Shown: positions 1 through 64,000 of the stretch, in pieces
Position numbering within the stretch: position 1 is the first letter of the stretch
Layout: the number at the start of each line of letters is the position of its first letter
Assembly (NCBI GenBank): GCA_046293015.1
Contig: JBKBPU010000005.1
Coordinates: 5,372-69,371 of the forward strand
Reading direction: 5' to 3'
DNA: 64,000 nucleotides
DNA from: Pseudobdellovibrio sp.
GTDB lineage: Bacteria; Bdellovibrionota; Bdellovibrionia; Bdellovibrionales; Bdellovibrionaceae
Position numbers and translations under genes: made by a program
The notes under the pieces: generated by a model
What the model saw: only the letters and a program-made list of their open reading frames with translations
Database searches by the model: none
Told to the model about the DNA's origin: nothing

Positions 1-92
1 CCGTCACGAGTATTCAATATATTGGGATCAGATGCTAAGGTGTATGAACGGCATATAAAAACTGAAATTATAAATATAAATGATTTTAACAT
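1..92 (-). CDS. 5' fragment of a secreted hypothetical protein running off the left edge (MLKSFIFIISVFICRSYTLASDPNILNTRDG...)
   Basis: Not in the ORF track. ATG at 92-90 lies 1 nt after the stop of the 94..576 gene, with AAGGA upstream, and the frame begins with a signal-peptide-like N-terminus. Confidence 0.7.
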   Translation of the reverse strand, partial: MLKSFIFIISVFICRSYTLASDPNILNTRD

Positions 93-93
93 T

Positions 94-576
94 TTAAAGT
101 CCTTTTTGACTAATAAGTTTGTATTGGCACGTTTGCTTTTTGTTATTTTCGATAATCGTGAGATTGATTTGATCTTGAGTAAAGAGAAGAGTTGTTTTTA
201 TTGTCTGTACTTTTTTTGATTTTTTACATTTTTCAACTGAAGTTTGTTCAAGTTTTGCAGATTCGATTGTATTAGTGTAGTCAGCTGAACAGCCTGGCTT
301 AGTCTGATCGCTAAATTTAACTTTTTCAAGATAGGCAAAAGTTAAATTATTACCGATGATCAGAGTGTAGACTTTTTTATCCTCTAAAAGATCGATTTCA
401 GTTTCTTCGATTTCACAAAATGGGGCCGGATTTTGAGAGGGTACCATAACTTCATAACGGCCTGGTGTGAAATTAAGTTTTTTCAATATTTCATTTTTTG
501 TTGCAGCTTCAGCCTTATTTATTGATAAAAATGGTGACATTAGTAAAATCGATAGGCTTGTAAAAAACTTAGACAT
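94..576 (-). CDS. Secreted hypothetical protein with paired Cys
   Basis: 160-aa ORF with a Sec-type signal peptide (…NKAEA), 4 Cys and a GGAG RBS upstream. Confidence 0.75.
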   Translation of the reverse strand: MSKFFTSLSILLMSPFLSINKAEAATKNEILKKLNFTPGRYEVMVPSQNPAPFCEIEETEIDLLEDKKVYTLIIGNNLTFAYLEKVKFSDQTKPGCSADYTNTIESAKLEQTSVEKCKKSKKVQTIKTTLLFTQDQINLTIIENNKKQTCQYKLISQKGL

Positions 577-757
577 ACAAAAAACTCCGTGTTGAGTTTT
601 ATTTTAAACAAACCTCAACCTAATAACAACTAGACAAAAGGGTAGACATGCAAAAGTGTCTAAATGATTGATAGTAATCGTTGAAAGTATTTCAGAATGT
701 GGCGCTATGAGTTTGGTGGATTAAGAAAGATTGAATAAATTCTAAATATAACATATT

Positions 758-2068
758 TTGACTCACGAATTTAAGTTGAACGTGATTGGTTGTGTTGTGA
801 ATAGACTTCAAAATTTATTCTTTTTTGGTTTATTTTTATTTTCTGCTTCGAGCGGAAGTGCTTTAGATTGGCAAAATTCAAAAAACTTTCTTCGTGAAAA
901 AAATTATGATTATTCGTATGCTGTTGATCAGTTAGAGCAAGCTCGGCTTACGGAAAAAGAAAATTTATCGTTATTTTTGCCACAAATTGATTACATCTTA
1001 AAACATGAACAATCTAATGATACACTTGATGTTTATGAACGCTATTATTCTTCAGGCCTTGTTTTAACTCAAAATTTATTTAATGGCGGAAAAGACTATT
1101 ATAGTTATAAATCAAATCAACAAAAACTTTCATTAGAGCAACTAAATTTTAAGTTAGCAAAAATCAAATTACAATCTGAACTAAAAAGGCTTGTGGCACA
1201 GCTTGAATATACACAAAAATCTGTAGCTTTAAGTGAATCGATTGTCGTTCGCCGTAAAGAGAATTTTGAAAGTGTTTCTTTGCGTTATGGAACAGGTTAT
1301 GAAGATAAGGCTGCTGTTATGTTATCAGAGGCTTATCTCGTTGATTCGAATCTTGATATTGATGTTTCTAAAGCAGATTATGATCAAGCAGATAAGGCAT
1401 TGAAGCAGTTTTTAGGAATTAATCAAGGTGAAAAATTGATATGGCAAGGCACTATACCACAAAAAAATATAACAGTTCTAGATGATTATACAAACATAAA
1501 ATTTGAAGAAATTCTTAAAAAATGCTCGACTGAACATCCACTAATTCTACAGGCGCAGCATGAGGAAAGAGTTAAATATTTCGATCATCAAGTTGAACAA
1601 TCTGGATTTTTTCCAATGCTGGATTTGACTGCTAAGTACACTGATTACGACAGCCAGCCACAATTGCAGCAAAGTAAATGGCTAGTCGGTTTGACATTGA
1701 CGATACCTTTGTTTAGTGGGTTTTCTACTGTAACTAAAAACAAGTCAGCAGAGCTCAGTTATCAACAGGCTTTGAAGAAAACGCTTAATCAAACTTCTTT
1801 TGTTGTTAATCAAATTCATAAATCATTTGCAAACTTGAAGTTAGCTAAAACACGTGTGTTTGTTGCTGAGAAATATTTAAAAGCTGCTAAATTAAGAGCT
1901 GAATATATGCATGAAAAATACAATTTGGGATTAGCATGGTTTGATCGATGGGACAGTGCTGAAACAAGTTTAATCGCTAGAGAAAAAGATTATTTACAGT
2001 CGCAAAGGGACTTAATCGTGGCTTTAGCAGATTTCGAAGAGGCTATTGCTTATGATGAAGAGGAGTAA
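758..2068 (+). CDS. tolC: TolC-family outer membrane efflux protein
   Basis: Two OEP-like repeats (FLPQIDY…LVLTQNLFNGG; FFPMLDL…LTLTIPLFSGF) directly upstream of a MacA/MacB pair. The true start may be GTG 797. Confidence 0.85.
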   Translation: MTHEFKLNVIGCVVNRLQNLFFFGLFLFSASSGSALDWQNSKNFLREKNYDYSYAVDQLEQARLTEKENLSLFLPQIDYILKHEQSNDTLDVYERYYSSGLVLTQNLFNGGKDYYSYKSNQQKLSLEQLNFKLAKIKLQSELKRLVAQLEYTQKSVALSESIVVRRKENFESVSLRYGTGYEDKAAVMLSEAYLVDSNLDIDVSKADYDQADKALKQFLGINQGEKLIWQGTIPQKNITVLDDYTNIKFEEILKKCSTEHPLILQAQHEERVKYFDHQVEQSGFFPMLDLTAKYTDYDSQPQLQQSKWLVGLTLTIPLFSGFSTVTKNKSAELSYQQALKKTLNQTSFVVNQIHKSFANLKLAKTRVFVAEKYLKAAKLRAEYMHEKYNLGLAWFDRWDSAETSLIAREKDYLQSQRDLIVALADFEEAIAYDEEE

Positions 2069-2069
2069 A

Positions 2070-3011
2070 ATGTTAAACAAAGTGCAAAAAAAATATATTC
2101 TCGTTGGGGTTTTAACTTTGATTACAATTATAAGTGGCTTTACTTTCATCAATAAAGTGACTCATCCCAAATTCAAGCAAGCTGCAATTGAAAAAGGTAA
2201 TTTAGAAGTATCTATTTTGGCTACTGGTACTGTATTACCTGAAAATCGTTTAGAAATTAAACCTCCCGTTGCTGGACGTATTGAGGAAGTTCTTGTAGTT
2301 GAAGGGCAAACTGTAGTTAAAGGTCAAGTTTTAGCTTTAATGAGTTCCACTGAACGAGCGGCGTTGTTGGATTCAGCAAGATCGCGCGGTCCTGAAGAAG
2401 TCAAAAAGTGGGAAGACGTAATAAAGCAAACACCGATTATTGCGCCAATCACGGGTACGATCATTTATAAAAATATTGAAAATGGTCAAACATTTACAGA
2501 ATCTGATCCTGTTTTGGTTATGTCTAATCGTTTAAGTATCAAAGTTCAGGTTGATGAAACTGATTTGGCAAAAATTAATCTCAATCAAAAGTGTTTAATA
2601 ATTTTGGATAGTTATCCTGATCAAGTTATTTCGGCACGTGTGGGGCACATTGCTTTTGAAGCTAAGACCGTTAATAATGTTACAACATACACAATTACAG
2701 TTAATCCAGAGTCGATACCTAAATTTATGAGAAGTGGTATGACGGCTAACGTAAAATTTAAAATTGATTCAAAAAAAGATATTTTACTTATTCCGACTGA
2801 ATTTGTGAAGTATGATCAAGGTAAAACGCGCGTTTTGTTGAGAACTCTTGATCGTCATAAACCATTATGGAAAGAAATTAAATTGGGATCCAGCGATGGG
2901 AAAATGACTGAAGTTGTAACAGGGCTTTCTGAAAATGATATTGTGTTAGTTCCTATTGTTGAACAAAGTAAAGTAGCTAATTCGCCATTTGCAACGTTAG
3001 GTCAAAAATAA
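2070..3011 (+). CDS. macA: MacA-like periplasmic adaptor (membrane fusion protein)
   Basis: N-terminal TM anchor and lipoyl halves (IKPPVAGRIEEVLVVEGQTVVKGQ / IIAPITGTI), plus VQVDETD and LRSGMTANV-like motifs. AGGAG RBS precedes ATG 2070. Confidence 0.85.
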   Translation: MLNKVQKKYILVGVLTLITIISGFTFINKVTHPKFKQAAIEKGNLEVSILATGTVLPENRLEIKPPVAGRIEEVLVVEGQTVVKGQVLALMSSTERAALLDSARSRGPEEVKKWEDVIKQTPIIAPITGTIIYKNIENGQTFTESDPVLVMSNRLSIKVQVDETDLAKINLNQKCLIILDSYPDQVISARVGHIAFEAKTVNNVTTYTITVNPESIPKFMRSGMTANVKFKIDSKKDILLIPTEFVKYDQGKTRVLLRTLDRHKPLWKEIKLGSSDGKMTEVVTGLSENDIVLVPIVEQSKVANSPFATLGQK

Positions 3012-3014
3012 TCT

Positions 3015-4979
3015 ATGATCAAATTACAAAATATCAAAAAATCCTATAAAATTGAGGATCAGACCCTTGATATTTTGAAAGGTATTTCTCTCGAAATTAA
3101 ACAAGGTGAATACGTTGCAATTATGGGACCTTCAGGTTCAGGCAAGTCGACATTGATGAATATTCTAGGAATGCTTGATAACCCCAGTGAAGGTTTTTAT
3201 TTTCTTGATGATATTGATGTCTCAAAGTTAAGCGAGGACGATTTAGGTATAATTCGTCGTGATCAAATAGGTTTTATTTTTCAGCAGTTTCATCTGTTGC
3301 CGAGACTAACTGCTTTAGAAAATGTGACCCTACCTCTGCTTTATTCTAAAAAATTTAAAGGATCAGAGCGCGCAAAAGATCTTTTAAAAAATGTCGATTT
3401 AGATTCAAGAATGCATCATTTGCCCAAACAGTTATCAGGTGGACAACAGCAACGTGTAGCTATAGCTCGATCATTGATTAATCAACCTAAAATATTATTT
3501 GCTGACGAGCCGACTGGTAATTTGGATACCAAAAGTCAAGATGATATTATTGATATTTTGAATCAGTTAAACTCACAGGGTATGACTGTCATTATCGTAA
3601 CTCATGATGAGGAAGTCGCATTGCATGCACATCGTATTATTAAAATACGTGATGGTTTAATTCAGTCAGACGAACAAAATGTTCAAAATCAAAAGATCAT
3701 TGATAATCGAAAACTAAATGTTAAATCTCTGTTTAAAATTGATAAGTTGAAATGGTCTGATTTTGAAGAGTACTTTAGGCAAGGATTTAAAACACTCGCA
3801 GGAAACAAAATAAGAACATTGCTTTCAATGCTAGGTATTATGATCGGTGTGGCCTCTGTAGTAGCTATGCTTGCTCTCGGTCAGGGAGCAAAACAAGCTA
3901 TAGAAGATCAAATGGCATCGATGGGATCAAACTTATTAATGATCCGACCTGGTTTGGTTCGAGTCGGTGGGGTGGCACAAGAATCAGCGGCTACGAACCG
4001 ATTGTCGGTTGAAGATATCAAAGCTGTGAAAAATCATCTTTCGCATGTGACAATGGTCTCTGGTCAAGTCAGTGGCAGAACTCAAATTACATCTACTTCA
4101 GGTAAAAACTGGAACACAACAACACAAGGCAGTTCTGATGACTGGGTTGTGATACATAATTCTTCACCAGTTTTGGGACGATTCTTTACTGAAGAAGAAA
4201 ACCAACAGCGATCGCGAGTTGCTGTGATCGGTGAAACTGTTCGAAAGCAACTTTTTGGATCCGATATTAATCCTATTGGTGAATTGATTAAAATTAATAA
4301 AGTCATTTTTCAGGTTATTGGTGTTCTTCCGGAAAAAGGTGCAAATAGCTTTCGTGATCAAGATGATATTGTTATTATTCCGCTAGAAACTGCAATGTTT
4401 AGATTATTTGGACATAACTCTCTTGACTTACTTGAAGTGCAAGTCGATCGACCTGATAAAATTGAACAGACGCAAATCGATGTTCTTGAATTGCTATACA
4501 ATCAACATAAAATACCATATTCAGCTCAAGGTGAAGCTTTCCAGATTAGTAATATGGCTGAAATGCAAAAAACAATTGAACAAAACAATCGAACAATGTC
4601 TTTATTGTTATCCACAATTGCTGCTATTTCGCTACTGGTTGGTGGTATTGGGATCATGAATATTATGTTAGTATCTGTAACAGAACGTACCAAGGAAATC
4701 GGTTTACGCAAATCGATTGGTGCGCGAAGAATCGATATTTTAGCACAATTCTTGTCAGAATCAGTCGTGGTCAGTGTCATCGGAGGTTTTTTCGGAGTTG
4801 TTTTAGGATGGTTGATAACCTTAATTTTATCTTACGGTTTAGGTTGGAGCACGAGTTTATCTTTGGGATCAATTATGATATCTTCGTCATTCTCAGCGTT
4901 AATCGGAATTGTTTTTGGTGTTTTTCCAGCTCATAAGGCTTCATTATTAAACCCAATCGATGCTTTAAGGCACGATTAG
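3015..4979 (+). CDS. macB: MacB-type ABC transporter (fused ATPase + permease)
   Basis: Walker A GPSGSGKS, signature LSGGQQQR, Walker B LFADEPTG, and C-terminal GGIGIMNIMLVSVTERTKEIG…A(S)LLNPIDALR. Confidence 0.95.
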   Translation: MIKLQNIKKSYKIEDQTLDILKGISLEIKQGEYVAIMGPSGSGKSTLMNILGMLDNPSEGFYFLDDIDVSKLSEDDLGIIRRDQIGFIFQQFHLLPRLTALENVTLPLLYSKKFKGSERAKDLLKNVDLDSRMHHLPKQLSGGQQQRVAIARSLINQPKILFADEPTGNLDTKSQDDIIDILNQLNSQGMTVIIVTHDEEVALHAHRIIKIRDGLIQSDEQNVQNQKIIDNRKLNVKSLFKIDKLKWSDFEEYFRQGFKTLAGNKIRTLLSMLGIMIGVASVVAMLALGQGAKQAIEDQMASMGSNLLMIRPGLVRVGGVAQESAATNRLSVEDIKAVKNHLSHVTMVSGQVSGRTQITSTSGKNWNTTTQGSSDDWVVIHNSSPVLGRFFTEEENQQRSRVAVIGETVRKQLFGSDINPIGELIKINKVIFQVIGVLPEKGANSFRDQDDIVIIPLETAMFRLFGHNSLDLLEVQVDRPDKIEQTQIDVLELLYNQHKIPYSAQGEAFQISNMAEMQKTIEQNNRTMSLLLSTIAAISLLVGGIGIMNIMLVSVTERTKEIGLRKSIGARRIDILAQFLSESVVVSVIGGFFGVVLGWLITLILSYGLGWSTSLSLGSIMISSSFSALIGIVFGVFPAHKASLLNPIDALRHD

Positions 4980-5113
4980 GATAAGTTGATCAAATGTTTT
5001 TAAACTCATAATTTTCAGTATGACTCATTATGAGATAATTTAAATCGGTTTTAATCAATGAATGACTGCAGAGAATGATCTCATAATCCGATAGGATATT
5101 GGTAGGGGAACTC

Positions 5114-7975
5114 ATGTCTTTAGAAAAGCGAATTATTTCGATGGCTATGATTTTTTTCATGATCAATAGTCAGTTAGGTTTAGTTTTAGCTTCTGACGCA
5201 ATTCGTTCGAGTAATGGCCAATATGCAAATGACAGTGATCAGTCTTCAGGAATTATACTGCAAAAAGAACCATGCCCACAAAACTTAAAAAAGTGGGTTA
5301 GTCAAGATTTGGAAAATATTGATGACCTTGTAGCAAATGCAAATGAACATCAAGATACAGCTTGTCGAGCTAAACTTGAAAACTTATCAAAAGAGTCAAA
5401 AATCAATCATGATAAGCAAAAAAATACTTCAAGTGGGAAAAAAAATAATAATAATTTCTTTGATTCAGTGAACGTAGATTATTCAAAATCATTGAGTTTA
5501 CAAAACAAAACAGTCATAACTAATTTTGATCAAACACTCAAAGGTTGTTCAAGTCTATCGCCAGAAAAAGAACAATTAGCATTGACGCGGTTTTATAGTG
5601 CTTCTAAAAAATTAACTTATGTCAACGAACAACTTCTGAACGAAGTTGCTTTCTATGATTCATATTTACCGCCTGGTTCGCCACTCGGTTCTATTGAATG
5701 TCCAGTTTTTCAACCGAGTATTCAAAAAAAGTGTGATTCGATAAGACGAGAAAATGAGGTTTGTAAATCTACACAGCAATCTCGTTTTGAAAAGCTGGTC
5801 GCGCGTACACAAGCAAATATCAGTAAAATATCAGAATTGAAGAAAGCTTATAAACAATGTTACTTTAGTAAAATAAACTCTCCGATGGCTAAAGAGGCTA
5901 ACGGTCGTACATTAAAGCCTGGTGTAATTGATAGTATTGAACAAGATTGTGGACGGATTAATGCTGCTATTACAATATTAGAAGCACAAACACCTTGGAT
6001 TAAAGGAAAAAAATTTCAAGACATAGCTTTAAGTCGAAAAGCTAATCCAAGAGTAAATGAAGATGAGATTTATAAAACAGATAAAAAAATATTAAATGAT
6101 GCTATTTATGAGCAACTGAACGCTGATCGCCAGGCACTTCGAGATACGTACGATAAAAACTTACAACATATCAGATGTTTGACTTATAATTCTCAAGATT
6201 CGGGGCAAGATTGTGATATAGGTGAAATTCGTCGTGATATAAATGCTTATGGTGATTTTAAACCATTTAATTATCAATCTAAAGAAACAGTATCGCCAAA
6301 ATCTACACAGTTTTCAGTAGAACAAACTGATCAATGCTTAATGAGTTATGGTCAAAAAGTACAAGATGCTCACGATAAAAAAATGGGGGCTTTGAAAACG
6401 GCGGGTGAAGTTTCATTGATGGCTGTAACATTTATTGCAACTGATGGGTTAGCTGCTGTCGCGTGGTTAAGTCGAGCTCGTAAAGTCGGACAAATGGCCG
6501 AAGTCGGTGGCGAAGTTGTGCAAGCTGGAAGATTAGGGTCGGCCATGCAAAAATCATCTAAAATTATGCAGGCAACCAACATAACTGAGGTGGTACAAGG
6601 AATTAATACAATTGAATCAATGTATGGATTAAGTAAAATAGCAGAATCTTGTCATAAAGATAATCCCTATAATCGAAGTCAGCTTACACAATCAAATGTC
6701 GATAGTAAAAAACTTTGTCAAGATCCAGAACATGAAAGTGCTCTCAATCAAGAACAAGCAATGGATTACGAAACAGATTGCGCTGTTGGTGCGCTATTGG
6801 GTGGATTAATGCAGATGCCTTTTATGGCTGGCGCTAAATACATGCAAAAACTAAAAAATATGAAAAATATGAGTGATGATGAACTTAAAGCTTTACTCAA
6901 AAGAGGGGATCGCGCTGAACTCGAAAAAGTATTAGCACAAAACAGTGCGTTAACTCCAGAACAACGTAAGGATGTTGCTCAGGTTTTAGTTAAAAGAAAC
7001 TTATCGACGACTGAAAAAGATTGTATCATGAAGGCACACAACGTCGGTGTTGGTAAAGTTATGAAAATTACGGGTACCGAAAGTAATACTTATGAATCTG
7101 GCGATTTATTTCAGAAAAAAAGTATCCTGAGTAAATGTGGATTTAGTAGTGATGAGGTAACCATTTTAATGCGTTCTGGTGTTACTGGGGCACGTGAGGA
7201 ACTAGCTCAGCTTGCTGCGAACACTGCAGGTAAAAAATTCGGTCGTGAAATTTCGCAAAATGATGGACGTGTTTTAACTGAAAATACATCCGCTTTATTA
7301 AGCGCTGATGTTAAAGCATCAGCTAAAGCGCGCGAGAATTTAAAAGCGGCTGGATATACAGATGCTGAAATTGATTATATAGCAAATAGTGGTGGTAAAT
7401 GGGATAAGCCATTTGACCCTAGGGCATCAAACACAAATACAGCGCAATTAGCTGCTCAAAGAGCTTCTGCAGAGAGAGCTGTAGCTGAAAGGCTTGCAGC
7501 TCAAAAGGCTGCTGAAGCAGCTGCAGCAGCAGAGGTCGCAAAAAAAGAAGCTGCTCGTAAAGCCTCTGAGCTGCAAGCTTCTCAAAATCCATTTTTACAA
7601 AAGCCAAATACTAGACTTGTTGAAAAAGAAGATTTAATTTTTCGAGTTGGGCAGGGGTCTGCTAAACCGTCGCCGACTGATGCAAAAATGTATCTTAATA
7701 CACAAGGTGCAAAATATGGATATCGAGGTCAAGAAGGCTTGTTTCATACTGTAAATAAAATTACTGATGACACTATAGGCGCAATTAAAAATGCTCAAAG
7801 TGCATTGTCAAGCGGTCGCATAACAGATTCACGTAGTATTGCAGCCATTAAAAATGAATTAGAGGCTTTAAAAGTTAAGTGTCGAGGTTTAGCAAGTGTT
7901 GCTGCACAAGCAGGTTTAAATGGTGCTAGCTATCAATCAAACTTGCAAAATCGAATCAATACAAATTGTAACTAA
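5114..7975 (+). CDS. Large secreted Cys-rich hypothetical protein, toxin/effector-like architecture
   Basis: Long ORF with GGGGA RBS before ATG 5114, a signal peptide, many Cys, a central hydrophobic segment, two helical repeats and an Ala-rich linker. Confidence 0.8.
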   Translation: MSLEKRIISMAMIFFMINSQLGLVLASDAIRSSNGQYANDSDQSSGIILQKEPCPQNLKKWVSQDLENIDDLVANANEHQDTACRAKLENLSKESKINHDKQKNTSSGKKNNNNFFDSVNVDYSKSLSLQNKTVITNFDQTLKGCSSLSPEKEQLALTRFYSASKKLTYVNEQLLNEVAFYDSYLPPGSPLGSIECPVFQPSIQKKCDSIRRENEVCKSTQQSRFEKLVARTQANISKISELKKAYKQCYFSKINSPMAKEANGRTLKPGVIDSIEQDCGRINAAITILEAQTPWIKGKKFQDIALSRKANPRVNEDEIYKTDKKILNDAIYEQLNADRQALRDTYDKNLQHIRCLTYNSQDSGQDCDIGEIRRDINAYGDFKPFNYQSKETVSPKSTQFSVEQTDQCLMSYGQKVQDAHDKKMGALKTAGEVSLMAVTFIATDGLAAVAWLSRARKVGQMAEVGGEVVQAGRLGSAMQKSSKIMQATNITEVVQGINTIESMYGLSKIAESCHKDNPYNRSQLTQSNVDSKKLCQDPEHESALNQEQAMDYETDCAVGALLGGLMQMPFMAGAKYMQKLKNMKNMSDDELKALLKRGDRAELEKVLAQNSALTPEQRKDVAQVLVKRNLSTTEKDCIMKAHNVGVGKVMKITGTESNTYESGDLFQKKSILSKCGFSSDEVTILMRSGVTGAREELAQLAANTAGKKFGREISQNDGRVLTENTSALLSADVKASAKARENLKAAGYTDAEIDYIANSGGKWDKPFDPRASNTNTAQLAAQRASAERAVAERLAAQKAAEAAAAAEVAKKEAARKASELQASQNPFLQKPNTRLVEKEDLIFRVGQGSAKPSPTDAKMYLNTQGAKYGYRGQEGLFHTVNKITDDTIGAIKNAQSALSSGRITDSRSIAAIKNELEALKVKCRGLASVAAQAGLNGASYQSNLQNRINTNCN

Positions 7976-8838
7976 TCCAAATACTCTTCATTAGAGTACT
8001 TTAAATGAATTTTAGGCTCGATACTTTCGTGATATTTTTCACGAACAAGAATGCGTATTTTTTCTTTGAGCAAATCTAAATTACTAGCTTCAGTTTTTAC
8101 ATGTTCTGATTGAGCTTCAGCAACACAAGAACCATTTGGGAATATTTTAACTTGAAAACTAATAGTGTTTGCAACAGGGTGATCAGCCCAATTGTATATG
8201 AAACGCCAATGTGAAATAGCTCCCGCTATGACTAAAAAATGGAAAACTTCATGTGCACCTAAAACAAGAGGTATAATAATAGGCCATTTCAAATAATCCA
8301 ATACGGCACCAATTGAATAATATAAACCACCAGAAGCTAGTAATCGCAAGCTTTCGCCATGAAATGATTTTCGAAATTTATAGCCAGTCAGAGCTCCAAT
8401 CCAACCCAATCCTAAGAATAAAGTTAAAACAAGCCATTCTGGAAATGATGTAAAAAATATGACTTGTAAAGTTAATCCAGTTATTGCGATTAACCAGACA
8501 ATTAGTAAAATCAACCAACGCCAGGGACCACGAAATAAAATGACATGAATCGGGGTGAATGTGCCAGCAATCAAGACCCAAATGGCAGCATGATCAAGTC
8601 GTTGTAAGATAGGCCTTGCTTGGCCGTCGTAAGCTAAAAGGTGATAAACGCCACTCATTGAAAATAGAAAAACTAAAGAAAATGTGTAAATCGCAAGTGC
8701 AATGATACGCGAAGGGCTTCCTTTAGCTTTTTTAAATAGTGGGTAACTTAGCATTAAAAATACAACTGCTCCAATCAGATGTGACCAGCTACTAATCGGA
8801 TCACAAAAACCTAATATGATCGTATTTCTTGTTTCCAA
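7972..8838 (-). CDS. Hemolysin III / PAQR-family membrane protein with a C-terminal soluble extension
   Basis: Multiple TM helices with SGVYH, RLDHAAIWVLIAGTFTP and HEVFH motifs, followed by a ~65-aa soluble tail. Confidence 0.9.
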   Translation of the reverse strand: METRNTIILGFCDPISSWSHLIGAVVFLMLSYPLFKKAKGSPSRIIALAIYTFSLVFLFSMSGVYHLLAYDGQARPILQRLDHAAIWVLIAGTFTPIHVILFRGPWRWLILLIVWLIAITGLTLQVIFFTSFPEWLVLTLFLGLGWIGALTGYKFRKSFHGESLRLLASGGLYYSIGAVLDYLKWPIIIPLVLGAHEVFHFLVIAGAISHWRFIYNWADHPVANTISFQVKIFPNGSCVAEAQSEHVKTEASNLDLLKEKIRILVREKYHESIEPKIHLKYSNEEYLD

Positions 8839-9016
8839 GTTAACCTCACTTTATGTCATTAGATTAACGAAATGTTTGATAAAAAACCAGACCTTTTTCT
8901 AGTTCATGATAATTCTAACTCAATCTTTATATGGGAATCTGACATACTACTATTGAATCGTTGCAAATGTCGGATTGCGTAAGGTGCAAATTTTTTTGAA
9001 TAAGGAATAACTCAAA

Positions 9017-9970
9017 ATGAAAAATAAAAACAGTTTTAAGGCTCATTTGATTTTAAGTATCTCAGTCTTTTTTTTGCTTATTCAAAGCTATGCCTCGACA
9101 GTCGAAAAAGTAGCTTCCGGTAAAAATGGTTTGCCAGATCGCGTACAACTTCAGCTTGATCAACCTGTTCAAGTCGGGCAAAAAATTTACCTTGTAAATG
9201 CTGATCAAAAAAAAGTTGCAATTATCGAGATTCAGAAAGTTAGTTCTGATCAACGAAAAGCTTTAGCTCAAGTATTAAAGGGTAAGGCTTCAGTTGGGTT
9301 AAGTCTACTCGTTCCAAGTGCGGCAACAAATGCACGTGTTCAAAATACAAGTGTTAAAAATTCAGGATCTGCATCAAAAAGTATCAGTGATGCAACAGCT
9401 GAGAGCAAGTCAGTTTCTAAATCTAGCGGTAAAATTTACTATGGCGGTTTAGTTGGAGTGAGTATGAATACACTCAAAACCAAGATAGCGCAGTATAGTA
9501 ATTCAACTCCTGAAGCTGCGACATTGTCTGGAATGGGCTTCAATCTCAAAGCTCTGGTTGACTATAAGATATTGCCTGATTGGACAGTGACGGCAGTTTC
9601 TGGTTTAGATCAATTTGTAGCAAAAGGTAATATTACAAATTTTTATTGTAATAACGGTTCTTCGCAAAGTTGTACCGTCGATATTATGTATTTATCTGCT
9701 GAAGCCTTTGTTAAGTATAACTTGCTAGCTGATCAGGCATGGGTTGGTTTAGGTTATGGCCTGTTTTTACCACTCAGTTATTCGATGAATATTCCGAGCT
9801 TGTCTAAGCCGGGTTTGCAAAACACTGTATTTATTTCAACTGGATATAATTTGAAACTTTCCAATAAAATGATTTTTCCATTTAACCTCCACTATGGATT
9901 GGATCTTGTTGATCCAAGTGTTGAGACAAGTTCTATTCTTATTCAGACAGGTGTAGTTTTTCCATACTAA
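9017..9970 (+). CDS. Outer-membrane beta-barrel protein with an N-terminal domain and Ser/Lys-rich linker
   Basis: Signal peptide, low-complexity linker, alternating beta-strand pattern and aromatic C-terminus (GVVFPY). Confidence 0.65.
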   Translation: MKNKNSFKAHLILSISVFFLLIQSYASTVEKVASGKNGLPDRVQLQLDQPVQVGQKIYLVNADQKKVAIIEIQKVSSDQRKALAQVLKGKASVGLSLLVPSAATNARVQNTSVKNSGSASKSISDATAESKSVSKSSGKIYYGGLVGVSMNTLKTKIAQYSNSTPEAATLSGMGFNLKALVDYKILPDWTVTAVSGLDQFVAKGNITNFYCNNGSSQSCTVDIMYLSAEAFVKYNLLADQAWVGLGYGLFLPLSYSMNIPSLSKPGLQNTVFISTGYNLKLSNKMIFPFNLHYGLDLVDPSVETSSILIQTGVVFPY

Positions 9971-10044
9971 ATAACTCAATAATTTTTTGACAGTAACACT
10001 ATTTTAAGCGATAAGTCCTCAGTCTTAAAAATGAGGGGATCTTC

Positions 10045-10941
10045 GTGAAAATTTCTGTTTCTATTTTTATTATATTATTTTTGGCGTTAGTATCTTGTAC
10101 GAAGTTTAATTTTCAGTCTGGATCAGACATTTTTAAATCAAAACAAAATTCTCATATTATGAACGGATCGGTTGTTACTCAGAATGTTGCGCCGTACAAC
10201 TCAGTCGTTGGTCTTTATGATTCTGAATTTGAATTTACGTGTACTGGAACTTTAATTGCTTCATCGACTATATTAACAGCCGCACATTGTATTGAGAATC
10301 AGGGGCAAGGTTTGTACGTCGTTTTCTCTAACCATTTGATTAACTCTGTTAAAAGTACAACTGAACTTAAAGACAATCCTTTCATTCGCAAAGTAACTGC
10401 AGCATTTGCTCATTATGATTATAAAAAAGACCATTCACCAGATGAAGAGTACGGTTGGAGCGATTTAGCTATTGTGCATTTTGAAGGGCAAATTCCTGAT
10501 CAGTATGTAGCGATTAAACTTGATAAATCTCAACCAAAAGTTAAAGAGATGGTCTTATTGTCTGGTTTTGGAGTTTCAGACGTTCAGATCGAAGGGTTTA
10601 ACGGATTACTTGTTCCAAATGTTGATCAACTTATCGAAGATGGTGATGCAATCTGTATGGATGAAAAAAAGACCACTTGCGCATTGGTTAAGATGTCAGG
10701 AGATGGACCTCTAAGAAGTACGTTTGCTCCTGTAGCTTCGATTGAAGGATTTGAGTTTGTTAATGATGAGACGAAAACAGGAACGTGTTCAGGTGATTCT
10801 GGTGGACCGGCTTTTCGTAAAACTGAAACCGGCTATGTTTTAACCGGCGTGACAAGTCGAGGATCACTTTCTTGTAACGAAGATGGTGTTTATACGCTTG
10901 TTTCTAAGTATTTGACTTGGATTAAGGGTAAACTCAAATAA
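10045..10941 (+). CDS. Trypsin-like (S1) serine protease, probable lipoprotein
   Basis: Catalytic triad motifs TAAHC, SDLAI and GDSGGP; lipobox-like LVSC. Confidence 0.92.
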   Translation: MKISVSIFIILFLALVSCTKFNFQSGSDIFKSKQNSHIMNGSVVTQNVAPYNSVVGLYDSEFEFTCTGTLIASSTILTAAHCIENQGQGLYVVFSNHLINSVKSTTELKDNPFIRKVTAAFAHYDYKKDHSPDEEYGWSDLAIVHFEGQIPDQYVAIKLDKSQPKVKEMVLLSGFGVSDVQIEGFNGLLVPNVDQLIEDGDAICMDEKKTTCALVKMSGDGPLRSTFAPVASIEGFEFVNDETKTGTCSGDSGGPAFRKTETGYVLTGVTSRGSLSCNEDGVYTLVSKYLTWIKGKLK

Positions 10942-10968
10942 TCATAAAAACCAATCTAATGTGTTACA

Positions 10969-10996
10969 GAGCAGCTTTATGCTGCTCGTCTTTTTT
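10969..10996 (+). terminator. Rho-independent terminator
   Basis: GAGCAGC-tttat-GCTGCTC hairpin followed by GTCTTTTTT, downstream of the protease gene. Confidence 0.75.
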
Positions 10997-11026
10997 CTAC
11001 AGACCAATTAGTTTACAATATGTGAC

Positions 11027-12271
11027 GTGATTAAGTTAGTTCACATTTTTTTATTTATATGTGTTTTTTATTTGTTGGGTTGTGCTTCGTATTTAAAACA
11101 AGCAGATCAGACGAAGACTTATTTGCGTTCTCATCAATATGATTTGGCTATTAGTGATTTGAAAGAAAAGGCAGAAACTTCGGGTAAAGATCAATTAATG
11201 TATTTACTCGATTACGCAACTATTTTGCAAATTAAAGGTGAATACAAAAAATCTGCTCTAGCATTTCAAGCAGCAGATAAGCTCATTGATGAAAAAGATT
11301 ATCATTCAGTGTCACAGGTTGTTGGTTCTGCTTTAGGATCAGAGGAGATGATTCAGTATAAAGGTGAATCTTATGAGAAATTTTTAATTAATAGTCTTAA
11401 TGCAATTAATTATTTGATGCTTGGGGATTACGATAGTGCGCTTGTTGAGTGTCGTCGCATTAACAATAAAATTTCAGCCTTTCGAATGGAAGGGCGAGAT
11501 CCTTATGAACTTTCATCGTTCGCGCGTTATTTAGCTGCCATTATTTGGGAGGCAGATCGAAAGTACGATGATGCTTATATAGAGTATGAAGGTGCATATC
11601 AACTTGATCCAAAAATTCCATTTATTGCATCAGATTTGATTCGATCAGCATACTTAGCGCAAAGATTTGATTTAGTTAAGAAGTGGAAAAAAGAATTTGA
11701 TTATCGTCATGCTGATTCTGAAGTTAATCCTATGAAGGATAAGAACTTAGGTGAAATAGTTGTTATATTTCAAGAAGGATTCGGAGCTCGTAAAGTTCCT
11801 CGATATGATAGTCCACGTTTTCCGACACTGCGTCCAGAGTATAATGAATCATCAACTGCCCAAATTGAAATTATAGAAAATAATTCTGTTATTAAAACGC
11901 AAGTTATTTACGATATTGATTCGGTCGCTATGCGTAGTCTTGAAAAAGACTACGCAGCTTTAATTGCTAGACGGGTTGGTGGAATTGTAGCTAAAGCCGT
12001 TGTGTCAGATCAAATAAGACAAAAAAACAATTTACTAGGCGACTTAGCTTGGATTGCGATGAATGTTTCTGATCGTGCTGATCTAAGACAGTGGTCGACT
12101 TTGCCAGCAAAAATTCAAATTGCACGTATTTTTCTAAAGCCAGGAAAATATAAAATTAAAGTGAAATCTCTTAATTCGAGCGGTTTTGAAACTGGTGAGC
12201 CGATTTTAGATATGGATTTATTGATTAAATCAGGTCAAAAAGCATTTGTGAATTATCGATCATTACGTTAG
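11027..12271 (+). CDS. COG3014-like TPR lipoprotein
   Basis: Lipobox LLGC; Y(K)GESYEK…NYLMLGDYDSALVECRR and ADLRQWSTLPAKIQIAR motifs typical of this family. Confidence 0.75.
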   Translation: MIKLVHIFLFICVFYLLGCASYLKQADQTKTYLRSHQYDLAISDLKEKAETSGKDQLMYLLDYATILQIKGEYKKSALAFQAADKLIDEKDYHSVSQVVGSALGSEEMIQYKGESYEKFLINSLNAINYLMLGDYDSALVECRRINNKISAFRMEGRDPYELSSFARYLAAIIWEADRKYDDAYIEYEGAYQLDPKIPFIASDLIRSAYLAQRFDLVKKWKKEFDYRHADSEVNPMKDKNLGEIVVIFQEGFGARKVPRYDSPRFPTLRPEYNESSTAQIEIIENNSVIKTQVIYDIDSVAMRSLEKDYAALIARRVGGIVAKAVVSDQIRQKNNLLGDLAWIAMNVSDRADLRQWSTLPAKIQIARIFLKPGKYKIKVKSLNSSGFETGEPILDMDLLIKSGQKAFVNYRSLR

Positions 12272-12280
12272 CCTTTTATT

Positions 12281-13048
12281 ATGAAAAAGAATAAATTCAA
12301 ATTTTTCTCTCGTTTGTTTGCTATATTTATAAGTTTTTATTTAGTCAGTCAAGATGCGATCTCTAAAGTTCGACTGCCTATATTTGGTCTAAATGTCAAT
12401 GAACAACCTGAATGTCCTGATCGATTAGAGGCTCGTGAGTTAACGCAAATTCAACAAAGTTATAGTCCGAGTTTAAAGCGTTGTTATTTGTCGATCAGTC
12501 ATCGAAACAATTATCAAACTTTAATTTATCGAGATTATCTTATTTCAAATGAAGGTCATCTCATGGCTTTTTTGTCATTTGGTCCTGGACCAGATCAAAC
12601 TTCGACTGGTGCAAAAGAATTTTTCTTTTTCCCACGAAAAATTAAATCGCAGAGCTTTTATTGGGATGATTATGATTCAAAGCTAATTATTAAAGCTTCA
12701 ACACCTTTCGATTTTATCTTTAGAACTGAAACAAGTGAAATTGAAGAAATCAGTCAAGCTCAAGTCTTTATTGATCCAAAAATATCAAAAGAAAATGATG
12801 GTGGTATTAAAATATTACCACGTTCGGGTTTGGTTCTTGAGTTCCCTTTTCAGTTGGGTCGTGCACCGACTTCTATTCCATCGCTCAAGGGAAAATTTAT
12901 TGATGCAAACTCTAACACTTGTAGTTTGAGAGTTTCAGACCTATTTAAACGGCTCACTTCTGATGGTGATGTTGAATTTAAATTTGACGATGTTCAACTT
13001 ACTCGGTATTTAAAAACAAAATGCCCTCAGTTGAAATTTACGCTTTAA
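12281..13048 (+). CDS. Secreted hypothetical protein
   Basis: 255-aa ORF with a signal peptide and 4 Cys. Confidence 0.75.
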   Translation: MKKNKFKFFSRLFAIFISFYLVSQDAISKVRLPIFGLNVNEQPECPDRLEARELTQIQQSYSPSLKRCYLSISHRNNYQTLIYRDYLISNEGHLMAFLSFGPGPDQTSTGAKEFFFFPRKIKSQSFYWDDYDSKLIIKASTPFDFIFRTETSEIEEISQAQVFIDPKISKENDGGIKILPRSGLVLEFPFQLGRAPTSIPSLKGKFIDANSNTCSLRVSDLFKRLTSDGDVEFKFDDVQLTRYLKTKCPQLKFTL

Positions 13049-14310
13049 TAAGCTTTAAAAAAAGGAATACCTATTGAGATACCAGCCATCTCAATAGCGG
13101 ATTGCTCTTTGCCCCAGGTTATGTAATTAAGTTCATAAAAAATTCGATCTCCAAAGCGTAACCATATATTTCGATATGTTTCTCGAGTTGTTGATAAAAA
13201 CATACCATAACTTAAATATTTATTTTTTAAACCGAAGGCATTGTTGTAAGTAATTTCTAATCCTTGTGGAAAAATAACACCAAATTCCATGTCTGAGTGG
13301 CGATCATGGCGATAATGTAAACCTTGAAAGCCAATCAAGGCGCCAAAGATTAACTCGCCATCAAATAATTTAGCGATATCATATGAATAATAAAGGCCAG
13401 AGTTATTAAAAAAAGTGTCATAGGGTATGATGGCGTCAAAGGCTTTAAATGAAGAGTTTTCATTTAAATCGTATTTTCCATATAGCATGAGTGATGATTC
13501 AATTGTTGGGCCTAGTTTATTGTCTCCCTTTCGGCTTGTTAAACTATATGGCCCAAATCCTAGAGCTGTTTTTAAACGATAAAGTCGATCAGGCAAATCA
13601 GCTGAAATTGATACTGAATTTTTAGTATTACTTTTTTTGTGGATGAGAACAGTATTAACCGGTGAATTGTTATTTAAATTAAACAAATAGGGTGGTTCTT
13701 CGCCAGTTGGCGTTGCAAAGTTTGGTGAGCTTAAAGAAACTTCTAATCGAGGACGTTCATGCCCAAGTTGTCCAACACGATGTAACTTACAACCAACTGA
13801 AGAGTATTCATTTTCAAGGCCTGTTATTTTAACTTTATATGTTTGGCAAGAACCATCAATCCATTGTTTATCGGAATTTGAAATGGTTTTGGCGCTTATG
13901 CTCATTTTGTCTATTAGTATAGTATCTTGATAAATTTCTATTGGTTCTGGATGATAAAGATTAACATAAATTTCAGTAACAAAATAATCATTTTCTTCGG
14001 AAGGGAAAATGGTGTGATTTTGATATTTCAAATAAATTGGTTTATATTTTACTGGCACTTTAATTTGCAGTAAAATTCTTGGCGTTAATAAGTTGGTATC
14101 CGGTCTAATCCATTGCAATGAATCTTCAATAAAATGAACCGTGATATCTGCATGCTTTTTTATAACTTCAAAATCAGATAAATCAAGTTTTATTGAAGTT
14201 TTTCCAATTGAAAATTGACCAATAGAGACAGTTTGCGAATAACTTATTTGAGATAAGAAACTGAATAAAGTAAATAAAATAGGTAAATTTATTTTTTGCT
14301 GAAAATTCAT
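13045..14310 (-). CDS. Exported hypothetical protein, C-terminal half beta-barrel-like
   Basis: Signal peptide and aromatic/Gly-rich beta-strand pattern; last gene of the moxR operon. Confidence 0.7.
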   Translation of the reverse strand: MNFQQKINLPILFTLFSFLSQISYSQTVSIGQFSIGKTSIKLDLSDFEVIKKHADITVHFIEDSLQWIRPDTNLLTPRILLQIKVPVKYKPIYLKYQNHTIFPSEENDYFVTEIYVNLYHPEPIEIYQDTILIDKMSISAKTISNSDKQWIDGSCQTYKVKITGLENEYSSVGCKLHRVGQLGHERPRLEVSLSSPNFATPTGEEPPYLFNLNNNSPVNTVLIHKKSNTKNSVSISADLPDRLYRLKTALGFGPYSLTSRKGDNKLGPTIESSLMLYGKYDLNENSSFKAFDAIIPYDTFFNNSGLYYSYDIAKLFDGELIFGALIGFQGLHYRHDRHSDMEFGVIFPQGLEITYNNAFGLKNKYLSYGMFLSTTRETYRNIWLRFGDRIFYELNYITWGKEQSAIEMAGISIGIPFFKAY

Positions 14311-14314
14311 AGGA

Positions 14315-16276
14315 TTAGTTTAACTTTTTTAATGTTCTTTTAAGTAGTGCTAAATCATTTAGATTAGCATTTGGTCCATACATATTTTTTAAATAGAGTT
14401 TAAATGCTAAGTCTATAAGTTCTGGGGTATTTGAAAAATACTGCTTTAATCTTTTTTGCCATAAAGCAGAAGGCTCATTAGGTCTTTGGTCAAGCTGATA
14501 CTTTTTAAAAAAATTGTGAAATTCAATTTGCAAGTTAGTTTTCCAGTTAATATTTTTATTTCGTCGTTTTAATATATACTTTAAAATGAAAAGAAAAATT
14601 ATAAATATAGAAATAATAATTATTATCTCATTTTTGTATTTATTGATAAGGGTCAACAGTTGTGAGTAGTCGACACGTGTATACTCTAGAAAAAAAATTG
14701 TCCATTGATAGTTGATGTAATCCAAAGTTGAAGTGATCATTGCTACAAAAGTTGAATTCGAAATCATTTTAAATACATTCTTTTGAGATATATTATTGCG
14801 ATCCGGCGCGATCACATGAGTTAAGTCAAATCTGATCCAGTTGTCATTTTCATTTAAATATTCTATCCAAGCATGAGCATCTTTTTCATAAACTGTCCAA
14901 AATTGACCTGCGTAATTATAGCGACCGCCATAGTAACCAGTCACAACTCTAGTCGGGATGTTCCAATGTCTGAGCAAAATAGCTGATGCTGAAGCGTAGT
15001 GTTCGCAAAAGCCAACTTTATGCTTAAATATGAAATCTTCTATTTTTGACGATTCGCGTTCTTGTAAATTTGTGGAATATTTAAATCCATTTTTAATAAA
15101 ATAATCACTTAGAATTTTTACTTTTTGCGAAGATGTGAGTTTGTTTTGTTTTAGATTTTGCTGTTCTAATGATTGTACAAGTTTGTCAATTAAATCAATT
15201 CTTCTATTGATTTGCAGGTAATAGTTGCGATCGATTATTTGGTCATTTTTTAAATTTAAATTTTGTTTGAAACGACCAGTATAGATCATTTTTTCTTCGA
15301 GTAATGTGCTAATTGTAAAAGTATTGTTTTTTTCAGAATAAAGAATTTTCAGATCTGAAATAAGCGAATGAGTATTTTCAAGTGTAAATAAGTTATCTTT
15401 TTTGTGCGGTTCTAGAATCACCTTAAAATCATAAATTTGATCATAATCTAGATCTTCATCACGTTCTATAACGTTTTTGCGATCTATGCTTTTTTTCCAG
15501 GTCATACCATAAAATTTATCTAAAACTTGTCCGCGCCAATAAAGTTCATTTTCGACGATATGATTTGTGAAGAATTCAGCGCGAAAGGCAACAATGTTTT
15601 GATTTGAATTAATTTCACTAATCATTCCAGGTTTAAGCTCAGTTGAAAAACCTGTTTCTCCGATTCGACTATAGTAATTTGAAGGATTTTGTTGGGTGTA
15701 ATCCCACTTTAAACGAGGAAATATAATAAAAATTATAATTGTTAAAGGTAATGAATATATAAATACTTTTAATAAAAATCGGTTCGATCGAGTCAAAGAA
15801 TTATTTCTAAATTCTGGGGTTAAAAAGAGTGTGAAGTAGTAATAAAAAGATATGAGTGCATACAAACCATATAGTAGATCAATTTGAAACATGAATTTAC
15901 TTACTGATAAAAATAAACCAAGTAGATACAAAAAATAGGGCCTTGTTTTATTGCGTGGATCGTGCTCTACGAGTCTCGTGCAAGTTAATAATAAGATCAA
16001 TGTTGAGATCATTTCATTTGAGAAAATGAAGCTAAATTGTCTGACAACATAGACTGTAATCAGTAGTGATAAAGCCCCAGTTAAAGCATTTAGATAAGGC
16101 ATTTTTTTATAAAATGTAAAAAGACTGATCGTCCAAATAACAAGAGCTATTTTTGTGTATTCGAAAGGTAACTCTGCCGCAAGGATTAACAGTTGAATAA
16201 ATATAAAAAAATGAAGACCATATAATTTTAAAATATCACGAAAGTTTTGTTGCTGAATACTCATGACTTTATCCAA
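14315..16276 (-). CDS. DUF3488 + transglutaminase-like membrane protein (TgpA-like)
   Basis: N-terminal TM region, GFSTELKPG and LYWRG motifs, and an intact Cys-His-Asp triad (GFCEHYA, HAWIEY, RFDLT). Confidence 0.9.
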   Translation of the reverse strand: MDKVMSIQQQNFRDILKLYGLHFFIFIQLLILAAELPFEYTKIALVIWTISLFTFYKKMPYLNALTGALSLLITVYVVRQFSFIFSNEMISTLILLLTCTRLVEHDPRNKTRPYFLYLLGLFLSVSKFMFQIDLLYGLYALISFYYYFTLFLTPEFRNNSLTRSNRFLLKVFIYSLPLTIIIFIIFPRLKWDYTQQNPSNYYSRIGETGFSTELKPGMISEINSNQNIVAFRAEFFTNHIVENELYWRGQVLDKFYGMTWKKSIDRKNVIERDEDLDYDQIYDFKVILEPHKKDNLFTLENTHSLISDLKILYSEKNNTFTISTLLEEKMIYTGRFKQNLNLKNDQIIDRNYYLQINRRIDLIDKLVQSLEQQNLKQNKLTSSQKVKILSDYFIKNGFKYSTNLQERESSKIEDFIFKHKVGFCEHYASASAILLRHWNIPTRVVTGYYGGRYNYAGQFWTVYEKDAHAWIEYLNENDNWIRFDLTHVIAPDRNNISQKNVFKMISNSTFVAMITSTLDYINYQWTIFFLEYTRVDYSQLLTLINKYKNEIIIIISIFIIFLFILKYILKRRNKNINWKTNLQIEFHNFFKKYQLDQRPNEPSALWQKRLKQYFSNTPELIDLAFKLYLKNMYGPNANLNDLALLKRTLKKLN

Positions 16277-17391
16277 CTTTGTAAAAATAGTTTTTTTTGA
16301 GGATCTGTAGAATCAGCTCTTTTTGTAGGTTCAGACTCTTGTAGTTGTGTTAAGTAAATCATTGCTTGGATAAAATCAGACTTCGATCCTGAGTTAATAG
16401 AAATAATATTTTGAGGGAATAAGATTTCGAGTTTAATTTTGTTTTTGTAAATTTCATAAATCCAGAACGACATTTGTGATTTTCTTTTTTGAAAATCGAT
16501 CAGTATTTCGGTTTGATCCCAGTCTAGATTTACTGCTTTCTGTGAGTTGGTTCGTGAATCGTATTTATTAATATACAAAGTGTCTGTTTTTGCATATGAT
16601 TTCCAGTTGATATCCCTTGTAATGATTTGGTCAGGAGATTTGTCTAAATAAGAAAAATCTTTGTCATCTAGAGTTTTTGTTTGATTTGAGACTGTATCAT
16701 CTTTATTGAGGTTCAATTTTTGACTCTCAAACATCTGATGTGTTAAATAATTTTGACGTTCTGGAAAAACCCAAATCTTTTCATCTGTGAAGTTTCTATA
16801 TTTCCAAACTTTTAAAAAATTAAAAGGAAAAACACTTTCAATTGTTATTTCAGGTATATGTTGTAATCCATATTTGGGAAATTCATATTCAAGGACAACT
16901 AATGTTGATTGTTGGGGTGATAATTTTAGAATCGAAAATATAGAGCTAGGTAAGTTAAGTTTACGAGATGACCACTTTACAACGATTTCAAAAATATTTT
17001 GTTTTCCTGTGTTTTGAATTTTAAAGTATATGGAATGTTTTTCGTTTTGAAAAAAATATTGATTTTTTTCAATGAGTAGTTGCAGTTTTTCTAAATTTTT
17101 ATTTGTTAATAATGTCGTTGTTATACCAACGGAAAATAGAAAAAAAGCAAAAAGAAATATGAGATTATTCTTGTTATTTAAGCTGATGATTATAATGAGT
17201 AAAATCAAAAAACCATAACTAAGACCAAGTGACGTTGGTATGATGTAGGGCTTTGTATTATTAGCTCTGGGTTTAAAGCGTAATTGGATTTTTTTGAAGA
17301 AGTTTTTCAACTTGTTTTTCTCCAAACGATAAACCCTCTTGTTGCGCCAATCGGTGCGAAAGAGTCGATTTAATGACAATCGTAAGATCAT
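16261..17391 (-). CDS. DUF58 family protein
   Basis: YIIPT..G, NNLIFL, SVFPFNFLKVW and INWKSYAK motifs; lies between MoxR and the transglutaminase. The true start is likely downstream (~17325-17310). Confidence 0.85.
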   Translation of the reverse strand: MILRLSLNRLFRTDWRNKRVYRLEKNKLKNFFKKIQLRFKPRANNTKPYIIPTSLGLSYGFLILLIIIISLNNKNNLIFLFAFFLFSVGITTTLLTNKNLEKLQLLIEKNQYFFQNEKHSIYFKIQNTGKQNIFEIVVKWSSRKLNLPSSIFSILKLSPQQSTLVVLEYEFPKYGLQHIPEITIESVFPFNFLKVWKYRNFTDEKIWVFPERQNYLTHQMFESQKLNLNKDDTVSNQTKTLDDKDFSYLDKSPDQIITRDINWKSYAKTDTLYINKYDSRTNSQKAVNLDWDQTEILIDFQKRKSQMSFWIYEIYKNKIKLEILFPQNIISINSGSKSDFIQAMIYLTQLQESEPTKRADSTDPQKKLFLQSWIKS

Positions 17392-18202
17392 CAGGTGTAA
17401 CGTAGTCGCGAGAATTTAAAAAAGCGGTTGCTTTGGCTGCGGAAATAAGCGCTAGCCCTGTTCGCGTCGATAGCGGATGGTACTCAGTTTGATTTTTTCT
17501 TGTGTAGTTTAGTAATTGTGCTACATAAGATGCAATTTGGGCACTAATATGAATTTGGCTAACAATTTTTTGAGCGGTAACAAGTTCTTGATGTGTTATA
17601 ATTTTTTCGATTTGACTTATTTTTGATCTTGGGTTTTCCCCCATGAATATCTTAACTTCAGATGATTCAGATATGTAATCCAAATGTAGACACATTAAAA
17701 AACGGTCGACCTGACTTTCAGGCAGAGGGTATGTTCCGATTTGATGCCGAGGATTTTGTGTGGCCATCAAAAAAAAGATTTCTGGTAAGGCGATAGTCTC
17801 TTGATCCGTAGAGACTTCGCCTTCTTCCATGGCTTGTAAAAGTGCGCTTTGAGTTTTTGGATTAGCGCGATTAAGTTCGTCTGCGATAACGATTTCAGAG
17901 AATAGAGGCCCTTTTTTAAAAAAGAATGTAGAATCCTGGCGATTAAAGACTGATTGACCCAAAATGTCGCTTGGAAGTAAATCATTGGTGAATTGTATTC
18001 GTTTTTGCGATAGGCCAACTAACTTTGCTATCGTTTGGGCGAGAGTTGTTTTGCCAACGCCGGGTTCATCTTCAATGAGAAGATGGCCTTTTGCTAACAG
18101 ACAAGTTACAACAAGGGAAATTTGTTCATTTTTATCTAAAATGATTTCTGATGCTTTTTTGATAACATCTTGAAATTTATCAACGATTTTATTTTCTATC
18201 AT
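17273..18202 (-). CDS. moxR: MoxR-family AAA+ ATPase
   Basis: HLLIEDEPGVGKTT, RIQFTNDLLPSD, ADELNRANPKTQSALLQAMEE and ATQNP motifs. Confidence 0.95.
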   Translation of the reverse strand: MIENKIVDKFQDVIKKASEIILDKNEQISLVVTCLLAKGHLLIEDEPGVGKTTLAQTIAKLVGLSQKRIQFTNDLLPSDILGQSVFNRQDSTFFFKKGPLFSEIVIADELNRANPKTQSALLQAMEEGEVSTDQETIALPEIFFLMATQNPRHQIGTYPLPESQVDRFLMCLHLDYISESSEVKIFMGENPRSKISQIEKIITHQELVTAQKIVSQIHISAQIASYVAQLLNYTRKNQTEYHPLSTRTGLALISAAKATAFLNSRDYVTPDDLTIVIKSTLSHRLAQQEGLSFGEKQVEKLLQKNPITL

Positions 18203-18906
18203 ATTTTTAAAAGTTCTTTTTTTAGATCTACTAGTTTTGGATCAATTTTTTTGTTATCTTGAGTTTTACCAAACCAAATCTGAAAAAGCTGATTTGCAAA
18301 ATTTTCGTCTCCACTGTATTTCAAAATTTTACCATCAGGCTTTTGAACAAGAAGAGTTGCTTTTTGGCTTGACCAATTTGCTGCAATCGAAAAAATTTGA
18401 CCTGTTTTAAATTCTTTAATCTCTGATATTTCTTTGAAAATTTCTTTGAGTTCAGTAGCGTATTGATCTTCATTGATATTGTACGCGCTCAATGCTTCTT
18501 TAAAGGAATCACTGATTTGCTTACCCTTTAAGTCGCGTAACATAATAAGTCTAAGTTGTAATGGGCCTGAACTTTTGAGTGAATTTAATGTTTGATCATC
18601 TTCTTTTTTTAAGTTTTCAGGTTTAGCTAATAAGAGCTCTGCGTGATAGACTTTGACGGTCACTAAACCAAAAACTTTTTTGAATCGAGAACCTGTGGAA
18701 TAGGCCTTGAGTTCAGCTTGAGTTGATCCATCGTCATACTGAGTTGATGATGCTAATTTAACACCATCGATAGTTGATTCAGATAGATTGGTTTTTAAAC
18801 TTTGTGCAAATGTAATGTATGAAAAAAGAGTTATAGCAATGAATGTCAGCCAAAGATATGATGTGTTTGAAGTGTGTTTCGATGCGTTTTTAGTAGATGT
18901 TTTCAT
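18199..18906 (-). CDS. Chalcone-isomerase-like (CHI-fold, probable lipid-binding) exported protein
   Basis: VKVYHAELLL, LRLIMLRDLKGKQI and FANQLFQIWFG motifs; GGAGG RBS before ATG 18906. Confidence 0.75.
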   Translation of the reverse strand: MKTSTKNASKHTSNTSYLWLTFIAITLFSYITFAQSLKTNLSESTIDGVKLASSTQYDDGSTQAELKAYSTGSRFKKVFGLVTVKVYHAELLLAKPENLKKEDDQTLNSLKSSGPLQLRLIMLRDLKGKQISDSFKEALSAYNINEDQYATELKEIFKEISEIKEFKTGQIFSIAANWSSQKATLLVQKPDGKILKYSGDENFANQLFQIWFGKTQDNKKIDPKLVDLKKELLKI

Positions 18907-18987
18907 GAGTCCTCCAATTTTTATGCTGACAAGCCCTTTGACCAGTGTCAATCTAATGATTGTATATCCATTGTGAAAGGATCTAAC

Positions 18988-19491
18988 ATGCGTTTATTAA
19001 TTTCATCTGTTTCTTGTGTATTTGTTTTTTTAGCTGTTGTGTGTTTGTCACCGAAAACATTATCGAAGGAAATGCCTCAGCGTTTAGGTTTTGGGATAAA
19101 AGATAACACGTCTGAAAGTATCCCTTCTTTGGCATTAGTTTATAATCTTAATGGTATGACAGCAGTAACTGGTGGTCTTGGTGTTGATACAAAAAAAGAT
19201 TATTCTAAGTTTCAAATTAACGGAGGCATTAGACATATTATCTTTCATGAAAATCAACTTCATTTTTACGCTGGTGGTCAATTAGGTTTAGTGACTTTAG
19301 AAAACCCAACCGACAAGAAAAACACGGGTTTTGAAGCTAATGTCATAATCGGAACTGAGTTTTTTTTCACAGGTCTTGAAAATGTAGGGTTTTCGTTCGA
19401 AGGCGGCATTGGTTTATCGACTGTGGCACAAACACGTATTCGAACTATAGCTGACCATCCGCTTAAGGGTGGAATTATTTTCTATTTCTAA
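18988..19491 (+). CDS. Small outer-membrane beta-barrel protein
   Basis: AAAGGA RBS, signal peptide, amphipathic strands (GTEFFF…GFSFEGG) and C-terminal aromatic beta-signal (GIIFYF). Confidence 0.7.
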   Translation: MRLLISSVSCVFVFLAVVCLSPKTLSKEMPQRLGFGIKDNTSESIPSLALVYNLNGMTAVTGGLGVDTKKDYSKFQINGGIRHIIFHENQLHFYAGGQLGLVTLENPTDKKNTGFEANVIIGTEFFFTGLENVGFSFEGGIGLSTVAQTRIRTIADHPLKGGIIFYF

Positions 19492-19514
19492 TTTTGAACA
19501 GAGAGGAATTTAAA

Positions 19515-19901
19515 ATGGCAAAGCAAATTATACATACAGATCATGCGCCAAAAGCAGTAGGTCCTTATTCACAAGCCGTGATGTTGGGGGATTTTTTATT
19601 TTGTTCTGGGCAAATTGCAATAGATCCTCGTAATCAAGAGGTTTTTACTGGAGATATAAAAATACAAACAGAGATGGTGTTAAGTAATATAGAGGCTGTT
19701 TTGAAACAATCGGGTTTGAGCTTTTCGCATATCGTAAAGACAACAATTTTTTTAACGAACATGTCTGATTTTGCGACCGTAAATGAAATTTATGCTCAAA
19801 AATTTACAAATCAACCTCCTGCGCGTTCCACTGTAGCCGTTTCTGGTTTGCCAAAAGGGGTCAATGTTGAAATTGAAGTTTTGGCCCATAAGTTGGCTTA
19901 A
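19515..19901 (+). CDS. ridA: RidA/YjgF/YER057c/UK114 family protein
   Basis: APKAVGPYSQA, SGQI, VKTTIFL and PARSTVAVSGLPKG.NVEIE motifs, with the catalytic Arg present. Confidence 0.95.
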   Translation: MAKQIIHTDHAPKAVGPYSQAVMLGDFLFCSGQIAIDPRNQEVFTGDIKIQTEMVLSNIEAVLKQSGLSFSHIVKTTIFLTNMSDFATVNEIYAQKFTNQPPARSTVAVSGLPKGVNVEIEVLAHKLA

Positions 19902-20451
19902 GTTATTAAGTTTATTTTTCATCGCTACTGGTCTCTTGATTGTCTTGACGTTTATTGATCGAGTTAGCCAAGAGCCGGTCAATCTTTGGACAAAAAATGA
20001 TTTTCCTCACTTAGACTGTGGGGTTGTCTTGACGGGGGCTCCTGGACGAATTCGCGAAGGTTTTGAGCTGCTTCAGCAAAAGAAAATCAAAAAATTGATC
20101 ATTTCGGGCGTCTACAAAGAAGCTACGTTTCAAGAGATATTTCCGTATTGGCCATATTATGATCAAGTGTCAAGTGATGATGTTATACTTGAAAAAAGAT
20201 CACAAACAACTTTGGGAAATGCGCACCAAACATTAGCTTTAATTGAAACTTTAAAATGCCAAGATATATATTTAATTACTTCACAGCTACATATGTCACG
20301 TGCATACAGCATCTTTAAAGAAGTTTATCCTCCATTTATTTATATTGAAAAATTAACTCTACCAAATTCGAAAACAGAACAGACAACCTTTGGTCTGAGT
20401 TTAGAAGTCATAAAATCAATTTTTTACACTGTCTTTAGTCTTGCAAGTTAA
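19864..20451 (+). CDS. YdcF/DUF218 family protein
   Basis: N-terminal TM, VVLTG..GRI, LIISG, SQTTLGNA and LITSQLHMSRA motifs. Confidence 0.85.
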   Translation: MLKLKFWPISWLKLLSLFFIATGLLIVLTFIDRVSQEPVNLWTKNDFPHLDCGVVLTGAPGRIREGFELLQQKKIKKLIISGVYKEATFQEIFPYWPYYDQVSSDDVILEKRSQTTLGNAHQTLALIETLKCQDIYLITSQLHMSRAYSIFKEVYPPFIYIEKLTLPNSKTEQTTFGLSLEVIKSIFYTVFSLAS

Positions 20452-20501
20452 TTTCCTAATTTGGACTTTATAAATTCATTAATACGTCCGAAATAAGACA
20501 T

Positions 20502-21203
20502 ATGGAATATTCATCATTTGATTTAAATCATATCCACCTTGAAGGTGTTACGTTAGCTCAAAACAATTTGGATGCTCAAATTCAACCAATCTTAGCTCAG
20601 GTTGATTTTGTTTTGCCAATGGACCAAACGGTGGTTATTGAGTCTTCTAATCCAATGCATTCTTTGCAGTTTATTCAAATGCTTGCAGGATATAAAACAT
20701 GCTCACAAGGCAAAATTTTGTGGAATAGTCAGGATGTTTTTTCGGACACTCATGAAGTAGATCCTCGCGATATTATGGGCGTATATTTTGAAGGCCACTT
20801 TCCCGTTTCGGATATGACGATTAAAGATGTTCTTAAGACTTTTTTATCAAATGATAAGTTTAAAATCGTATGTGAAATGTTTGAACTTAATGCTTATTTA
20901 AGTAATCAAATTTCAAAAGCAAATTATTCAATGAGAAAACTTGTGACACTCATTCAGGTTGTTTCCAAGCAGCCACAACTTTTGATACTAGAAGATCCTG
21001 CTACTGGATTGTCAGAGACTCAGTGGCTGAACTTGCTTGATTATATACAATTGCATCAGCGAAAAGGGTATTTGCGTCATATTTTTATGACCAATCATCA
21101 TAGCACAGCTTTAAATCACTTAGAACATAATAAGCTGTTTGTTGAAGATGGGCTAATATATTTTGATGAGACCGTTCCAGTTAAAAAAGTTGCGCATTTT
21201 TAA
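20502..21203 (+). CDS. ABC-ATPase-fold protein with degenerate Walker A and signature motifs
   Basis: ABC layout (…SQGKILWN, LLILEDPATGLS, IFMTNHH) but no GxxGxGK or LSGGQ. Confidence 0.7.
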   Translation: MEYSSFDLNHIHLEGVTLAQNNLDAQIQPILAQVDFVLPMDQTVVIESSNPMHSLQFIQMLAGYKTCSQGKILWNSQDVFSDTHEVDPRDIMGVYFEGHFPVSDMTIKDVLKTFLSNDKFKIVCEMFELNAYLSNQISKANYSMRKLVTLIQVVSKQPQLLILEDPATGLSETQWLNLLDYIQLHQRKGYLRHIFMTNHHSTALNHLEHNKLFVEDGLIYFDETVPVKKVAHF

Positions 21204-21248
21204 TAAAAACGTATTCATTTTTCTGAAAAATGAATTAGTATAGAGTTA

Positions 21249-22517
21249 ATGCTGCAAAATTCACTGAGCTATTTTTTTCTCTCGCGACTTATTATTTCTA
21301 AACGATCATCATCGCTTATTCGCAGAATTACAGTCCTTTCATTTGCGGCTATTACGATAAGTGTGGCCCTGTTTTTTATCGTTTTATTTGTCATGAATGG
21401 TATGAATTACAACATTAGATCAAGGATTTTGGCACTTGATCCACACTTGTCAGTTTATCTGACGAAAGAGCAAGTTCGAGAGCAAAATATTTCTAAAAAA
21501 CCTTTAATTGTATCTAATTCAAAATTTGAGGCCCTCGAGACGGATCAGTATGATCTCATTTTAAGAACAATTGATGGTCAATTTCGTGGTGCCAGTGTTA
21601 TCGGCTATAAATCAGATGGGTTAGATTTTTGGCTTCAACAATTAAGTGAACTTAAGAAGAAAAGTCATGCGCAAAATCAAACTGTATTTATTGATTATGA
21701 CGATCTTGATCAGCTTAACCTAGGCGCGCAAGAAATTGCAATTGGCGTGGATTTAGCTCGGTCATTGGGGATTTTGGAAGGTGATGTTGTAACATTGATT
21801 CCTGCAGAGAGTTTGCTTTTAAGTTCCATTGAAACTCCTCAGTTTGAAAAAGTTACGGTTCGAAAAATTTTAACAACAGATTTACATGATTTAGACTCTA
21901 AGCTAGTCTTTTTTAATAAAGATCTTTCAATGAAGTCTTTTTTATCAAGTGTTACTCGAACATCGGGATATCATTTGTGGTTAAAAGATATTTCAAAAAT
22001 GAATTCAATACAGAAAGAATTGCAAAAGAGTGGTTTCGTTCAGACAGAAACATGGGAACAGAAGAATTCAGATTTGTTTTTTGCTTTGTTTCTTGAAAAG
22101 ACAATGATAGGTATATTTCTTGGTTTAGCAGGATTAATCGCATCATCATCGATCTTGACTGTTTTAGCTTTGATTTTATCTCAAAAAAAATCTGATATTG
22201 CTATTATCAAAACCCTTGGTTTTTCAAATGAAAAAACATTAAAACTATTTATGACTATGGGATTATGGATATCTATGTCTGGACTTTTTTTAGGGACAAT
22301 TATTGGTGTTTCACTCAGTTATTATATTCAAAACAATCCACTAAATGTATTGCCTCCGCAACTGTATTATGATGCTTCGATACCTGCTCTTGTCAGTCCA
22401 TGGTTAGTTTTTTATGTGATTGTCATTGTCAGCGTGTTAGCTATTATTGGCTGTTATATTCCAGCAAGAGCCTCACTGAAAATAGAGCCTGCTATATTGT
22501 TAAAGTCTAAACACTAA
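21249..22517 (+). CDS. LolC/E / FtsX-like ABC permease
   Basis: LFVMNGM…ILALDPHL, IGVDLARSLG, LEKTMI, KKSDIAIIKTLG and PARASLKIEPAILL motifs. Confidence 0.88.
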   Translation: MLQNSLSYFFLSRLIISKRSSSLIRRITVLSFAAITISVALFFIVLFVMNGMNYNIRSRILALDPHLSVYLTKEQVREQNISKKPLIVSNSKFEALETDQYDLILRTIDGQFRGASVIGYKSDGLDFWLQQLSELKKKSHAQNQTVFIDYDDLDQLNLGAQEIAIGVDLARSLGILEGDVVTLIPAESLLLSSIETPQFEKVTVRKILTTDLHDLDSKLVFFNKDLSMKSFLSSVTRTSGYHLWLKDISKMNSIQKELQKSGFVQTETWEQKNSDLFFALFLEKTMIGIFLGLAGLIASSSILTVLALILSQKKSDIAIIKTLGFSNEKTLKLFMTMGLWISMSGLFLGTIIGVSLSYYIQNNPLNVLPPQLYYDASIPALVSPWLVFYVIVIVSVLAIIGCYIPARASLKIEPAILLKSKH

Positions 22518-23340
22518 CCCCAAAATCCCGTAGGGCGTCATTCAGTGATGTTTTTTTATTGGTTGATTCAGTTCTTTTGCCAATAATTAGAGCTGTAGGT
22601 ACGCCGTATTGTCCAGCAGGGTAAGACTTCATTTCAACGCCCGGGATGACAACAGAGTTTGCCGGTACTCGCCCTTTGTAAATCACAGGCTCTTTTTGAG
22701 TGACATCTATAATTTTTGTTGATGCTGTAATCGTGACACCAGCACCTAAGACGACGCCAGATTCTAGATGTGCACCCTCAACAACAATACATCGGCTTCC
22801 GACGAAGCAATCGTCTTCAATAATCACAGGCTGGGCTTGCGCTGGCTCGAGAACGCCACCAATGCCAACACCACCAGAGAGGTGGACATTTTTACCGATT
22901 TGCGCACATGACCCAACGGTAGCCCAAGTATCGACCATTGTTCCACTTCCCACATAGGCCCCAATGTTTATATAACTAGGCATTAATATCGCACCAGACT
23001 CAATGAACGAACCTTTGCGTGCAATTGCCTGAGGAACAACCCGTACGCCATGGCTTGCATCAAATTTTTTCACAGGTATTTTATCATAATAAGATAAGTC
23101 GCCAGACGTAATAATTTGATTTGTAGTGATTCTAAAATACAATAATATTGCTTTTTTGACCCACTCGTTTGTAATCCATTGCTGATTAATTTTTTCAGCT
23201 ACACGTATTTGTCCTTGATCAAGCTTATCAATTGCGATGGAAATGACATCTTTATCTGTTAATGATAAAGAGTAGCCAGCAATCTCCGTTGTGGATTTAT
23301 AGATTTCGAGTATTTGGTTTTTAAGTTCAAGTATAGACAT
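22507..23340 (-). CDS. dapD: 2,3,4,5-tetrahydropyridine-2,6-dicarboxylate N-succinyltransferase
   Basis: WVKKAILLYF, YDKIP, MPSYINIGAYV and DTWATVGSCAQIGKNVHLSGGVGIGGVLEP motifs. Confidence 0.95.
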   Translation of the reverse strand: MSILELKNQILEIYKSTTEIAGYSLSLTDKDVISIAIDKLDQGQIRVAEKINQQWITNEWVKKAILLYFRITTNQIITSGDLSYYDKIPVKKFDASHGVRVVPQAIARKGSFIESGAILMPSYINIGAYVGSGTMVDTWATVGSCAQIGKNVHLSGGVGIGGVLEPAQAQPVIIEDDCFVGSRCIVVEGAHLESGVVLGAGVTITASTKIIDVTQKEPVIYKGRVPANSVVIPGVEMKSYPAGQYGVPTALIIGKRTESTNKKTSLNDALRDFGVSV

Positions 23341-23348
23341 AAATTTCC

Positions 23349-24041
23349 TTATAATTTTCTGACACGTTTTTCTGATTCTTTTAATCCGGCAATTATTGCT
23401 GGTACATGAATATCAACTATGGGCTTGAATGATAGACCGCGCTCAATTTCATAAGTTAGTGTTGGTATGCCACGTTCTGTGCCTGCGTACGTTCCAAGAG
23501 ATCCAGGAGTGGGGTAGCCTATATCAGGATCTATGATGTATCCGGTTAATTGAGAAATTATTTTAGCCTCAGGTAAATCGCCATTGATATTCAACATCGG
23601 TTTCCATGAATGAAGAGAAAAAATAACATCAGGTTCGAAACGATCAATCAATTTAACAAGATATTGGTTTTCAGGTTCGCTCATGGCATCTGGGCCGGGA
23701 TTGTATCTTTCGGTAGCCGCTATTGGTGACCAATCTTTTGTGGGAAGGTTGCGGTTAAGATCGACTTTGTTTGAATTTCCTCTTGTTTTGAGCAAAACTC
23801 CTTCAGGGTTAAATTCAGGTACGATTTTAAGACTTAAATTGAGATTGTAATCTGTTCGAAAGTGTTCAACTAAACATCGCGCCGCAACAACACCTTCAAC
23901 TTCGTCTCCATGCACACCACCTAGAATTAAGACTCTAACTAGGTTATGATCGGTTTGCATTTCCGGAAGAAAGTGAAATGTGTGTATGGGGAGCCCAAGA
24001 GAAGTTGTTCCTAAATTAATGATTTTCATTTGGATAAGCAT
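23349..24041 (-). CDS. mpaA: M14 zinc carboxypeptidase, murein peptide amidase A-like
   Basis: GGVHGDE, NPEG, RGN..VDLNRN, SEPE, SLHSW and GYPTPGSLG…LTYE motifs. The start may be 24029. Confidence 0.8.
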   Translation of the reverse strand: MLIQMKIINLGTTSLGLPIHTFHFLPEMQTDHNLVRVLILGGVHGDEVEGVVAARCLVEHFRTDYNLNLSLKIVPEFNPEGVLLKTRGNSNKVDLNRNLPTKDWSPIAATERYNPGPDAMSEPENQYLVKLIDRFEPDVIFSLHSWKPMLNINGDLPEAKIISQLTGYIIDPDIGYPTPGSLGTYAGTERGIPTLTYEIERGLSFKPIVDIHVPAIIAGLKESEKRVRKL

Positions 24042-24058
24042 GAGCTAATATTTTACCG

Positions 24059-25258
24059 ATGTCATCAAATGAAATGTCACGTAATTTATTTTCTTATCGT
24101 CATGATCAACTTGAGTTCGCCGGAATTAATTTAAGTAGTTTGCCTGAAGTGCAAGATTATTCCGAACCTTTTTTAATTTATAAAAAAAGTCTTATTACAG
24201 AACGAATAAAATGGGTCAAATCGTGGCGAAAACTTCATCAATTGCATTTTGCGGTTAAAGCTAATTTTCACCCTCTTATCCTGAAACTTTTTGTTGAGCA
24301 CGGGTGTGGTTTGGATGTCGTCAGTGGTGGTGAATTGCGTGCCGGGTTGGAAGTCGGTTTTAAACCCATGGATTTTATTTTTTCAGGTGTTGGTAAAACT
24401 CAACATGAATTAGAATTTGCTATAGATTTAAATATTTATCAAATTAATGTAGAAAGTCCGTCAGAGTTAAGGCGAATAGCGGCTATCAGTCGAGTTAAAA
24501 ATAAGTCAGTTGCCATTGGTTTACGAGTTAATCCACTGATTGAAACGCCAACCCATCCGTATATATCGACAGCACTTAAGGATTCGAAATTTGGGATTGA
24601 TTTAACAGATGTTCCAGAGTGTTTAGATATTATTAAAAATAACCCATTACTTCAGTTTAAATGTTTATCATTTCATATTGGATCACAAATTCTTGAACCG
24701 CAAATTTTTCGAGAAACTGTTGATAAGATGAAGGTTTATTTTTTTGACCTTAAACATGATTTTGCAAGTCTTGATCGTATGGATTTAGGTGGTGGTCTTG
24801 GAATTGATTATAAAGATCACAACGTGGCGCATGATCTTTCAAGATGGATGCATTTAACTGCAGAGTATGATCAAGCGTTATCTAATTTTAATGCAAATAT
24901 TGTATGTGAGCTCGGGCGGTTTATGGTTGCTCGAAGTGGTGTTTTTATTTCGCAAGTGCAGTATATAAAAAATCAAAACATGATTGTTTTGGATTTAGGA
25001 ATGAATAACAACATGCGACCGTCTTTATATCAGGCTCACCATCATTTTTACAACTTGATTAAAAAAAATGACAAACGAAAAATCTACTCACTTGTTGGAC
25101 CGATTTGTGAATCTTCTGATGTATTTCATAAATCGTTCGAACTTTTTGAAACACACGAAAATGATTTACTCGTGATGGCTGATTGTGGAGCCTATGTTCG
25201 TTCAATGGCGAGTGAGTATAATCTCAAAAATATGGCTCACGAAATTTTTATAGATTAG
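24059..25258 (+). CDS. lysA: Diaminopimelate decarboxylase
   Basis: PLP lysine in HFAVKAN, plus DVVSGGE, FSGVGKT, SKFG, FHIGSQ, DLGGG and GPICESSD motifs. Confidence 0.9.
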   Translation: MSSNEMSRNLFSYRHDQLEFAGINLSSLPEVQDYSEPFLIYKKSLITERIKWVKSWRKLHQLHFAVKANFHPLILKLFVEHGCGLDVVSGGELRAGLEVGFKPMDFIFSGVGKTQHELEFAIDLNIYQINVESPSELRRIAAISRVKNKSVAIGLRVNPLIETPTHPYISTALKDSKFGIDLTDVPECLDIIKNNPLLQFKCLSFHIGSQILEPQIFRETVDKMKVYFFDLKHDFASLDRMDLGGGLGIDYKDHNVAHDLSRWMHLTAEYDQALSNFNANIVCELGRFMVARSGVFISQVQYIKNQNMIVLDLGMNNNMRPSLYQAHHHFYNLIKKNDKRKIYSLVGPICESSDVFHKSFELFETHENDLLVMADCGAYVRSMASEYNLKNMAHEIFID

Positions 25259-25281
25259 GTCATCTTGTCGATCAAATAATT

Positions 25282-26928
25282 TTACTGACAGTTATTTGAT
25301 TTCGGATAAATGACCTTATTGCAAGCCGGTTGATTATCAGTGCACATTAATCGCAAATGAAAATGATCACCATGACCATCAACATGGCTTAAAGTGTTAA
25401 ATACTTTTCGGGCTGCTAATGCGTTAGATCCTTCAAATTCTTTGTGGCGCTTAGCATAAGTACAAAGATCGTTTATTATATGCTGATCACTAAAAATACG
25501 TGCTACCGGAACTGTCGTTTGGTTGATTAAAAACTTAAATAATTCATATGTTTTTTGAGTTGAATAAGCTTGTGTATTAAATAATCTTTTGTTCCTGTCG
25601 ACTACAACCGGAAATTTAACACGACCATTCGGTGTTGGGTAACCTAAATCGACGTCCATGCCGATTTGATGACTTACGCTCGGAGGTAAGCGACCTCCGT
25701 ACACTTTTGAAATATTAGCGACGTAGAGTTTATCCTGAGATTGGCTTAGTTTTTTACCTATGAGTTCTATAATGTCCATCATTTCTTGAGTTCCGTAATA
25801 TGTTCCACGCTGCGGAAAACTAACTTCAAATAAGCTTTCAAGTTTCAATGCTTTTTGCTGTTCCATAAGTGAAGAAGCGTTGCGAAGCTTACCATCGTCA
25901 TAGTCACCGAAGGCTTGATTCTTTTTAATCATGCGACCAGTTTGATCGATGCTAAAATTATTATTGAATTCATTGGCGCTTTGATGTTCATCCTCATATG
26001 GTTCATTCGTTTCAGAGTTGTCATGATCGTTATCGTCATCAGAATCAGAATTTGGAGTTTGACTATTTTTTCTTTTCTTTTTGAGCGTATCGCTTATAAC
26101 ATCAAACAATTGATCTAACTTTGCCGTAGCTGCAGTTCCGACATATCGTCCCTTGATTTCATGGGCTTTTCCTTCAACTTGTAAGCCATTTTCATCATAC
26201 TTTAATTCAGTGCTTGTATCTTTCTTTGCTGAATGATTTGTTGAATTTTCATCTTTGCGAGTTGTATCGCTCGCGCTATTTTCTATATTTAAAAATGTAA
26301 TTTGTTTTTGATGGTTATTCTTAAGATTGAGAGTTTCAAGTTGTTCTGTATATATTTTATTATTATGTTTAATAAACATATCAATAATTGACTTGCGACA
26401 ATCAAATTCATCATCGCGATTAAAATCAAGACAAGTGACTTTAGCACGTACTTGAATATCAGAATCACGTTGATTTTGATCTGCTGGACGCAGTGGAAAT
26501 ACACCTTTGTATGGGCTATGTGACCCCAAAAGCTTAAATTCGGTTGAGGCAAGCGTTGTCTTTAAATTATCTGACAAAACTTCAGCGTATCCTGAAATCT
26601 GCATTTTTCTGGTTTGAGGGTTGTAACTAAATTTAGATTTACTGAGTTTGACCTGGCCAATAATCACTTCGGTGTTTGATTGTTTATTTTTAATCTTTTT
26701 CTCTGGCGACTCATAACGTGCAGCTGTCTGCTCTGATAATTTTTCGTACATTTCAGTTGGTGCAGATAAGTCTTGTTCAATGATTTCTTCTTGCTCAACT
26801 TTGTCATTTTGAGGATTTTTATTTAAAAGTGAATTATATTTTTTAGGTGCACAGGCAGTCAGTATAATAACAGTTAAAGTTGATAATATAATTAATATGG
26901 TTCTCTTATTAGAGTAAACGTTCTTCAT
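25282..26928 (-). CDS. mepA: Lipoprotein with a C-terminal penicillin-insensitive murein endopeptidase (MepA-like) domain
   Basis: Lipobox LTAC; SHQIGMDVD (HxxxxxxD) and HGDHFHLRLMC zinc motifs; acidic/low-complexity linker. Confidence 0.8.
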   Translation of the reverse strand: MKNVYSNKRTILIILSTLTVIILTACAPKKYNSLLNKNPQNDKVEQEEIIEQDLSAPTEMYEKLSEQTAARYESPEKKIKNKQSNTEVIIGQVKLSKSKFSYNPQTRKMQISGYAEVLSDNLKTTLASTEFKLLGSHSPYKGVFPLRPADQNQRDSDIQVRAKVTCLDFNRDDEFDCRKSIIDMFIKHNNKIYTEQLETLNLKNNHQKQITFLNIENSASDTTRKDENSTNHSAKKDTSTELKYDENGLQVEGKAHEIKGRYVGTAATAKLDQLFDVISDTLKKKRKNSQTPNSDSDDDNDHDNSETNEPYEDEHQSANEFNNNFSIDQTGRMIKKNQAFGDYDDGKLRNASSLMEQQKALKLESLFEVSFPQRGTYYGTQEMMDIIELIGKKLSQSQDKLYVANISKVYGGRLPPSVSHQIGMDVDLGYPTPNGRVKFPVVVDRNKRLFNTQAYSTQKTYELFKFLINQTTVPVARIFSDQHIINDLCTYAKRHKEFEGSNALAARKVFNTLSHVDGHGDHFHLRLMCTDNQPACNKVIYPKSNNCQ

Positions 26929-26939
26929 ATCATATTGAT

Positions 26940-26957
26940 AAGCACTTTCAGGGCCAG
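26940..26957 (-). promoter_or_regulatory. Putative sigma54-type (-24/-12) promoter of the mepA-like gene
   Basis: The minus strand reads CTGGCCCTGAAAGTGCTT (GG-N10-GC), ending ~12 nt upstream of the ATG. Confidence 0.4.
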
Positions 26958-27039
26958 CAGCTTAGTTCTGGCTTAACCGTGAACTCAAATTAAATTGATT
27001 AAGGAGTGCTATTTCTTGTCAGAGGTGACAAAATTTTTG

Positions 27040-27891
27040 TCATATGACGGAAACTGTCTCAAATACAATCGAGTCTTTTGTGTATTGGTCTAATAGATTT
27101 AATGCTAGGTTTTCAAATTGAGCTCCAGAATCCGTTAGACAAATCAAAAGTTTTTTTGATGATTCTTCGATATTCGGATTAGGGTTAAGTCTTTGAACTG
27201 ATATGTCATGTGCAAGTTCTTGGGCTATAGCTTCGCCAGAATCAATCAGTTTAACATGTTGGCCAAATACCTTTTGAATTGCTATTTTTAAAAGCGGGTA
27301 GTGTGTGCAGCCCATAACTACAGTATCGACATCTTTTTGCTTCAATTCTTGTAAATATCGAAATGCGATTAAATTTGTAATCGGATCATCGTGCCATCCT
27401 TCTTCCGCCAGGGGAACAAAAAGAGGGCAAGCCACACTAAAAACTTCAGTATCCGGATTATGTGATTTAATTTTGCGAGCATACGAGTTTGATTTAATAG
27501 TTGCTCGGGTGGCGATTACAGCTACTTTATGATTTTCAGTTGCTAAACTTGCTAATCGAGATCCCGGGTCTATAACATTGTAAACGGGCAGGCCTTCATA
27601 GCTGTTTTCGAATATTTGCGTTGAAGCTGTATTACATGCAGCAACTATAGCTTTAACATTTCGTTGTCTCAGAAAATTCATATTTTGTTCAGAGTAACGA
27701 CGTACAGTTTCTGATGATTTACTTCCGTATGGTAAGCGAGCAGTATCTCCAAGATAGATAAACTCTTCATTTGGAAATCGTTTTAAAAGTTCGCGAAGAA
27801 CGGTGATCCCGCCAATTCCCGAGTCGAAAACCCCAATAGGTCTTGCATCGAAATTATTTTTGTTCGTCGACCCGGACCCAGATGTGTTCAT
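27040..27891 (-). CDS. murI: Glutamate racemase
   Basis: IGVFDSGIGG, YLGDTARLPYG, ACNTAS and MGCTHYP motifs. Confidence 0.96.
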   Translation of the reverse strand: MNTSGSGSTNKNNFDARPIGVFDSGIGGITVLRELLKRFPNEEFIYLGDTARLPYGSKSSETVRRYSEQNMNFLRQRNVKAIVAACNTASTQIFENSYEGLPVYNVIDPGSRLASLATENHKVAVIATRATIKSNSYARKIKSHNPDTEVFSVACPLFVPLAEEGWHDDPITNLIAFRYLQELKQKDVDTVVMGCTHYPLLKIAIQKVFGQHVKLIDSGEAIAQELAHDISVQRLNPNPNIEESSKKLLICLTDSGAQFENLALNLLDQYTKDSIVFETVSVI

Positions 27892-28940
27892 TAATTTTTA
27901 ACTCCATGCGCGCGTGATTCAGAGATACCATTTGCGGACATTTCCATAAATAATGCTTTTTCTTTCATTTCTTCAATCGTTGTTGCATTGATATATGTCA
28001 TGCCACTTCGAATCCCCCCACAGAGCTCGTGTAATACATCTTCAACATGACCTTTAACTGTAACATAAGTCGACTCTCCTTCCGGAGCCATTCCTTGAGG
28101 CATATCACCTCTCCATGAAACTTGAGCTTTCTTTGATGCCATACCACGATATTGTTTTTTACCATTGACGATTTCACCTGGTGTTTCAATGGTTCCAGAG
28201 AGCATTGATCCTAACATGATTGTGCTTGCTCCAGCCGCAAAAGCCTTGACCATATCACCACTTGTTCGGATACCACCATCGGCTATCACGGGAACTCCGT
28301 ATGGAGCTGCAGCCTCTGCACAAAGTGCTATAGCTGTTAATTGTGGAACTCCACATCCCGTAATTATTCGCGTTGTACACATTGAACCAGGACCAATACC
28401 AACTTTAATAGCATCAGCACCGGCTTCGATAAGATCAACAGCCGCATCAGGCGTTGCAAGGTTTCCAGCAATGACTTCAACGTGTGGATAGGTATCTTTA
28501 AGCCATTTTAAAGTATCCATCATTTGAATTGAATGTCCATGAGCAATATCAATTGTCATAAGGTTAACGCCAGCGTTAACAAGTGCCTGCGCGCGTTCTT
28601 TAAAATCAGCGTTAACGCCAATCGATGCCGAGATTACTGTAGCACCGCAGTTTTTAACTTGTTCAATTTCAGAAACTTGTTGTTCAATATTCATAAAGCG
28701 ATGAAGTATGCCCATGCCACCAAATTTATGCATGGCTATAGCCATTTTAGCTTCCGTGACAGTGTCCATGTTGGCCGAAATTATTGGAGTTTCTAAAAAT
28801 TTTGTTTTAGTTAACTTGGATTTTAATGAAGGATCTTTACGAGATCGAACCTCTGACTTGCGTGGCATAATCAGTACGTCGTCAAAAGTTAATCCGTGGT
28901 CTCTATTTTTGATATCTTTCCAGTTGAACATTAATGCCAT
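27891..28940 (-). CDS. IMPDH/GMP reductase family enzyme lacking CBS domains (GMP reductase favoured)
   Basis: [43 protein letters not shown] and YRGMAS…PEG motifs. Confidence 0.9.
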
Positions 28941-28954
28941 TTTTTTTCTCCAGT

Positions 28955-29755
28955 TTATGTCAATATGGGATTCGTCGCAGTGCTTGTCTCATTATTGTTA
29001 ATTTCAATGTTTTCTTCTTTAGCTAAATAAATAAAAAATTTTTTCAATAATAAATAATGAAAAACGATGTTGATTAAAGCAGTGATGGCGACAAATCCAG
29101 TTGCCGCTAAAAAATGGCTTTTAAAATTCGTATACTCGTCAAATGTTATTGATAAAAACGCTGGTATAATAATGACAAATATAAGAATTAAACCATTGAG
29201 TTTCCACCAAAAAGCTTGCGAAATTTTTTTAGACATTTCCAAGGCATCAACTTCTCCTAGTCGGTACTTTTGCGAAAAGAAGACGACAAATGGAGTAAGA
29301 AGATAGTAGCTATATTTGACTAGACCTGGAATAATGAATAATAGCCCCCACAAGCAAGCTAATCCAAATGCCCGCATTGACTCAAGAAGTGACTTTTCAA
29401 AAACATCATCTATGAAAAATCTTAAACTTCGTGGTTTGTATGAATTTAGAGTTATAGGTTTAATCGTCTGACTAATATTATAAGATGCAATTATTGTGGT
29501 CAGTAAAGGGAATAGAAAACTGGACATAATTGAGAGTACAATCCATAACCATAAAATGTTCGGAAAAACATCTTGAGACCTTAATATTGATTCAATTTTT
29601 GCGTTGAGAAATTGATCGATATTTGTAGAGATAAATAAAATGAATGTGACTGGCAAAAAACTTATGCCAAGTGATTTTTTTAAATTAAATAAAGTAAGTT
29701 CGGTATTTATAGACACAACATGATTAATCATTCGTACAGATAAACTTAGAGTCAA
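28955..29755 (-). CDS. Integral membrane hypothetical protein (DUF975-like)
   Basis: About 5 TM helices and an LFIIPGLVKYSYY.L.PF motif. Confidence 0.6.
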   Translation of the reverse strand: MTLSLSVRMINHVVSINTELTLFNLKKSLGISFLPVTFILFISTNIDQFLNAKIESILRSQDVFPNILWLWIVLSIMSSFLFPLLTTIIASYNISQTIKPITLNSYKPRSLRFFIDDVFEKSLLESMRAFGLACLWGLLFIIPGLVKYSYYLLTPFVVFFSQKYRLGEVDALEMSKKISQAFWWKLNGLILIFVIIIPAFLSITFDEYTNFKSHFLAATGFVAITALINIVFHYLLLKKFFIYLAKEENIEINNNETSTATNPILT

Positions 29756-29961
29756 ATAAAGATTCTGGATTTGTTCAGTTTGACGAGCTGTGTATTTGTT
29801 TTAATTTAAACTAAAACAGTAGTGGATTCTTCACATACGTGAACTCATTTATATCCTGTATGTTTGTTAATCAAAACACGTATGATTGACTTCTTTATGA
29901 TTAAAATTAATGCTTATTGGGTGCTGAATTCGAAAAAAAACGAATATTTGTGATCGAATTG

Positions 29962-29990
29962 TTGACTTCAAAATTGAGTCCTGATTAAAT
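29962..29990 (+). promoter_or_regulatory. Possible sigma70 promoter of tRNA-Leu
   Basis: TTGACT-N17-TTAAAT, ending 20 nt upstream of the tRNA. Confidence 0.35.
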
Positions 29991-30010
29991 CGATGAACAT
30001 TTTTTAGAAT

Positions 30011-30102
30011 GCCCCGGTGGCGAAATTGGTAGACGCACAGGACTTAAAATCCTGAGCTTCGTTAACACGGGCGTGCCGGTTCAAGTCCGGCCCGGGGCAC
30101 CA
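30011..30102 (+). tRNA. tRNA-Leu (anticodon TAA)
   Basis: Acceptor stem GCCCCGG/CCGGGGC + ACCA; D-arm GCGAAATTGGTAGACGC; anticodon arm CAGGA-CTTAAAA-TCCTG; long variable arm; T-arm GCCGG-TTCAAGT-CCGGC. Confidence 0.97.
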
Positions 30103-30620
30103 TTTTCAACAGTACTCGAACCCACACGCTTGAATAAATTTAAATTCTGACTCTCAATTCCAAAATTCGAAAAACCGCAGCTCAGACCCAAGGTTCTACT
30201 CCATCAGAGGGGGAATCGCAGTTTCAAGTTATGAACTATTAATTTGATTATATCTGACCTCATCTTAGGGTCGTTTTCTCCTTTCATGATTAAACTATCT
30301 AAACCATTTTTAAAAATCTCATGCGTTTGCAAACTGAGCGGCGTTTGAAACTCGACTTTTTCTTTGGCCTCTTTTGATTTTTCAACAAAACCAGCTTTTT
30401 TAGATTGTAGCTCTTTCATCTGATCCACAATCGGCTGCATGTCCATGTCGGCTGGCAATTTACTTAATCTTTCAGCCAACACCGTGATCTGCCGATCCAA
30501 AGCACCAATCTTTAAACCCAAATCACGAGCTTCATCAAAAGTTGATTTGTTTTCTGAAACTGTTTTAACTGTGCTTCAAAAATCTGAGCCTTTGATGATA
30601 GAACTGATGCAGTCCCTAGA
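30081..30620 (-). pseudogene. C-terminal remnant of a probable large serine recombinase (integrase)
   Basis: Coiled-coil ORF 30204..30521 ending …RSDIIKLIVHNL. After one TGA the same frame continues to …GSSTVENGAPGRT* inside the tRNA 3' end. The upstream frame is broken by a stop (~30576) and no catalytic domain is visible. Confidence 0.55.
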
Positions 30621-30656
30621 GATTTGATTTTTTTTGTTTTTTGTTAGTGGGGACAG

Positions 30657-30687
30657 AAAAAAGCTTCGCTCGGTTTTGCGAAGCTTT
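30657..30687 (-). terminator. Rho-independent terminator of the 30721..31422 gene
   Basis: AAAGCTTCGC-N8-GCGAAGCTTT hairpin followed on the minus strand by a T-run. Confidence 0.7.
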
Positions 30688-30720
30688 ATGAGCTTTTTAG
30701 ATTGTCAGGTTGGTAGGGGT

Positions 30721-31422
30721 TTATTTACAGTTTAATCCTACATTTTTTTCTAAATTTAAAACACACTTTATAGACTTTACCTTTCCAGGATCATTGAGTG
30801 CGTCTACAAGGTTTGTTCTCTCAAATTTAAAGGTAGTGGAATTCGCCCATTTTGAATTACTAAACCCTTCATTTTTATAACTTTTCTCTAAAATTTTTTT
30901 ACATGATCCGTATTTACAATCCAACACTTGAAAAAGTCCTGAATCAGAATTGTAGCCGGCCTCAACATCTGCATCTGTGGAAAGAATTAAAAACTTTTTA
31001 TTAGGTGAGATCATCTCAGAATCGCCAGAGCCAAACTCATCGCAATCATTGAGACTAATATAATTATTACTGCCTCCCTCTCCTAAGTTGCCAACACGTC
31101 TTTCAATAACAAAACCCATATCACATCTAATTTCAAAAATCGAAGAACCTCCACCAGACTCAGCACCAATATCAAGACTCAATTTTCGCTCCTTAGAATT
31201 GGTGCATTTATAGTGTGAAATAAGATTTGCTTTCTTAGCGTCTGTTTTAATATTCACCCAAGAGGCTTGTAAATTTTCCTTATCAAATTTCCAATTAGCC
31301 AGTCCTCCGTTTTTATAGTTTTGGCAATCCTTTTTATCGAAGGATTTTAATTCTAATTTAGAGGATTCAGCCAAGCTTAAGTTGCAAGTATAAAAAATGA
31401 TAAAAGTTAAAATATTGAGCAC
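30721..31422 (-). CDS. Secreted Cys-rich hypothetical protein
   Basis: GTG start with AGGAG RBS, signal peptide and several Cys. Confidence 0.75.
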   Translation of the reverse strand: MLNILTFIIFYTCNLSLAESSKLELKSFDKKDCQNYKNGGLANWKFDKENLQASWVNIKTDAKKANLISHYKCTNSKERKLSLDIGAESGGGSSIFEIRCDMGFVIERRVGNLGEGGSNNYISLNDCDEFGSGDSEMISPNKKFLILSTDADVEAGYNSDSGLFQVLDCKYGSCKKILEKSYKNEGFSNSKWANSTTFKFERTNLVDALNDPGKVKSIKCVLNLEKNVGLNCK

Positions 31423-31764
31423 TTCTTCTCCTTGAAATAAAACCTATAAGAAATCCGTTTATATTCTTTTATTTATAAAAATTTAAATTGTTGCTAAGCG
31501 CTGGTCAACTAACCCAAAGCTTTTGGGGTTTTGCGAAAAAATAGATCTTGAGCCATTTAGACTACAATTGCAGGGGACAGTTAAGTTTTTAACAATAATT
31601 TTAATGGCAAGAGTTTTGGTCCCGTTAGCGCGATCAAATAAGCTATCCTTACAGATCTGATTGCTGACAGTCTCAAACAGAGCCTAAAGTCATTATATTA
31701 GATCTGACAAAAGGTTCGCTTTCAATGACCAAAAATCGACAAAGTGACATTCCCTTTTAATCAT

Positions 31765-31807
31765 ACCACTGTGAGTGGTGCAGTAATTTGCACCACTTTG
31801 GTGCAAA
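31765..31807. promoter_or_regulatory. Overlapping inverted-repeat (operator-like) array
   Basis: ACCACT-gtg-AGTGGT, AGTGGTGCA-N6-TGCACCACT and TTTGCACCA-N3-TGGTGCAAA, all overlapping. Confidence 0.65.
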
Positions 31808-31812
31808 TCTAA

Positions 31813-31841
31813 TTGCTTGTTACAACAACCCTATATATTAA
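31813..31841 (+). promoter_or_regulatory. Putative sigma70 promoter of the DUF4423 gene
   Basis: TTGCTT-N17-TATTAA, ending 7 nt before GTG 31849. Confidence 0.45.
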
Positions 31842-31848
31842 TGAACTT

Positions 31849-32601
31849 GTGGACGCAGAAAGTTTTAAAAGTATACTTCAGCAAGAATTTTTAAAAAGAG
31901 GAGCTAGAAATCCTAGGTATTCTCTTCGTAGTTACGCCCAATTTTTGGGTATACACCATAGCACACTTTCTGGGTTGCTATCTGGAAGAAGGCCGATTAC
32001 AAAAAAAACTGTTGTATCATTGTCTTTAAAACTGGGCTTATACCCATATGATTTTGTCAAAAAAGAGAAGAGAAATTTTAGTCTACCTAAGCACGAATTT
32101 TTAGAAGAGGACATTTTTAATCGTATTTCCGAGTGGTATTTTGATGCCATTTTAGAACTTTCAAAAGTTAAGTCGTTCGATTTCACAGTTAACAATATCA
32201 GCCGATATCTTGGTATTAACGAAGCAAAAGCCAGTATTGCGATAGAAACTTTATTAAGATTAAAACTTTTAAAAAAATCAAAAAATGGGTTCGAGATAGT
32301 TCACGAAAACTCGACGAATCTATCATCAAATGAAAAAACATCAGCTGCAATGAGAAAATACCAGAGATCGATTTTGGAAAAGTCTATTGAAGCATTAGAA
32401 CTAGTCGATCGGAAAGATCGCGATCATACATCTACCACTATGGCGATCCGAAAACGCGATCTTCCGAAAGCTAAACAAATTATGAAAGATTTTAGATATA
32501 AACTAACGGCCTTATTGCAAGAGAATGATAAAGACTTTGATGAAGTTTATCAGCTCCAGGTCTCTTTATTTCCGATAGGTAATCACAAGGAGGATTCATG
32601 A
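31849..32601 (+). CDS. TIGR02147 / DUF4423-family HTH regulator
   Basis: RNPRYSLRSYAQFLGI.HSTLS.LLSGRR HTH, ISEWYFDAILEL, and RDHTSTTMAI…VYQLQVSLFP motifs. GTG 31849 is the preferred start; the ORF track gives 31813. Confidence 0.88.
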   Translation: MDAESFKSILQQEFLKRGARNPRYSLRSYAQFLGIHHSTLSGLLSGRRPITKKTVVSLSLKLGLYPYDFVKKEKRNFSLPKHEFLEEDIFNRISEWYFDAILELSKVKSFDFTVNNISRYLGINEAKASIAIETLLRLKLLKKSKNGFEIVHENSTNLSSNEKTSAAMRKYQRSILEKSIEALELVDRKDRDHTSTTMAIRKRDLPKAKQIMKDFRYKLTALLQENDKDFDEVYQLQVSLFPIGNHKEDS

Positions 32602-33647
32602 AATATTTGTTTTTAATTTTGACTCTGTTTATCAGCTTACAGCCATTTTCTACTCTGGCTGCGGGACAAGACCGAGGCGGTGGCAAAGGTATCGTATGTA
32701 AGGATAATAAAAATCAAATCCAATCCGTAGAACTTCTTGATATATGGGAGGCGCGGCGTTCGGGTATTCAGTTTCCAAATTCTCCGGATAATGCTACGAA
32801 TCAGCTTACAAATGCTCTCGAACGGTCTCGAATACCAGTTTCTGAAATGTGGGGTGGTAGCCAATACCACTTTGACAATTTTTTTGCTCGAATAGCTTAT
32901 GATTTCTTAACTTGCACCGATCCTAAGCAGACTTGTCCGACCTCCACATATGCCTACTATGAACGTATTTACGGCAAAGCCTTACCTCTCTCAAACGATT
33001 CTCTTGAGGGTGATTTGAATCTTCCTGCCAATTGTGCTGTTGAACAAATAGTCTCCTATTACAAAGGTAATAGTTATTATTTGAATATGGATTTAGTTGT
33101 ACACATGAATGCTCTAAACTTGGCAGGCCTTGCGATTCATGAATCTATTTACCATGAGTTGTATTCCCTCAACTCTGAGGAAAACTCTCAAAGAGTGCGC
33201 CGATTTGTGTCTTTTGTGATGTCAGGTCAAACTTTACAGCCAAAAGTAAGCTATCTAAAGGCTCCATACATAACTTGCGGCAAGTGGGATAATGGATATT
33301 GGGATCGACTGAATTTTATGCAAGATCCAAAAAGCAAGACTCCGAAAATAATTGCGCTGATCGATTACCATGGAAGCGGCTATGTAATTAATTTTCATAA
33401 CGGCCAGGTTAGTTCAGCCACTCTAGAGCCAAATACGGATGTTGAAACATTTTACAATTGGTTAGTACGAAAGGACCTATCTCATAAAATCAAGATTTCG
33501 GGCGAAGCTACAGATATTGAGTTCCTGACTGAGTTCAGTTTGAATATTGTGTCAGGAGATGGTGTAATGGTGTTAGATAGACGAACTGGAAATGGGATAT
33601 ATCCTCGTGCGAAGCCTGAAAATGTCTCATGTCGATTGATTAAGTAA
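32598..33647 (+). CDS. Secreted hypothetical protein (GGG..VC…VELLD.WE N-terminal motif)
   Basis: Signal peptide followed by GQDRGGGKGIVC…VELLDIWEA; ATGA overlap with the regulator gene. Confidence 0.8.
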   Translation: MKYLFLILTLFISLQPFSTLAAGQDRGGGKGIVCKDNKNQIQSVELLDIWEARRSGIQFPNSPDNATNQLTNALERSRIPVSEMWGGSQYHFDNFFARIAYDFLTCTDPKQTCPTSTYAYYERIYGKALPLSNDSLEGDLNLPANCAVEQIVSYYKGNSYYLNMDLVVHMNALNLAGLAIHESIYHELYSLNSEENSQRVRRFVSFVMSGQTLQPKVSYLKAPYITCGKWDNGYWDRLNFMQDPKSKTPKIIALIDYHGSGYVINFHNGQVSSATLEPNTDVETFYNWLVRKDLSHKIKISGEATDIEFLTEFSLNIVSGDGVMVLDRRTGNGIYPRAKPENVSCRLIK

Positions 33648-33685
33648 CTGATTAATAACTCTACCTTCGAAAAATATTTCCGATC

Positions 33686-33713
33686 AAAAACGCTCAAGCA
33701 ACTGAGCGTTTTT
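33686..33713. terminator. Bidirectional Rho-independent terminator
   Basis: AAAAACGCTCA-N6-TGAGCGTTTTT between convergent genes. Confidence 0.8.
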
Positions 33714-33915
33714 TTATTGGTCTGATCAAGCCATGTTTGGTGTCGATCACGGTCCAATCAATACGTGACGGGTTGAGCTTTGCAGTTCTCAAACGCTCTT
33801 TGATTGCGATTTTCGTTGTCGCAAAATGAAGAGCGATTGAATCAATACTCCATCGTTCAACCCACCGAAGTCTTGCAAATTCTGTTAAATTTAGATATAT
33901 CCGATCCCAAGTCAT
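33694..33915 (-). CDS. Small basic HTH-like protein
   Basis: 73-aa ATG ORF with an LRWVERWSIDSIALHFATTKIAIKERL helix-turn-helix-like pattern. Confidence 0.5.
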   Translation of the reverse strand: MTWDRIYLNLTEFARLRWVERWSIDSIALHFATTKIAIKERLRTAKLNPSRIDWTVIDTKHGLIRPIKKRSVA

Positions 33916-34179
33916 TTTGTAAGTCTGCGAAACTACAAGCTTCCCTGGTTCTGGTAGCTTGCGGCAGCCTGCACCATCTAGTCCTGTTTTTAGGTTCGCC
34001 TTTTTCGGCTCTTATCACTTCACAGTTTAGGTTCTACGGCTCTACTCATTTTACTGTTTATTACATAGTGTAAGTTCTTTAAATGACGTATTCTGTTGAA
34101 AATCAAATATTGGATATAAAATCAGGATGTTGAATATTCTTGTTTAACATTTTAGCAGCGTTAATGCTAATCTACTACA

Positions 34180-35046
34180 ATGATACATGTCCTTCGAATT
34201 ATTGTTTTTAGATATACGAAACTATTTATTTTCGGCTTAATAATTTTTTTAGTGACTTCGTGTACAAAAGTTGATTTTGGGTATACTCTTGCAACTAAAC
34301 TGATTAAAGGGCGTATTTATGATACTTTTGAGTTTAAGCCTAAAAGTAAAAAGACAGAAATTGATATATACTTAAATTCTGAGTTAAAAAAAAATAAACG
34401 CAAAACACTTGATGAATTATCTTTATTCATTCAAGACGTGCAAAAAAATCTACCAAATGATGAAATGACTATTGATACAGTTCATAAATTATTTGATCGA
34501 GCCAAAGCATTACGTCAAAATGTTATTCTTGTATATAAAGATGTTTTTACTACTGTTATTAAAAAAATCGAGCAGAGCGAGATTGAACATTTTCAGAAAT
34601 TTACCAATCGTCAAATATCAAACTTGATTCAGGATGCTCAAGATGAAACTGAATTCTTAGAAAAAAAAGAGACAAGTTTCAAGCGAACGATTAGTTTTTT
34701 TATGGGCGAAATTAATGAAAAACAATTTAAGTCTATTCAATTCTTTTTAAAGAAACACAAACAATTCTTTATAAATCAAATTAATTTTAGATCAAAGTAT
34801 TTTAAAAAATTTTACGAGCTCTATCCTCATTATGATAAAATGCAAGATTTGACATTTAAGTTTTACTCTGGTCATGAAAGTATTTACAGCTCGAACGAAG
34901 TCGTTGAAAGACAAGTTTTTGAAGGAGATCTGAAAATACTTTTACTCGACTTGTGGAATTCTGCAGATTTAGAACAAAAAAAACAATTTAGAGATACATT
35001 GTCATCAGTTTTTATCAATCTTCAAGATAAAGATAATTCATTTTAG
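34180..35046 (+). CDS. Hypothetical lipoprotein (DUF6279-like)
   Basis: Lipobox VTSC followed by a helical body. Confidence 0.6.
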   Translation: MIHVLRIIVFRYTKLFIFGLIIFLVTSCTKVDFGYTLATKLIKGRIYDTFEFKPKSKKTEIDIYLNSELKKNKRKTLDELSLFIQDVQKNLPNDEMTIDTVHKLFDRAKALRQNVILVYKDVFTTVIKKIEQSEIEHFQKFTNRQISNLIQDAQDETEFLEKKETSFKRTISFFMGEINEKQFKSIQFFLKKHKQFFINQINFRSKYFKKFYELYPHYDKMQDLTFKFYSGHESIYSSNEVVERQVFEGDLKILLLDLWNSADLEQKKQFRDTLSSVFINLQDKDNSF

Positions 35047-36056
35047 AGACTGACTTTGTATTTATCAGATATGTATTTTTTAATAACTTCAATCTCTTCT
35101 GAAGTTAATTTTCTGTTATATTTAATTTGAAGATTATTAACCATATTAGCTAAATGAAACTGTGCGGCGATTTGTTCAGGCGTGATTTCGGCCGTTTTTC
35201 GAGTTGATAACTCGACCTCATGTAGTTGTTTAACTGCTTTATTTATACCATCTTGTTTTATTTGGTTATAGTAGTACATTCCTGCAGGAATTATCGAGGC
35301 AATTGAAAATACAATAAACCAATTGTAAAATGAGGACAATTTATTGAATATATGTTTTCCATGTATTGTTGTTAAATAAGGTTTTAACTCATCACGGTGT
35401 GCCTCTAAGCCATCCAATAAAATTTTCTCGGCAAGCACTGCCGGTATAACTGAGCCACGCAGTTTAGGAGCTATAAGCATTGCATAGGTCCATCTAAAAT
35501 ATTCATCTCTAAATGGTTTGAGTATTAGCTCGAAGATAATTTTTATTTTGGTTTCTTTTTTATACATTTTTCGAATGTCTTTAAAGAAATAATTCAATAG
35601 TCCGTAAGATAGAATCGATTTTTTTGCATTAAAAATAATATTCTTGTCGTATGTGGATAACTGATTATTTATTGATGGATCATTTATAAAGCTCAATCTG
35701 AGTAAGCGATCAATAAGTATATCAAGTTCGTACTGATCTATAGTGGCTGTTGAATCAGTGTTTTGATCCATTTTGTTTAATTCATTTAAGATGCTTTTTA
35801 ATTTGCGTTGATAATAAGTTTTAGCAACCTTTTTAAATGACGGTTTATAATAACTCTGTTGATATAATATGCCGCTTAAACTCTGTGAAAAAATCTGTCC
35901 ATTAGCTTTTGATTCATTTAGTAGGTCTATATGATAGGCTAGCGATTCAACACTTCCTCTGTTAAACTGACTAAATAAGTTTGAACACTGCAACGATGAA
36001 GCTAGAGTGTTCAAACTTAAAATTAAGACTAAACAATATGTAAAAAATATTTTCAC
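35043..36056 (-). CDS. Secreted/membrane-anchored hypothetical protein
   Basis: Signal peptide, then CSNLF; one TM segment near the C-terminus. Confidence 0.75.
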   Translation of the reverse strand: MKIFFTYCLVLILSLNTLASSLQCSNLFSQFNRGSVESLAYHIDLLNESKANGQIFSQSLSGILYQQSYYKPSFKKVAKTYYQRKLKSILNELNKMDQNTDSTATIDQYELDILIDRLLRLSFINDPSINNQLSTYDKNIIFNAKKSILSYGLLNYFFKDIRKMYKKETKIKIIFELILKPFRDEYFRWTYAMLIAPKLRGSVIPAVLAEKILLDGLEAHRDELKPYLTTIHGKHIFNKLSSFYNWFIVFSIASIIPAGMYYYNQIKQDGINKAVKQLHEVELSTRKTAEITPEQIAAQFHLANMVNNLQIKYNRKLTSEEIEVIKKYISDKYKVSL

Positions 36057-36072
36057 AGACGTAATAAAATAA

Positions 36073-36963
36073 TTATTTGTTTTTTGTTGTGCTAATTTGT
36101 TGTGTAAGGCTAGCCTGTGTACGATCTAGGTTAATCATAATTTTACGAACAAGTTGTCTGGCTTCTTCAGAGTTATAGCCTGCAGCCATTCCTAATACCC
36201 CAACTGCGTTCGAACCTAAGTTTGTTGCGGCAAATCCACCTTTTGTTGTGGTAAGAGCTTTATTAGAAAGCTCTTGTAGCTTTGGCAAAAATGTTTTGAT
36301 CGCTTCATCGCCTTCTTTAGCTAGTTTAGGTGCTACAAAATGTAAAATAACATATGCTACGGTACCAACAGCAACAGCATCTGATGATCCACCCATTGCT
36401 TTAATAGCATTAACTAGTTGACTATTATTCGCTGAAATTTCGTTACTTAATTGTGATAAATCGGTGAGTGCCGCCGTAAGTTCTTTTGATGGTTTTGAAT
36501 GCTGCAACAGGTTGGACGATGTTTCGCTGATCATAGATTGTATGTTAGCTGCAGTTAAAGTTTCACCTGCTTTATAGTGTCTTACAATCATATCGCAGAT
36601 TGCAGTCACAGCTGCTGTTACTAAAGCGATATTAGTGCGTTCTTTTGATTGCAGATGTGCGGTTACAGATGCTGAATTTATGAATAATAAGCCTGTTTGA
36701 ATTGTGTTGATATATTTTAGTACTGGATCTTTTTCTTCAGAATTCATTTTTGTGACAAGGTCTTTGCGTAGCTTATCAATTTGTTCGACCATAATTTGAA
36801 GATCTTTTACAGTTTTTTCTGCTTCTGCAATGTCTGCAGCCGTAATGTCTGCAAGATCAAGAGCGTTGACGTTACGATCTGCCATAGTTGTGGCTAAGAG
36901 TGTTTGATTAAAAAGCATAGATGAGGCCACAATCAGGGATATATTTTTTGTCATTTTTTTCAT
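36073..36963 (-). CDS. Secreted all-helical hypothetical protein with hydrophobic/Gly-Ala helices
   Basis: AAAGGA RBS before ATG 36963, signal peptide and three hydrophobic segments. Confidence 0.75.
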   Translation of the reverse strand: MKKMTKNISLIVASSMLFNQTLLATTMADRNVNALDLADITAADIAEAEKTVKDLQIMVEQIDKLRKDLVTKMNSEEKDPVLKYINTIQTGLLFINSASVTAHLQSKERTNIALVTAAVTAICDMIVRHYKAGETLTAANIQSMISETSSNLLQHSKPSKELTAALTDLSQLSNEISANNSQLVNAIKAMGGSSDAVAVGTVAYVILHFVAPKLAKEGDEAIKTFLPKLQELSNKALTTTKGGFAATNLGSNAVGVLGMAAGYNSEEARQLVRKIMINLDRTQASLTQQISTTKNK

Positions 36964-37193
36964 AATTTGGAATTCCTTTCGATATGTTCTTATTTGAACA
37001 GAATATATTCGATGCAATTTGATAGACAGATTAATTTATGTTACAATTGGATCTATTCGATTTGATTATATAGATGTAATGAAAGTGACTTAATATGCTG
37101 ACTTATGTCTAATGAATTGACTAATGAGTATGTCTCGAAATGAGAAATATAATGTAACTAATAATTTGAGATTGGTTACATCAGGGATGGAAA

Positions 37194-37799
37194 GTGAATT
37201 TTAATAAAACTCCACTAACAGACTTACTAAAAGAACATAGTCGCAATTGCTTATGCATTTCGATTTCGATCCTGCTTCATTTAGTTGTGATTTATGTATT
37301 TTATTTTCTTATTCGTGAACAGAACATTCTCGTTCAACTTGATCAATTAGATGTTATCGCTGAAATAGATAATCGCATTGTAAGTTCGAAGAAATTAATT
37401 AAAAGCAACCATACAATCAGTCAATCGCCAATGATCTCGAATGCATTGACCGATTCAAATCAAAATATAAATCAAAATGCAAAAATTGGTCAAAATTTGA
37501 ATTATAATTTGGATCAATCGATTATGAATAATTTTGTTCATCCGAAAATAATGGGTCGTGTCGTTTTTAATCGAACTGAGCAAGCACGTCGCATGCGCTA
37601 TGAAGGTAATTCTAAACTTAAAGTTTCAATTGATAAGCTAGGGCAAGTGATTGATGTAGTTTTATTGAATGATTTACCTTATGGATTGAATGATAAATCT
37701 ATTGAAATTGTTAGAAATATTAATTTTTCTCCAGCTTATTTAGCTGGAGAACCGATCGAATATGAGTTTGTTTTTACCATACAGTACCGAAATGAATAG
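37194..37799 (+). CDS. tonB: Energy transducer TonB-like protein
   Basis: N-terminal ISILLH TM and a C-terminal TonB domain (ARRMRYEG…IDKLGQV…PYGLN…FSPA..AGEPI). Confidence 0.8.
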   Translation: MNFNKTPLTDLLKEHSRNCLCISISILLHLVVIYVFYFLIREQNILVQLDQLDVIAEIDNRIVSSKKLIKSNHTISQSPMISNALTDSNQNINQNAKIGQNLNYNLDQSIMNNFVHPKIMGRVVFNRTEQARRMRYEGNSKLKVSIDKLGQVIDVVLLNDLPYGLNDKSIEIVRNINFSPAYLAGEPIEYEFVFTIQYRNE

Positions 37800-37804
37800 G
37801 TATA

Positions 37805-38743
37805 CTAGTTATCCTCAAGTTCATAAGGTTGTATTTGTCTTGGGCCCTTGCGATCGGGATGTAGCTGGTAGTGATGTGCACAGTTTTTAGAACAAGTATC
37901 TTTTTTCCATTCAAGTTTAGCACAATCTTCGCATATGAATTCGTGAGTATCACAGCGTTTGCAATCGATAGGTGTATTACCGGGTTGTCCGCAGTGAGGG
38001 CATAAAGCATATTTTGTTGTGGGTTTTAGTTCCTGATCAACGGCTACACGATGATCGAAAACAAAACATTCGCCTACATAGTTCTTATTTGGATATTCTT
38101 TGAGGTAATTTAATATTCCACCGTGTAATTGATAGACATTTTTATATCCCATTTCGTTCAGTTCAAGAATACCTTTTTCACAGCGAATTCCACCTGTACA
38201 AAAAATCAAAACTTTTTGATCTTTAGAAATATTTTGTGATTCCATAAACTGAGGAAATTCTGTGAATTTTTCAGTGTTTGGATTAATGGCGCCTTTAAAT
38301 GTTCCGATTTTGTATTCGTACCAGTTGCGGGTATCAATAATGATTGGTTTTTCTTTTTCAATCACATCGTTCCATTCAGTTGGGGTCAAATGGTGATTAA
38401 TGCCCTCGGGGGGAACCATATCGGGAATTCCAAGTGTTACAATTTCTGGTCTTAATTTAACAACAAAACGTCTAAACGGAGCCTTGTTCGCTTCAGAATC
38501 TTTAAAATTCAGTTCGGTTAAATTAAATAAATTTAAAAGATCTTTTTTGAAGTTTTCAAGATCAGTTTTGGTTTTAGCGCTAACGGTAGAGTTAAAACCT
38601 TCTTGCGCTAAGATAATCAAACCCTTAATGTTATTTTTTAAAGCTAAGTTTTGGAAATCTTGTTTGGTCTTTTCAACATCTTGTATTGGGATAAATTTGT
38701 AATAAGTCGTGATAAAATACGAATTTGCTGCATTTTCTTGCAT
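37805..38743 (-). CDS. trhO: Rhodanese-domain tRNA uridine(34) hydroxylase (UPF0176)
   Basis: YYKF, GLIILAQEGFN, IDTRNWYE, GTFKGA, FCTGGIRCEK and GECFVFDHR motifs with a Cys-rich tail. Confidence 0.9.
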   Translation of the reverse strand: MQENAANSYFITTYYKFIPIQDVEKTKQDFQNLALKNNIKGLIILAQEGFNSTVSAKTKTDLENFKKDLLNLFNLTELNFKDSEANKAPFRRFVVKLRPEIVTLGIPDMVPPEGINHHLTPTEWNDVIEKEKPIIIDTRNWYEYKIGTFKGAINPNTEKFTEFPQFMESQNISKDQKVLIFCTGGIRCEKGILELNEMGYKNVYQLHGGILNYLKEYPNKNYVGECFVFDHRVAVDQELKPTTKYALCPHCGQPGNTPIDCKRCDTHEFICEDCAKLEWKKDTCSKNCAHHYQLHPDRKGPRQIQPYELEDN

Positions 38744-38893
38744 AAGAAACCCTTTCAGTTGTCAGCCGGGGGCTCCAAACCACCATGAGCCGAACGAGTT
38801 GTTTTAAAATTTAACCAATCTCTTAATTCTATCAGTCTTAAAGGTCAATACTGATTGAATAGAAATGAAAAAAAATCTATATTCTACCCATCT

Positions 38894-40525
38894 ATGTCAC
38901 AACCAACAAATACACCAAATCAGGCTCTCGTCAGTCTGCCAGATCAAAAAGAAATTCTACGTCGCAGAACATTTGCGATCATCTCACATCCGGATGCCGG
39001 TAAAACGACATTAACTGAAAAATTACTTTACCACGGCGGCGTCATTCATGAAGCTGGTGAGGTTAAGGGTAAATCTGGTACCAAAGCCGCAACTTCTGAC
39101 TGGATGGAGCTTGAAAAACAAAAAGGTATTTCAATTACCTCTTCGGTTATGACATTTGATTACAATCAATTACGTATTAATTTACTCGATACTCCGGGCC
39201 ATAAAGATTTCTCTGAAGATACATATCGCGTTTTAATGGCTGTTGAAAGCGCTTGCATGTTGATAGACGTCGCCAAGGGAGTCGAAGATCGAACCAAAAA
39301 ATTATATGATGTATGTCGTTATAGACAAATTCCTATTTTCACTTTCGTTAATAAGCTTGATCGTGAGGGTAAAGACCCTTTGACCTTGATTGATGAAATT
39401 GAAAAAACATTAAACATGCAATGTTACCCTGTGACATGGCCTTTGGGTATCGGTCAAAGATTTCGTGGTATTTATAACCGATTAACTAAAAAAGTTATTT
39501 TTTATGATCAACATCGTGAGGGTGATGAGTTTACTGAGCATGATTTTTCTGGGCCGCAAGATCCTATTTTAGATCAATATCTTGACCGCGAAACAGCGGC
39601 GCAAGTCAGAGACGAATTAGAGTTGATTGAAAGTGCTTTGCCTCCATTTGATGTTCAAGAATTTTTAGATGGCAAAATTTCTCCGGTTACTTTTGGATCA
39701 GCGAAGCAAAATTTTGGTGTGGATACATTTTTAAATTTCTTTACGCAATTCGCGCCAGGTCCGAAAGCTCGTGAAACAAAAACAGGAGTTAAAATCGATC
39801 CATTGGCGCAAAACTTTACAGGTTTTGTTTTTAAGATTCAGGCTAATATGGATCGTAGACATCGTGATCGTATTGCGTTTGTGCGCATTTGTTCTGGTAA
39901 GTTTGAGCGCGGTATGAAAGTTAATCACGCAAGACTCGAACGTGAGTTGCGTTTATCGTACTCAAGTCAATTTATAGCCGCTGATAAAGAAACAGTTGAT
40001 GTGGCCTATGCGGGTGATATCGTGGGCGTTGGTGACACAGGAAATTTTGCGATAGGTGATTGCGTATCAACTTCATCTAAAGTTAGTTTTGAAGATATTC
40101 CCAAATTTGCACCAGAATTATTTGCTAAACTATCTGTACGTGATGCGCTTAAAAGAACTAAAATGCAAGAAGCTCTTGTGCATCTTTCAGAAGAAGGTGC
40201 CATTCAGCTATTTGTAGACCCAGTTATTGGCAATCAAGAATATATTATTGGTGCTGTCGGTGAACTTCAGTTTGAAGTTCTTGTTCACAGACTTATGGAT
40301 GAGTATAACCTTGAAGTTAAATTAAATCGTTTACCTTTTTCAGTTGCGCGATGGCCGCGAACAGCTGAAGGTAAACCAGTCAGCCAACTTAAAGGTAATT
40401 TTAATTTATTTAAAGACATGATAGATCAGCCAGTTTTACTTTTAAATCAAGAGTGGGATTTAAACTGGGCACAAAAAGAAAATCCAGATATTGAATTCGC
40501 AACTTCGATTTCACGAGCACGCTAG
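38894..40525 (+). CDS. prfC: Peptide chain release factor 3
   Basis: RRRTFAIISHPDAGKTTLTEKLL, SDWMELEKQKGISITSSV and DTPGHKDFSEDTYR motifs. Confidence 0.97.
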   Translation: MSQPTNTPNQALVSLPDQKEILRRRTFAIISHPDAGKTTLTEKLLYHGGVIHEAGEVKGKSGTKAATSDWMELEKQKGISITSSVMTFDYNQLRINLLDTPGHKDFSEDTYRVLMAVESACMLIDVAKGVEDRTKKLYDVCRYRQIPIFTFVNKLDREGKDPLTLIDEIEKTLNMQCYPVTWPLGIGQRFRGIYNRLTKKVIFYDQHREGDEFTEHDFSGPQDPILDQYLDRETAAQVRDELELIESALPPFDVQEFLDGKISPVTFGSAKQNFGVDTFLNFFTQFAPGPKARETKTGVKIDPLAQNFTGFVFKIQANMDRRHRDRIAFVRICSGKFERGMKVNHARLERELRLSYSSQFIAADKETVDVAYAGDIVGVGDTGNFAIGDCVSTSSKVSFEDIPKFAPELFAKLSVRDALKRTKMQEALVHLSEEGAIQLFVDPVIGNQEYIIGAVGELQFEVLVHRLMDEYNLEVKLNRLPFSVARWPRTAEGKPVSQLKGNFNLFKDMIDQPVLLLNQEWDLNWAQKENPDIEFATSISRAR

Positions 40526-40573
40526 ATTAATTTTTGAGATTTTAATTCTTATCATAAAAGGAATAAAATAAAA

Positions 40574-41443
40574 ATGAAAGCTTTAGAGGTTATTGATCTT
40601 AAAAAAACTTATACCGATTTAAAAAATAAATCGATGCAAGTTAATGCTTTAAAAGGGCTTTCATTTTCAATTGAGCCAGGCGAAATTTTTGGTTTTCTTG
40701 GTCCCAATGGGGCTGGTAAAACGACACTAATATCGACAATTACAACTCTTGAAAAACCAACTTCTGGTGATGTTAAAGTTTTTGGCGAGAGTGTGTTACA
40801 TAATCCTTTAAAGACGAAACAAATGGTCGGTGTAGTCCATCAAGAAATTATCAACACGGGTTTTTTTGATGTTGTTGAAATTCTTGAATTTCAATCAGGT
40901 TATTACGGAATTCGAAATAACCATGATCGTATTCATTATTTGCTTGATCGCTTGTCACTGACTCCGCATAAAAATAAAAAAACAAAACAACTTTCTGGAG
41001 GAATGAAACGTCGTTTAATGATCGCAAAAGCCTTAGTTCATTCGCCTAAGTTGTTATTGCTTGATGAACCTACAGCGGGTGTAGATGTTGAATTACGAGA
41101 ATCATTATGGGTATTTGTGCAAGAACTGCAAAAAGAGGGGACATCTGTTTTGTTAACCACGCATTACCTTGAAGAAGCTGAAAATCTTTGCCATAGAATA
41201 GCCATTATTAATAAAGGTGAGTTAAATTTTTTAGGAACGCCTAAAGATGTTATTCAAAAATACTCGACTAAAAATATACAGTTTAAGTTTGTTAATGGTG
41301 AAACAAAAAACATTCATTGTTCGGCAGCTGCTACATTAGCTGATGTGTTACATAAGAACTCGATCGACATTCAACAAGTCGTAGACATATCAATGACTGA
41401 AGGGAAGCTTGAAGAAGCTTTTACGAAGGTGGTGAATAAATGA
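40574..41443 (+). CDS. ABC-2 transporter ATP-binding protein (YadG-like)
   Basis: GPNGAGKT, LSGGMKRR, LLDEPTAG and TTHY motifs. Confidence 0.92.
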   Translation: MKALEVIDLKKTYTDLKNKSMQVNALKGLSFSIEPGEIFGFLGPNGAGKTTLISTITTLEKPTSGDVKVFGESVLHNPLKTKQMVGVVHQEIINTGFFDVVEILEFQSGYYGIRNNHDRIHYLLDRLSLTPHKNKKTKQLSGGMKRRLMIAKALVHSPKLLLLDEPTAGVDVELRESLWVFVQELQKEGTSVLLTTHYLEEAENLCHRIAIINKGELNFLGTPKDVIQKYSTKNIQFKFVNGETKNIHCSAAATLADVLHKNSIDIQQVVDISMTEGKLEEAFTKVVNK

Positions 41444-42222
41444 TGAATCTAGTGAGTTTTACAACTCTTATTCAAAGAGAAATCAAACGCTTTTTGAAAG
41501 TGATCATTCAAACTGTTGTAAGCCCGATAATAAGTTCTTCTTTGTATTTGCTTATTTTTGGCGTTTCATTGGGCTCGAAAATGGATTTAAAAAATGGATT
41601 ACCGTATATTGCTTTTTTAATCCCTGGCTTAATGGTCATGGGATTAATCAATAACGCTTTTCAAAATTCGTCTTCGTCTATAGTCAATGCTAAGTTTTCT
41701 GGTGATTTAGAAGACTTGCGTGTTGCGCCAATTACGAATAATCAAATCGTTTGGGCTATGGGTATTGGTGGAATTATTCGTGGATCAGTTGTCGCAGGTA
41801 TTACTGGATTAGTGGGACTATTCTTTCAATATTTATTAACAGATTCAGTGATGATGATTCATCATCCATTTATGTTTATTAGTTTTTTGGTTTTGGGTGG
41901 ATTAATTTTCTCTTTTTGTGGAATTTTTGTAGCGTTCATTGCTAAAACATTTGATCAACTTAGTGCTTTTTCAACATTTATCTTGTTACCTCTGACTTAT
42001 CTTGGTGGCGTCTTTACGAGTATTGAGGGCTTGAGTCCATTTTGGCAAAAATTGTGTCATTTAAATCCTGTATTTTATTTGATCAATGGATTCAGATACT
42101 CGATTGTTGGGTTATCTGATGTCGATATTGGGTTAACATATGTTGTTACTATATTAGCGTTGTTTATAACATTTATGATGGCTAAGTATTCGTTAGCTAA
42201 AGGATCTTTTTCGCGCTGGTAA
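41440..42222 (+). CDS. ABC-2 transporter permease (YadH-like)
   Basis: REIKRF, YIAFLIPGL, NAFQNSSSS, LTYLGGVF and NPVFYLINGFRY motifs. Confidence 0.9.
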   Translation: MMNLVSFTTLIQREIKRFLKVIIQTVVSPIISSSLYLLIFGVSLGSKMDLKNGLPYIAFLIPGLMVMGLINNAFQNSSSSIVNAKFSGDLEDLRVAPITNNQIVWAMGIGGIIRGSVVAGITGLVGLFFQYLLTDSVMMIHHPFMFISFLVLGGLIFSFCGIFVAFIAKTFDQLSAFSTFILLPLTYLGGVFTSIEGLSPFWQKLCHLNPVFYLINGFRYSIVGLSDVDIGLTYVVTILALFITFMMAKYSLAKGSFSRW

Positions 42223-42251
42223 TTTAGACGCTTATTTTAAAGGAAGTATTT

Positions 42252-43619
42252 ATGATTTTTGAGGGTTTGTCAGATAAAATTTTAGGTTCGATCAAAAAAC
42301 TTAAAGGCCAAAATAAAATTTCTGAATCAAATATTGAAGACGCAATTAAAGAAATTCGTTTAAGTTTATTGGAAGCAGATGTTCATTTTAAAGTTGTTAA
42401 AAATTTTATAGACCGAGTAAAGGCTAAAGCGCTAGGTGCTGAAGTCATCCAAAACGTAAATCCGGGCCAAATGTTTGTAAAAATTGTTCACGATGAACTG
42501 GTGCAAACTCTTGGTGGGGATAAAGTTGATGTCAATGTTCGTGAAAAACTATCTGTTTTGATGATGGTGGGTCTTCAAGGTGCTGGTAAAACAACAACAA
42601 CAGCAAAGTTAGGTCTCTATATTAGACAAAAGCTTGGCAAAAAAGTTGGTTTTGTTCCTGTCGATGTTTATCGGCCTGCGGCTATAGATCAATTACAAAC
42701 ACTCGCTAAACAAAACAATGTACTCTGCTATCCTTCAAAAGTAGGCGATAAGCCAGTCGATATTTTAACTGCTGCATTAAAATGGGCTGAACAAGAAATG
42801 ATTGATGTTTTGATTGTGGATACAGCTGGACGCTTACAAATTGATGAAGAACTCATGAACGAATTAGCGGATCTTAAAAAAGTTGTTACACCGACTGAAA
42901 TACTACTCGTTGCAGATGCAATGCTAGGACAGCAATCTGTGAACGTAGCAGAAGCATTTCACCAGAAACTAAATCTAACAGGTTTAGTTTTAACTAAAGT
43001 TGATGGTGATGCTCGTGGTGGTGCTGCTTTATCTATTCGTGAAGTTACAGGATTACCGATTAAATTTTTAGGTTTAGGAGAAAAAGTCTCGGCTTTAGAA
43101 GTGTTTCACCCGGATCGACTCGCTGGACGAATTCTTGATATGGGTGATGTGCTGACTTTGGTTGAACGAGCTCAAGAGGTTATTGATCATAAAGAAGCTG
43201 AGCAGTCTGCGAAAAAAATGATGAACAATGAATTCACTCTTGAAGATTTTCTATTACAAATTCAACAAATGAAAAAACTTGGTGGAATAGAAACAATGTT
43301 GAAATTTCTACCTGGTATGGGTGAGCTCACAAAACAAATGAAGAATATGACCCCGCCGGACAATGAAGTTAAAAAGATTGAAGCCATTATTAGATCTATG
43401 ACTGCTCAAGAAAGACGTGATCATCGAGTCCTTAATGGCTCTAGGCGTCAAAGAATTGCTAAAGGCTCTGGAACTCAAGTTCAAGATGTTAATAAATTAA
43501 TTAAACAATTCGAAGATGCTAAAAAGATGATGAGTGGACTCATGAAGATGGGCATGGGTAAAGGCGGACCATTCGGCGGAATGGGTGGTGGTAGAGGAAT
43601 GGGATTTCCATTTCGCTAG
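42252..43619 (+). CDS. ffh: Signal recognition particle protein
   Basis: LLEADV, GLQGAGKTT, DTAGR, TKVDGDARGG, and an M domain with RRQRIAKGSG. Confidence 0.98.
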   Translation: MIFEGLSDKILGSIKKLKGQNKISESNIEDAIKEIRLSLLEADVHFKVVKNFIDRVKAKALGAEVIQNVNPGQMFVKIVHDELVQTLGGDKVDVNVREKLSVLMMVGLQGAGKTTTTAKLGLYIRQKLGKKVGFVPVDVYRPAAIDQLQTLAKQNNVLCYPSKVGDKPVDILTAALKWAEQEMIDVLIVDTAGRLQIDEELMNELADLKKVVTPTEILLVADAMLGQQSVNVAEAFHQKLNLTGLVLTKVDGDARGGAALSIREVTGLPIKFLGLGEKVSALEVFHPDRLAGRILDMGDVLTLVERAQEVIDHKEAEQSAKKMMNNEFTLEDFLLQIQQMKKLGGIETMLKFLPGMGELTKQMKNMTPPDNEVKKIEAIIRSMTAQERRDHRVLNGSRRQRIAKGSGTQVQDVNKLIKQFEDAKKMMSGLMKMGMGKGGPFGGMGGGRGMGFPFR

Positions 43620-43836
43620 CCTTAAATAATTAATATTAGAGGTGTTTTAAGCGTGTTTGCTTGAAAACCCTTCACGAAATCAATTTTTAATACAAAAAGG
43701 TTGATCTCTGAACAGTTACGATATAAAAACTTAGTCTTTGATTAAGACTATATGACTTAATTATCAAATGATTCGAATGACGTTGTTATTAAAATGTCAT
43801 TACGATCTATGAAGTCATACAGAAGGAAAGGTAAAC

Positions 43837-44136
43837 ATGGTTGTTATTCGTCTAGCACGCGTTGGAGCTAAACATGATCCTAAATACAGAATCACAGTGG
43901 CAGATTCTCGCCGTTATGTGACTGGTAAATTCATTGAAGTTTTAGGAACATACATTCCAACCCCACAAGGTAAACAACAAAAAGTAGTTTTAAACGTTGA
44001 AAAAGCTAAAGAATGGTTAACAAAAGGTGCACAACCTTCTGAAACTGTCAGACACGTATTAAAACTTGGCGGATTGGCTTTACCAGCTCGTAAAAAATCA
44101 GCTCCTAAAACTAAGACAAAAGCTAAAAAAGCCTAA
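43837..44136 (+). CDS. rpsP: 30S ribosomal protein S16
   Basis: MVVIRLARVGAKHDPKYRITVADSR…GAQPSETV. Confidence 0.97.
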   Translation: MVVIRLARVGAKHDPKYRITVADSRRYVTGKFIEVLGTYIPTPQGKQQKVVLNVEKAKEWLTKGAQPSETVRHVLKLGGLALPARKKSAPKTKTKAKKA

Positions 44137-44241
44137 TTCTTAAAAGATTTAGTTGATCATTTAGTGTTTTTTTGTTTAATTCTAGATGAACAACAAATAA
44201 ACTAGATCGGTAGACTGGAATTTGGTTTTTGTGGAGGGAAA

Positions 44242-44481
44242 ATGGATAATTTAAAAGAGCTTGTTGAACATATGGCAAAATCTTTAGTTGATAAGCCTGA
44301 CAATGTAGCCGTAGATGAAATACCTGGACAGCAAACAACTTTATTGGCTTTAAAAGTAGATAAAGAAGATTTAGGTAAAGTTATCGGTAAACAAGGTAAA
44401 ACAGCTGCAGCAATGCGCACAATTATCAGAGCCGCGGGAACTAAATTAAATAAAAGATATCATTTAGATATAGTTGAATAG
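44242..44481 (+). CDS. khpA: KH-domain RNA-binding protein
   Basis: DLGKVIGKQGKTAAAMRTII GxxG motif; located after rpsP. Confidence 0.93.
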   Translation: MDNLKELVEHMAKSLVDKPDNVAVDEIPGQQTTLLALKVDKEDLGKVIGKQGKTAAAMRTIIRAAGTKLNKRYHLDIVE

Positions 44482-44510
44482 TTCTGGTTTTAGTTCTATT
44501 AAAATTCTAA

Positions 44511-44546
44511 AAATAAAAAAGGAGTCTCAAGACTCCTTTTTTATTT
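44511..44546 (+). terminator. Intrinsic terminator-like hairpin between khpA and rimM
   Basis: AAATAAAAAAGGAGTC-tcaa-GACTCCTTTTTTATTT. Confidence 0.75.
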
Positions 44547-44572
44547 TAATTGCATTAACATAAGGTCCAAGA

Positions 44573-45085
44573 GTGGAAAATATGAGTTTACGTCAGGTAG
44601 GAAAGGTTAAAGCTGCGCACGGGTTAAGTGGGGAGCTTTTTATTATATTCTTTTCAAAAGACTATTCTTGGATTGGCGAGATCGAAACTATAATTATTTT
44701 AAATAAAGCCTACTCCGTACTGAAAATTGCAGAACATAAAGATGGTTTGAAAGTTAAAGTTAAAGGTGTAAGTGACAGAAATCATTCGGAATCCCTAATT
44801 GGTTTGCCGATTTATTTACCGGAAGATTTTTTTGAATCCGAAGATGGAGATAGTCTCTACTTGGCAGAGATAGAGGGCTTTCTGGTCATCGATACTATAC
44901 GTGGAGAATTAGGTTTGATTAAAGGTTTTTCGTCAAATAAGGCTCAAGATCTTTTGCTTGTAAGTTATAACGAAAAATTGATAGAAATACCTTTTGTGCA
45001 GGCTTTTGTTGAAGATATTAATCATGATAAAAAGGTTATTTTGATGAATCTTCCTGAAGGTTTAATCGAAATCAACGATGAGTAG
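44573..45085 (+). CDS. rimM: Ribosome maturation factor RimM
   Basis: VGKVKAAHGLSGE and LIEIPFVQAFV…LPEGL motifs; operon position. Confidence 0.92.
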   Translation: MENMSLRQVGKVKAAHGLSGELFIIFFSKDYSWIGEIETIIILNKAYSVLKIAEHKDGLKVKVKGVSDRNHSESLIGLPIYLPEDFFESEDGDSLYLAEIEGFLVIDTIRGELGLIKGFSSNKAQDLLLVSYNEKLIEIPFVQAFVEDINHDKKVILMNLPEGLIEINDE

Positions 45086-45088
45086 GTT

Positions 45089-45928
45089 TTGGTGAAGATA
45101 ACTTATTTAACCCTATTTCCTGAACTTATACAGAATTACTTAAATGAATCATTTATTAAAAAAGCGCAACAAATAAATGCTTTAAAATGTGACGTTATTA
45201 ATATAAGAGATTATAGCGATAACAATTATAAATCTGTAGATGATAAACCTTTTGGTGGTGGGGATGGTTTGATTTTACGAAAAGATGTTGCTGACCACAT
45301 GTATCAACAGATCGCAAGTACTTCATGTAAAAATAAATTGTCACTTTATGCGTCTCCGCAGGGACGAAAGCTAGATCACAATTTTTTAATTGAGTTATTA
45401 AAATATGACGAAATCATTATTCTAAGTGGACGTTATGGTGGTGTTGATCAACGAATTATCAACCAATATATTGATATTGAATTCTCAATTGGTGATTTTG
45501 TTTTAAATGGTGGTGAATTGCCAGCCCTGGCTTTAACTGAGGGGCTTGTGCGATTGATACCTGGTGTTTTGGGAGATTTTAATTCGGCAGTCAAAGATTC
45601 ATTTTATAATGGGTTATTGGAATGCCCTCAGTTTACAAAGCCAGCTCAAAGGCAAAATGAACAAAGTGTTCCAGATATTCTAAGATCAGGTCATCATCAG
45701 GAAATTTTAATATGGAATAAAGCAATTTCTATGATTGTGACATATGCTAAAAGACCTGATTTGTTTTTTGCTTATTTGGACAATAACGCTATGAATGAAA
45801 AAGATATAAATATCATTATTAAAACGCTTAACAATTTATCGGATATGGACATAGAAACACTGGGTTTGCAAAAAAATATATTAATAGACTTTGTAAATAA
45901 GTTGAAGGAGTCATTTTGTGAAACGTAA
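45089..45928 (+). CDS. trmD: tRNA (guanine37-N1)-methyltransferase
   Basis: TLFPE, VDDKPFGGG, SPQG, GRYGGVDQR, FSIGDFVLNGGELPA and VPDILRSGHH motifs. Confidence 0.95.
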   Translation: MVKITYLTLFPELIQNYLNESFIKKAQQINALKCDVINIRDYSDNNYKSVDDKPFGGGDGLILRKDVADHMYQQIASTSCKNKLSLYASPQGRKLDHNFLIELLKYDEIIILSGRYGGVDQRIINQYIDIEFSIGDFVLNGGELPALALTEGLVRLIPGVLGDFNSAVKDSFYNGLLECPQFTKPAQRQNEQSVPDILRSGHHQEILIWNKAISMIVTYAKRPDLFFAYLDNNAMNEKDINIIIKTLNNLSDMDIETLGLQKNILIDFVNKLKESFCET

Positions 45929-46490
45929 AGCCCCTTTGGCTGTAGCCCTTGTACACTATCCAATTGTTGATCGTCAGGGTGATATTTGTGCAACTAATAT
46001 TACGAATTTCGATATTCATGATATTGCGAGATCCTGTCGTGTTTATGGGGTTGAGAAATATTTTTTGATACACCCTGCACAAGAGCAATTAATGTTTGTC
46101 GAGCGCGTGTTAGATCATTGGCGAACCGGCGAGGGTTCTCGTATGAATCCAATGAGAAAAACAGCATTGACTGACGTCAAAACTGCTCCGGATGTAGCAA
46201 CTGCGTTAAAAGATTGGGGTTATCCTGAGGCGCGTATTGTTTCAACGCATGCTCGCAACTTGCCTGGGCAGGAAAAATTTACCTTTGAACGCTTTAAAAG
46301 CATACTTCAGTCTGATTCTGACCCTTATTTGCTCGTGTTTGGAACAGGTTTTGGTTTAACTCAGGATTTTATGAGAGGCTGCTACGCAGTTTTAGATCCA
46401 ATTAAAGGGGATTCTAAGGACGATTACAGACATTTATGCGTGCGAGCAGCTGCAAGTATCTGTCTTGACCGATTGCTTGGATCGTGGTAA
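45918..46490 (+). CDS. SPOUT-class SAM-dependent RNA methyltransferase (type found fused to or beside TrmD)
   Basis: ALVHYPIVD, TNITNFDIHDIAR, LLVFGTGFGL and YRHLCVRAAASICLDRLLG motifs. Confidence 0.85.
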   Translation: MKRKAPLAVALVHYPIVDRQGDICATNITNFDIHDIARSCRVYGVEKYFLIHPAQEQLMFVERVLDHWRTGEGSRMNPMRKTALTDVKTAPDVATALKDWGYPEARIVSTHARNLPGQEKFTFERFKSILQSDSDPYLLVFGTGFGLTQDFMRGCYAVLDPIKGDSKDDYRHLCVRAAASICLDRLLGSW

Positions 46491-46535
46491 CACAATATGT
46501 CTTTGGAATAGGTTATTAAACAATAGGATAATATA

Positions 46536-46964
46536 ATGGCAAAAGCGACAACTAAAAAAATTAAAAAAGCGACAACTAGCAAAGCATCTTCTAACGCAAA
46601 AGAAACTAACCTTGTACGTCGTGTAACTAAAAAAGCATCTAACCCTAAAATCGCAGCTTTCTCTCCTGGTGATACTGTTAACGTTTACGTTAAAGTAATT
46701 GAAGGCGAAAAAGAACGTGTTCAGTTATACAAAGGTGTTGTAACTAAAATTCAAGGTCATTCGCAAAAAACTTTTACAGTTCGCAAGATCTCTGCGGGGG
46801 TTGGTGTTGAAAGAACTTTTCCATTCACATCACCAGCTATTGAGTCTGTTGAGTTAGTGGCTCACGGTAAAGTACGTCGTGCTAAACTTTACTACTTAAG
46901 AAAATTAGATGGTAAAGCAGCTCGTATCGAGTCTGAATTAGCTTCAGCTTCTGATGTCAAATAA
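46536..46964 (+). CDS. rplS: 50S ribosomal protein L19
   Basis: [33 protein letters not shown] and [12 protein letters not shown] motifs. Confidence 0.97.
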
Positions 46965-47583
46965 TATTTCATTTGATTTAGTAAAAATTAATAAATTGCC
47001 ACGACCACATATCGGTATAGATGAAGTAGGTCGTGGATGCCTCGCCGGACCAGTATGTGCCGGCGTTGTTATTTTGGATGAAAAGAATCCATTTGACCAT
47101 TATCAAGACTCAAAATCACTATCTGAAGAAAATCGTCATGTCTTATCTGAGGATATAAAAAACAATCATTATTGGGCATTAGGGTGGGCGAGTGTTGTCG
47201 AGGTTGATAATATCAATATTCGTCAAGCAACATTCTTGGCAATGAGCCGGGCAATTGAAAGTTTAGTTGTAAAATATGATCTTAAAAAAGAAGGAACTCT
47301 ATTAATTGATGGGCGAGATGTTGTTCCGAATATTAAATCATTTGAGCAGTTAGCTATTGTAAAAGGTGATCAGCATCTGAGAAGCATTTCTGCAGCTTCT
47401 ATAATTGCAAAAGTCGCTCGTGATGAGCTGATGAGAACAATAGCTCAGGAGTTTCCCTATTACGGATTTGAAAAACATAAAGGGTATGGCACAGAATTAC
47501 ATCGTGAAGCCATTGCCAAATTTAAACCTACAATTCATCATCGAAAAACATTTGGTGGGGTCAAAGAATATATCTCAACGTAA
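46954..47583 (+). CDS. rnhB: Ribonuclease HII
   Basis: [19 protein letters not shown] and [10 protein letters not shown]…HKGYGT motifs. Confidence 0.95.
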
Positions 47584-47902
47584 AGGTTTTTGGTCGGAAT
47601 ATGTTGTTATTCAGTTATTAACGGCAAAAAAATGGGAGCTGATCGGTTGGAGATCTACTCTTGATAAGATCGAAGTCGATCTTATCTTTAAAAAGAAAAA
47701 TACATTACTTATGGCAGAGGTTAAATTTTTAAGTTCGGATTGGAATATTTTCGAACGTATTAAACCGCAGCAGATAGGTCGATTAAAAAAAGCATATATG
47801 AAATTGAGGTTTGAAAAGGCAGATTACGAAATTTTATCGTATGTATTCTATGTTAATAAGCATGCAAAAGTAAAATTCATCAGTTTAAGCGACATCGACT
47901 AA
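47468..47902 (+). CDS. yraN: YraN (UPF0102) family endonuclease-fold protein
   Basis: EVDLIF…AEVK PD-(D/E)xK pattern after rnhB. The true start is probably ~47552-47555. Confidence 0.7.
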   Translation: MKNIKGMAQNYIVKPLPNLNLQFIIEKHLVGSKNISQRKGFWSEYVVIQLLTAKKWELIGWRSTLDKIEVDLIFKKKNTLLMAEVKFLSSDWNIFERIKPQQIGRLKKAYMKLRFEKADYEILSYVFYVNKHAKVKFISLSDID

Positions 47903-47911
47903 TTAAGAAAA

Positions 47912-50371
47912 TTACTTAATATTTAATTGGTCAGGTGGTATAACTTTCGGTGGTTTACCATCAAATGAAAATTCGAACTTAACTTTCCACTCTGCCGAAT
48001 TACCAACTTTTTGATCGCGATAAAAATTAATAGCCCAGCATTCTCCAGGTGGTTTTAACTGTGCGATCATTGAAAATTGTTTTACTCTTGAATCAGATGT
48101 ACTATTTGTACTTGTGTCAATAATAAATCCGGAAAGTAAATTTACATATTTGGTAACAAATCCCATTGCAAGCAGAACATCGTCTGTTGTTGGTTCTTCT
48201 GTGCGTTTTGTGTTGTAGCCAATTTTGAAATATTGTTGTTTTTCATTTAAATATGATAACGATGTCGATGAGTTAGTTGCATCAACATAAGGATAATAGT
48301 TAAATTGATTACTTAAAGTGAATTGATTGTTAATGTAAGTTAAAGTTCCAGAAAGATCTGATAAAGGTTGGCGTGCGCCATATTTAGATTGTTGAACTTG
48401 ATAAATATCGTACGATTGTGAAAGCCTAAAATCTAATGTGTTCTGATAATTGTTAATCTCTGTATTTTTCCTGATGACACGATTGAGTAATGTTAATGTA
48501 ACTAAATGACGATCATAAATCCGATCATAATAATCATATTGTACACCATAAACATCGTTGATATCCGCATCAGATAAATTGTTGCGCGAAGAATAGGGTT
48601 TCTCACCATGGGCAATATTTCCAAAAAATGGATGCGCTTCTTGTTCTACCCAGGGAATATTTGAGTAGGTAATTTCAGGAATAAATTCATGTTTATATTT
48701 ATATTTTGAATCGTTGTTATCGTAAATTTTGTAGAGTCTACTGCGAGATGCAATATCAAATTTAACGTATTGTCGTGTGTTATATCGACTGCTACCCTCA
48801 TCGAAAAAGTAATTTGTTAAATTATAAGAAGCTTTAGGTAAAATGGTGACTGCTTCACCTGGAGTAAAAGCTTTAGTTGTTATGTTGAATTGTGAGTTGA
48901 TACGACGACCTGTTCGCAATATATCATTGGTCTCGTTGTATACACCATCTGAAATGGGATGACACGCACGCATCGTGCCATCAGCTATGTGATCGCAACT
49001 TGGATCGTTCGCATCATTTGTAACGTATTTTTGTTTGCCATTAGTTGATATATCGTCCCACTTTTTTTCACGATAAAATGAATCAAACTGAATTGCTGTC
49101 GATGCAAAAAATGGAGTGTCAGCAATTTGATAAAGAGTGCTATCAAACTTTACTTCAGGTAATTTGTGTATAGCAGAGTCATTCGACGCTGCAGGGTTGC
49201 TTTCTAATAAGTGTTTATAATAATAAGCGTTAAATTGAGTAGTAGTGTGTTTCGATGAGTGATTCAACATTAGCCCATTTTCGAGTCCGCCATCTGCATA
49301 ATTTTTAAATTCATCATAAAATTCTTTTGGATATTGTAGGTCGCTAATTAAATTAATCTTTAATCGAGCGTTAATATCAGGTTTGAATTCATGTTGTGCA
49401 TAACCTTGAATTGACCAGCGGCGAAATGAAGTATTTTGTTCGTTTGGATTGCGATAAATGTTGAGTAATTTACTCGATGCAAAAACTTTATCATTAAAAT
49501 TTGAAAAACTGAATTGACCAAAAGAATAGTCAGTCAGTGCATATCTATATTCTATAATTTCTTTAAGTCCACCTAATTCATAATTTTTGAATGTAATGGT
49601 CGCATCATCAGATGGTGATATTGCCCAGAAAAAGCTTTGAGAAAAAATAAGGTTTCTATTGGGGATGTAACCAAATTCTGGAGGTAAAAAACCAGTTTGT
49701 CTTTCGTTTTTAAGTGGAATGATAAGATAAGGTAACCAAAGTATAGGTACACCGCTAATTTCTAAAAAAGTATTTTTTAGAAAAGCATAACCTCCTAACT
49801 CAGCTTTAATTTGATGGCTATTAAAACTCCAAGTAGAAGGACAGTTTGTGCAAGTTGTATAATTTGCATCTACAACATAAAAATTTTGTGGGCCTCGCTG
49901 TTCGATCAATGCCCCTTGAAAGCGAACATTGTTTGATTTTACATATCCATTAATAATTAATGCTTGATTTGATAAATAGTCTAAATCAATTTCATCGCCA
50001 CCAATCTCATAATCCAATGATTGAATATGAACATTGCCTTTGAGATGGGCTTTCTTTTTACGGACATTAATTTCAACAGCATCTGCTTTGAAATGCTGTT
50101 GCTGGTAAATAATTTGTACATTGCCTTCAAGTAAAACAATATTTTTTTCGTTATCACGAATAAGAGAATTGGCAGTGATCGTAAAACCACTTATGCGTGC
50201 AGTGGTCATAGGAGTGATGGCCTGTTGTGTTTGATCTATTTTGTCTTGTGCATAACTTATTTTGCTCAAGAGAAGAATGAGCATGATTAAAATCAAAAGA
50301 CAGCATTGATTGTCAGCACGATTGAGGTTCGAATGTTCAAATTTGATTTTTGTCATGTTGAATAAACTCAC
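47912..50371 (-). CDS. lptD: LPS-assembly protein LptD
   Basis: OstA-like N-terminus, YTTCTNCP..W, PILWLPYLIIPL..ERQTGFL.P, and a C-terminal beta-barrel. Confidence 0.9.
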   Translation of the reverse strand: MSLFNMTKIKFEHSNLNRADNQCCLLILIMLILLLSKISYAQDKIDQTQQAITPMTTARISGFTITANSLIRDNEKNIVLLEGNVQIIYQQQHFKADAVEINVRKKKAHLKGNVHIQSLDYEIGGDEIDLDYLSNQALIINGYVKSNNVRFQGALIEQRGPQNFYVVDANYTTCTNCPSTWSFNSHQIKAELGGYAFLKNTFLEISGVPILWLPYLIIPLKNERQTGFLPPEFGYIPNRNLIFSQSFFWAISPSDDATITFKNYELGGLKEIIEYRYALTDYSFGQFSFSNFNDKVFASSKLLNIYRNPNEQNTSFRRWSIQGYAQHEFKPDINARLKINLISDLQYPKEFYDEFKNYADGGLENGLMLNHSSKHTTTQFNAYYYKHLLESNPAASNDSAIHKLPEVKFDSTLYQIADTPFFASTAIQFDSFYREKKWDDISTNGKQKYVTNDANDPSCDHIADGTMRACHPISDGVYNETNDILRTGRRINSQFNITTKAFTPGEAVTILPKASYNLTNYFFDEGSSRYNTRQYVKFDIASRSRLYKIYDNNDSKYKYKHEFIPEITYSNIPWVEQEAHPFFGNIAHGEKPYSSRNNLSDADINDVYGVQYDYYDRIYDRHLVTLTLLNRVIRKNTEINNYQNTLDFRLSQSYDIYQVQQSKYGARQPLSDLSGTLTYINNQFTLSNQFNYYPYVDATNSSTSLSYLNEKQQYFKIGYNTKRTEEPTTDDVLLAMGFVTKYVNLLSGFIIDTSTNSTSDSRVKQFSMIAQLKPPGECWAINFYRDQKVGNSAEWKVKFEFSFDGKPPKVIPPDQLNIK

Positions 50372-50465
50372 AGGTTAATAGTCTAGAAAAAAAGGGTGGC
50401 GTTGTCACTTTAAGACTGAAGTCTATTCATTTTTTTTAAATGTTTATCGATATGCTTTTATCGAG

Positions 50466-50804
50466 GTGATCATGGATGCAAAGTTTTATGAAATTGGTGA
50501 AGTAACGATAGTAGAAGTGAGCGGAAGAATTGAACCCGATCAAAATAAGCCATTTAGAGATGTGTGTGAGCGTAAACTTAAAGATCGCAAGGTTGTTTTT
50601 TGTTTAGATCGCTTGTCTTTTACAGCATCCGCTAATATTACGACATTTTTTGAATCAATATCAACAATACCACAAGCTAAAGTCGTAGGTCTCAAGCAAG
50701 ATTTTTATAGATTGCTCGAACTCAAGGGTATTTCGATGCAAACATTTGAAACGATTTCAGATGCAATTAACCCTGAAAATCTTTTAAATTTAAAGAAAGA
50801 TTAG
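50466..50804 (+). CDS. STAS-domain protein (anti-anti-sigma-like)
   Basis: TIVEVSGRIE…VVFCLDRLSF pattern; 112 aa. Confidence 0.7.
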   Translation: MIMDAKFYEIGEVTIVEVSGRIEPDQNKPFRDVCERKLKDRKVVFCLDRLSFTASANITTFFESISTIPQAKVVGLKQDFYRLLELKGISMQTFETISDAINPENLLNLKKD

Positions 50805-51843
50805 TATTTAATTTTTCGAACATTTTCAATCTCAGTGAAAGTGTTTCTAATTCATTAAGCTTAGTGTTTAACTGCACTCGTGTAGAATCTAGCACTGATT
50901 GAAGTTGTTCGTTACTTGTAACAAGCTTGTTATTTTCAAGTTTTAAATCGTTTTCATTCGACTTCATTAGCATGATCTCTTCCTCTAGTTCATGTACCTT
51001 CAATTTTAGAGTATGAATGCTTTGAAGTTGATCATCGTGTGAACGTTTAAACCGAATGAGTTCGTTCTCAATAAAATGTTTGGTCTCTAATTGCTTCTTT
51101 AGTTTTAAGTTTTCATTTTGTAAATCTAGTGTTTTTTCCTGCTCTGCTACGATTTCTTTTGAAAGAAAATGGATTTGTTCTTCGTATCCTTGAATAAGCA
51201 TATTTTTTTCACGATTATTTTGCTGTGTTGTTGATTCGAATTTGCTTTTTTGGCTTTCAATTTCATTTTCTAAATTACGAATCATGTTTTCGTTACTATT
51301 GATTATTTTAACTTGCTGTGTTGCAAGCATATTAAGTTCACTGATTTTTTGTTTTAAATTTTCAACATATGGTTTGATAACATTCTTAATTTTTAGGTGA
51401 AATTTGGTTAATCGATTGAGATCAATTTTTTGTGTTTCTATAAGCTTAAGAGAAGCTTCATTTTGATAAGTTAACTTATCGACTTCGATTTCAAGTTCAT
51501 TACTGTAAGAAAGTAATTTTTTATTTTTCTCAGTGACTAGATCAGACTTTTCGGCGAGCTCTTTATTTTCGAAAAATAACGAGTTTTTTTCTTGAATTAA
51601 TTTTTGGTTTTCTGCTTCATAGATAACCATCTTTTTATAATTTATTTTAAGTCTATTTTGAAGATCTTCTATTTGTTGAGTTAAATCTTCAACAACCAGT
51701 GAGTTTTGTGAAACGCCTTGTGAGTGTGATGCAGATAGAGTTGGTCTGAACTTAGGTGGTGTTGAAGTTGTTTTTTGAATCGAATGACGAGACTCTTCCG
51801 AATCACCAGGTAAAATTTCAAGGTGCTTTAATTCAAAATCCAT
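50767..51843 (-). CDS. Long coiled-coil hypothetical protein
   Basis: Heptad-rich E/K/L/Q/N composition; GGAGG RBS. Confidence 0.8.
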   Translation of the reverse strand: MDFELKHLEILPGDSEESRHSIQKTTSTPPKFRPTLSASHSQGVSQNSLVVEDLTQQIEDLQNRLKINYKKMVIYEAENQKLIQEKNSLFFENKELAEKSDLVTEKNKKLLSYSNELEIEVDKLTYQNEASLKLIETQKIDLNRLTKFHLKIKNVIKPYVENLKQKISELNMLATQQVKIINSNENMIRNLENEIESQKSKFESTTQQNNREKNMLIQGYEEQIHFLSKEIVAEQEKTLDLQNENLKLKKQLETKHFIENELIRFKRSHDDQLQSIHTLKLKVHELEEEIMLMKSNENDLKLENNKLVTSNEQLQSVLDSTRVQLNTKLNELETLSLRLKMFEKLNTNLSLNLKDFQG

Positions 51844-51978
51844 AAGACTTCCTCCTGAAGTAATACTTCAATAAAGTGTCTCATAACTGGACTAGACTTT
51901 AAAGATATCCAATTTCTTATGTAACAAAACTAGACCTAAATCTTGTTTTTTTTGGGGTTAAAAAATTGAACGATCAAT

Positions 51979-52005
51979 CTAGATTTTGGTCGACTAAGCC
52001 GATAA
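51979..52005 (+). promoter_or_regulatory. Putative sigma28 (FliA) promoter
   Basis: Perfect -10 GCCGATAA (51998-52005) with CTAGATTT 11 nt upstream; ATG follows 9 nt later. Confidence 0.5.
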
Positions 52006-52014
52006 GTAGCTTAT

Positions 52015-52560
52015 ATGGCGGCTTTACCACTCAGAGATAAACGAGCACTAAATGATCTTGATATTACCGATTTAGGATCGCCAGATACAGTACGTTTCAA
52101 TGTACTTACTTTTGTAGTTAATGAAGAGTATGAACGCGCAGTGCATTATTTAAAGGACTATCTTGAAAGAGATTCTGATTATCCTAATTATAGAGACAGG
52201 ATTGAGAGATATATACATCATGCAGTTGATTTAGTTTTTGCAATTAAAAACAAAAGAAACTTTCCTGGTATGGCCTTATTGGGTAAGTCTAAACAGAATG
52301 AATTAAGAGAAAAATATAGAGATCATTTTCACGAACTTAAAAATGTTATGAAAAAAATTGAAACATGCCAGGAAGAACTACGCTTAAATGATATTAAATC
52401 GACAACAATGTTGGTTAGATCATTTTGGTTAGCCATTGTTGCAGTATTTATATCCGCTTTAGCAATTGAAATGTATCAAGGTTTAAGCGTGACAATCTAT
52501 GTTGTCTTTGAAGAGTATGTAAACAAAGGAATAGATTGGATTTTTGCGCTGATGAAATAA
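52015..52560 (+). CDS. Hypothetical protein with a C-terminal TM helix
   Basis: 181-aa ORF: helical cytoplasmic part plus a TM segment. Confidence 0.75.
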   Translation: MAALPLRDKRALNDLDITDLGSPDTVRFNVLTFVVNEEYERAVHYLKDYLERDSDYPNYRDRIERYIHHAVDLVFAIKNKRNFPGMALLGKSKQNELREKYRDHFHELKNVMKKIETCQEELRLNDIKSTTMLVRSFWLAIVAVFISALAIEMYQGLSVTIYVVFEEYVNKGIDWIFALMK

Positions 52561-52573
52561 AGTCTTTTGATTA

Positions 52574-53803
52574 TTACTCCAGTGTTTTCAATGCTCCATT
52601 TAAGACATCAATATATTGTCCATAATCTAGTCTTTTGCCGTTAAGAAAAATCGATGGTGTGCCGGAAATTTTAGCAGCTTCTCCTTCGAGACTTGTTTTT
52701 TTGATGAGCTCAAATGTTTCTGCTGATGTTGCACAGGATTTGATTTCTGAGCCATTTAAACCGTAGAGATTTGAAACTTCTTCTAATGAAGTCGTTAAGT
52801 CAGAAGTAAAACTCAAATTTTCTTGATTCTCGAAAATCCAATAATACATCTCCCAACCTTTTTGGTATATTCTTTCAGCGCAGAGAACCCATCCCGCTAA
52901 TTCGCAACGAGATCCATCTCCTTTATTAGGAATACTTGGGTTGCAAGTACCATCTAGTGGGTATGGTTTGAATACAAATTTTATGTTGTTTTTTGAAGAT
53001 AGAAATAACTTAAAGGTTTGAGCTGCACTTTTACAGTGTGGACATTTAAAATCTGCAAATTCGACTAATGTAGCCTTTGGCTCAATCTTGGATGTTTTTA
53101 TTAAACCCAATTTTTCGTCAAAGTTAATTTGAGGGCTATTTTGCCACGCGTAAACTTTTTCAGGAACCATTTTAGCTAAAGCTGAAAGTCCAAAGTTATC
53201 ACTTATTGAGCCAGAAATAAACCAAGCTAGTACTGGTATAAAAGTTAAACTTACAAGGAAGCTTTTTTCTTCGCTCAATTGGCTAATATCGATTTTTGAG
53301 TTTTTAAATTCAGAAAAAGCTAAATATGTTATAAAAAATGAAAATATGTACGACAGAATGCAAAATGGACAATAAACTTTTAAAATCAAAGATGATATTG
53401 CTAGTAATACGACTGATACGGCACTCGATAAAGTCGTTATAGCTTTGTAAAGAAAAGAAAATGCCGGAGTTTCATCAGACCATCCAAACTTGATAAAGAG
53501 AGTTGCTCCTAGCATAATCAATGAGTAACTAAATCCGATGACAGCAATAGGTATATTTAATACTTCAGAATATTTACTTAGCGCGGCTGTGTCACAGTTC
53601 AATGTTGAGTTAATGTGACATAATGATGAACCGCTTAACCCCATCTTGGTCATATAATGATGGTATGTTAGATAAGCAAATACAAGTAATAATCCGAGGA
53701 ACGAGAAAATAAGTAAGTTAATTTTTTTTGTCATCTTTATATAATTTGATGAATAATGATTGAAATCAAGCAGTGATTTACTAAAATAATGCGATGACTC
53801 CAA
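52574..53803 (-). CDS. VKOR + DsbA/thioredoxin-like fusion protein
   Basis: VKOR Cys pair (CHINSTLNC), CPFC in the TM region, and a thioredoxin FADFKCPHC…GTPS(I)F motif. The start may be downstream of the ORF start. Confidence 0.88.
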   Translation of the reverse strand: MESSHYFSKSLLDFNHYSSNYIKMTKKINLLIFSFLGLLLVFAYLTYHHYMTKMGLSGSSLCHINSTLNCDTAALSKYSEVLNIPIAVIGFSYSLIMLGATLFIKFGWSDETPAFSFLYKAITTLSSAVSVVLLAISSLILKVYCPFCILSYIFSFFITYLAFSEFKNSKIDISQLSEEKSFLVSLTFIPVLAWFISGSISDNFGLSALAKMVPEKVYAWQNSPQINFDEKLGLIKTSKIEPKATLVEFADFKCPHCKSAAQTFKLFLSSKNNIKFVFKPYPLDGTCNPSIPNKGDGSRCELAGWVLCAERIYQKGWEMYYWIFENQENLSFTSDLTTSLEEVSNLYGLNGSEIKSCATSAETFELIKKTSLEGEAAKISGTPSIFLNGKRLDYGQYIDVLNGALKTLE

Positions 53804-55404
53804 TAGAATTGCTTAAGATTAAACAGAATTACTACCAAAACATTCGAGAACGCGTTGAGGGGATCTTAAATGTTCAATCCAAGCAAATAAAGAAGTATCA
53901 ATTGGATTATGAAGCAGAAATCAAAAAGACCAAGTGGTCTATTGGTCAAAAAAAAGATTTTTTTAAATCGATCAGTGAACATAACGTTATCCTGACAGGT
54001 GATTTTCATGCTCATATTCAAACGACAAAAGCTATTTTAAGACTTGCTCGTCATATTGGTTCAGAAAAGTTAGTCATCGGCCTTGAATCAATATTTGTTG
54101 AACATCAAGTTAGTCTTGATGAATACATGGCTGGTCAGTTGACGGATCAAGATTTTCTTAAAAAAATTGAGTGGGCTAAAAATTGGGGTTTCCCTTGGGA
54201 ATATACCAAAACATTATTGAAGTGGGCTATTCAAAATAAAGTTCCTGTTGTTGGGCTGAATAAAATTTCAATTAAAAATTTAGCTGATCGGGACAAATTT
54301 AGTGCGCAGATGATTTCGCAAACGCTCAAGCGCTATCCTGATCGAAAAATGATCGTGCAGTATGGCGAATTTCACTTATCGCAAGGTCATTTACCGCAGA
54401 AAATACAAAAAATTAGCAACTCAATGAATGTTTCGCTTAAAGTTCTTGTTGTTATGCAAAGTCCGGAAAAAGTATTTTTTGATCTTATGAGAAAGGGGAA
54501 AGATCCTGCAGTCATTGATTTTGTTAAAAATAATAAGAGCCGTTGGGCAATGATGTCGGTTGTTCCGTGGGTTAAATGGCAGGATTACCTTTTATTTTTA
54601 GAATCTGGTTTTGATCGTCGTATTAAAGTTGATGACTCTGATTTCACTGATCATGTTCATCAAGCCGTTTTGGTTTTAAAAAATGTTTTAAAGTTGAACA
54701 CACTTAATGCTGAGGATTTTGCAGTCTATGGAGTAAATGATGAAACCTTGTTTGATAAAATCGAGAGTTTGGATAAAAACTTAAGAAAACACTATCGCGA
54801 TCTTATTCTTAATGGTCAGTCATTTTATTGCCCTGAGGGGGATTTTGGTTTTGTTGCGAGGCCAACATTAAACCAAATATCTAAATTGTCCGCGCAATTA
54901 GTTTTGTTTAAATTAAATGTTTATCGAAAAACTATGATCGATGGTCAAAAGAAATTTTTATCTCTTATTTGGTTGGAAGCATTGACATATTTTTTAGTCA
55001 AATTAATAAATCCGAAGAAAAAAACTGATACATTTGAGGATATACGTTTAGCTTTACGTAACGAAAATTTTACTGATAAAGGTAAAGAAGCATTGACTTT
55101 GGCTTTAGAACAAAAAATGAATGAAGTAAGATACGCCTCGTTGCAAGATATTAGAGGTTTTGATCGTCGTTATAAACTTATTCGTAATAAAAAAAGTTTT
55201 TTTGTTTCTTCTCAGATTCTTGGGGGAATTATGGGTGAGAAGATATATTACGCTTATAAGCGTAAACATTTAGATTGGTCTAGACAAAAAAACTTTTTAC
55301 TGCGCGATCTCTATAGCGAACTATTTATTAAAGCATATTATGAATCTGTTGAAATTATTGATTCTTGGCCAGCATCGTTTCGTAGTAAATTTGATAGATT
55401 TTAA
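53794..55404 (+). CDS. ChaN/TIKI/EreA-fold protein with a large C-terminal extension
   Basis: LTGDFH, IGLES, NWGFPW, VPVVGLN, RD and YGEFHL motifs. Confidence 0.7.
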   Translation: MTPIELLKIKQNYYQNIRERVEGILNVQSKQIKKYQLDYEAEIKKTKWSIGQKKDFFKSISEHNVILTGDFHAHIQTTKAILRLARHIGSEKLVIGLESIFVEHQVSLDEYMAGQLTDQDFLKKIEWAKNWGFPWEYTKTLLKWAIQNKVPVVGLNKISIKNLADRDKFSAQMISQTLKRYPDRKMIVQYGEFHLSQGHLPQKIQKISNSMNVSLKVLVVMQSPEKVFFDLMRKGKDPAVIDFVKNNKSRWAMMSVVPWVKWQDYLLFLESGFDRRIKVDDSDFTDHVHQAVLVLKNVLKLNTLNAEDFAVYGVNDETLFDKIESLDKNLRKHYRDLILNGQSFYCPEGDFGFVARPTLNQISKLSAQLVLFKLNVYRKTMIDGQKKFLSLIWLEALTYFLVKLINPKKKTDTFEDIRLALRNENFTDKGKEALTLALEQKMNEVRYASLQDIRGFDRRYKLIRNKKSFFVSSQILGGIMGEKIYYAYKRKHLDWSRQKNFLLRDLYSELFIKAYYESVEIIDSWPASFRSKFDRF

Positions 55405-55679
55405 CTTTTTGCAACCTTATCTTTAAACTCTTTTCCGGGTTTAAATCGTGGAACAGAACATTCGGGTATTTTGTGTGTTTCACCGGTTTTTGGATTTCGA
55501 CCTGTTTTAGCTTTACGTGACTGTTTAAGAAATGAACCAAAACCTACAATTTTCACTTCTTCACCAGCTGATACAGTTCTTTGAATAATATGTAATAGTT
55601 CGTTAATTGTTGTTTCAGTTTGAGACTTTGTTAATTTTGTTTTAAGCGATACCGCTGTGATGAGCTCTGATTTATTCAT
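55401..55679 (-). CDS. hup: HU family DNA-binding protein
   Basis: MNKSELI…GFGSF…GRNPKTGE…PRFKPGKEFKDKV; AAGGA RBS before ATG 55679. Confidence 0.95.
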   Translation of the reverse strand: MNKSELITAVSLKTKLTKSQTETTINELLHIIQRTVSAGEEVKIVGFGSFLKQSRKAKTGRNPKTGETHKIPECSVPRFKPGKEFKDKVAKS

Positions 55680-55802
55680 GTGGTCCTTCTGTTTAATCTC
55701 CAAGATTATTAGAACTAGTTTGCTTAGTGTGATAAGTCTATTATTTTTCAAAATAATGACTTTCAAACTTAACTTTCGTCCAATGCTGGCCGAAAGGATG
55801 GT

Positions 55803-56441
55803 ATGCAAAGAAGTTATCAATATTTATTTCTATGTCTTTCGTTATTCGTTGTAATGTATTCATTTTTCTTTTCTTTTGATATTTATATCAAAGGGTCGGA
55901 TTTCGATAAAAAGCACATTCATTTTTTAAATGCAAAACTTGAACAAGTAAAGTTTGAAAAAGAATTGGTTGCTCAGGGAATTACTGAAGGCAATGCTCGG
56001 AGTATCGCTTCGATTTCAATGAGTTCAAATTTGCAGTACAAACCACTAAAGGAAAGACCCGTTGAATTTTCTGAGTTCTACTTTATACGAATTCAAGATT
56101 TAAAAAATCAAGAAAAATACGACGCTGCTTTGAAAATGATTGCAGAAGTTAAAGAAAAATCTACTTCTATCGAATACCTATCGCGTGCAGATTATGAATT
56201 TTTAAGTATTAAGTGTAATCAATCAAAAATAAATGATATTTGTATCGAGCGGGTCGACCAAATGGTTTCTCAATATCCTTACTCAGAGTGGACGGGATTA
56301 GCGCTTTTGTGGTTATCGGATGTTTACGCTAAAGTGAATCGAATTGAAGATTCAAGAAAATTAGTTAATATTCTAAAAAAAGATTTTTCTGATAGCAAAA
56401 AAATATCCAAGTATCTCGATTCTCACTTAAAAACGGAGTAA
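55803..56441 (+). CDS. Membrane-anchored TPR-like hypothetical protein
   Basis: N-terminal TM and a YPYSEW..LALLWL TPR-like motif. Confidence 0.65.
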   Translation: MQRSYQYLFLCLSLFVVMYSFFFSFDIYIKGSDFDKKHIHFLNAKLEQVKFEKELVAQGITEGNARSIASISMSSNLQYKPLKERPVEFSEFYFIRIQDLKNQEKYDAALKMIAEVKEKSTSIEYLSRADYEFLSIKCNQSKINDICIERVDQMVSQYPYSEWTGLALLWLSDVYAKVNRIEDSRKLVNILKKDFSDSKKISKYLDSHLKTE

Positions 56442-56447
56442 CTTGAT

Positions 56448-57200
56448 ATGAGTGATGTGACATTTAGGTTATTGTTGTTTTTGATCTTTTTGAGCTTAGA
56501 TGCGTATGCTAGCGAAGATAACCATTCTGCTAATATTGAAAACTCTCATTCTCGTGCAGCTGAAAATAAATCTGTTAAGACTCAAAATGTAAAATTTGAC
56601 GAGGACAATGTTGTAACCATGCCACTTGGATGTTTAAAAAATTCGTCTTATCCGTGCGTGTTTAAAAGTTTGAATAGACAACACATGCAAATTCAGGATG
56701 TTAAACTGACACTTTTGTCTGGTAGTGTAGTAAAATTAGTTCGTGTTGATCCTAGACCTGTTTTCGAACCTCTTGTGGGTGGTTTTGTTGTTGATCAAGC
56801 AAAAGATAAGGTTTTTGTTAAAACTTATGAGTTAACTCAATTTCCTTCGTACGCAACAAAGACTAAAGACCAGGTTGAGGTGATCGATGGAAAGGATTTT
56901 TACTTAATTAAATTTAAAAATGAAGATTCTGAAAAAGTCTTATTAGATAAAGAAGATTTTGTGAAAAAAATAGCTCAGTTTTTTACAAACAAACAACATC
57001 TGCGAATAAAACTTAAAGAGATTTCAATTGTTTACGAAAAAAGCTTTAGAAACGACTTGGCTGTTCAGGAAAAGATTATTGCACGTAAACTTGCTTCAAT
57101 TGAAGAGGAAAAAAAGGCTCAAGAAGACAAAAGGAAAGAAATTGAAGAAAAAAGAAAAAAAGAACAGAAGTATTTTTTTCAGAGGACTTTTGAAAGATAG
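56448..57200 (+). CDS. Secreted hypothetical protein with a charged C-terminal coiled coil
   Basis: Signal peptide, Cys pair and K/E-rich tail. Confidence 0.7.
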   Translation: MSDVTFRLLLFLIFLSLDAYASEDNHSANIENSHSRAAENKSVKTQNVKFDEDNVVTMPLGCLKNSSYPCVFKSLNRQHMQIQDVKLTLLSGSVVKLVRVDPRPVFEPLVGGFVVDQAKDKVFVKTYELTQFPSYATKTKDQVEVIDGKDFYLIKFKNEDSEKVLLDKEDFVKKIAQFFTNKQHLRIKLKEISIVYEKSFRNDLAVQEKIIARKLASIEEEKKAQEDKRKEIEEKRKKEQKYFFQRTFER

Positions 57201-57217
57201 TTGCTTAAGCTTATAAA

Positions 57218-58702
57218 ATGTTAGCAAATCGTCGAGCCAAAATAGTAGCCACAATGGGTCCAGCGACCCAGTCTCCTGAAAACATTGAAAAAGCCATCTT
57301 GGCAGGAATGAATGTCGCAAGACTTAATTTCAGTCACGGCACCCATGAGGATCATTTAAAAGTAATCAAATCTATTCGTGAAATATCACAAAGATTAAAA
57401 GCTCCGGTCACAATTTTACAAGATTTGCAGGGGCCGAAAGTTAGGGTTGGTTTGTTTGAGAAAGGCTCTATACAGTTGACTCCAGGACAAACAGTACGAG
57501 TGACAATTGAAGATATTGTTGGAACTGATGGACTTATTCCGAGTGATTTTAAAGAGTTATGCAAGGCTGCTAAACCTGGACATAAAATTTTATTAGACGA
57601 TGGGCTGATCGAACTTCAAGTTTTACAAGTTGGCGATAAAGCTCTTGAAGCAAAAGTTATTTATGGTGGGACACTTAAAAATCGAAAAGGTATGAACCTT
57701 CCAGGAGTTATGCTGCCTGTCGATGCTATGACTGAAAAAGATTTTAGAGATCTTGAATTCGGATTAAAAAACAATGTTGATTTTGTAGCACTGAGTTTTG
57801 TGCGTTTTGGAAAAGATATTCGTCAGTTGAGAGAAATTATTGACCAGCATAAATCACCCGCAAAGATTGTGGCTAAGATTGAAATGCTAGAAGCTTTAGA
57901 AAACTTAGAAGAAATAGTACGCTTAAGTGATGTAGTGATGGTTGCACGTGGTGATTTAGCTGTTGAAGTAGGACAAAGTCGATTGCCGAGTAGTCAAAAA
58001 AGAATTATTTCTCTTTGTAATCAATTTGGTAAACCAGTAATTACGGCAACACAAATGTTAGATTCAATGGTTGAGAATCCGCGTCCAACACGCGCTGAAA
58101 TAACCGATGTTGCTAATGCTGTTTTGGATGGTACTGATGCTCTTATGTTATCCGCAGAAAGTGCAAGTGGTAAGTATCCATTTAAAGCCATTAGAACGAT
58201 GCACGAAATTATACTTGAAGTTGAAAAAAACGAAGAGAATTACTATAAAATCTCACTTGAGAATGAGCTTTTAAGTACTCCTGCTGCGATTGCAGCTAGT
58301 TCTGCATTAAGCGCATTAAAATTAAATGCATCAGCCATTGTCTGTTTAACAACCTCCGGTCGAACAGCGCAAATTATTTCGAGCTTTCGTCCAAAAGCGC
58401 AAATAATTGCTGTTACTGAGGAAATCGAAGTCTTAAATCGTTTGGAAATCATATGGGGGCTGCAAACGCTTGCTTTGAGGCCGTATCATTCGTTTAAAGA
58501 TGTTATTTCACAAGTTGAAAAACTTATTATTGAAAATGGATTAGGTAAAACAGGAGATCGAGTTATTTTCACTTTAGGGCAACCAGTATCAGAAAAAGGA
58601 AAGACTAACTCACTCCATGTTCACACGCTTGGTGGTGAAGATTATCGTAAAATTGATCCAGATTTTTTACCACTTCGATTTGCCCCTGAAAAGGATGTAT
58701 AA
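57218..58702 (+). CDS. pyk: Pyruvate kinase
   Basis: RRAKIVATMGP, ARLNFSHG, DLQGPK, AKIE, MVARGDL, ATQML and MLSAESA motifs. Confidence 0.97.
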   Translation: MLANRRAKIVATMGPATQSPENIEKAILAGMNVARLNFSHGTHEDHLKVIKSIREISQRLKAPVTILQDLQGPKVRVGLFEKGSIQLTPGQTVRVTIEDIVGTDGLIPSDFKELCKAAKPGHKILLDDGLIELQVLQVGDKALEAKVIYGGTLKNRKGMNLPGVMLPVDAMTEKDFRDLEFGLKNNVDFVALSFVRFGKDIRQLREIIDQHKSPAKIVAKIEMLEALENLEEIVRLSDVVMVARGDLAVEVGQSRLPSSQKRIISLCNQFGKPVITATQMLDSMVENPRPTRAEITDVANAVLDGTDALMLSAESASGKYPFKAIRTMHEIILEVEKNEENYYKISLENELLSTPAAIAASSALSALKLNASAIVCLTTSGRTAQIISSFRPKAQIIAVTEEIEVLNRLEIIWGLQTLALRPYHSFKDVISQVEKLIIENGLGKTGDRVIFTLGQPVSEKGKTNSLHVHTLGGEDYRKIDPDFLPLRFAPEKDV

Positions 58703-58835
58703 TTTGTTCTCGGTAAGATAACAAATTATATAATGTATTGGGTGTATTGATTATTGACAATAGGACTGGTTATTTTACAAATTCAAATTCATTTTAATTA
58801 TTTTAATTTATAAATTTCTGTTTAATTAAAAAATC

Positions 58836-59405
58836 ATGTACTTTATTCTCATAAATTTAAAGTTACAGGAGAAATTTATGAATTTAAAAAAATATCTACT
58901 AGGTTTTTCTTTCGTCATCGTTGCAAGTTCAAATTTACAAGCCGAGGTTATGACAGACTCACATCAAGACACAGATAAAAAAGTGCGTTCATTGCAAGGA
59001 TTTTACAAGTCGAATGAAAGTGGAGGTTGTCCACGTGATTTAGCCGTTAGTCAATATGGTGATAATCAAATGATGATTCTTGTGAACGATTTTAGTGATG
59101 AGCCACTATTTAACTTTAGAGGGTATTTCGAAAACTCTCAAGTTAATCAATCATCAACAACAAAGCCCGTTCGCGACCCTTTAGCTGGCTTTTTTGCTGG
59201 TTGGCAGACTGTTCAAGTTGTTCTTCAAAATGAAACACTGACATTCATGCAACAAGAGCGCAGTGTTATAGGCACCCTAAGTTACCAAATGATCATTTCG
59301 ATTAAACCAGTTGGTGAGAGTAAAATTTTGGCTCGTTTAGCTCGAAAGAATTCAGCTTTTTCGGCTGAAAACGAAGTTATATGTCAATTTGATTTAGAAA
59401 AATAA
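58836..59405 (+). CDS. Secreted hypothetical protein
   Basis: Signal peptide (MNLKKYLLG… likely the true start) and a Cys pair. Confidence 0.7.
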   Translation: MYFILINLKLQEKFMNLKKYLLGFSFVIVASSNLQAEVMTDSHQDTDKKVRSLQGFYKSNESGGCPRDLAVSQYGDNQMMILVNDFSDEPLFNFRGYFENSQVNQSSTTKPVRDPLAGFFAGWQTVQVVLQNETLTFMQQERSVIGTLSYQMIISIKPVGESKILARLARKNSAFSAENEVICQFDLEK

Positions 59406-59434
59406 TTTGTCTTGATAAAGATGTGGGATTGAAA

Positions 59435-60094
59435 TTATCCCACATCCATTTTTTTACAATCTGGGGCAATTATCATTTTGCCTTCAGTAGCTTTTAAAAC
59501 AGCTTCAGGAGTCATGTCCGGAGCATACTCGCGTAAGACGAAACCATTTGCTGTGACATCAATAACACCAAAATCAGATACAATTTTTTTGATACACTTA
59601 ACGCCAGTTAGAGGCAAAGTGCACTTCGTTCGAAGTTTAGAGTTGCCTTCTTTGTCTGCGTGTTGCATGGCTACGATAACGTTTTTAGCGCCTGCAACAA
59701 GGTCCATAGCTCCGCCCATGCCTTTGATCATTTTCCCAGGGACCATCCAGTTTGCGATACTACCGGTTTCGTCAACTTCCATAGCGCCAAGCACGGTTAA
59801 ATCAATATGACCACCGCGGATCATTGCGAAGCTATCCGCTGATGAAAAAAAGCTAGCACCTTTTTGTGCGGTAATAGTCTGCTTTCCGGCATTGATCAGA
59901 TCGGCATCTTCTTGTCCCTCAAAGGGGAATGGTCCCATGCCGAGTAATCCATTTTCGCTTTGTAACATAACAGTTTTTGATGGCGGAATGTAATTTGCGA
60001 CAAGTGTTGGAATACCAATCCCTAGATTAACTGTGTATCCATCTTGAACTTCTTGAGCAATTCTTTTGGCGATCTGTTCTCTTGTTAATGGCAT
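59435..60094 (-). CDS. scoB: 3-oxoacid CoA-transferase subunit B
   Basis: VNLGIGIPT, LQSENG (catalytic Glu), INAGKQ and GMGGAMDL motifs. Confidence 0.95.
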   Translation of the reverse strand: MPLTREQIAKRIAQEVQDGYTVNLGIGIPTLVANYIPPSKTVMLQSENGLLGMGPFPFEGQEDADLINAGKQTITAQKGASFFSSADSFAMIRGGHIDLTVLGAMEVDETGSIANWMVPGKMIKGMGGAMDLVAGAKNVIVAMQHADKEGNSKLRTKCTLPLTGVKCIKKIVSDFGVIDVTANGFVLREYAPDMTPEAVLKATEGKMIIAPDCKKMDVG

Positions 60095-60099
60095 ATAAC

Positions 60100-60798
60100 C
60101 TACTTTTTCTGAACTGTTCTTTGTTCAATACGCTTTTGATAGTTTTGCCCTTGGAAAATACGTTGAACATAAACACCCGGAGTATGAATTTGATCAGGAT
60201 CAAGTTCGCCAACTTCAACGAGTTCTTCAACTTCAGCAATTGTAATTTGACCTGCGGTTGCAATCATGGGGTTAAAATTACGAGCTGTTTTTCTAAAAAT
60301 GAGATTGCCGAATTTATCGCCTTTCCAAGCTTTAACAAAGGCAAAATCACCAGTGATGGCTCTTTCAAGGATAAATGTTCGTCCATTAAATTCTCGAGAT
60401 TCTTTACCTTCAGCGATTTTTGTCCCAACACCCGTTGGTGTATAAAAAGCTGGAATACCAGCGCCACCAGCACGAAGTCTTTCGGCTAATGTGCCTTGTG
60501 GGCAAAACTCAAGCTCAAGCTCGCCAGACATAAATTGCTTTTCAAAAGTAGCATTTTCACCAACATAACTTGAAATCATTTTTTTAATCTGACGAGTTTG
60601 TAAAAGCAAACCTAAACCGAATTCATCAACTCCGGCATTATTGCTCACACAAGTAAGTCCTTTAACGCCAGACTCTTTGAGTGCTTGAATGCAATTTTCA
60701 GGTATTCCGCATAATCCAAAACCACCCACTAAAAATGTCATGTTGTCTTTGACACCGTGAATGGCTTCAGCAGCATTTTTATAAACTTTTGAAGCCAT
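60100..60798 (-). CDS. scoA: 3-oxoacid CoA-transferase subunit A
   Basis: [23 protein letters not shown]…[10 protein letters not shown] and DQIHTPG motifs. Confidence 0.95.
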
Positions 60799-60812
60799 AA
60801 TGTTCCTAAAAA

Positions 60813-61991
60813 TTAATTATATTTTTCAACAATAACTGAAACTGCTTCGCCACCACCGATACACAGTGTCGCAAGACCGCGTTTAGCATTGCGCGTATGT
60901 AATGAGTGAACAAGTGTAGTGAAAATACGAGCACCAGACGCGCCAATTGGGTGACCAATAGCAATTGCACCACCATGGACATTGATTTTTTCCATAGGAA
61001 TTTCAAGTGATTTTTGTGCAGCCATCGTGACGTTAGCAAATGCTTCGTTAATTTCATATAAATCGATGTCATTGGCGTTAAGTGAAGCTAATTGAAGAGA
61101 TTTTTTAATGGCGCCAACTGGAGCAGTTGTAAAGTATTTTGGATCGTGTGCAAACGTAGCTTGCGACACAATTGTAGCAAGTGGATTTAAGCCGCGTTTT
61201 TTAGCTTCTGATTCAGTCATGAGAACAACTGCAGCAGCGCCATCATTAATTTTTGAAGCATTAGCAGCAGTGATTGTGCCATCTTTTTCAAATGCAGGTT
61301 TTAATCCTGGCATTTTATCAAACATGGCTTTGCCGGGCTCTTCGTCAACGTTAACAGTTACGTTGCCTTTTTTGCCTTCGATAACAACATCAGCGATTTC
61401 GTTTTTAAATACACCAGATGTAATAGCGGCTTGAGCTTTTTTATATGATTCAATTGCGAATTGATCTTGAGCTTCGCGAGTGAAGCTATATTCACGAGAG
61501 CAAATTTCAGCAGCATTTCCCATGTGGAAATTATTGTATGGATCCCAAAGACCATCTTTAATCATAGAGTCGATCATTTGAACAGAACCCATGCGGTAGC
61601 CGCCACGAGAATTTTCTAATAAATGTGGAGCCAGAGACATATTTTCTTGTCCACCAGCAACAACAACTTGCGAGTGACCTAAACGTAATGAGTCAGCGCC
61701 AAGCATGATTGATTTTAGGCCCGATCCACAAACTTTATTGATGGTTAAGCAAACAGCTCCATTATGAATTCCAGAATAGATCGCAGCTTGACGGGCAGGG
61801 GCTTGACCAACACCAGCCGTTAAAACTTCACCCATAATAACTTCTGAAACATCGGTTGTTTTAACTTGGGCCTTTTCTAACGCAGATTTAATTGCAATAG
61901 CTCCAAGTTTAGGGGCTGGTAAGCTTGCAAGTTGACCCTGAAAACTTCCAACAGCTGTTCTTTGAGCTGATACAATAACGATTTTTTCCAT
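60813..61991 (-). CDS. atoB: Acetyl-CoA C-acetyltransferase (thiolase)
   Basis: [47 protein letters not shown] and LCIGGG motifs. Confidence 0.96.
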
Positions 61992-62132
61992 AATAATTCT
62001 CCTTTAAAAAAATAATCAAATCATAAAAAATACTTTATCAAAATGACTAGAGCAAAAACATTAACACGAACTTAAAAAGATTCAACGAAAGCAGTTGACA
62101 GGCATAGAATTATGTCGCAACGCTATTTTAGT

Positions 62133-63068
62133 ATGACAAAAGTAAAATCAAAAGTTCAGTCTAAAATTCAAGCAAAAACACCGGCGAAAGCTTCAAAAGC
62201 ATCTAAAGTGGTTACAAAAACAGCTGTTAAAGCTAAACCTACTGCGGCAAAGTCGGCTGTTAAAGCTAAAGTGCAAGTTAAAACAACAGCTAAGGTTGTC
62301 GTTAAGACAGCAACTAAAACAACAGCTAAGATTGAAACCAAAGCGGTTGCGGCAAAAGTTGTTAAAAAAGAAACTAAAGTTTTAGTTAAAAAAACAGCAA
62401 TACCAGTTAAAGAAACTAAAAAAGTTGAAGTTAAAAAGGTCGAAACTAAGACACCTGTAAAACCAGTTGTTGAATCTAAGCCAGCCTCAAAAGCTGAAAA
62501 AACAAAGCCATCTAAAGTTAAGAAAAATGATAAAAAAGATGATTTTGAAGATGATTTAACGTTAGACGATGATTTTGGTGATTCTGAAATTTCTGATTAC
62601 GAAGACGATTTAAAAAGCGTTGAAGAAATGGACGAAGAAGATTTCACAGATCTGTCTGATGATGAAGAGGAAGATCAAAAATCTGAAGAAGTTTATTTAA
62701 CAGATTCAGAAGGTCGCAGGCTCTGTCGTGTTCGTGATTGTGATCAGGTTGCAACTGTAGATGGTTATTGCCGTTATCATTATTTATTGCTTTGGAAGAA
62801 GATTCAAATTCGTAAATCAATTTTACAAGATGGTAAGCTTGAAAAATATATTGATGATCTAACATCACGCTATCCAGATAAATTCTTGGAAATGATTAAA
62901 AAAGATCTTAAATCGGAAAAAGATTTTTTATCTGTCATTCAAGAAATGGAAATTGATGAGTCAGCATTGAACGAAATGGATAACGGTGACGAAGAAACTC
63001 AATCATTTGCCGATGAAATTCGTGGTATAGGTGATGCGCCTTCATTAGATGATGATGGTGATTACTAG
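62133..63068 (+). CDS. Protein with a histone-H1-like Lys/Ala/Val/Thr-rich N-terminus, an acidic block and a C-x4-C-x9-C-x2-H Zn finger
   Basis: Read directly from the translation. ATG 62133 is preferred; the ORF track gives 62112. Confidence 0.8.
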   Translation: MTKVKSKVQSKIQAKTPAKASKASKVVTKTAVKAKPTAAKSAVKAKVQVKTTAKVVVKTATKTTAKIETKAVAAKVVKKETKVLVKKTAIPVKETKKVEVKKVETKTPVKPVVESKPASKAEKTKPSKVKKNDKKDDFEDDLTLDDDFGDSEISDYEDDLKSVEEMDEEDFTDLSDDEEEDQKSEEVYLTDSEGRRLCRVRDCDQVATVDGYCRYHYLLLWKKIQIRKSILQDGKLEKYIDDLTSRYPDKFLEMIKKDLKSEKDFLSVIQEMEIDESALNEMDNGDEETQSFADEIRGIGDAPSLDDDGDY

Positions 63069-63084
63069 TTTTATATAATAATTT

Positions 63085-63124
63085 AGGCCCTCTTTCTGGG
63101 GGCTTTTTTTTTTTTTTTTTTTTT
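63085..63124 (+). terminator. Rho-independent terminator with a 21-nt poly-T tract
   Basis: AGGCCCTC-tttct-GGGGGCTT stem followed by T x21 (63104-63124). Confidence 0.7.
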
Positions 63125-63138
63125 AGGTTTTTTTCATA

Positions 63139-64000
63139 ATGAAATTGAGTTTTATTAATGTAACATTTTTAGTTATTTTGATGACGTATGCTTCATCTCT
63201 AACGACAAATGCTAACGAACAGTCTCGGACATTATGCAATTACGACAAGCAAAATTATGTATTAACAGATAGTCGCGGATTTAAGACTCGAATTTATTTT
63301 GCGATTCATGCGCTGCCATCTTCAATATTTAAATTTTGGGAAGATATGGCAGAAGCTGTTGATAATAAAAATCAAAGTTTAGCAGTTGCTAGAAAATTAC
63401 TAGCGATTAATAAAAAACAAAGCCCAGAAATGGTTCGTTTATCAAATGAATTACTAAGTCACCTTAGGGCAAAAAAAATAAGTTGGATCGGAGTTGAAGT
63501 TTCACAAAAACATCTTAATGCTATCGGTGTAATTGCAAGATGTAAATCTTCTGAAGCCAATGAGAAAATGTTCAAACAATATGGTCTTTCTGAAGCTGAA
63601 ATTCAGCAGTTAATGGTTAATCTTGATGGTTCGAGTGTTTATGCTTATTGTCGGTGGGTTAATAGTTTTCCAGAGAAATCTTTATCAAAAGTTAATGATA
63701 ATGCTCCATTCACGCGCGAACAAGCCATCGAGAATGTTAAATTGATAGGTATTGATAACGATAGATTTGAAGAATTAGATCAATTAAATAGTAAAATTAA
63801 AAAACAAGAAAATGAACTTGATAAGATATTGAATTCAAAAATGAGAAGAGTTAAAACTGATGAGTTAGATAAATTATATTTGAAAAAAGATGGTTTAATG
63901 GATAAAGAAATTGAAATAAGAGACCGGGGAATGAGTCGTGATATTTATTTATCCTCTAGTCAGTTTGGAAGTGTTTTTAAAACAGGTGTTGCAGTCATAG
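63139..64000 (+). CDS. Secreted hypothetical protein (partial, runs off the right edge), possibly TraB/ChaN/TIKI fold
   Basis: Not in the ORF track. The frame is open from ATG 63139 to the end (MKLSFINVTFLVILMTYASS…), with a signal peptide and H…WIGVE…RDRGM…GVAVI motif order. Confidence 0.75.
   Translation, partial: MKLSFINVTFLVILMTYASSLTTNANEQSRTLCNYDKQNYVLTDSRGFKTRIYFAIHALPSSIFKFWEDMAEAVDNKNQSLAVARKLLAINKKQSPEMVRLSNELLSHLRAKKISWIGVEVSQKHLNAIGVIARCKSSEANEKMFKQYGLSEAEIQQLMVNLDGSSVYAYCRWVNSFPEKSLSKVNDNAPFTREQAIENVKLIGIDNDRFEELDQLNSKIKKQENELDKILNSKMRRVKTDELDKLYLKKDGLMDKEIEIRDRGMSRDIYLSSSQFGSVFKTGVAVI

Follow-up and report, generated by a model that had tools for sequence, protein, structure and literature searches.

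What does a HicB-like soluble domain do at the end of a PAQR/hemolysin-III membrane protein? The question is raised by a gene in the window analyzed here, a 64,000-nucleotide stretch of a Pseudobdellovibrio sp. contig. Bacterial PAQR/TrhA proteins are poorly understood and are regarded as membrane-only, and to our knowledge no regulator or partner is known for them. They have been tied to membrane-potential homeostasis (PMC9017321).

An intact reading frame joins a PAQR domain to a C-terminal tail

The gene is a single intact frame (7972-8838, reverse strand) of 288 codons plus a stop, with an SD-like GTGAGG upstream of its TTG start at a 5-nt spacing. Its features, all on the reverse strand, are:

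7972-8838, reverse strand: entire gene, encoding a PAQR/HlyIII protein of 288 aa that ends in a HicB-like domain (ORF list, translation)
7972-7974, reverse strand: stop codon
8836-8838, reverse strand: TTG start codon
8188-8838, reverse strand: PAQR/HlyIII seven-TM domain, residues 1-217 (PF03006, NF011669, AF2, Foldseek); TM helices at residues 14-37, 42-67, 74-101, 105-127, 134-158, 165-183 and 195-217 in the AF2 model
8653-8655, 8641-8643 and 8593-8595, reverse strand: zinc-motif partners S62 and H66 (TM2) and D82 (TM3), respectively
8239-8253, reverse strand: H196-E-V-F-H200 of TM7, the PAQR zinc-ligand HxxxH (codons read from the sequence)
8167-8187, reverse strand: linker, residues 218-224 (ADHPVAN), with the motif W217-A-x-H-P-x-x-N
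7990-8166, reverse strand: residues 225-283, the HicB-like domain with its partial RNase H fold (AF2, Foldseek, profile search, dN/dS); elements in the AF2 model are beta1 225-232, beta2 238-242, beta3 248-251, alpha 254-268 and beta4 276-283
7975-7989, reverse strand: C-terminal residues 284-288 (EEYLD), with the conserved pair E284-E285

Residues 225-288 of the 288-aa protein read TISFQVKIFPNGSCVAEAQSEHVKTEASNLDLLKEKIRILVREKYHESIEPKIHLKYSNEEYLD and, with the stop codon, correspond to exactly 7972-8166. The tail peptide quoted in an earlier note on this DNA is indeed present after TM7 of the PAQR domain, and the translation adds one final D.

The Pfam HlyIII model PF03006 matches residues 14-211 (E = 1.4e-35; 123.5 bits, cutoff 26.2), and the NCBIfam TrhA/PAQR equivalog NF011669 scores 146.5 bits, above its cutoff of 80; the TIGR01065 subfamily cutoff is not reached by the 288-aa protein (152.7 versus 172.2). 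The full-length AF2 model contains seven helices (pLDDT 95.9, pTM 0.91) and was matched by Foldseek to AdipoR1/2 (TM 0.62, E = 2e-6); full-length phmmer against the PDB gave no match. Residues S62, H66, D82, H196 and H200 are invariant among 125 fused homologues. The PAQR domain is complete, with every catalytic-motif residue present.

The 288-aa fusion protein is the sole PAQR homologue in its own genome, which is 99.9% complete, and a plain version of ~215 aa occurs in 32 of 36 sampled genomes of the same genus; the housekeeping function is therefore probably supplied by the fused PAQR. The gene is monocistronic, and its neighbors are unrelated genes of housekeeping type, outside defense islands. 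No conserved neighbor or operon partner was found at the inspected fused loci, whose contexts vary by lineage, and we found no GC anomaly around the gene.

Profile searches relate the tail to hicA-linked mini-HicB proteins

Searched against 1.84 billion proteins, a profile of nine tail sequences retrieved 151 at E <= 1e-3, most of them free-standing and 60-125 aa long. The family of free-standing relatives comprises more than 7,800 clusters of ~68-aa proteins. With a reverse profile built from free-standing proteins alone, the tail is the only match in its own genome (E = 1.3e-12) and likewise in four of five other carrier genomes; among genome loci, this profile detects 53 of ~60 full-length fused proteins. 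In three of five look-ups, a hicA gene (PF07927) follows the free-standing gene with a 4-bp overlap. These searches establish homology between the tail and hicA-linked mini-HicB proteins.

Some databases label members of the mini-HicB family wrongly as '2-oxoisovalerate dehydrogenase', and free-standing relatives of the tail are also located within type I-C cas operons.

The fused gene is no toxin-antitoxin system

No hicA gene (PF07927) was detected in the host genome, even at E <= 1. Of five other carrier genomes, four lack hicA and one (G040) carries an unlinked copy on another contig. Neither hicA nor any other toxin-like gene lies beside the fusion at any inspected fused locus. On these grounds, and given the surface changes described below, the varying gene neighbors and the repeated loss of the tail, we conclude that the fused gene does not form a toxin-antitoxin module.

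The tail and its free-standing relatives share a hydrophobic core (F228, V230, P234, A240, A242, A251, L257, V265, P275, I277, L279 and E285). In contrast, E225, E231, G236, G237, I247, T249, R262, D263, A264 and C267 are conserved in the free-standing family and not in fused tails. Within this set, R262, D263, A264 and C267 are each 72-88% conserved in free-standing relatives versus at most 37% in fused tails. In solved complexes, HicA is contacted by the exposed face of HicB helix alpha1 (E. coli HicAB; PMC10865869), and by analogy with that description these four residues may be HicA-contacting. Fused tails show newly conserved positions instead (W217, H220, P221, N224, K258, H270 and E284); E284 and E285 are 93% and 97% conserved in fused proteins, with E285 at 87% in free-standing relatives. 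Since the fold core is kept, the antitoxin-specific surface is lost and no HicA is present, we infer that the tail is not a working antitoxin.

These data bear directly on an alternative in which the tail is a membrane-tethered antitoxin or decoy that neutralizes a HicA-type (dsRBD-fold) RNase, with the PAQR domain as its anchor and the toxin either encoded elsewhere in a form unrecognized by PF07927 or arriving from a prey cell or with a phage or plasmid. The hicA-linked mini-HicBs are the closest relatives of the tail, its fold core is fully kept, and G040 does possess a hicA gene, all of which would fit such a role. Yet hicA is missing from the host genome and most other carriers, no toxin-like gene adjoins the fusion, the positions conserved in free-standing proteins have been given up, including the putative HicA-contacting helix face, and the PAQR catalytic residues are invariant although a mere anchor would not need them. 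We consider this alternative unlikely.

The domain might also sense a cytosolic protein or RNA and switch on a membrane-perturbing PAQR, so that a single protein would serve as a device for stress response or abortive infection. The metagenomic protein P0120 has this mini-HicB domain at its N-terminus, fused independently to a PycTM / 2TM defense effector; HlyIII proteins influence membrane energetics (PMC9017321), and the cas-operon setting of some free-standing relatives would fit as well. Against such a device, the fused gene sits amid housekeeping-type neighbors with no defense island, PADLOC returned no match for the fused protein, and its being the sole PAQR of the genome suggests a housekeeping role. 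A stress or abortive-infection device is thus improbable. We regard as doubtful the related proposal that the tail, derived from HicB, acts as a sensor in the cytoplasm and gates a membrane-active PAQR, the whole being the single-chain descendant of a toxin-antitoxin pair; here an antitoxin-derived domain would control a membrane hydrolase or permeabilizer, in parallel to the independent HicB-like-PycTM fusion.

The tail is predicted to dock on the cytoplasmic side of the membrane

The linker motif is a hallmark of fused proteins (W217 94%, P221 95%, H220 76%, N224 78%) and is absent from free-standing relatives. The linker reaches a pLDDT of roughly 95-97 in the full-length model, whose pTM is 0.91, versus about 60 in a tail-only model; both values are consistent with a tail that would be rigidly docked beneath the TM bundle.

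Averaged over 125 sequences, loops 1, 3 and 5 hold 8.9 K+R residues versus 3.6 for loops 2, 4 and 6 together with the N-terminus, and loops 1 and 3 have nearly no acidic residues. On this charge bias, the positive-inside rule alone predicts an N-out/C-in orientation with a cytoplasmic tail. The solved PAQRs AdipoR1/2 have the opposite orientation, with an extracellular C-terminus (PMC3146951). Fused proteins also carry the conserved loop motifs KGRGN..R and LFRGxWRW. As both motifs are also kept in tail-less close relatives, loops 1, 3 and 5 give no signal of tail-specific co-evolution.

Were the fused proteins to adopt the AdipoR orientation (N-in/C-out), the tail would be periplasmic and could, for example, bind envelope or prey components in predators. 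The superposition of our model on AdipoR1/2 and the predominance of predatory Bdellovibrionota among the carriers speak for this arrangement. The likeness to AdipoR loses force, however, in that both membrane orientations occur within the CREST superfamily (PMC3146951). Moreover, the strong charge bias points the other way, and every known relative of the domain, the N-terminal copy of P0120 among them, is a cytoplasmic protein that lacks a signal peptide. We assign a periplasmic tail a low probability.

The link to canonical HicB is structural and transitive

In the full-length AF2 model the tail has a pLDDT of 88-98. The modeled beta-beta-beta-alpha-beta topology agrees with the HicB-like fold proposed in the earlier note, as does the top PDB match of the tail model in Foldseek, 1wv8/TTHA1013 (probability 0.99, but E = 0.018 and TM 0.55). 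TTHA1013 serves as a HicB fold reference in the Gerdes preprint (PMC10865869). The protein stops five residues past beta4 and has no C-terminal RHH/HTH DNA-binding domain; Class 1/2 HicBs likewise lack one (Gerdes, bioRxiv 10.1101/2023.12.08.570793).

By sequence, HHalign of the free-standing family against 26 PF15919 HicB proteins gave a probability of 83% (E = 8.6e-6), in register from beta1 to alpha1, while the fused-tail profile against canonical HicB (PF15919) proteins was not significant (E = 0.16). Scanned directly against Pfam and NCBIfam, the tail returned noise alone, with DUF1902, RNR_N and DUF5735 at E 0.02-0.08. A PDB sequence search with the nine-sequence tail profile found no match, and the 70- and 29-sequence profiles gave one marginal match, TTHA1756. 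With no significant direct Pfam or PDB sequence match and a direct HHalign E-value of that size, the link between the tail and HicB is transitive and structural.

Pfam coverage of the free-standing family is effectively nil: no member reaches the DUF1902 or HicB_lk gathering threshold, and the most recurrent sub-threshold matches in the tail's family are DUF1902 (6 of 84 members) and HicB_lk (3 of 84). DUF1902 (PF08972) scores 13.8 bits against the tail (E = 0.066, cutoff 22), comparable to the chance matches of RNR_N and DUF5735. The by-eye assignment to a HicB-like/DUF1902 domain is thus supported as regards a HicB-like domain, by way of the fold and the free-standing family; the sub-threshold score does not support membership of DUF1902.

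One could argue that the likeness is convergent and that the tail and the free-standing proteins form a separate small alpha/beta family of shared topology. All Pfam HicB-clan models do fall below cutoff, the Foldseek TM is modest and the direct HHalign comparison is not significant. We nonetheless find convergence very unlikely, as three independent lines agree: the 4-bp overlap with hicA, the in-register HHalign alignment and the TTHA1013 match.

The fusion arose long ago, is widely distributed and evolves under strong purifying selection

The architecture is present in at least 120 protein clusters at 90% identity (283-313 aa) and in 55 of 75 related genome loci. Carriers span more than a hundred lineages of predatory and marine bacteria and are mostly Bdellovibrionota, with others in the Gammaproteobacteria, Campylobacterota and Bacteroidota. 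In a tree, the 288-aa protein falls in a clade that also has tail-less members and that a long branch sets apart from the ordinary HlyIII proteins of the genus. The fusion is old and widespread, and a dN/dS (omega) of 0.07 in the tail shows strong purifying selection. An annotation or assembly artefact, such as a frameshift or read-through that runs a PAQR gene into some unrelated small ORF behind it, is ruled out by the continuous frame across these clusters, loci and phyla, the low tail omega and the conserved linker motif, which also settles the earlier note's concern about a single-genome frameshift.

The tree requires at least three events of tail gain or loss, with seven in the most parsimonious reconstruction. 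It contains a truncated tail remnant (L093) and a tailed/tail-less sister pair in Neptunicella.

The earlier note had called the fusion apparently undescribed. Our searches bear this out: we found no paper describing HicB together with hemolysin III or PAQR, and no Pfam or NCBIfam model for the architecture.

A model for the fused protein

Overall, we favor as the probable explanation a functional TrhA-type PAQR protein with a C-terminal, mini-HicB-derived cytoplasmic accessory module that is no longer an antitoxin. In this model, the gene would encode a functional zinc-site PAQR/HlyIII membrane protein of the TrhA type, whose ancestral gene gained, directly behind TM7, a domain from a small HicB lineage without a DNA-binding domain. 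The tail would lie in the cytoplasm, across the membrane from the zinc site, and dock rigidly beneath the TM helices; it would have kept its fold core, dropped its antitoxin-specific surface and ceased to act as an antitoxin. Given its repeated loss in close relatives, it is presumably dispensable for core PAQR activity. As an accessory module it could stabilize or regulate the PAQR domain or recruit a cytosolic partner; a docked regulatory or partner-binding role is the most likely function that we can infer.

If so, a toxin-antitoxin domain has been exapted into a housekeeping-type membrane protein, and the conserved soluble C-terminal domain offers a handle on the interaction partners of PAQR proteins, with natural tailed and tail-less sister pairs available for comparison. 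The analysis also brings to light the large set of mini-HicB clusters outside Pfam coverage. If the charge-based topology is true, fused bacterial PAQRs sit in the membrane the other way round from AdipoR; their zinc site would then be at the level of the periplasmic leaflet, which bears on the lipid acted upon. Should the doubtful sensor-gated reading prove true, the fusion would represent a new class of membrane effector under regulation, so far unrecognized, among predatory and marine bacteria.

Comparison with known systems

Like bacterial PAQR/hemolysin-III proteins (TrhA/YqfA, PF03006), the fusion has seven TM helices and the S/H, D and HxxxH residues, but typical members, at ~215 aa, lack its extra 70-residue folded C-terminal domain. 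Its model superposes on AdipoR1 and AdipoR2, yet its charge bias predicts the opposite orientation, N-out/C-in.

Small HicB antitoxins (Class 1/2 hicAB/hicBA, Gerdes) resemble the tail in size (60-90 aa), in the beta-beta-beta-alpha-beta partial RNase H fold and in the hydrophobic core, and the nearest sequence relatives of the tail overlap a downstream hicA. Unlike these antitoxins, the tail is covalently joined to a membrane protein, its genome is without hicA, and the surface residues conserved in free-standing members are gone. Among domain models, PF08972 recurs as a sub-threshold match of the tail's family, and PF15919 proteins align to the free-standing family in HHalign. The HicB-like-PycTM / 2TM protein P0120 likewise joins the mini-HicB domain to a membrane protein, but with the domain at the N-terminus and with a defense-type effector, rather than a PAQR hydrolase, as its membrane part, marking an independent fusion event.

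A PAQR protein with a C-terminal HicB-like tail

The fused gene and its tail-coding part lie at the following window positions:

7972-8838, minus strand: fused PAQR gene, one intact open reading frame of 288 codons
7972-8166, minus strand: tail-coding stretch (residues 225-288 and the stop codon), directly behind the last transmembrane (TM) helix

The gene has a TTG start with GTGAGG upstream at a 5-nt spacer, and the region is uniform in composition at ~35% GC throughout. The peptide that the earlier note had read after the last TM helix was recovered exactly, plus one terminal D. Residues 14-211 match Pfam family PF03006 (HlyIII; E 1.4e-35, 123.5 bits against a cutoff of 26.2), and the protein scores 146.5 against a cutoff of 80 with the NCBIfam TrhA/PAQR equivalog NF011669. 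A full-length AlphaFold2 model built from a 125-sequence alignment shows seven helices (mean pLDDT 95.9, pTM 0.91) and matches human AdipoR1/2 in Foldseek (TM 0.62, E 2e-6). The PAQR motif, comprising S62, H66 (TM2), D82 (TM3) and H196/H200 (the HxxxH of TM7), is invariant in 125 fused homologues.

The fused gene is the sole PAQR homologue in its 99.9%-complete genome. Among 36 same-genus genomes sampled, 32 have an ordinary ~215-aa HlyIII as best match (27-38% identity), four have no match, and the fused form occurs in none of them. Since this genome holds no other PAQR and most congeners carry the plain ~215-aa version, the fused protein probably supplies PAQR function in the source organism.

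The tail is related to free-standing HicB-type proteins

A Pfam scan of the tail gave matches at noise level only (DUF1902, E 0.066, 13.8 bits against a cutoff of 22; RNR_N and DUF5735 similar), and a PDB sequence search with it found nothing. An exhaustive hmmsearch of a nine-sequence tail profile against 1.84 billion representatives identified 151 proteins at E<=1e-3: a few fused PAQRs or their fragments, and a majority of free-standing proteins of 60-125 aa that cover positions 7-70 of the profile, with the consensus EIIFxVEEAPEGGYxARALGxSIFTEADxLxELxxxVRDAVxCHFDxxxxPKxIRLHFVRDEVI. This free-standing mini-HicB family comprises more than 7,800 clusters without a Pfam domain. Its members (proteins P0154-P0272) are named “hypothetical” or, in several NCBI records, “2-oxoisovalerate dehydrogenase”, evidently a misnomer for a 68-aa protein. 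Run against the window's genome, a profile built exclusively from 29 free-standing members has one match, the PAQR tail (E 1.3e-12, 49 bits, positions 3-68 of 70). The tail is likewise its sole match in four of five other carrier genomes, and the profile detects the tail in 53 of ~60 full-length fused proteins from 80 genome loci. By these profile searches, the relationship between tail and free-standing family is reciprocal.

Gene context, profile comparison, structure and weak signals all assign the free-standing family to the HicB type. Of five gene contexts looked up, three (P0197, P0176 and P0256) have a mini-HicB gene that shares 4 bp with the hicA gene downstream of it, which encodes 82 aa and matches PF07927 (HicA_toxin; confirmed at 4.4e-10); the remaining two are orphans adjoining Phd/PIN pairs. 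This hicBA arrangement matches the small Class 1/2 modules of Gerdes, in which a mini-HicB lacks a DNA-binding domain (PMC10865869; bioRxiv 10.1101/2023.12.08.570793). Aligned with 26 genuine PF15919 HicB proteins from Bdellovibrionota genomes using HHalign, the free-standing profile reached a probability of 83% (E 8.6e-6, 51 columns), with beta1-beta2-beta3-alpha1 in the expected register. The AlphaFold2 model of the tail is beta-beta-beta-alpha-beta (pLDDT 84.5 alone, 88-98 inside the full-length model), and its top PDB match in Foldseek is 1wv8, TTHA1013 (probability 0.99, E 0.018, TM 0.55, 24% identity), the reference for the partial RNase H fold of HicB (PMC10865869); many HIV RT p51 chains follow at lower rank. 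TTHA1756 gave a marginal profile match (E 0.006), the most recurrent sub-threshold Pfam matches in the family are DUF1902 (6 of 84 members) and HicB_lk_antitox (3 of 84), and the NCBIfam model for the RelN antitoxin picks up one member.

The HicB assignment of the tail is transitive and structural, because the fused-tail profile compared directly with canonical HicB by HHalign was not significant (E 0.16). By that route the HicB-like tail proposed in the earlier note is borne out, and a HicB-lineage origin is very probable. Convergence on the HicB fold has in its favour the non-significant direct comparison, the sub-threshold Pfam matches and the low Foldseek TM; the 4-bp overlap with hicA, the agreement in register and TTHA1013 as the top PDB match speak against it, and we consider convergence improbable.

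Relatives of the domain also occur in other settings. Mini-HicB (68-71 aa) and hicA (82 aa) genes with a 4-bp overlap lie between cas7 and cas4 of type I-C cas operons, on contigs bearing the names Nitrosomonas, Polaromonas and Nitrosospira:

L013:2501-2961: mini-HicB/hicA pair in a type I-C cas operon
L020:1501-1961: the same arrangement
L025:1501-1952: the same arrangement

Each pair looks like a toxin-antitoxin module integrated into a CRISPR-Cas operon. Two metagenomic proteins carry the domain in other architectures. P0041 (150 aa) has DUF433 (PF04255, 6.5e-22) N-terminal to it and may be a HicB variant with DUF433 as its DNA-binding part. P0120 (259 aa) has the domain at the N-terminus of a PycTM/CBASS-type 2TM effector (PF18967, 4e-08 in Pfam; PycTM, 7.5e-12 in PADLOC) and is an independent fusion to a membrane effector.

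The fused protein is not a toxin-antitoxin module

We looked for an orphan hicA, a possible partner raised in the earlier note, and the window's genome has none: PF07927 gave no match even at E<=1, in a search that was positive in 12 of 14 control genomes. Of five other carrier genomes checked, a single one contains hicA, on another contig than the fused gene. At the loci inspected the fused gene is monocistronic, and its neighbours differ by lineage, among them a trypsin-like protease and a MacB transporter in the window and in the genome of the syntenic orthologue P0003; a cardiolipin-synthase-like PLD, MarR and cytochrome P460 in a second lineage; and YceG, thymidylate kinase and LysR in a third. 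PADLOC gave no match for the fused protein. The window neighbours are:

758-4979, plus strand: tripartite efflux operon (OEP/TolC-like, HlyD-like and MacB-type ABC; Pfam), upstream and ordinary in appearance
5099-7975, plus strand: 958-aa ORF without Pfam or PADLOC match, converging on the PAQR gene with a 4-nt overlap
9017-9970 (plus strand) and 11027-14310: several ORFs (317, 414, 255 and 421 aa) with no Pfam family
10045-10941: trypsin-like protease, adjoining the Pfam-less ORFs

The P0003 locus (L027) holds a syntenic 894-aa counterpart of the 958-aa ORF, and the 9017-14310 block is also syntenic there.

When 125 fused tails and 72 free-standing proteins were compared column by column, a common hydrophobic core emerged (F228, V230, P234, A240, A242, A251, L257, V265, P275, I277, L279, E285). 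E225, E231, G236, G237, I247 and T249, together with C267 and R262-D263-A264 of helix alpha1, are strongly conserved in the free-standing proteins only, and all of these positions are unconserved in the fused tails; in solved complexes helix alpha1 packs against HicA (PMC10865869). Peculiar to the fused tails is conservation of W217, A218, H220, P221 and N224 in the linker, and of S253, K258, H270 (91%) and E284. The pattern is that expected of an exapted domain, with the fold kept and the surface changed. The fused protein is not a toxin-antitoxin module, and the tail has presumably lost antitoxin function. Its HicB-type relatives might suggest a membrane-tethered antitoxin or a decoy; with neither a hicA nor a conserved alpha1 in place, we regard this as unlikely.

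The tail is predicted to lie in the cytoplasm

Averaged over 125 sequences, loops 1, 3 and 5 carry 8.9 K+R and ~1 D+E, and the N-terminus with loops 2, 4 and 6 carries 3.6 K+R and 4.8 D+E. From this charge bias the positive-inside rule predicts an N-out/C-in topology, under which the tail would be cytoplasmic and the zinc site would point to the periplasmic leaflet. AdipoR has the reverse orientation; the CREST superfamily includes both, with cytosolic C-termini in ACER2 and Per1 (PMC3146951). A cytoplasmic location fits the nature of the domain, because its relatives all lack signal peptides and P0120 bears its copy at the N-terminus. A periplasmic tail, as an AdipoR-like orientation would give, has perhaps a slim chance against the charge bias. 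The seven-residue linker is modelled confidently in the full-length protein (pLDDT 95-97, versus ~60 in the isolated tail), which together with the pTM suggests that the domain may be rigidly docked beneath TM7. In either orientation the tail and the zinc site are on opposite faces, because the tail follows TM7 and the HxxxH stands at the TM7 start; direct plugging of the catalytic cavity is therefore unlikely.

The fusion is widespread, constrained and repeatedly lost

A tail-only word-indexed search identified three further ~290-aa HlyIII proteins (tail identity 96%, 84% and 60%), and a profile of 12 full-length fused proteins retrieved at least 120 clusters at 90% identity, with 96-100% query coverage and lengths of 283-325 aa (one alone above 313). 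Scanning one genome per species gave 80 loci. Carriers are mostly Bdellovibrionota (Pseudobdellovibrionaceae/Bdellovibrionales, Halobacteriovoraceae, Bacteriovoracaceae, Oligoflexia), joined by Gammaproteobacteria (Cellvibrionaceae, Marinagarivorans, Neptunicella, Alteromonas, Thiohalomonadales), Campylobacterota (Sulfurimonas) and Bacteroidota (Flavobacteriaceae, Saprospirales). Against P0003, the tail has dN 0.106, dS ~1.5 and omega ~0.07 and the TM domain dN 0.142 with saturated dS; the tail is therefore under no less constraint than the enzyme domain. This constraint rules out a frameshift or assembly artefact, for which the spread over several phyla leaves practically no room.

In a maximum-likelihood tree built from the TM domains alone (75 sequences), all tailed proteins fall into one clade together with close tail-less ones (56 and 17 members), and a long, well-supported branch (SH-aLRT 98) divides this clade from the plain HlyIII found in the window's genus. 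The tail label requires at least seven changes, and the starred branches force at least three. Among the tail-less members are 11 that form a Planctomycetota/Thiohalophilus group, and Chitinophagaceae. Two natural cases of tail loss are the Neptunicella sisters L081 (tailed, 287 aa) and L092 (tail-less, 224 aa; support 97), and L093:3001-3648, where a truncated remnant (…HRLTFIVRKEAQINF…) retains only the first strand before a stop. On this tree the tail is ancient, mostly kept and repeatedly lost; such losses mark it as an accessory part that the PAQR core does not require. The window's protein branches together with Cellvibrionaceae sequences, nested in a cluster of Bdellovibrionales (support 87). 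This placement and the absence of the fused form from the 36 congeners indicate horizontal transfer. This suggests that, in the window's genome, a horizontally acquired fused PAQR replaced the plain version.

A proposed role and comparison with known proteins

We favour, with some reserve, the reading that a HicB-type module was exapted as the tail and sits on the cytoplasmic side, where it would stabilise or regulate the PAQR or recruit a cytosolic factor; the specific role is the more tentative part. The tail could instead be a sensor switch on a membrane effector. P0120, in which the domain has independently become joined to a defence effector (PycTM/2TM), makes this more thinkable; we still give it little weight beside the exapted module.

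All of the at least 120 fused clusters listed are annotated “hemolysin III family” with PF03006 alone, and Pfam and NCBIfam likewise annotate only the HlyIII part. Full-text literature searches that combined HicB with hemolysin III or PAQR turned up no account of the fusion, which upholds the earlier note's view of it as apparently undescribed. Enzyme family and fold are both known; it is their conserved combination that is undescribed.

Follow-up and report, generated by a model that had tools for sequence, protein, structure and literature searches.

A three-half-site palindrome array as the probable operator of the TIGR02147/DUF4423 regulator encoded downstream of it in Pseudobdellovibrio

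The window analysed here, a stretch of 64,000 nucleotides from a Pseudobdellovibrio sp. contig, contains an array of palindromic half-sites followed by a promoter-like sequence, a regulator gene, and a second gene coding for an exported protein (Table 1). The regulator, a protein of 250 aa, scores 97.9 bits against NCBIfam TIGR02147.1 (cut-off 50, E 6.5e-28) and 128.9 bits against Pfam PF14394, also known as DUF4423 (cut-off 30, E 2.1e-37). Both scores are over the curated cut-offs, confirming the DUF4423 identity given to this protein in a preliminary description of the locus, which was made from the sequence alone. The family is rich in paralogs in these bacteria, with 11 members in the 2.9-Mb genome carrying the window and up to 24 in each of its relatives.

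Table 1. Coordinates of the features of the regulator locus in the window
Feature	Position	Strand	Remarks
ACCACT, putative fourth half-site	31765..31770	+	window only; probably fortuitous
Distal half-site D, TGGTGCA	31776..31782	+	orientation of the promoter-proximal arm; GGTGCA invariant in 11 orthologs
Proximal palindrome P, ATTTGCACCA-CTT-TGGTGCAAAT	31786..31808	+	centre at about -52 from the start codon; conserved in orthologs
Core of P	31789..31805	+	TGCACCA 31789-95, spacer CTT 31796-98, TGGTGCA 31799-805
-35-like hexamer TTGCTT	31813..31818	+	TTG invariant in orthologs; under the threshold of a generic promoter scan
-10-like hexamer TATTAA	31836..31841	+	ends 7 nt before the start codon
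TIGR02147/DUF4423 regulator gene, 250 aa	31849..32601	+	GTG start, TGA stop; from family HMMs and orthologs
Shine-Dalgarno sequence of the partner gene, AGGAGG	32588..32593	+	inside the 3' end of the regulator gene; read from the sequence
Partner gene, exported protein, 349 aa	32598..33647	+	ATGA overlap with the regulator gene; translationally coupled

The N-terminal 75 residues of the regulator find their best profile matches in the HigA antitoxin structures 2icp and 4mcx (E 4e-6 to 1e-5). The AF2 model, with an overall pLDDT of 85.8 and values over 90 along residues 1-60, has helices at residues 3-20, 26-33, 37-45, 52-61, and 67-73, and its layout starts with an XRE-like head of five helices (residues 1-66), goes on with a linker of low confidence (68-85) and a winged helix (87-150), and closes with two long helices (166-185 and 202-224). 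In this model, the predicted recognition helix would comprise residues 37-45, starting with His37 and carrying Gly42 in the protein of the window. The predicted fold, together with the covariation described below, supports placing the head among the XRE/HTH_3 domains, whose curated Pfam threshold is narrowly missed (22.2 bits for HTH_3, with a cut-off of 23). A Foldseek search against the PDB returned no full-length structural relative; the winged helix is weakly similar to domains of MarR, ArsR, and CggR proteins (E >=0.02), and the likeness to HigA is also one at the level of the domain.

The partner protein has no Pfam match, and its mature N-terminus bears an invariant tag, GQDRGGGKG-x-VC. 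A homologous gene coding for a protein of 337-347 aa comes after the regulator gene in every ortholog locus extending far enough, and the paralogs of the regulator likewise precede genes for similar exported proteins with tags of the type G-x-E/D...GGG.

The array upstream of the regulator gene was described beforehand as four half-sites forming three overlapping inverted repeats. The three repeats are indeed present at the positions given for them: one with 6-nt arms, ACCACT (31765-70) and AGTGGT (31774-79), separated by gtg; one with 9-nt arms, AGTGGTGCA (31774-82) and TGCACCACT (31789-97), which are 100% complementary and separated by the 6-nt spacer gtaatt; and one with 10-nt arms, ATTTGCACCA (31786-95) and TGGTGCAAAT (31799-808), again with 100% complementarity and separated by the 3-nt spacer ctt. 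The number of half-sites stands for the window itself, where all four can be read, but not for its relatives. None of the 10 other orthologous upstream regions contains ACCACT, and thus the conserved array consists of three half-sites and not four, namely TGGTGCA at 31776-82, TGCACCA at 31789-95, and TGGTGCA at 31799-805. The fourth one is also out of register with the 3-nt-spacer geometry.

The 17-bp unit TGCACCA-N3-TGGTGCA occurs as a single copy in the 2.92-Mb genome, even when one mismatch is allowed, and the matches with two mismatches look fortuitous. Neither the genome nor the ortholog contigs gave a second copy with up to one mismatch that would point to further members of a regulon. 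Two other candidates were rejected: the arm AGTGGTGCA as a dispersed repeat, which has 23 copies in the genome but forms no other cluster, and a second triple array at C1:5146, of the TTGGAAC type and with 14-bp arms, which was dropped because no gene lies at the expected distance from it.

Downstream of the array, a promoter, TTGCTT-N17-TATTAA, had been proposed to drive a leaderless mRNA. Its position and its spacing of 17 nt are as claimed, but the hexamers are weak, and for this reason the pair was not flagged by a generic promoter scan. The in-frame GTG following TATTAA has no purine-rich Shine-Dalgarno sequence ahead of it, in agreement with the earlier reading, and the same codon is matched by the N-termini of the orthologs. 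Counting from this start codon, the -10-like hexamer lies at -13 to -8 and the TTG at -36.

The orthologs of the regulator were taken from metagenome assemblies, since no homolog with more than 50% identity was found in 60 related reference genomes. A search of 5.8 billion proteins gave 13 orthologs with 75-83% protein identity, all of them metagenomic. Their N-termini, of the form M/V-D/N-A-E-x-F-K, start at the codon matching GTG 31849, which is mostly ATG in them. In four orthologs the ORF had been over-extended by gene callers through the upstream DNA, and the resulting translations (HRFGAK, WCSILHRFGAK, and GAGICTTLVQI) were the first sign that the palindromes are conserved there.

The footprint alignment comprises 11 distinct ortholog loci and the region from -110 to +12. 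Each ortholog locus has exactly one array, and the three half-sites are nearly invariant across the 11 loci, the invariant columns being GGTGCA, TTTGCACC, TTGG-GCA-A, the TTG of the -35 hexamer, and the A of the TA that begins the -10 hexamer, whose T is at least 90% conserved. The distance from this TTG to the start codon is constant, at 35-36 nt. The DNA lying 5' of the array, on the contrary, is unalignable among the 11 loci, and the upstream genes differ from contig to contig: beta-lactamase/acetyltransferase, rpoA-rplQ-redoxin, or a recombinase fragment. In the 11-locus alignment, the array is conserved against unconserved flanks, which is the pattern that an operator would leave.

A broader comparison was made with the homologs found in 46 of 61 related genomes, a set of 139 loci from 46 related Bdellovibrionota genomes whose proteins share 24-83% identity. 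A perfect palindrome of the form xxxxxCA-N3-TGxxxxx lies upstream of the gene in 55 of the 139 loci, and in 52 of these 55 an in-frame start codon comes 49-55 nt after the palindrome centre (mode 51-52). The remaining 84 loci failed this strict filter, and the architecture is therefore to be seen as a trait of a subfamily. When perfect palindromes with arms of at least 7 nt were collected with no constraint on their sequence, the 3-nt spacer was the dominant class upstream of the genes (45/105), whereas the control with coding regions gave just 14 palindromes, not one of them with a 3-nt spacer. The arms themselves vary from paralog to paralog, and include TGGAGCA, TGTACCA, TGTGACA, TGTTGGT, TGCGGCA, TGTCCCG, TGTAGCA, and TGTTCCG, among others.

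The third half-site is also found in the paralogs. Among 41 representatives, 33 have a sequence with at least 6 of 7 matches, in the orientation of the proximal arm and 21-25 nt upstream of it, in contrast to 7/41 for the opposite orientation and 4/41 downstream in the controls. This, along with the dominant palindrome class, makes the three-half-site layout of the window the layout of the family. A partner in the opposite orientation upstream of D, which is where the fourth half-site of the window would fall, was no more common than in the controls (7/41). The spacer of the palindrome is CTT in 24 of the 52 loci, and this conserved, strand-asymmetric element is not explained by a symmetric dimer. 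The winged helix of the protein might account for the asymmetric CA-CTT-TG centre, or else for the orphan half-site.

The geometry of the promoter extends to the paralogs too. In the 41 representatives, the best -10-like hexamer starts most often at -12 or -13 from the start codon, and exact TTG sequences cluster at -36/-35, with 19 of the 41 placing one within -36 to -34. When the paralogs are aligned on the palindrome centre, at least 90% of the sequences have the majority base, T, at the first position of the TTG. These would be the canonical positions of the -10 and -35 elements if transcription started at the first base of the start codon. Moreover, only one of the 41 regulator genes has a Shine-Dalgarno-like 4-mer between -16 and -5, compared with 8 of 9 downstream partner genes; at least one relative, L017, appears to have a leader with a Shine-Dalgarno sequence. 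As far as comparative geometry can tell, the paralogs fit a leaderless mRNA, and the earlier proposal of a leaderless promoter gains from the arrangement of operator, promoter, and start codon being kept in the orthologs and in the 52 paralog loci. GTG is a poor initiator on leaderless mRNAs in Escherichia coli, and the GTG start of the window regulator counts against the leaderless reading. A search of the literature found no paper on leaderless transcripts in Bdellovibrio.

The preliminary description had also suggested looking for private palindromes that co-vary with the residues of the recognition helix, and the outcome was strongly positive. In 41 representatives sharing less than 60% identity, mutual information was calculated between the seven operator positions and the variable columns of the first 80 residues, with z-scores obtained by permutation. 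The top pair was base 3 with residue 37 (z 10.4), followed by base 5 with residue 42 (z 6.7) and base 4 with residue 42 (z 6.2), the next best pair having a z of 5.0. At base 3, G goes with His in 5 of 6 cases, C with Ser or Asp in 4/4, A with Gln in 2/3, and T with Pro, Ala, Val, or Leu in 28/28. At base 5, C goes with Glu or Asp (12/13), G with His, Lys, Gln, or Arg (13/17), and T with Leu (4/8). The window follows the first rule, pairing His37 with TGGTGCA. These contingencies are chemically sensible as a reading code, and the comparison of paralogs thereby yields a simple candidate residue-to-base code for TIGR02147/DUF4423. In the recognition helix predicted by the AF2 model (37-45), residues 37 and 42 take positions 1 and 6, the classical base-contacting positions of the 434 repressor (Gln28 and Gln33).

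A maximum-likelihood tree built from residue 79 to the end of the protein, and hence excluding the HTH, implies that base 3 has changed about 12 times, which is not fewer than with shuffled labels. Switches this scattered mean that the covariation is not due to shared ancestry. Within the tree, there are well-supported sister pairs in which one operator base and the matching residue differ: L033 (TGTAGCA, Ala) and L071 (TGCAGCA, Ser); L059 (TGTTGCA, Pro) and the window together with L058 (TGGTGCA, His); and L074 (TGAGTAC, Gln) and L079 (TGTGGAC, Val).

Comparative sequence analysis shows, in short, that the array is conserved, that its distance to the start codon is fixed, and that its bases co-vary with residues of the protein; from this we infer how the protein would bind, with which stoichiometry, where transcription would start, and in which sense it would be regulated. 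Since the variable operator bases track two residues of the recognition helix, we consider the array to be, with high probability, the cognate and private operator of the TIGR02147/DUF4423 protein encoded directly downstream. The suggestion that it may be a cognate operator for this family is thus supported by ortholog conservation, geometry, and covariation. A dimer would bind to TGCACCA-CTT-TGGTGCA (31789-31805, about -62 to -42) through its two N-terminal XRE-type HTH heads, with His37, the first residue of the recognition helix, reading the G at half-site position 3, and with residue 42, at helix position 6 and Gly in this protein, placed over half-site positions 4-5. A further subunit would sit on the third half-site D (31776-82, about -73 to -67), two helical turns upstream. 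The array adjoins the putative weak promoter of sigma-70 type, whose transcription start is predicted at 31848/31849, that is, at the GTG, and consequently the mRNA would be leaderless. This mRNA would be bicistronic, carrying the regulator and its coupled, exported, and N-terminally tagged partner. As the operator is unique in the genome, the circuit would be one of self-addressed autoregulation of the regulator operon.

The sign of this regulation is the point on which the readings diverge. Given the weakness of the core hexamers and a site placed entirely on the upstream side of the -35, we lean towards activation, or towards a dual control like that of C proteins, with activation at low and repression at high concentrations of the protein, over pure repression. 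The same operator and the same protein could also work purely as a repressor, in a negative autoregulation like that of HigA or other XRE autorepressors, for example by blocking the alpha-CTD or an UP element, or by holding the RNA polymerase at the promoter. We regard this as possible but rather less likely. HigA antitoxins are autorepressors and the N-terminal domain of the regulator is closest to them; in addition, some paralogs have near-consensus -10 hexamers (TATAAT in L014, TATATT in L015 and L060) that might not need an activator. Against pure repression, about 5 bp separate the end of the site from the -35 hexamer downstream, and in the 52 loci the site overlaps none of the -35, the -10, and the +1, a placement that is atypical for steric repressors, and the hexamers of the window itself are weak. 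The preliminary description had invoked lambda cI as a precedent for an autoregulated repressor with tandem operators. Given that the operator is located upstream of the -35, such a role is not implied, and activation, as known from cI at OR2/PRM or from C proteins, is at least as likely.

The inverted repeats could, alternatively, act as RNA or single-stranded DNA hairpins, as part of an attenuator or a 5'-UTR switch transcribed from an upstream promoter, which we consider highly improbable. The array can indeed form two mutually exclusive hairpins having the central arm in common, the proximal one is used in the MFE structure, and some changes in the flanks of the orthologs preserve pairing (AGT/ACT, AGC/GCT, GGT/ACC, and AAT/ATT, with some T:G pairs). 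However, a comparison of 31400-31900 with Rfam gave no match and its folding nothing significant, with a fold not significantly better than that of shuffled sequences (z -1.89, with 10 of 200 as good), and neither a T-run nor terminator-like sites were found at the array; an intrinsic terminator or attenuator RNA was rejected on these grounds. Furthermore, both hairpins are followed by the conserved TTG and -10, which are at the canonical distance from the start codon, and covariation of stem bases with two recognition-helix residues of the adjacent protein is not expected under an RNA model.

Just as improbable is that some other factor targets the array, whether a shared global regulator or a recombinase working on the left end of a mobile cassette. 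The conservation among orthologs begins exactly at the array, with an upstream context that differs in each contig, and recombinase or conjugation (TraC) genes are near in some of them. Nevertheless, the left edge of a conserved operon is where its promoter is expected anyway, the distance to the promoter and the start codon is fixed, and the sequences of the paralogs all differ and track the recognition helix of the adjacent protein. Occurring only once in the genome, the array is not the motif of a global regulator. Finally, chance, in an intergenic region rich in A and T, is negligible as an explanation of the three conserved half-sites, being refuted by their invariance in 11 orthologs against unconserved flanks and by the recurrence of the architecture in 52 paralog loci, even though exact 7-mer triple arrays are not vanishingly rare (17 in the genome and 2-9 in shuffles, a modest enrichment) and the fourth half-site does appear fortuitous.

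Among known systems, the closest working analogue would be that of the C proteins of type II restriction-modification systems, such as C.PvuII, C.AhdI, and C.Esp1396I. Both share arrays of palindromic half-sites upstream of the regulator's own gene and operators that diverge between members and, as predicted in our case, an XRE-type HTH, autoregulation, a leaderless mRNA, and a co-transcribed downstream cargo. Palindromic arrays, leaderless mRNA, and cargo have been described for the C-protein circuit (PMC2632904, PMC2175313), and the leaderless translation of C-protein genes was inferred from the fixed distance between operator and start codon (PMC2632904), the same argument used here. In C-boxes, the last of four half-sites ends 17-18 nt before the start codon, and no -10 consensus can be recognised (PMC2632904). 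In the window, in contrast, the conserved half-sites number three and stop 40 nt short of the start, wholly upstream of a -35 and a -10 that can be recognised. The proteins differ as well: C proteins are small and single-domain, whereas the window protein, with 250 aa, joins an XRE-like head to a winged helix and a helical hairpin, and its cargo is an exported tagged protein instead of a nuclease. The system would thus work like a C circuit without being a member of that class.

In lambda, cI is expressed from PRM as a leaderless mRNA, next to the tandem operators of OR, and the site adjacent to the -35 can activate its own promoter. The window shares with it the leaderless mRNA, as predicted, and the -35-adjacent site, but little else. 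Where lambda has three complete 17-bp operators common to a divergent lytic promoter, the window has a single palindrome, centred at -52 instead of -42, and an orphan half-site, with neither a divergent promoter within about 350 bp nor a phage context. HigA antitoxins, the best N-terminal sequence match, bind palindromes in their own promoter; contrary to them, the window protein has no toxin partner, an operator off the core promoter, and, at its C-terminus, some 165 additional aa that make up the DUF4423 part.

TIGR02147 ('Fsuc_second')/DUF4423, to which the protein clearly belongs, is a large family, with related families known from Fibrobacter and further phyla. In the full-text search, no published function, DNA target, or operator turned up for it, in line with the earlier statement that its DNA target is uncharacterised; TIGR02147 gave no paper, and DUF4423 gave one, where it is an entry for Bd3700 in a proteomics table (PMC12546842). 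The operator architecture and the reading code proposed here, both derived from comparative analysis, are therefore new information on this family.

A more speculative view, which we put forward as no better than a tentative and rather doubtful proposal, is that the TIGR02147 paralogs of predatory bacteria are mutually orthogonal, self-addressed switches that drive tagged exported partners. Each paralog would read only its own three-half-site address by means of a two-residue code, at positions 1 and 6 of the recognition helix, and would drive one translationally coupled exported protein whose mature N-terminus carries the conserved tag G-x-E/D-(x0-3)-G-G-G. What the winged-helix/C-terminal DUF4423 part of the regulator senses could then be this tag or else the precursor before its export. 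If this were true, the module would represent a secretion-coupled transcriptional feedback device of an undescribed kind.

The locus and its relatives supply a candidate operator, a promoter architecture with a palindrome at -52 and a putative leaderless start, and a residue-to-base code that can be tested by swaps, which makes TIGR02147/DUF4423 experimentally tractable. They would also offer a natural set of orthogonal pairs of transcription factors and operators, and, in predatory bacteria, they link these regulators to a class of exported proteins bearing a tag.

The gene behind the regulator encodes an exported protein whose mature N-terminus, directly behind the signal peptide, carries the invariant tag G-Q-D-R-G-G-G-K-x-x-V-C. 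The protein has two further invariant motifs, HE..Y and NS.RVRR, and no match in Pfam or NCBIfam. The tag is shared with the partners at the ortholog loci. The identity between the window's partner protein and theirs is just 38-40%, against regulators that are 75-83% identical and operators that are the same. Regulator and operator are conserved at these loci, and the cargo that follows them has either diverged or been replaced. Upstream of these cassettes, the context is different in each contig, and genes for conjugation (TraC/TraG-type ATPase) or recombinase fragments lie near some of them (L042:8495-8795 and L053:918-1394); the cassette may move horizontally.

Variants of the regulator's half-site array were found at two relatives. 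The nearest paralog in the same genome, L002, is interrupted by an in-frame TAA and is possibly a pseudogene, yet its array is retained, reading GCTCCAAA-t-TTTGGAGC-N7-TCCAAAAT, then TTGTCT-N17-TTTATT-N6-ATG. Its layout is mirrored, with the orphan half-site in the proximal position and the palindrome in the distal one. At L017, the array (TGGTGC-N8-GCACCA-CTT-TGGTGC) has its palindrome centre 68 nt from the start codon, which is preceded by GAGGG; this locus apparently represents a leadered variant of the same array architecture.

Other repeats were also detected. Another three-half-site array of the genome, also of the CA-N3-TG type, has 14-bp palindrome arms, and no ORF was found at the expected distance from it on either strand. 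Within the window, the two copies of AGATCTGA are 47 nt apart in the same 426-bp intergenic region as the regulator array, and are closer to the divergent gene.

Locations of relatives, partner genes and repeats
Feature	Location	Description
L002, nearest in-genome paralog	own genome, C1:296995-297870, outside the window	
L017, relative	G060:C33:65130-65867	39% identical
Partner gene	window, 32598-33647	ATGA overlap with the regulator; translationally coupled
Ortholog partner genes	L042:4792-5832, L046:4743-5774, L049:880-1905, and others	
Further array, CA-N3-TG type	own genome, C1:5146-5190, outside the window	TTGGAAC-N9-GTTCCAA-c-TTGGAAC
AGATCTGA, two copies	window, 31652-31659 and 31699-31706	each includes the palindrome AGATCT
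Divergent gene	window, 30721-31422 (minus strand)	233-aa secreted protein

The recorded gene calls of four ortholog regulators (P0005, P0007, P0008 and P0010, from L042, L052, L050 and L051, respectively) begin 20-54 codons too early, so that operator and promoter DNA is translated as part of the protein. Leaderless genes thus seem to be at systematic risk of mis-annotation.

The association with an exported protein extends well beyond the orthologs. In about 25 distant paralog loci (among L013-L041 and the ortholog loci), a signal-peptide protein is encoded immediately 3' of the regulator, with a gap of -1 to about +20, and its mature end begins with a tag of the G-x-E/D-(x0-3)-G-G-G type, such as AGREGGAGD, AGKEGGGAD, AGNEGHGGDG, AGSEGRGGGD or AGGDRVNNGGG. 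This gene order points to the regulator and the tagged exported protein as a general module.
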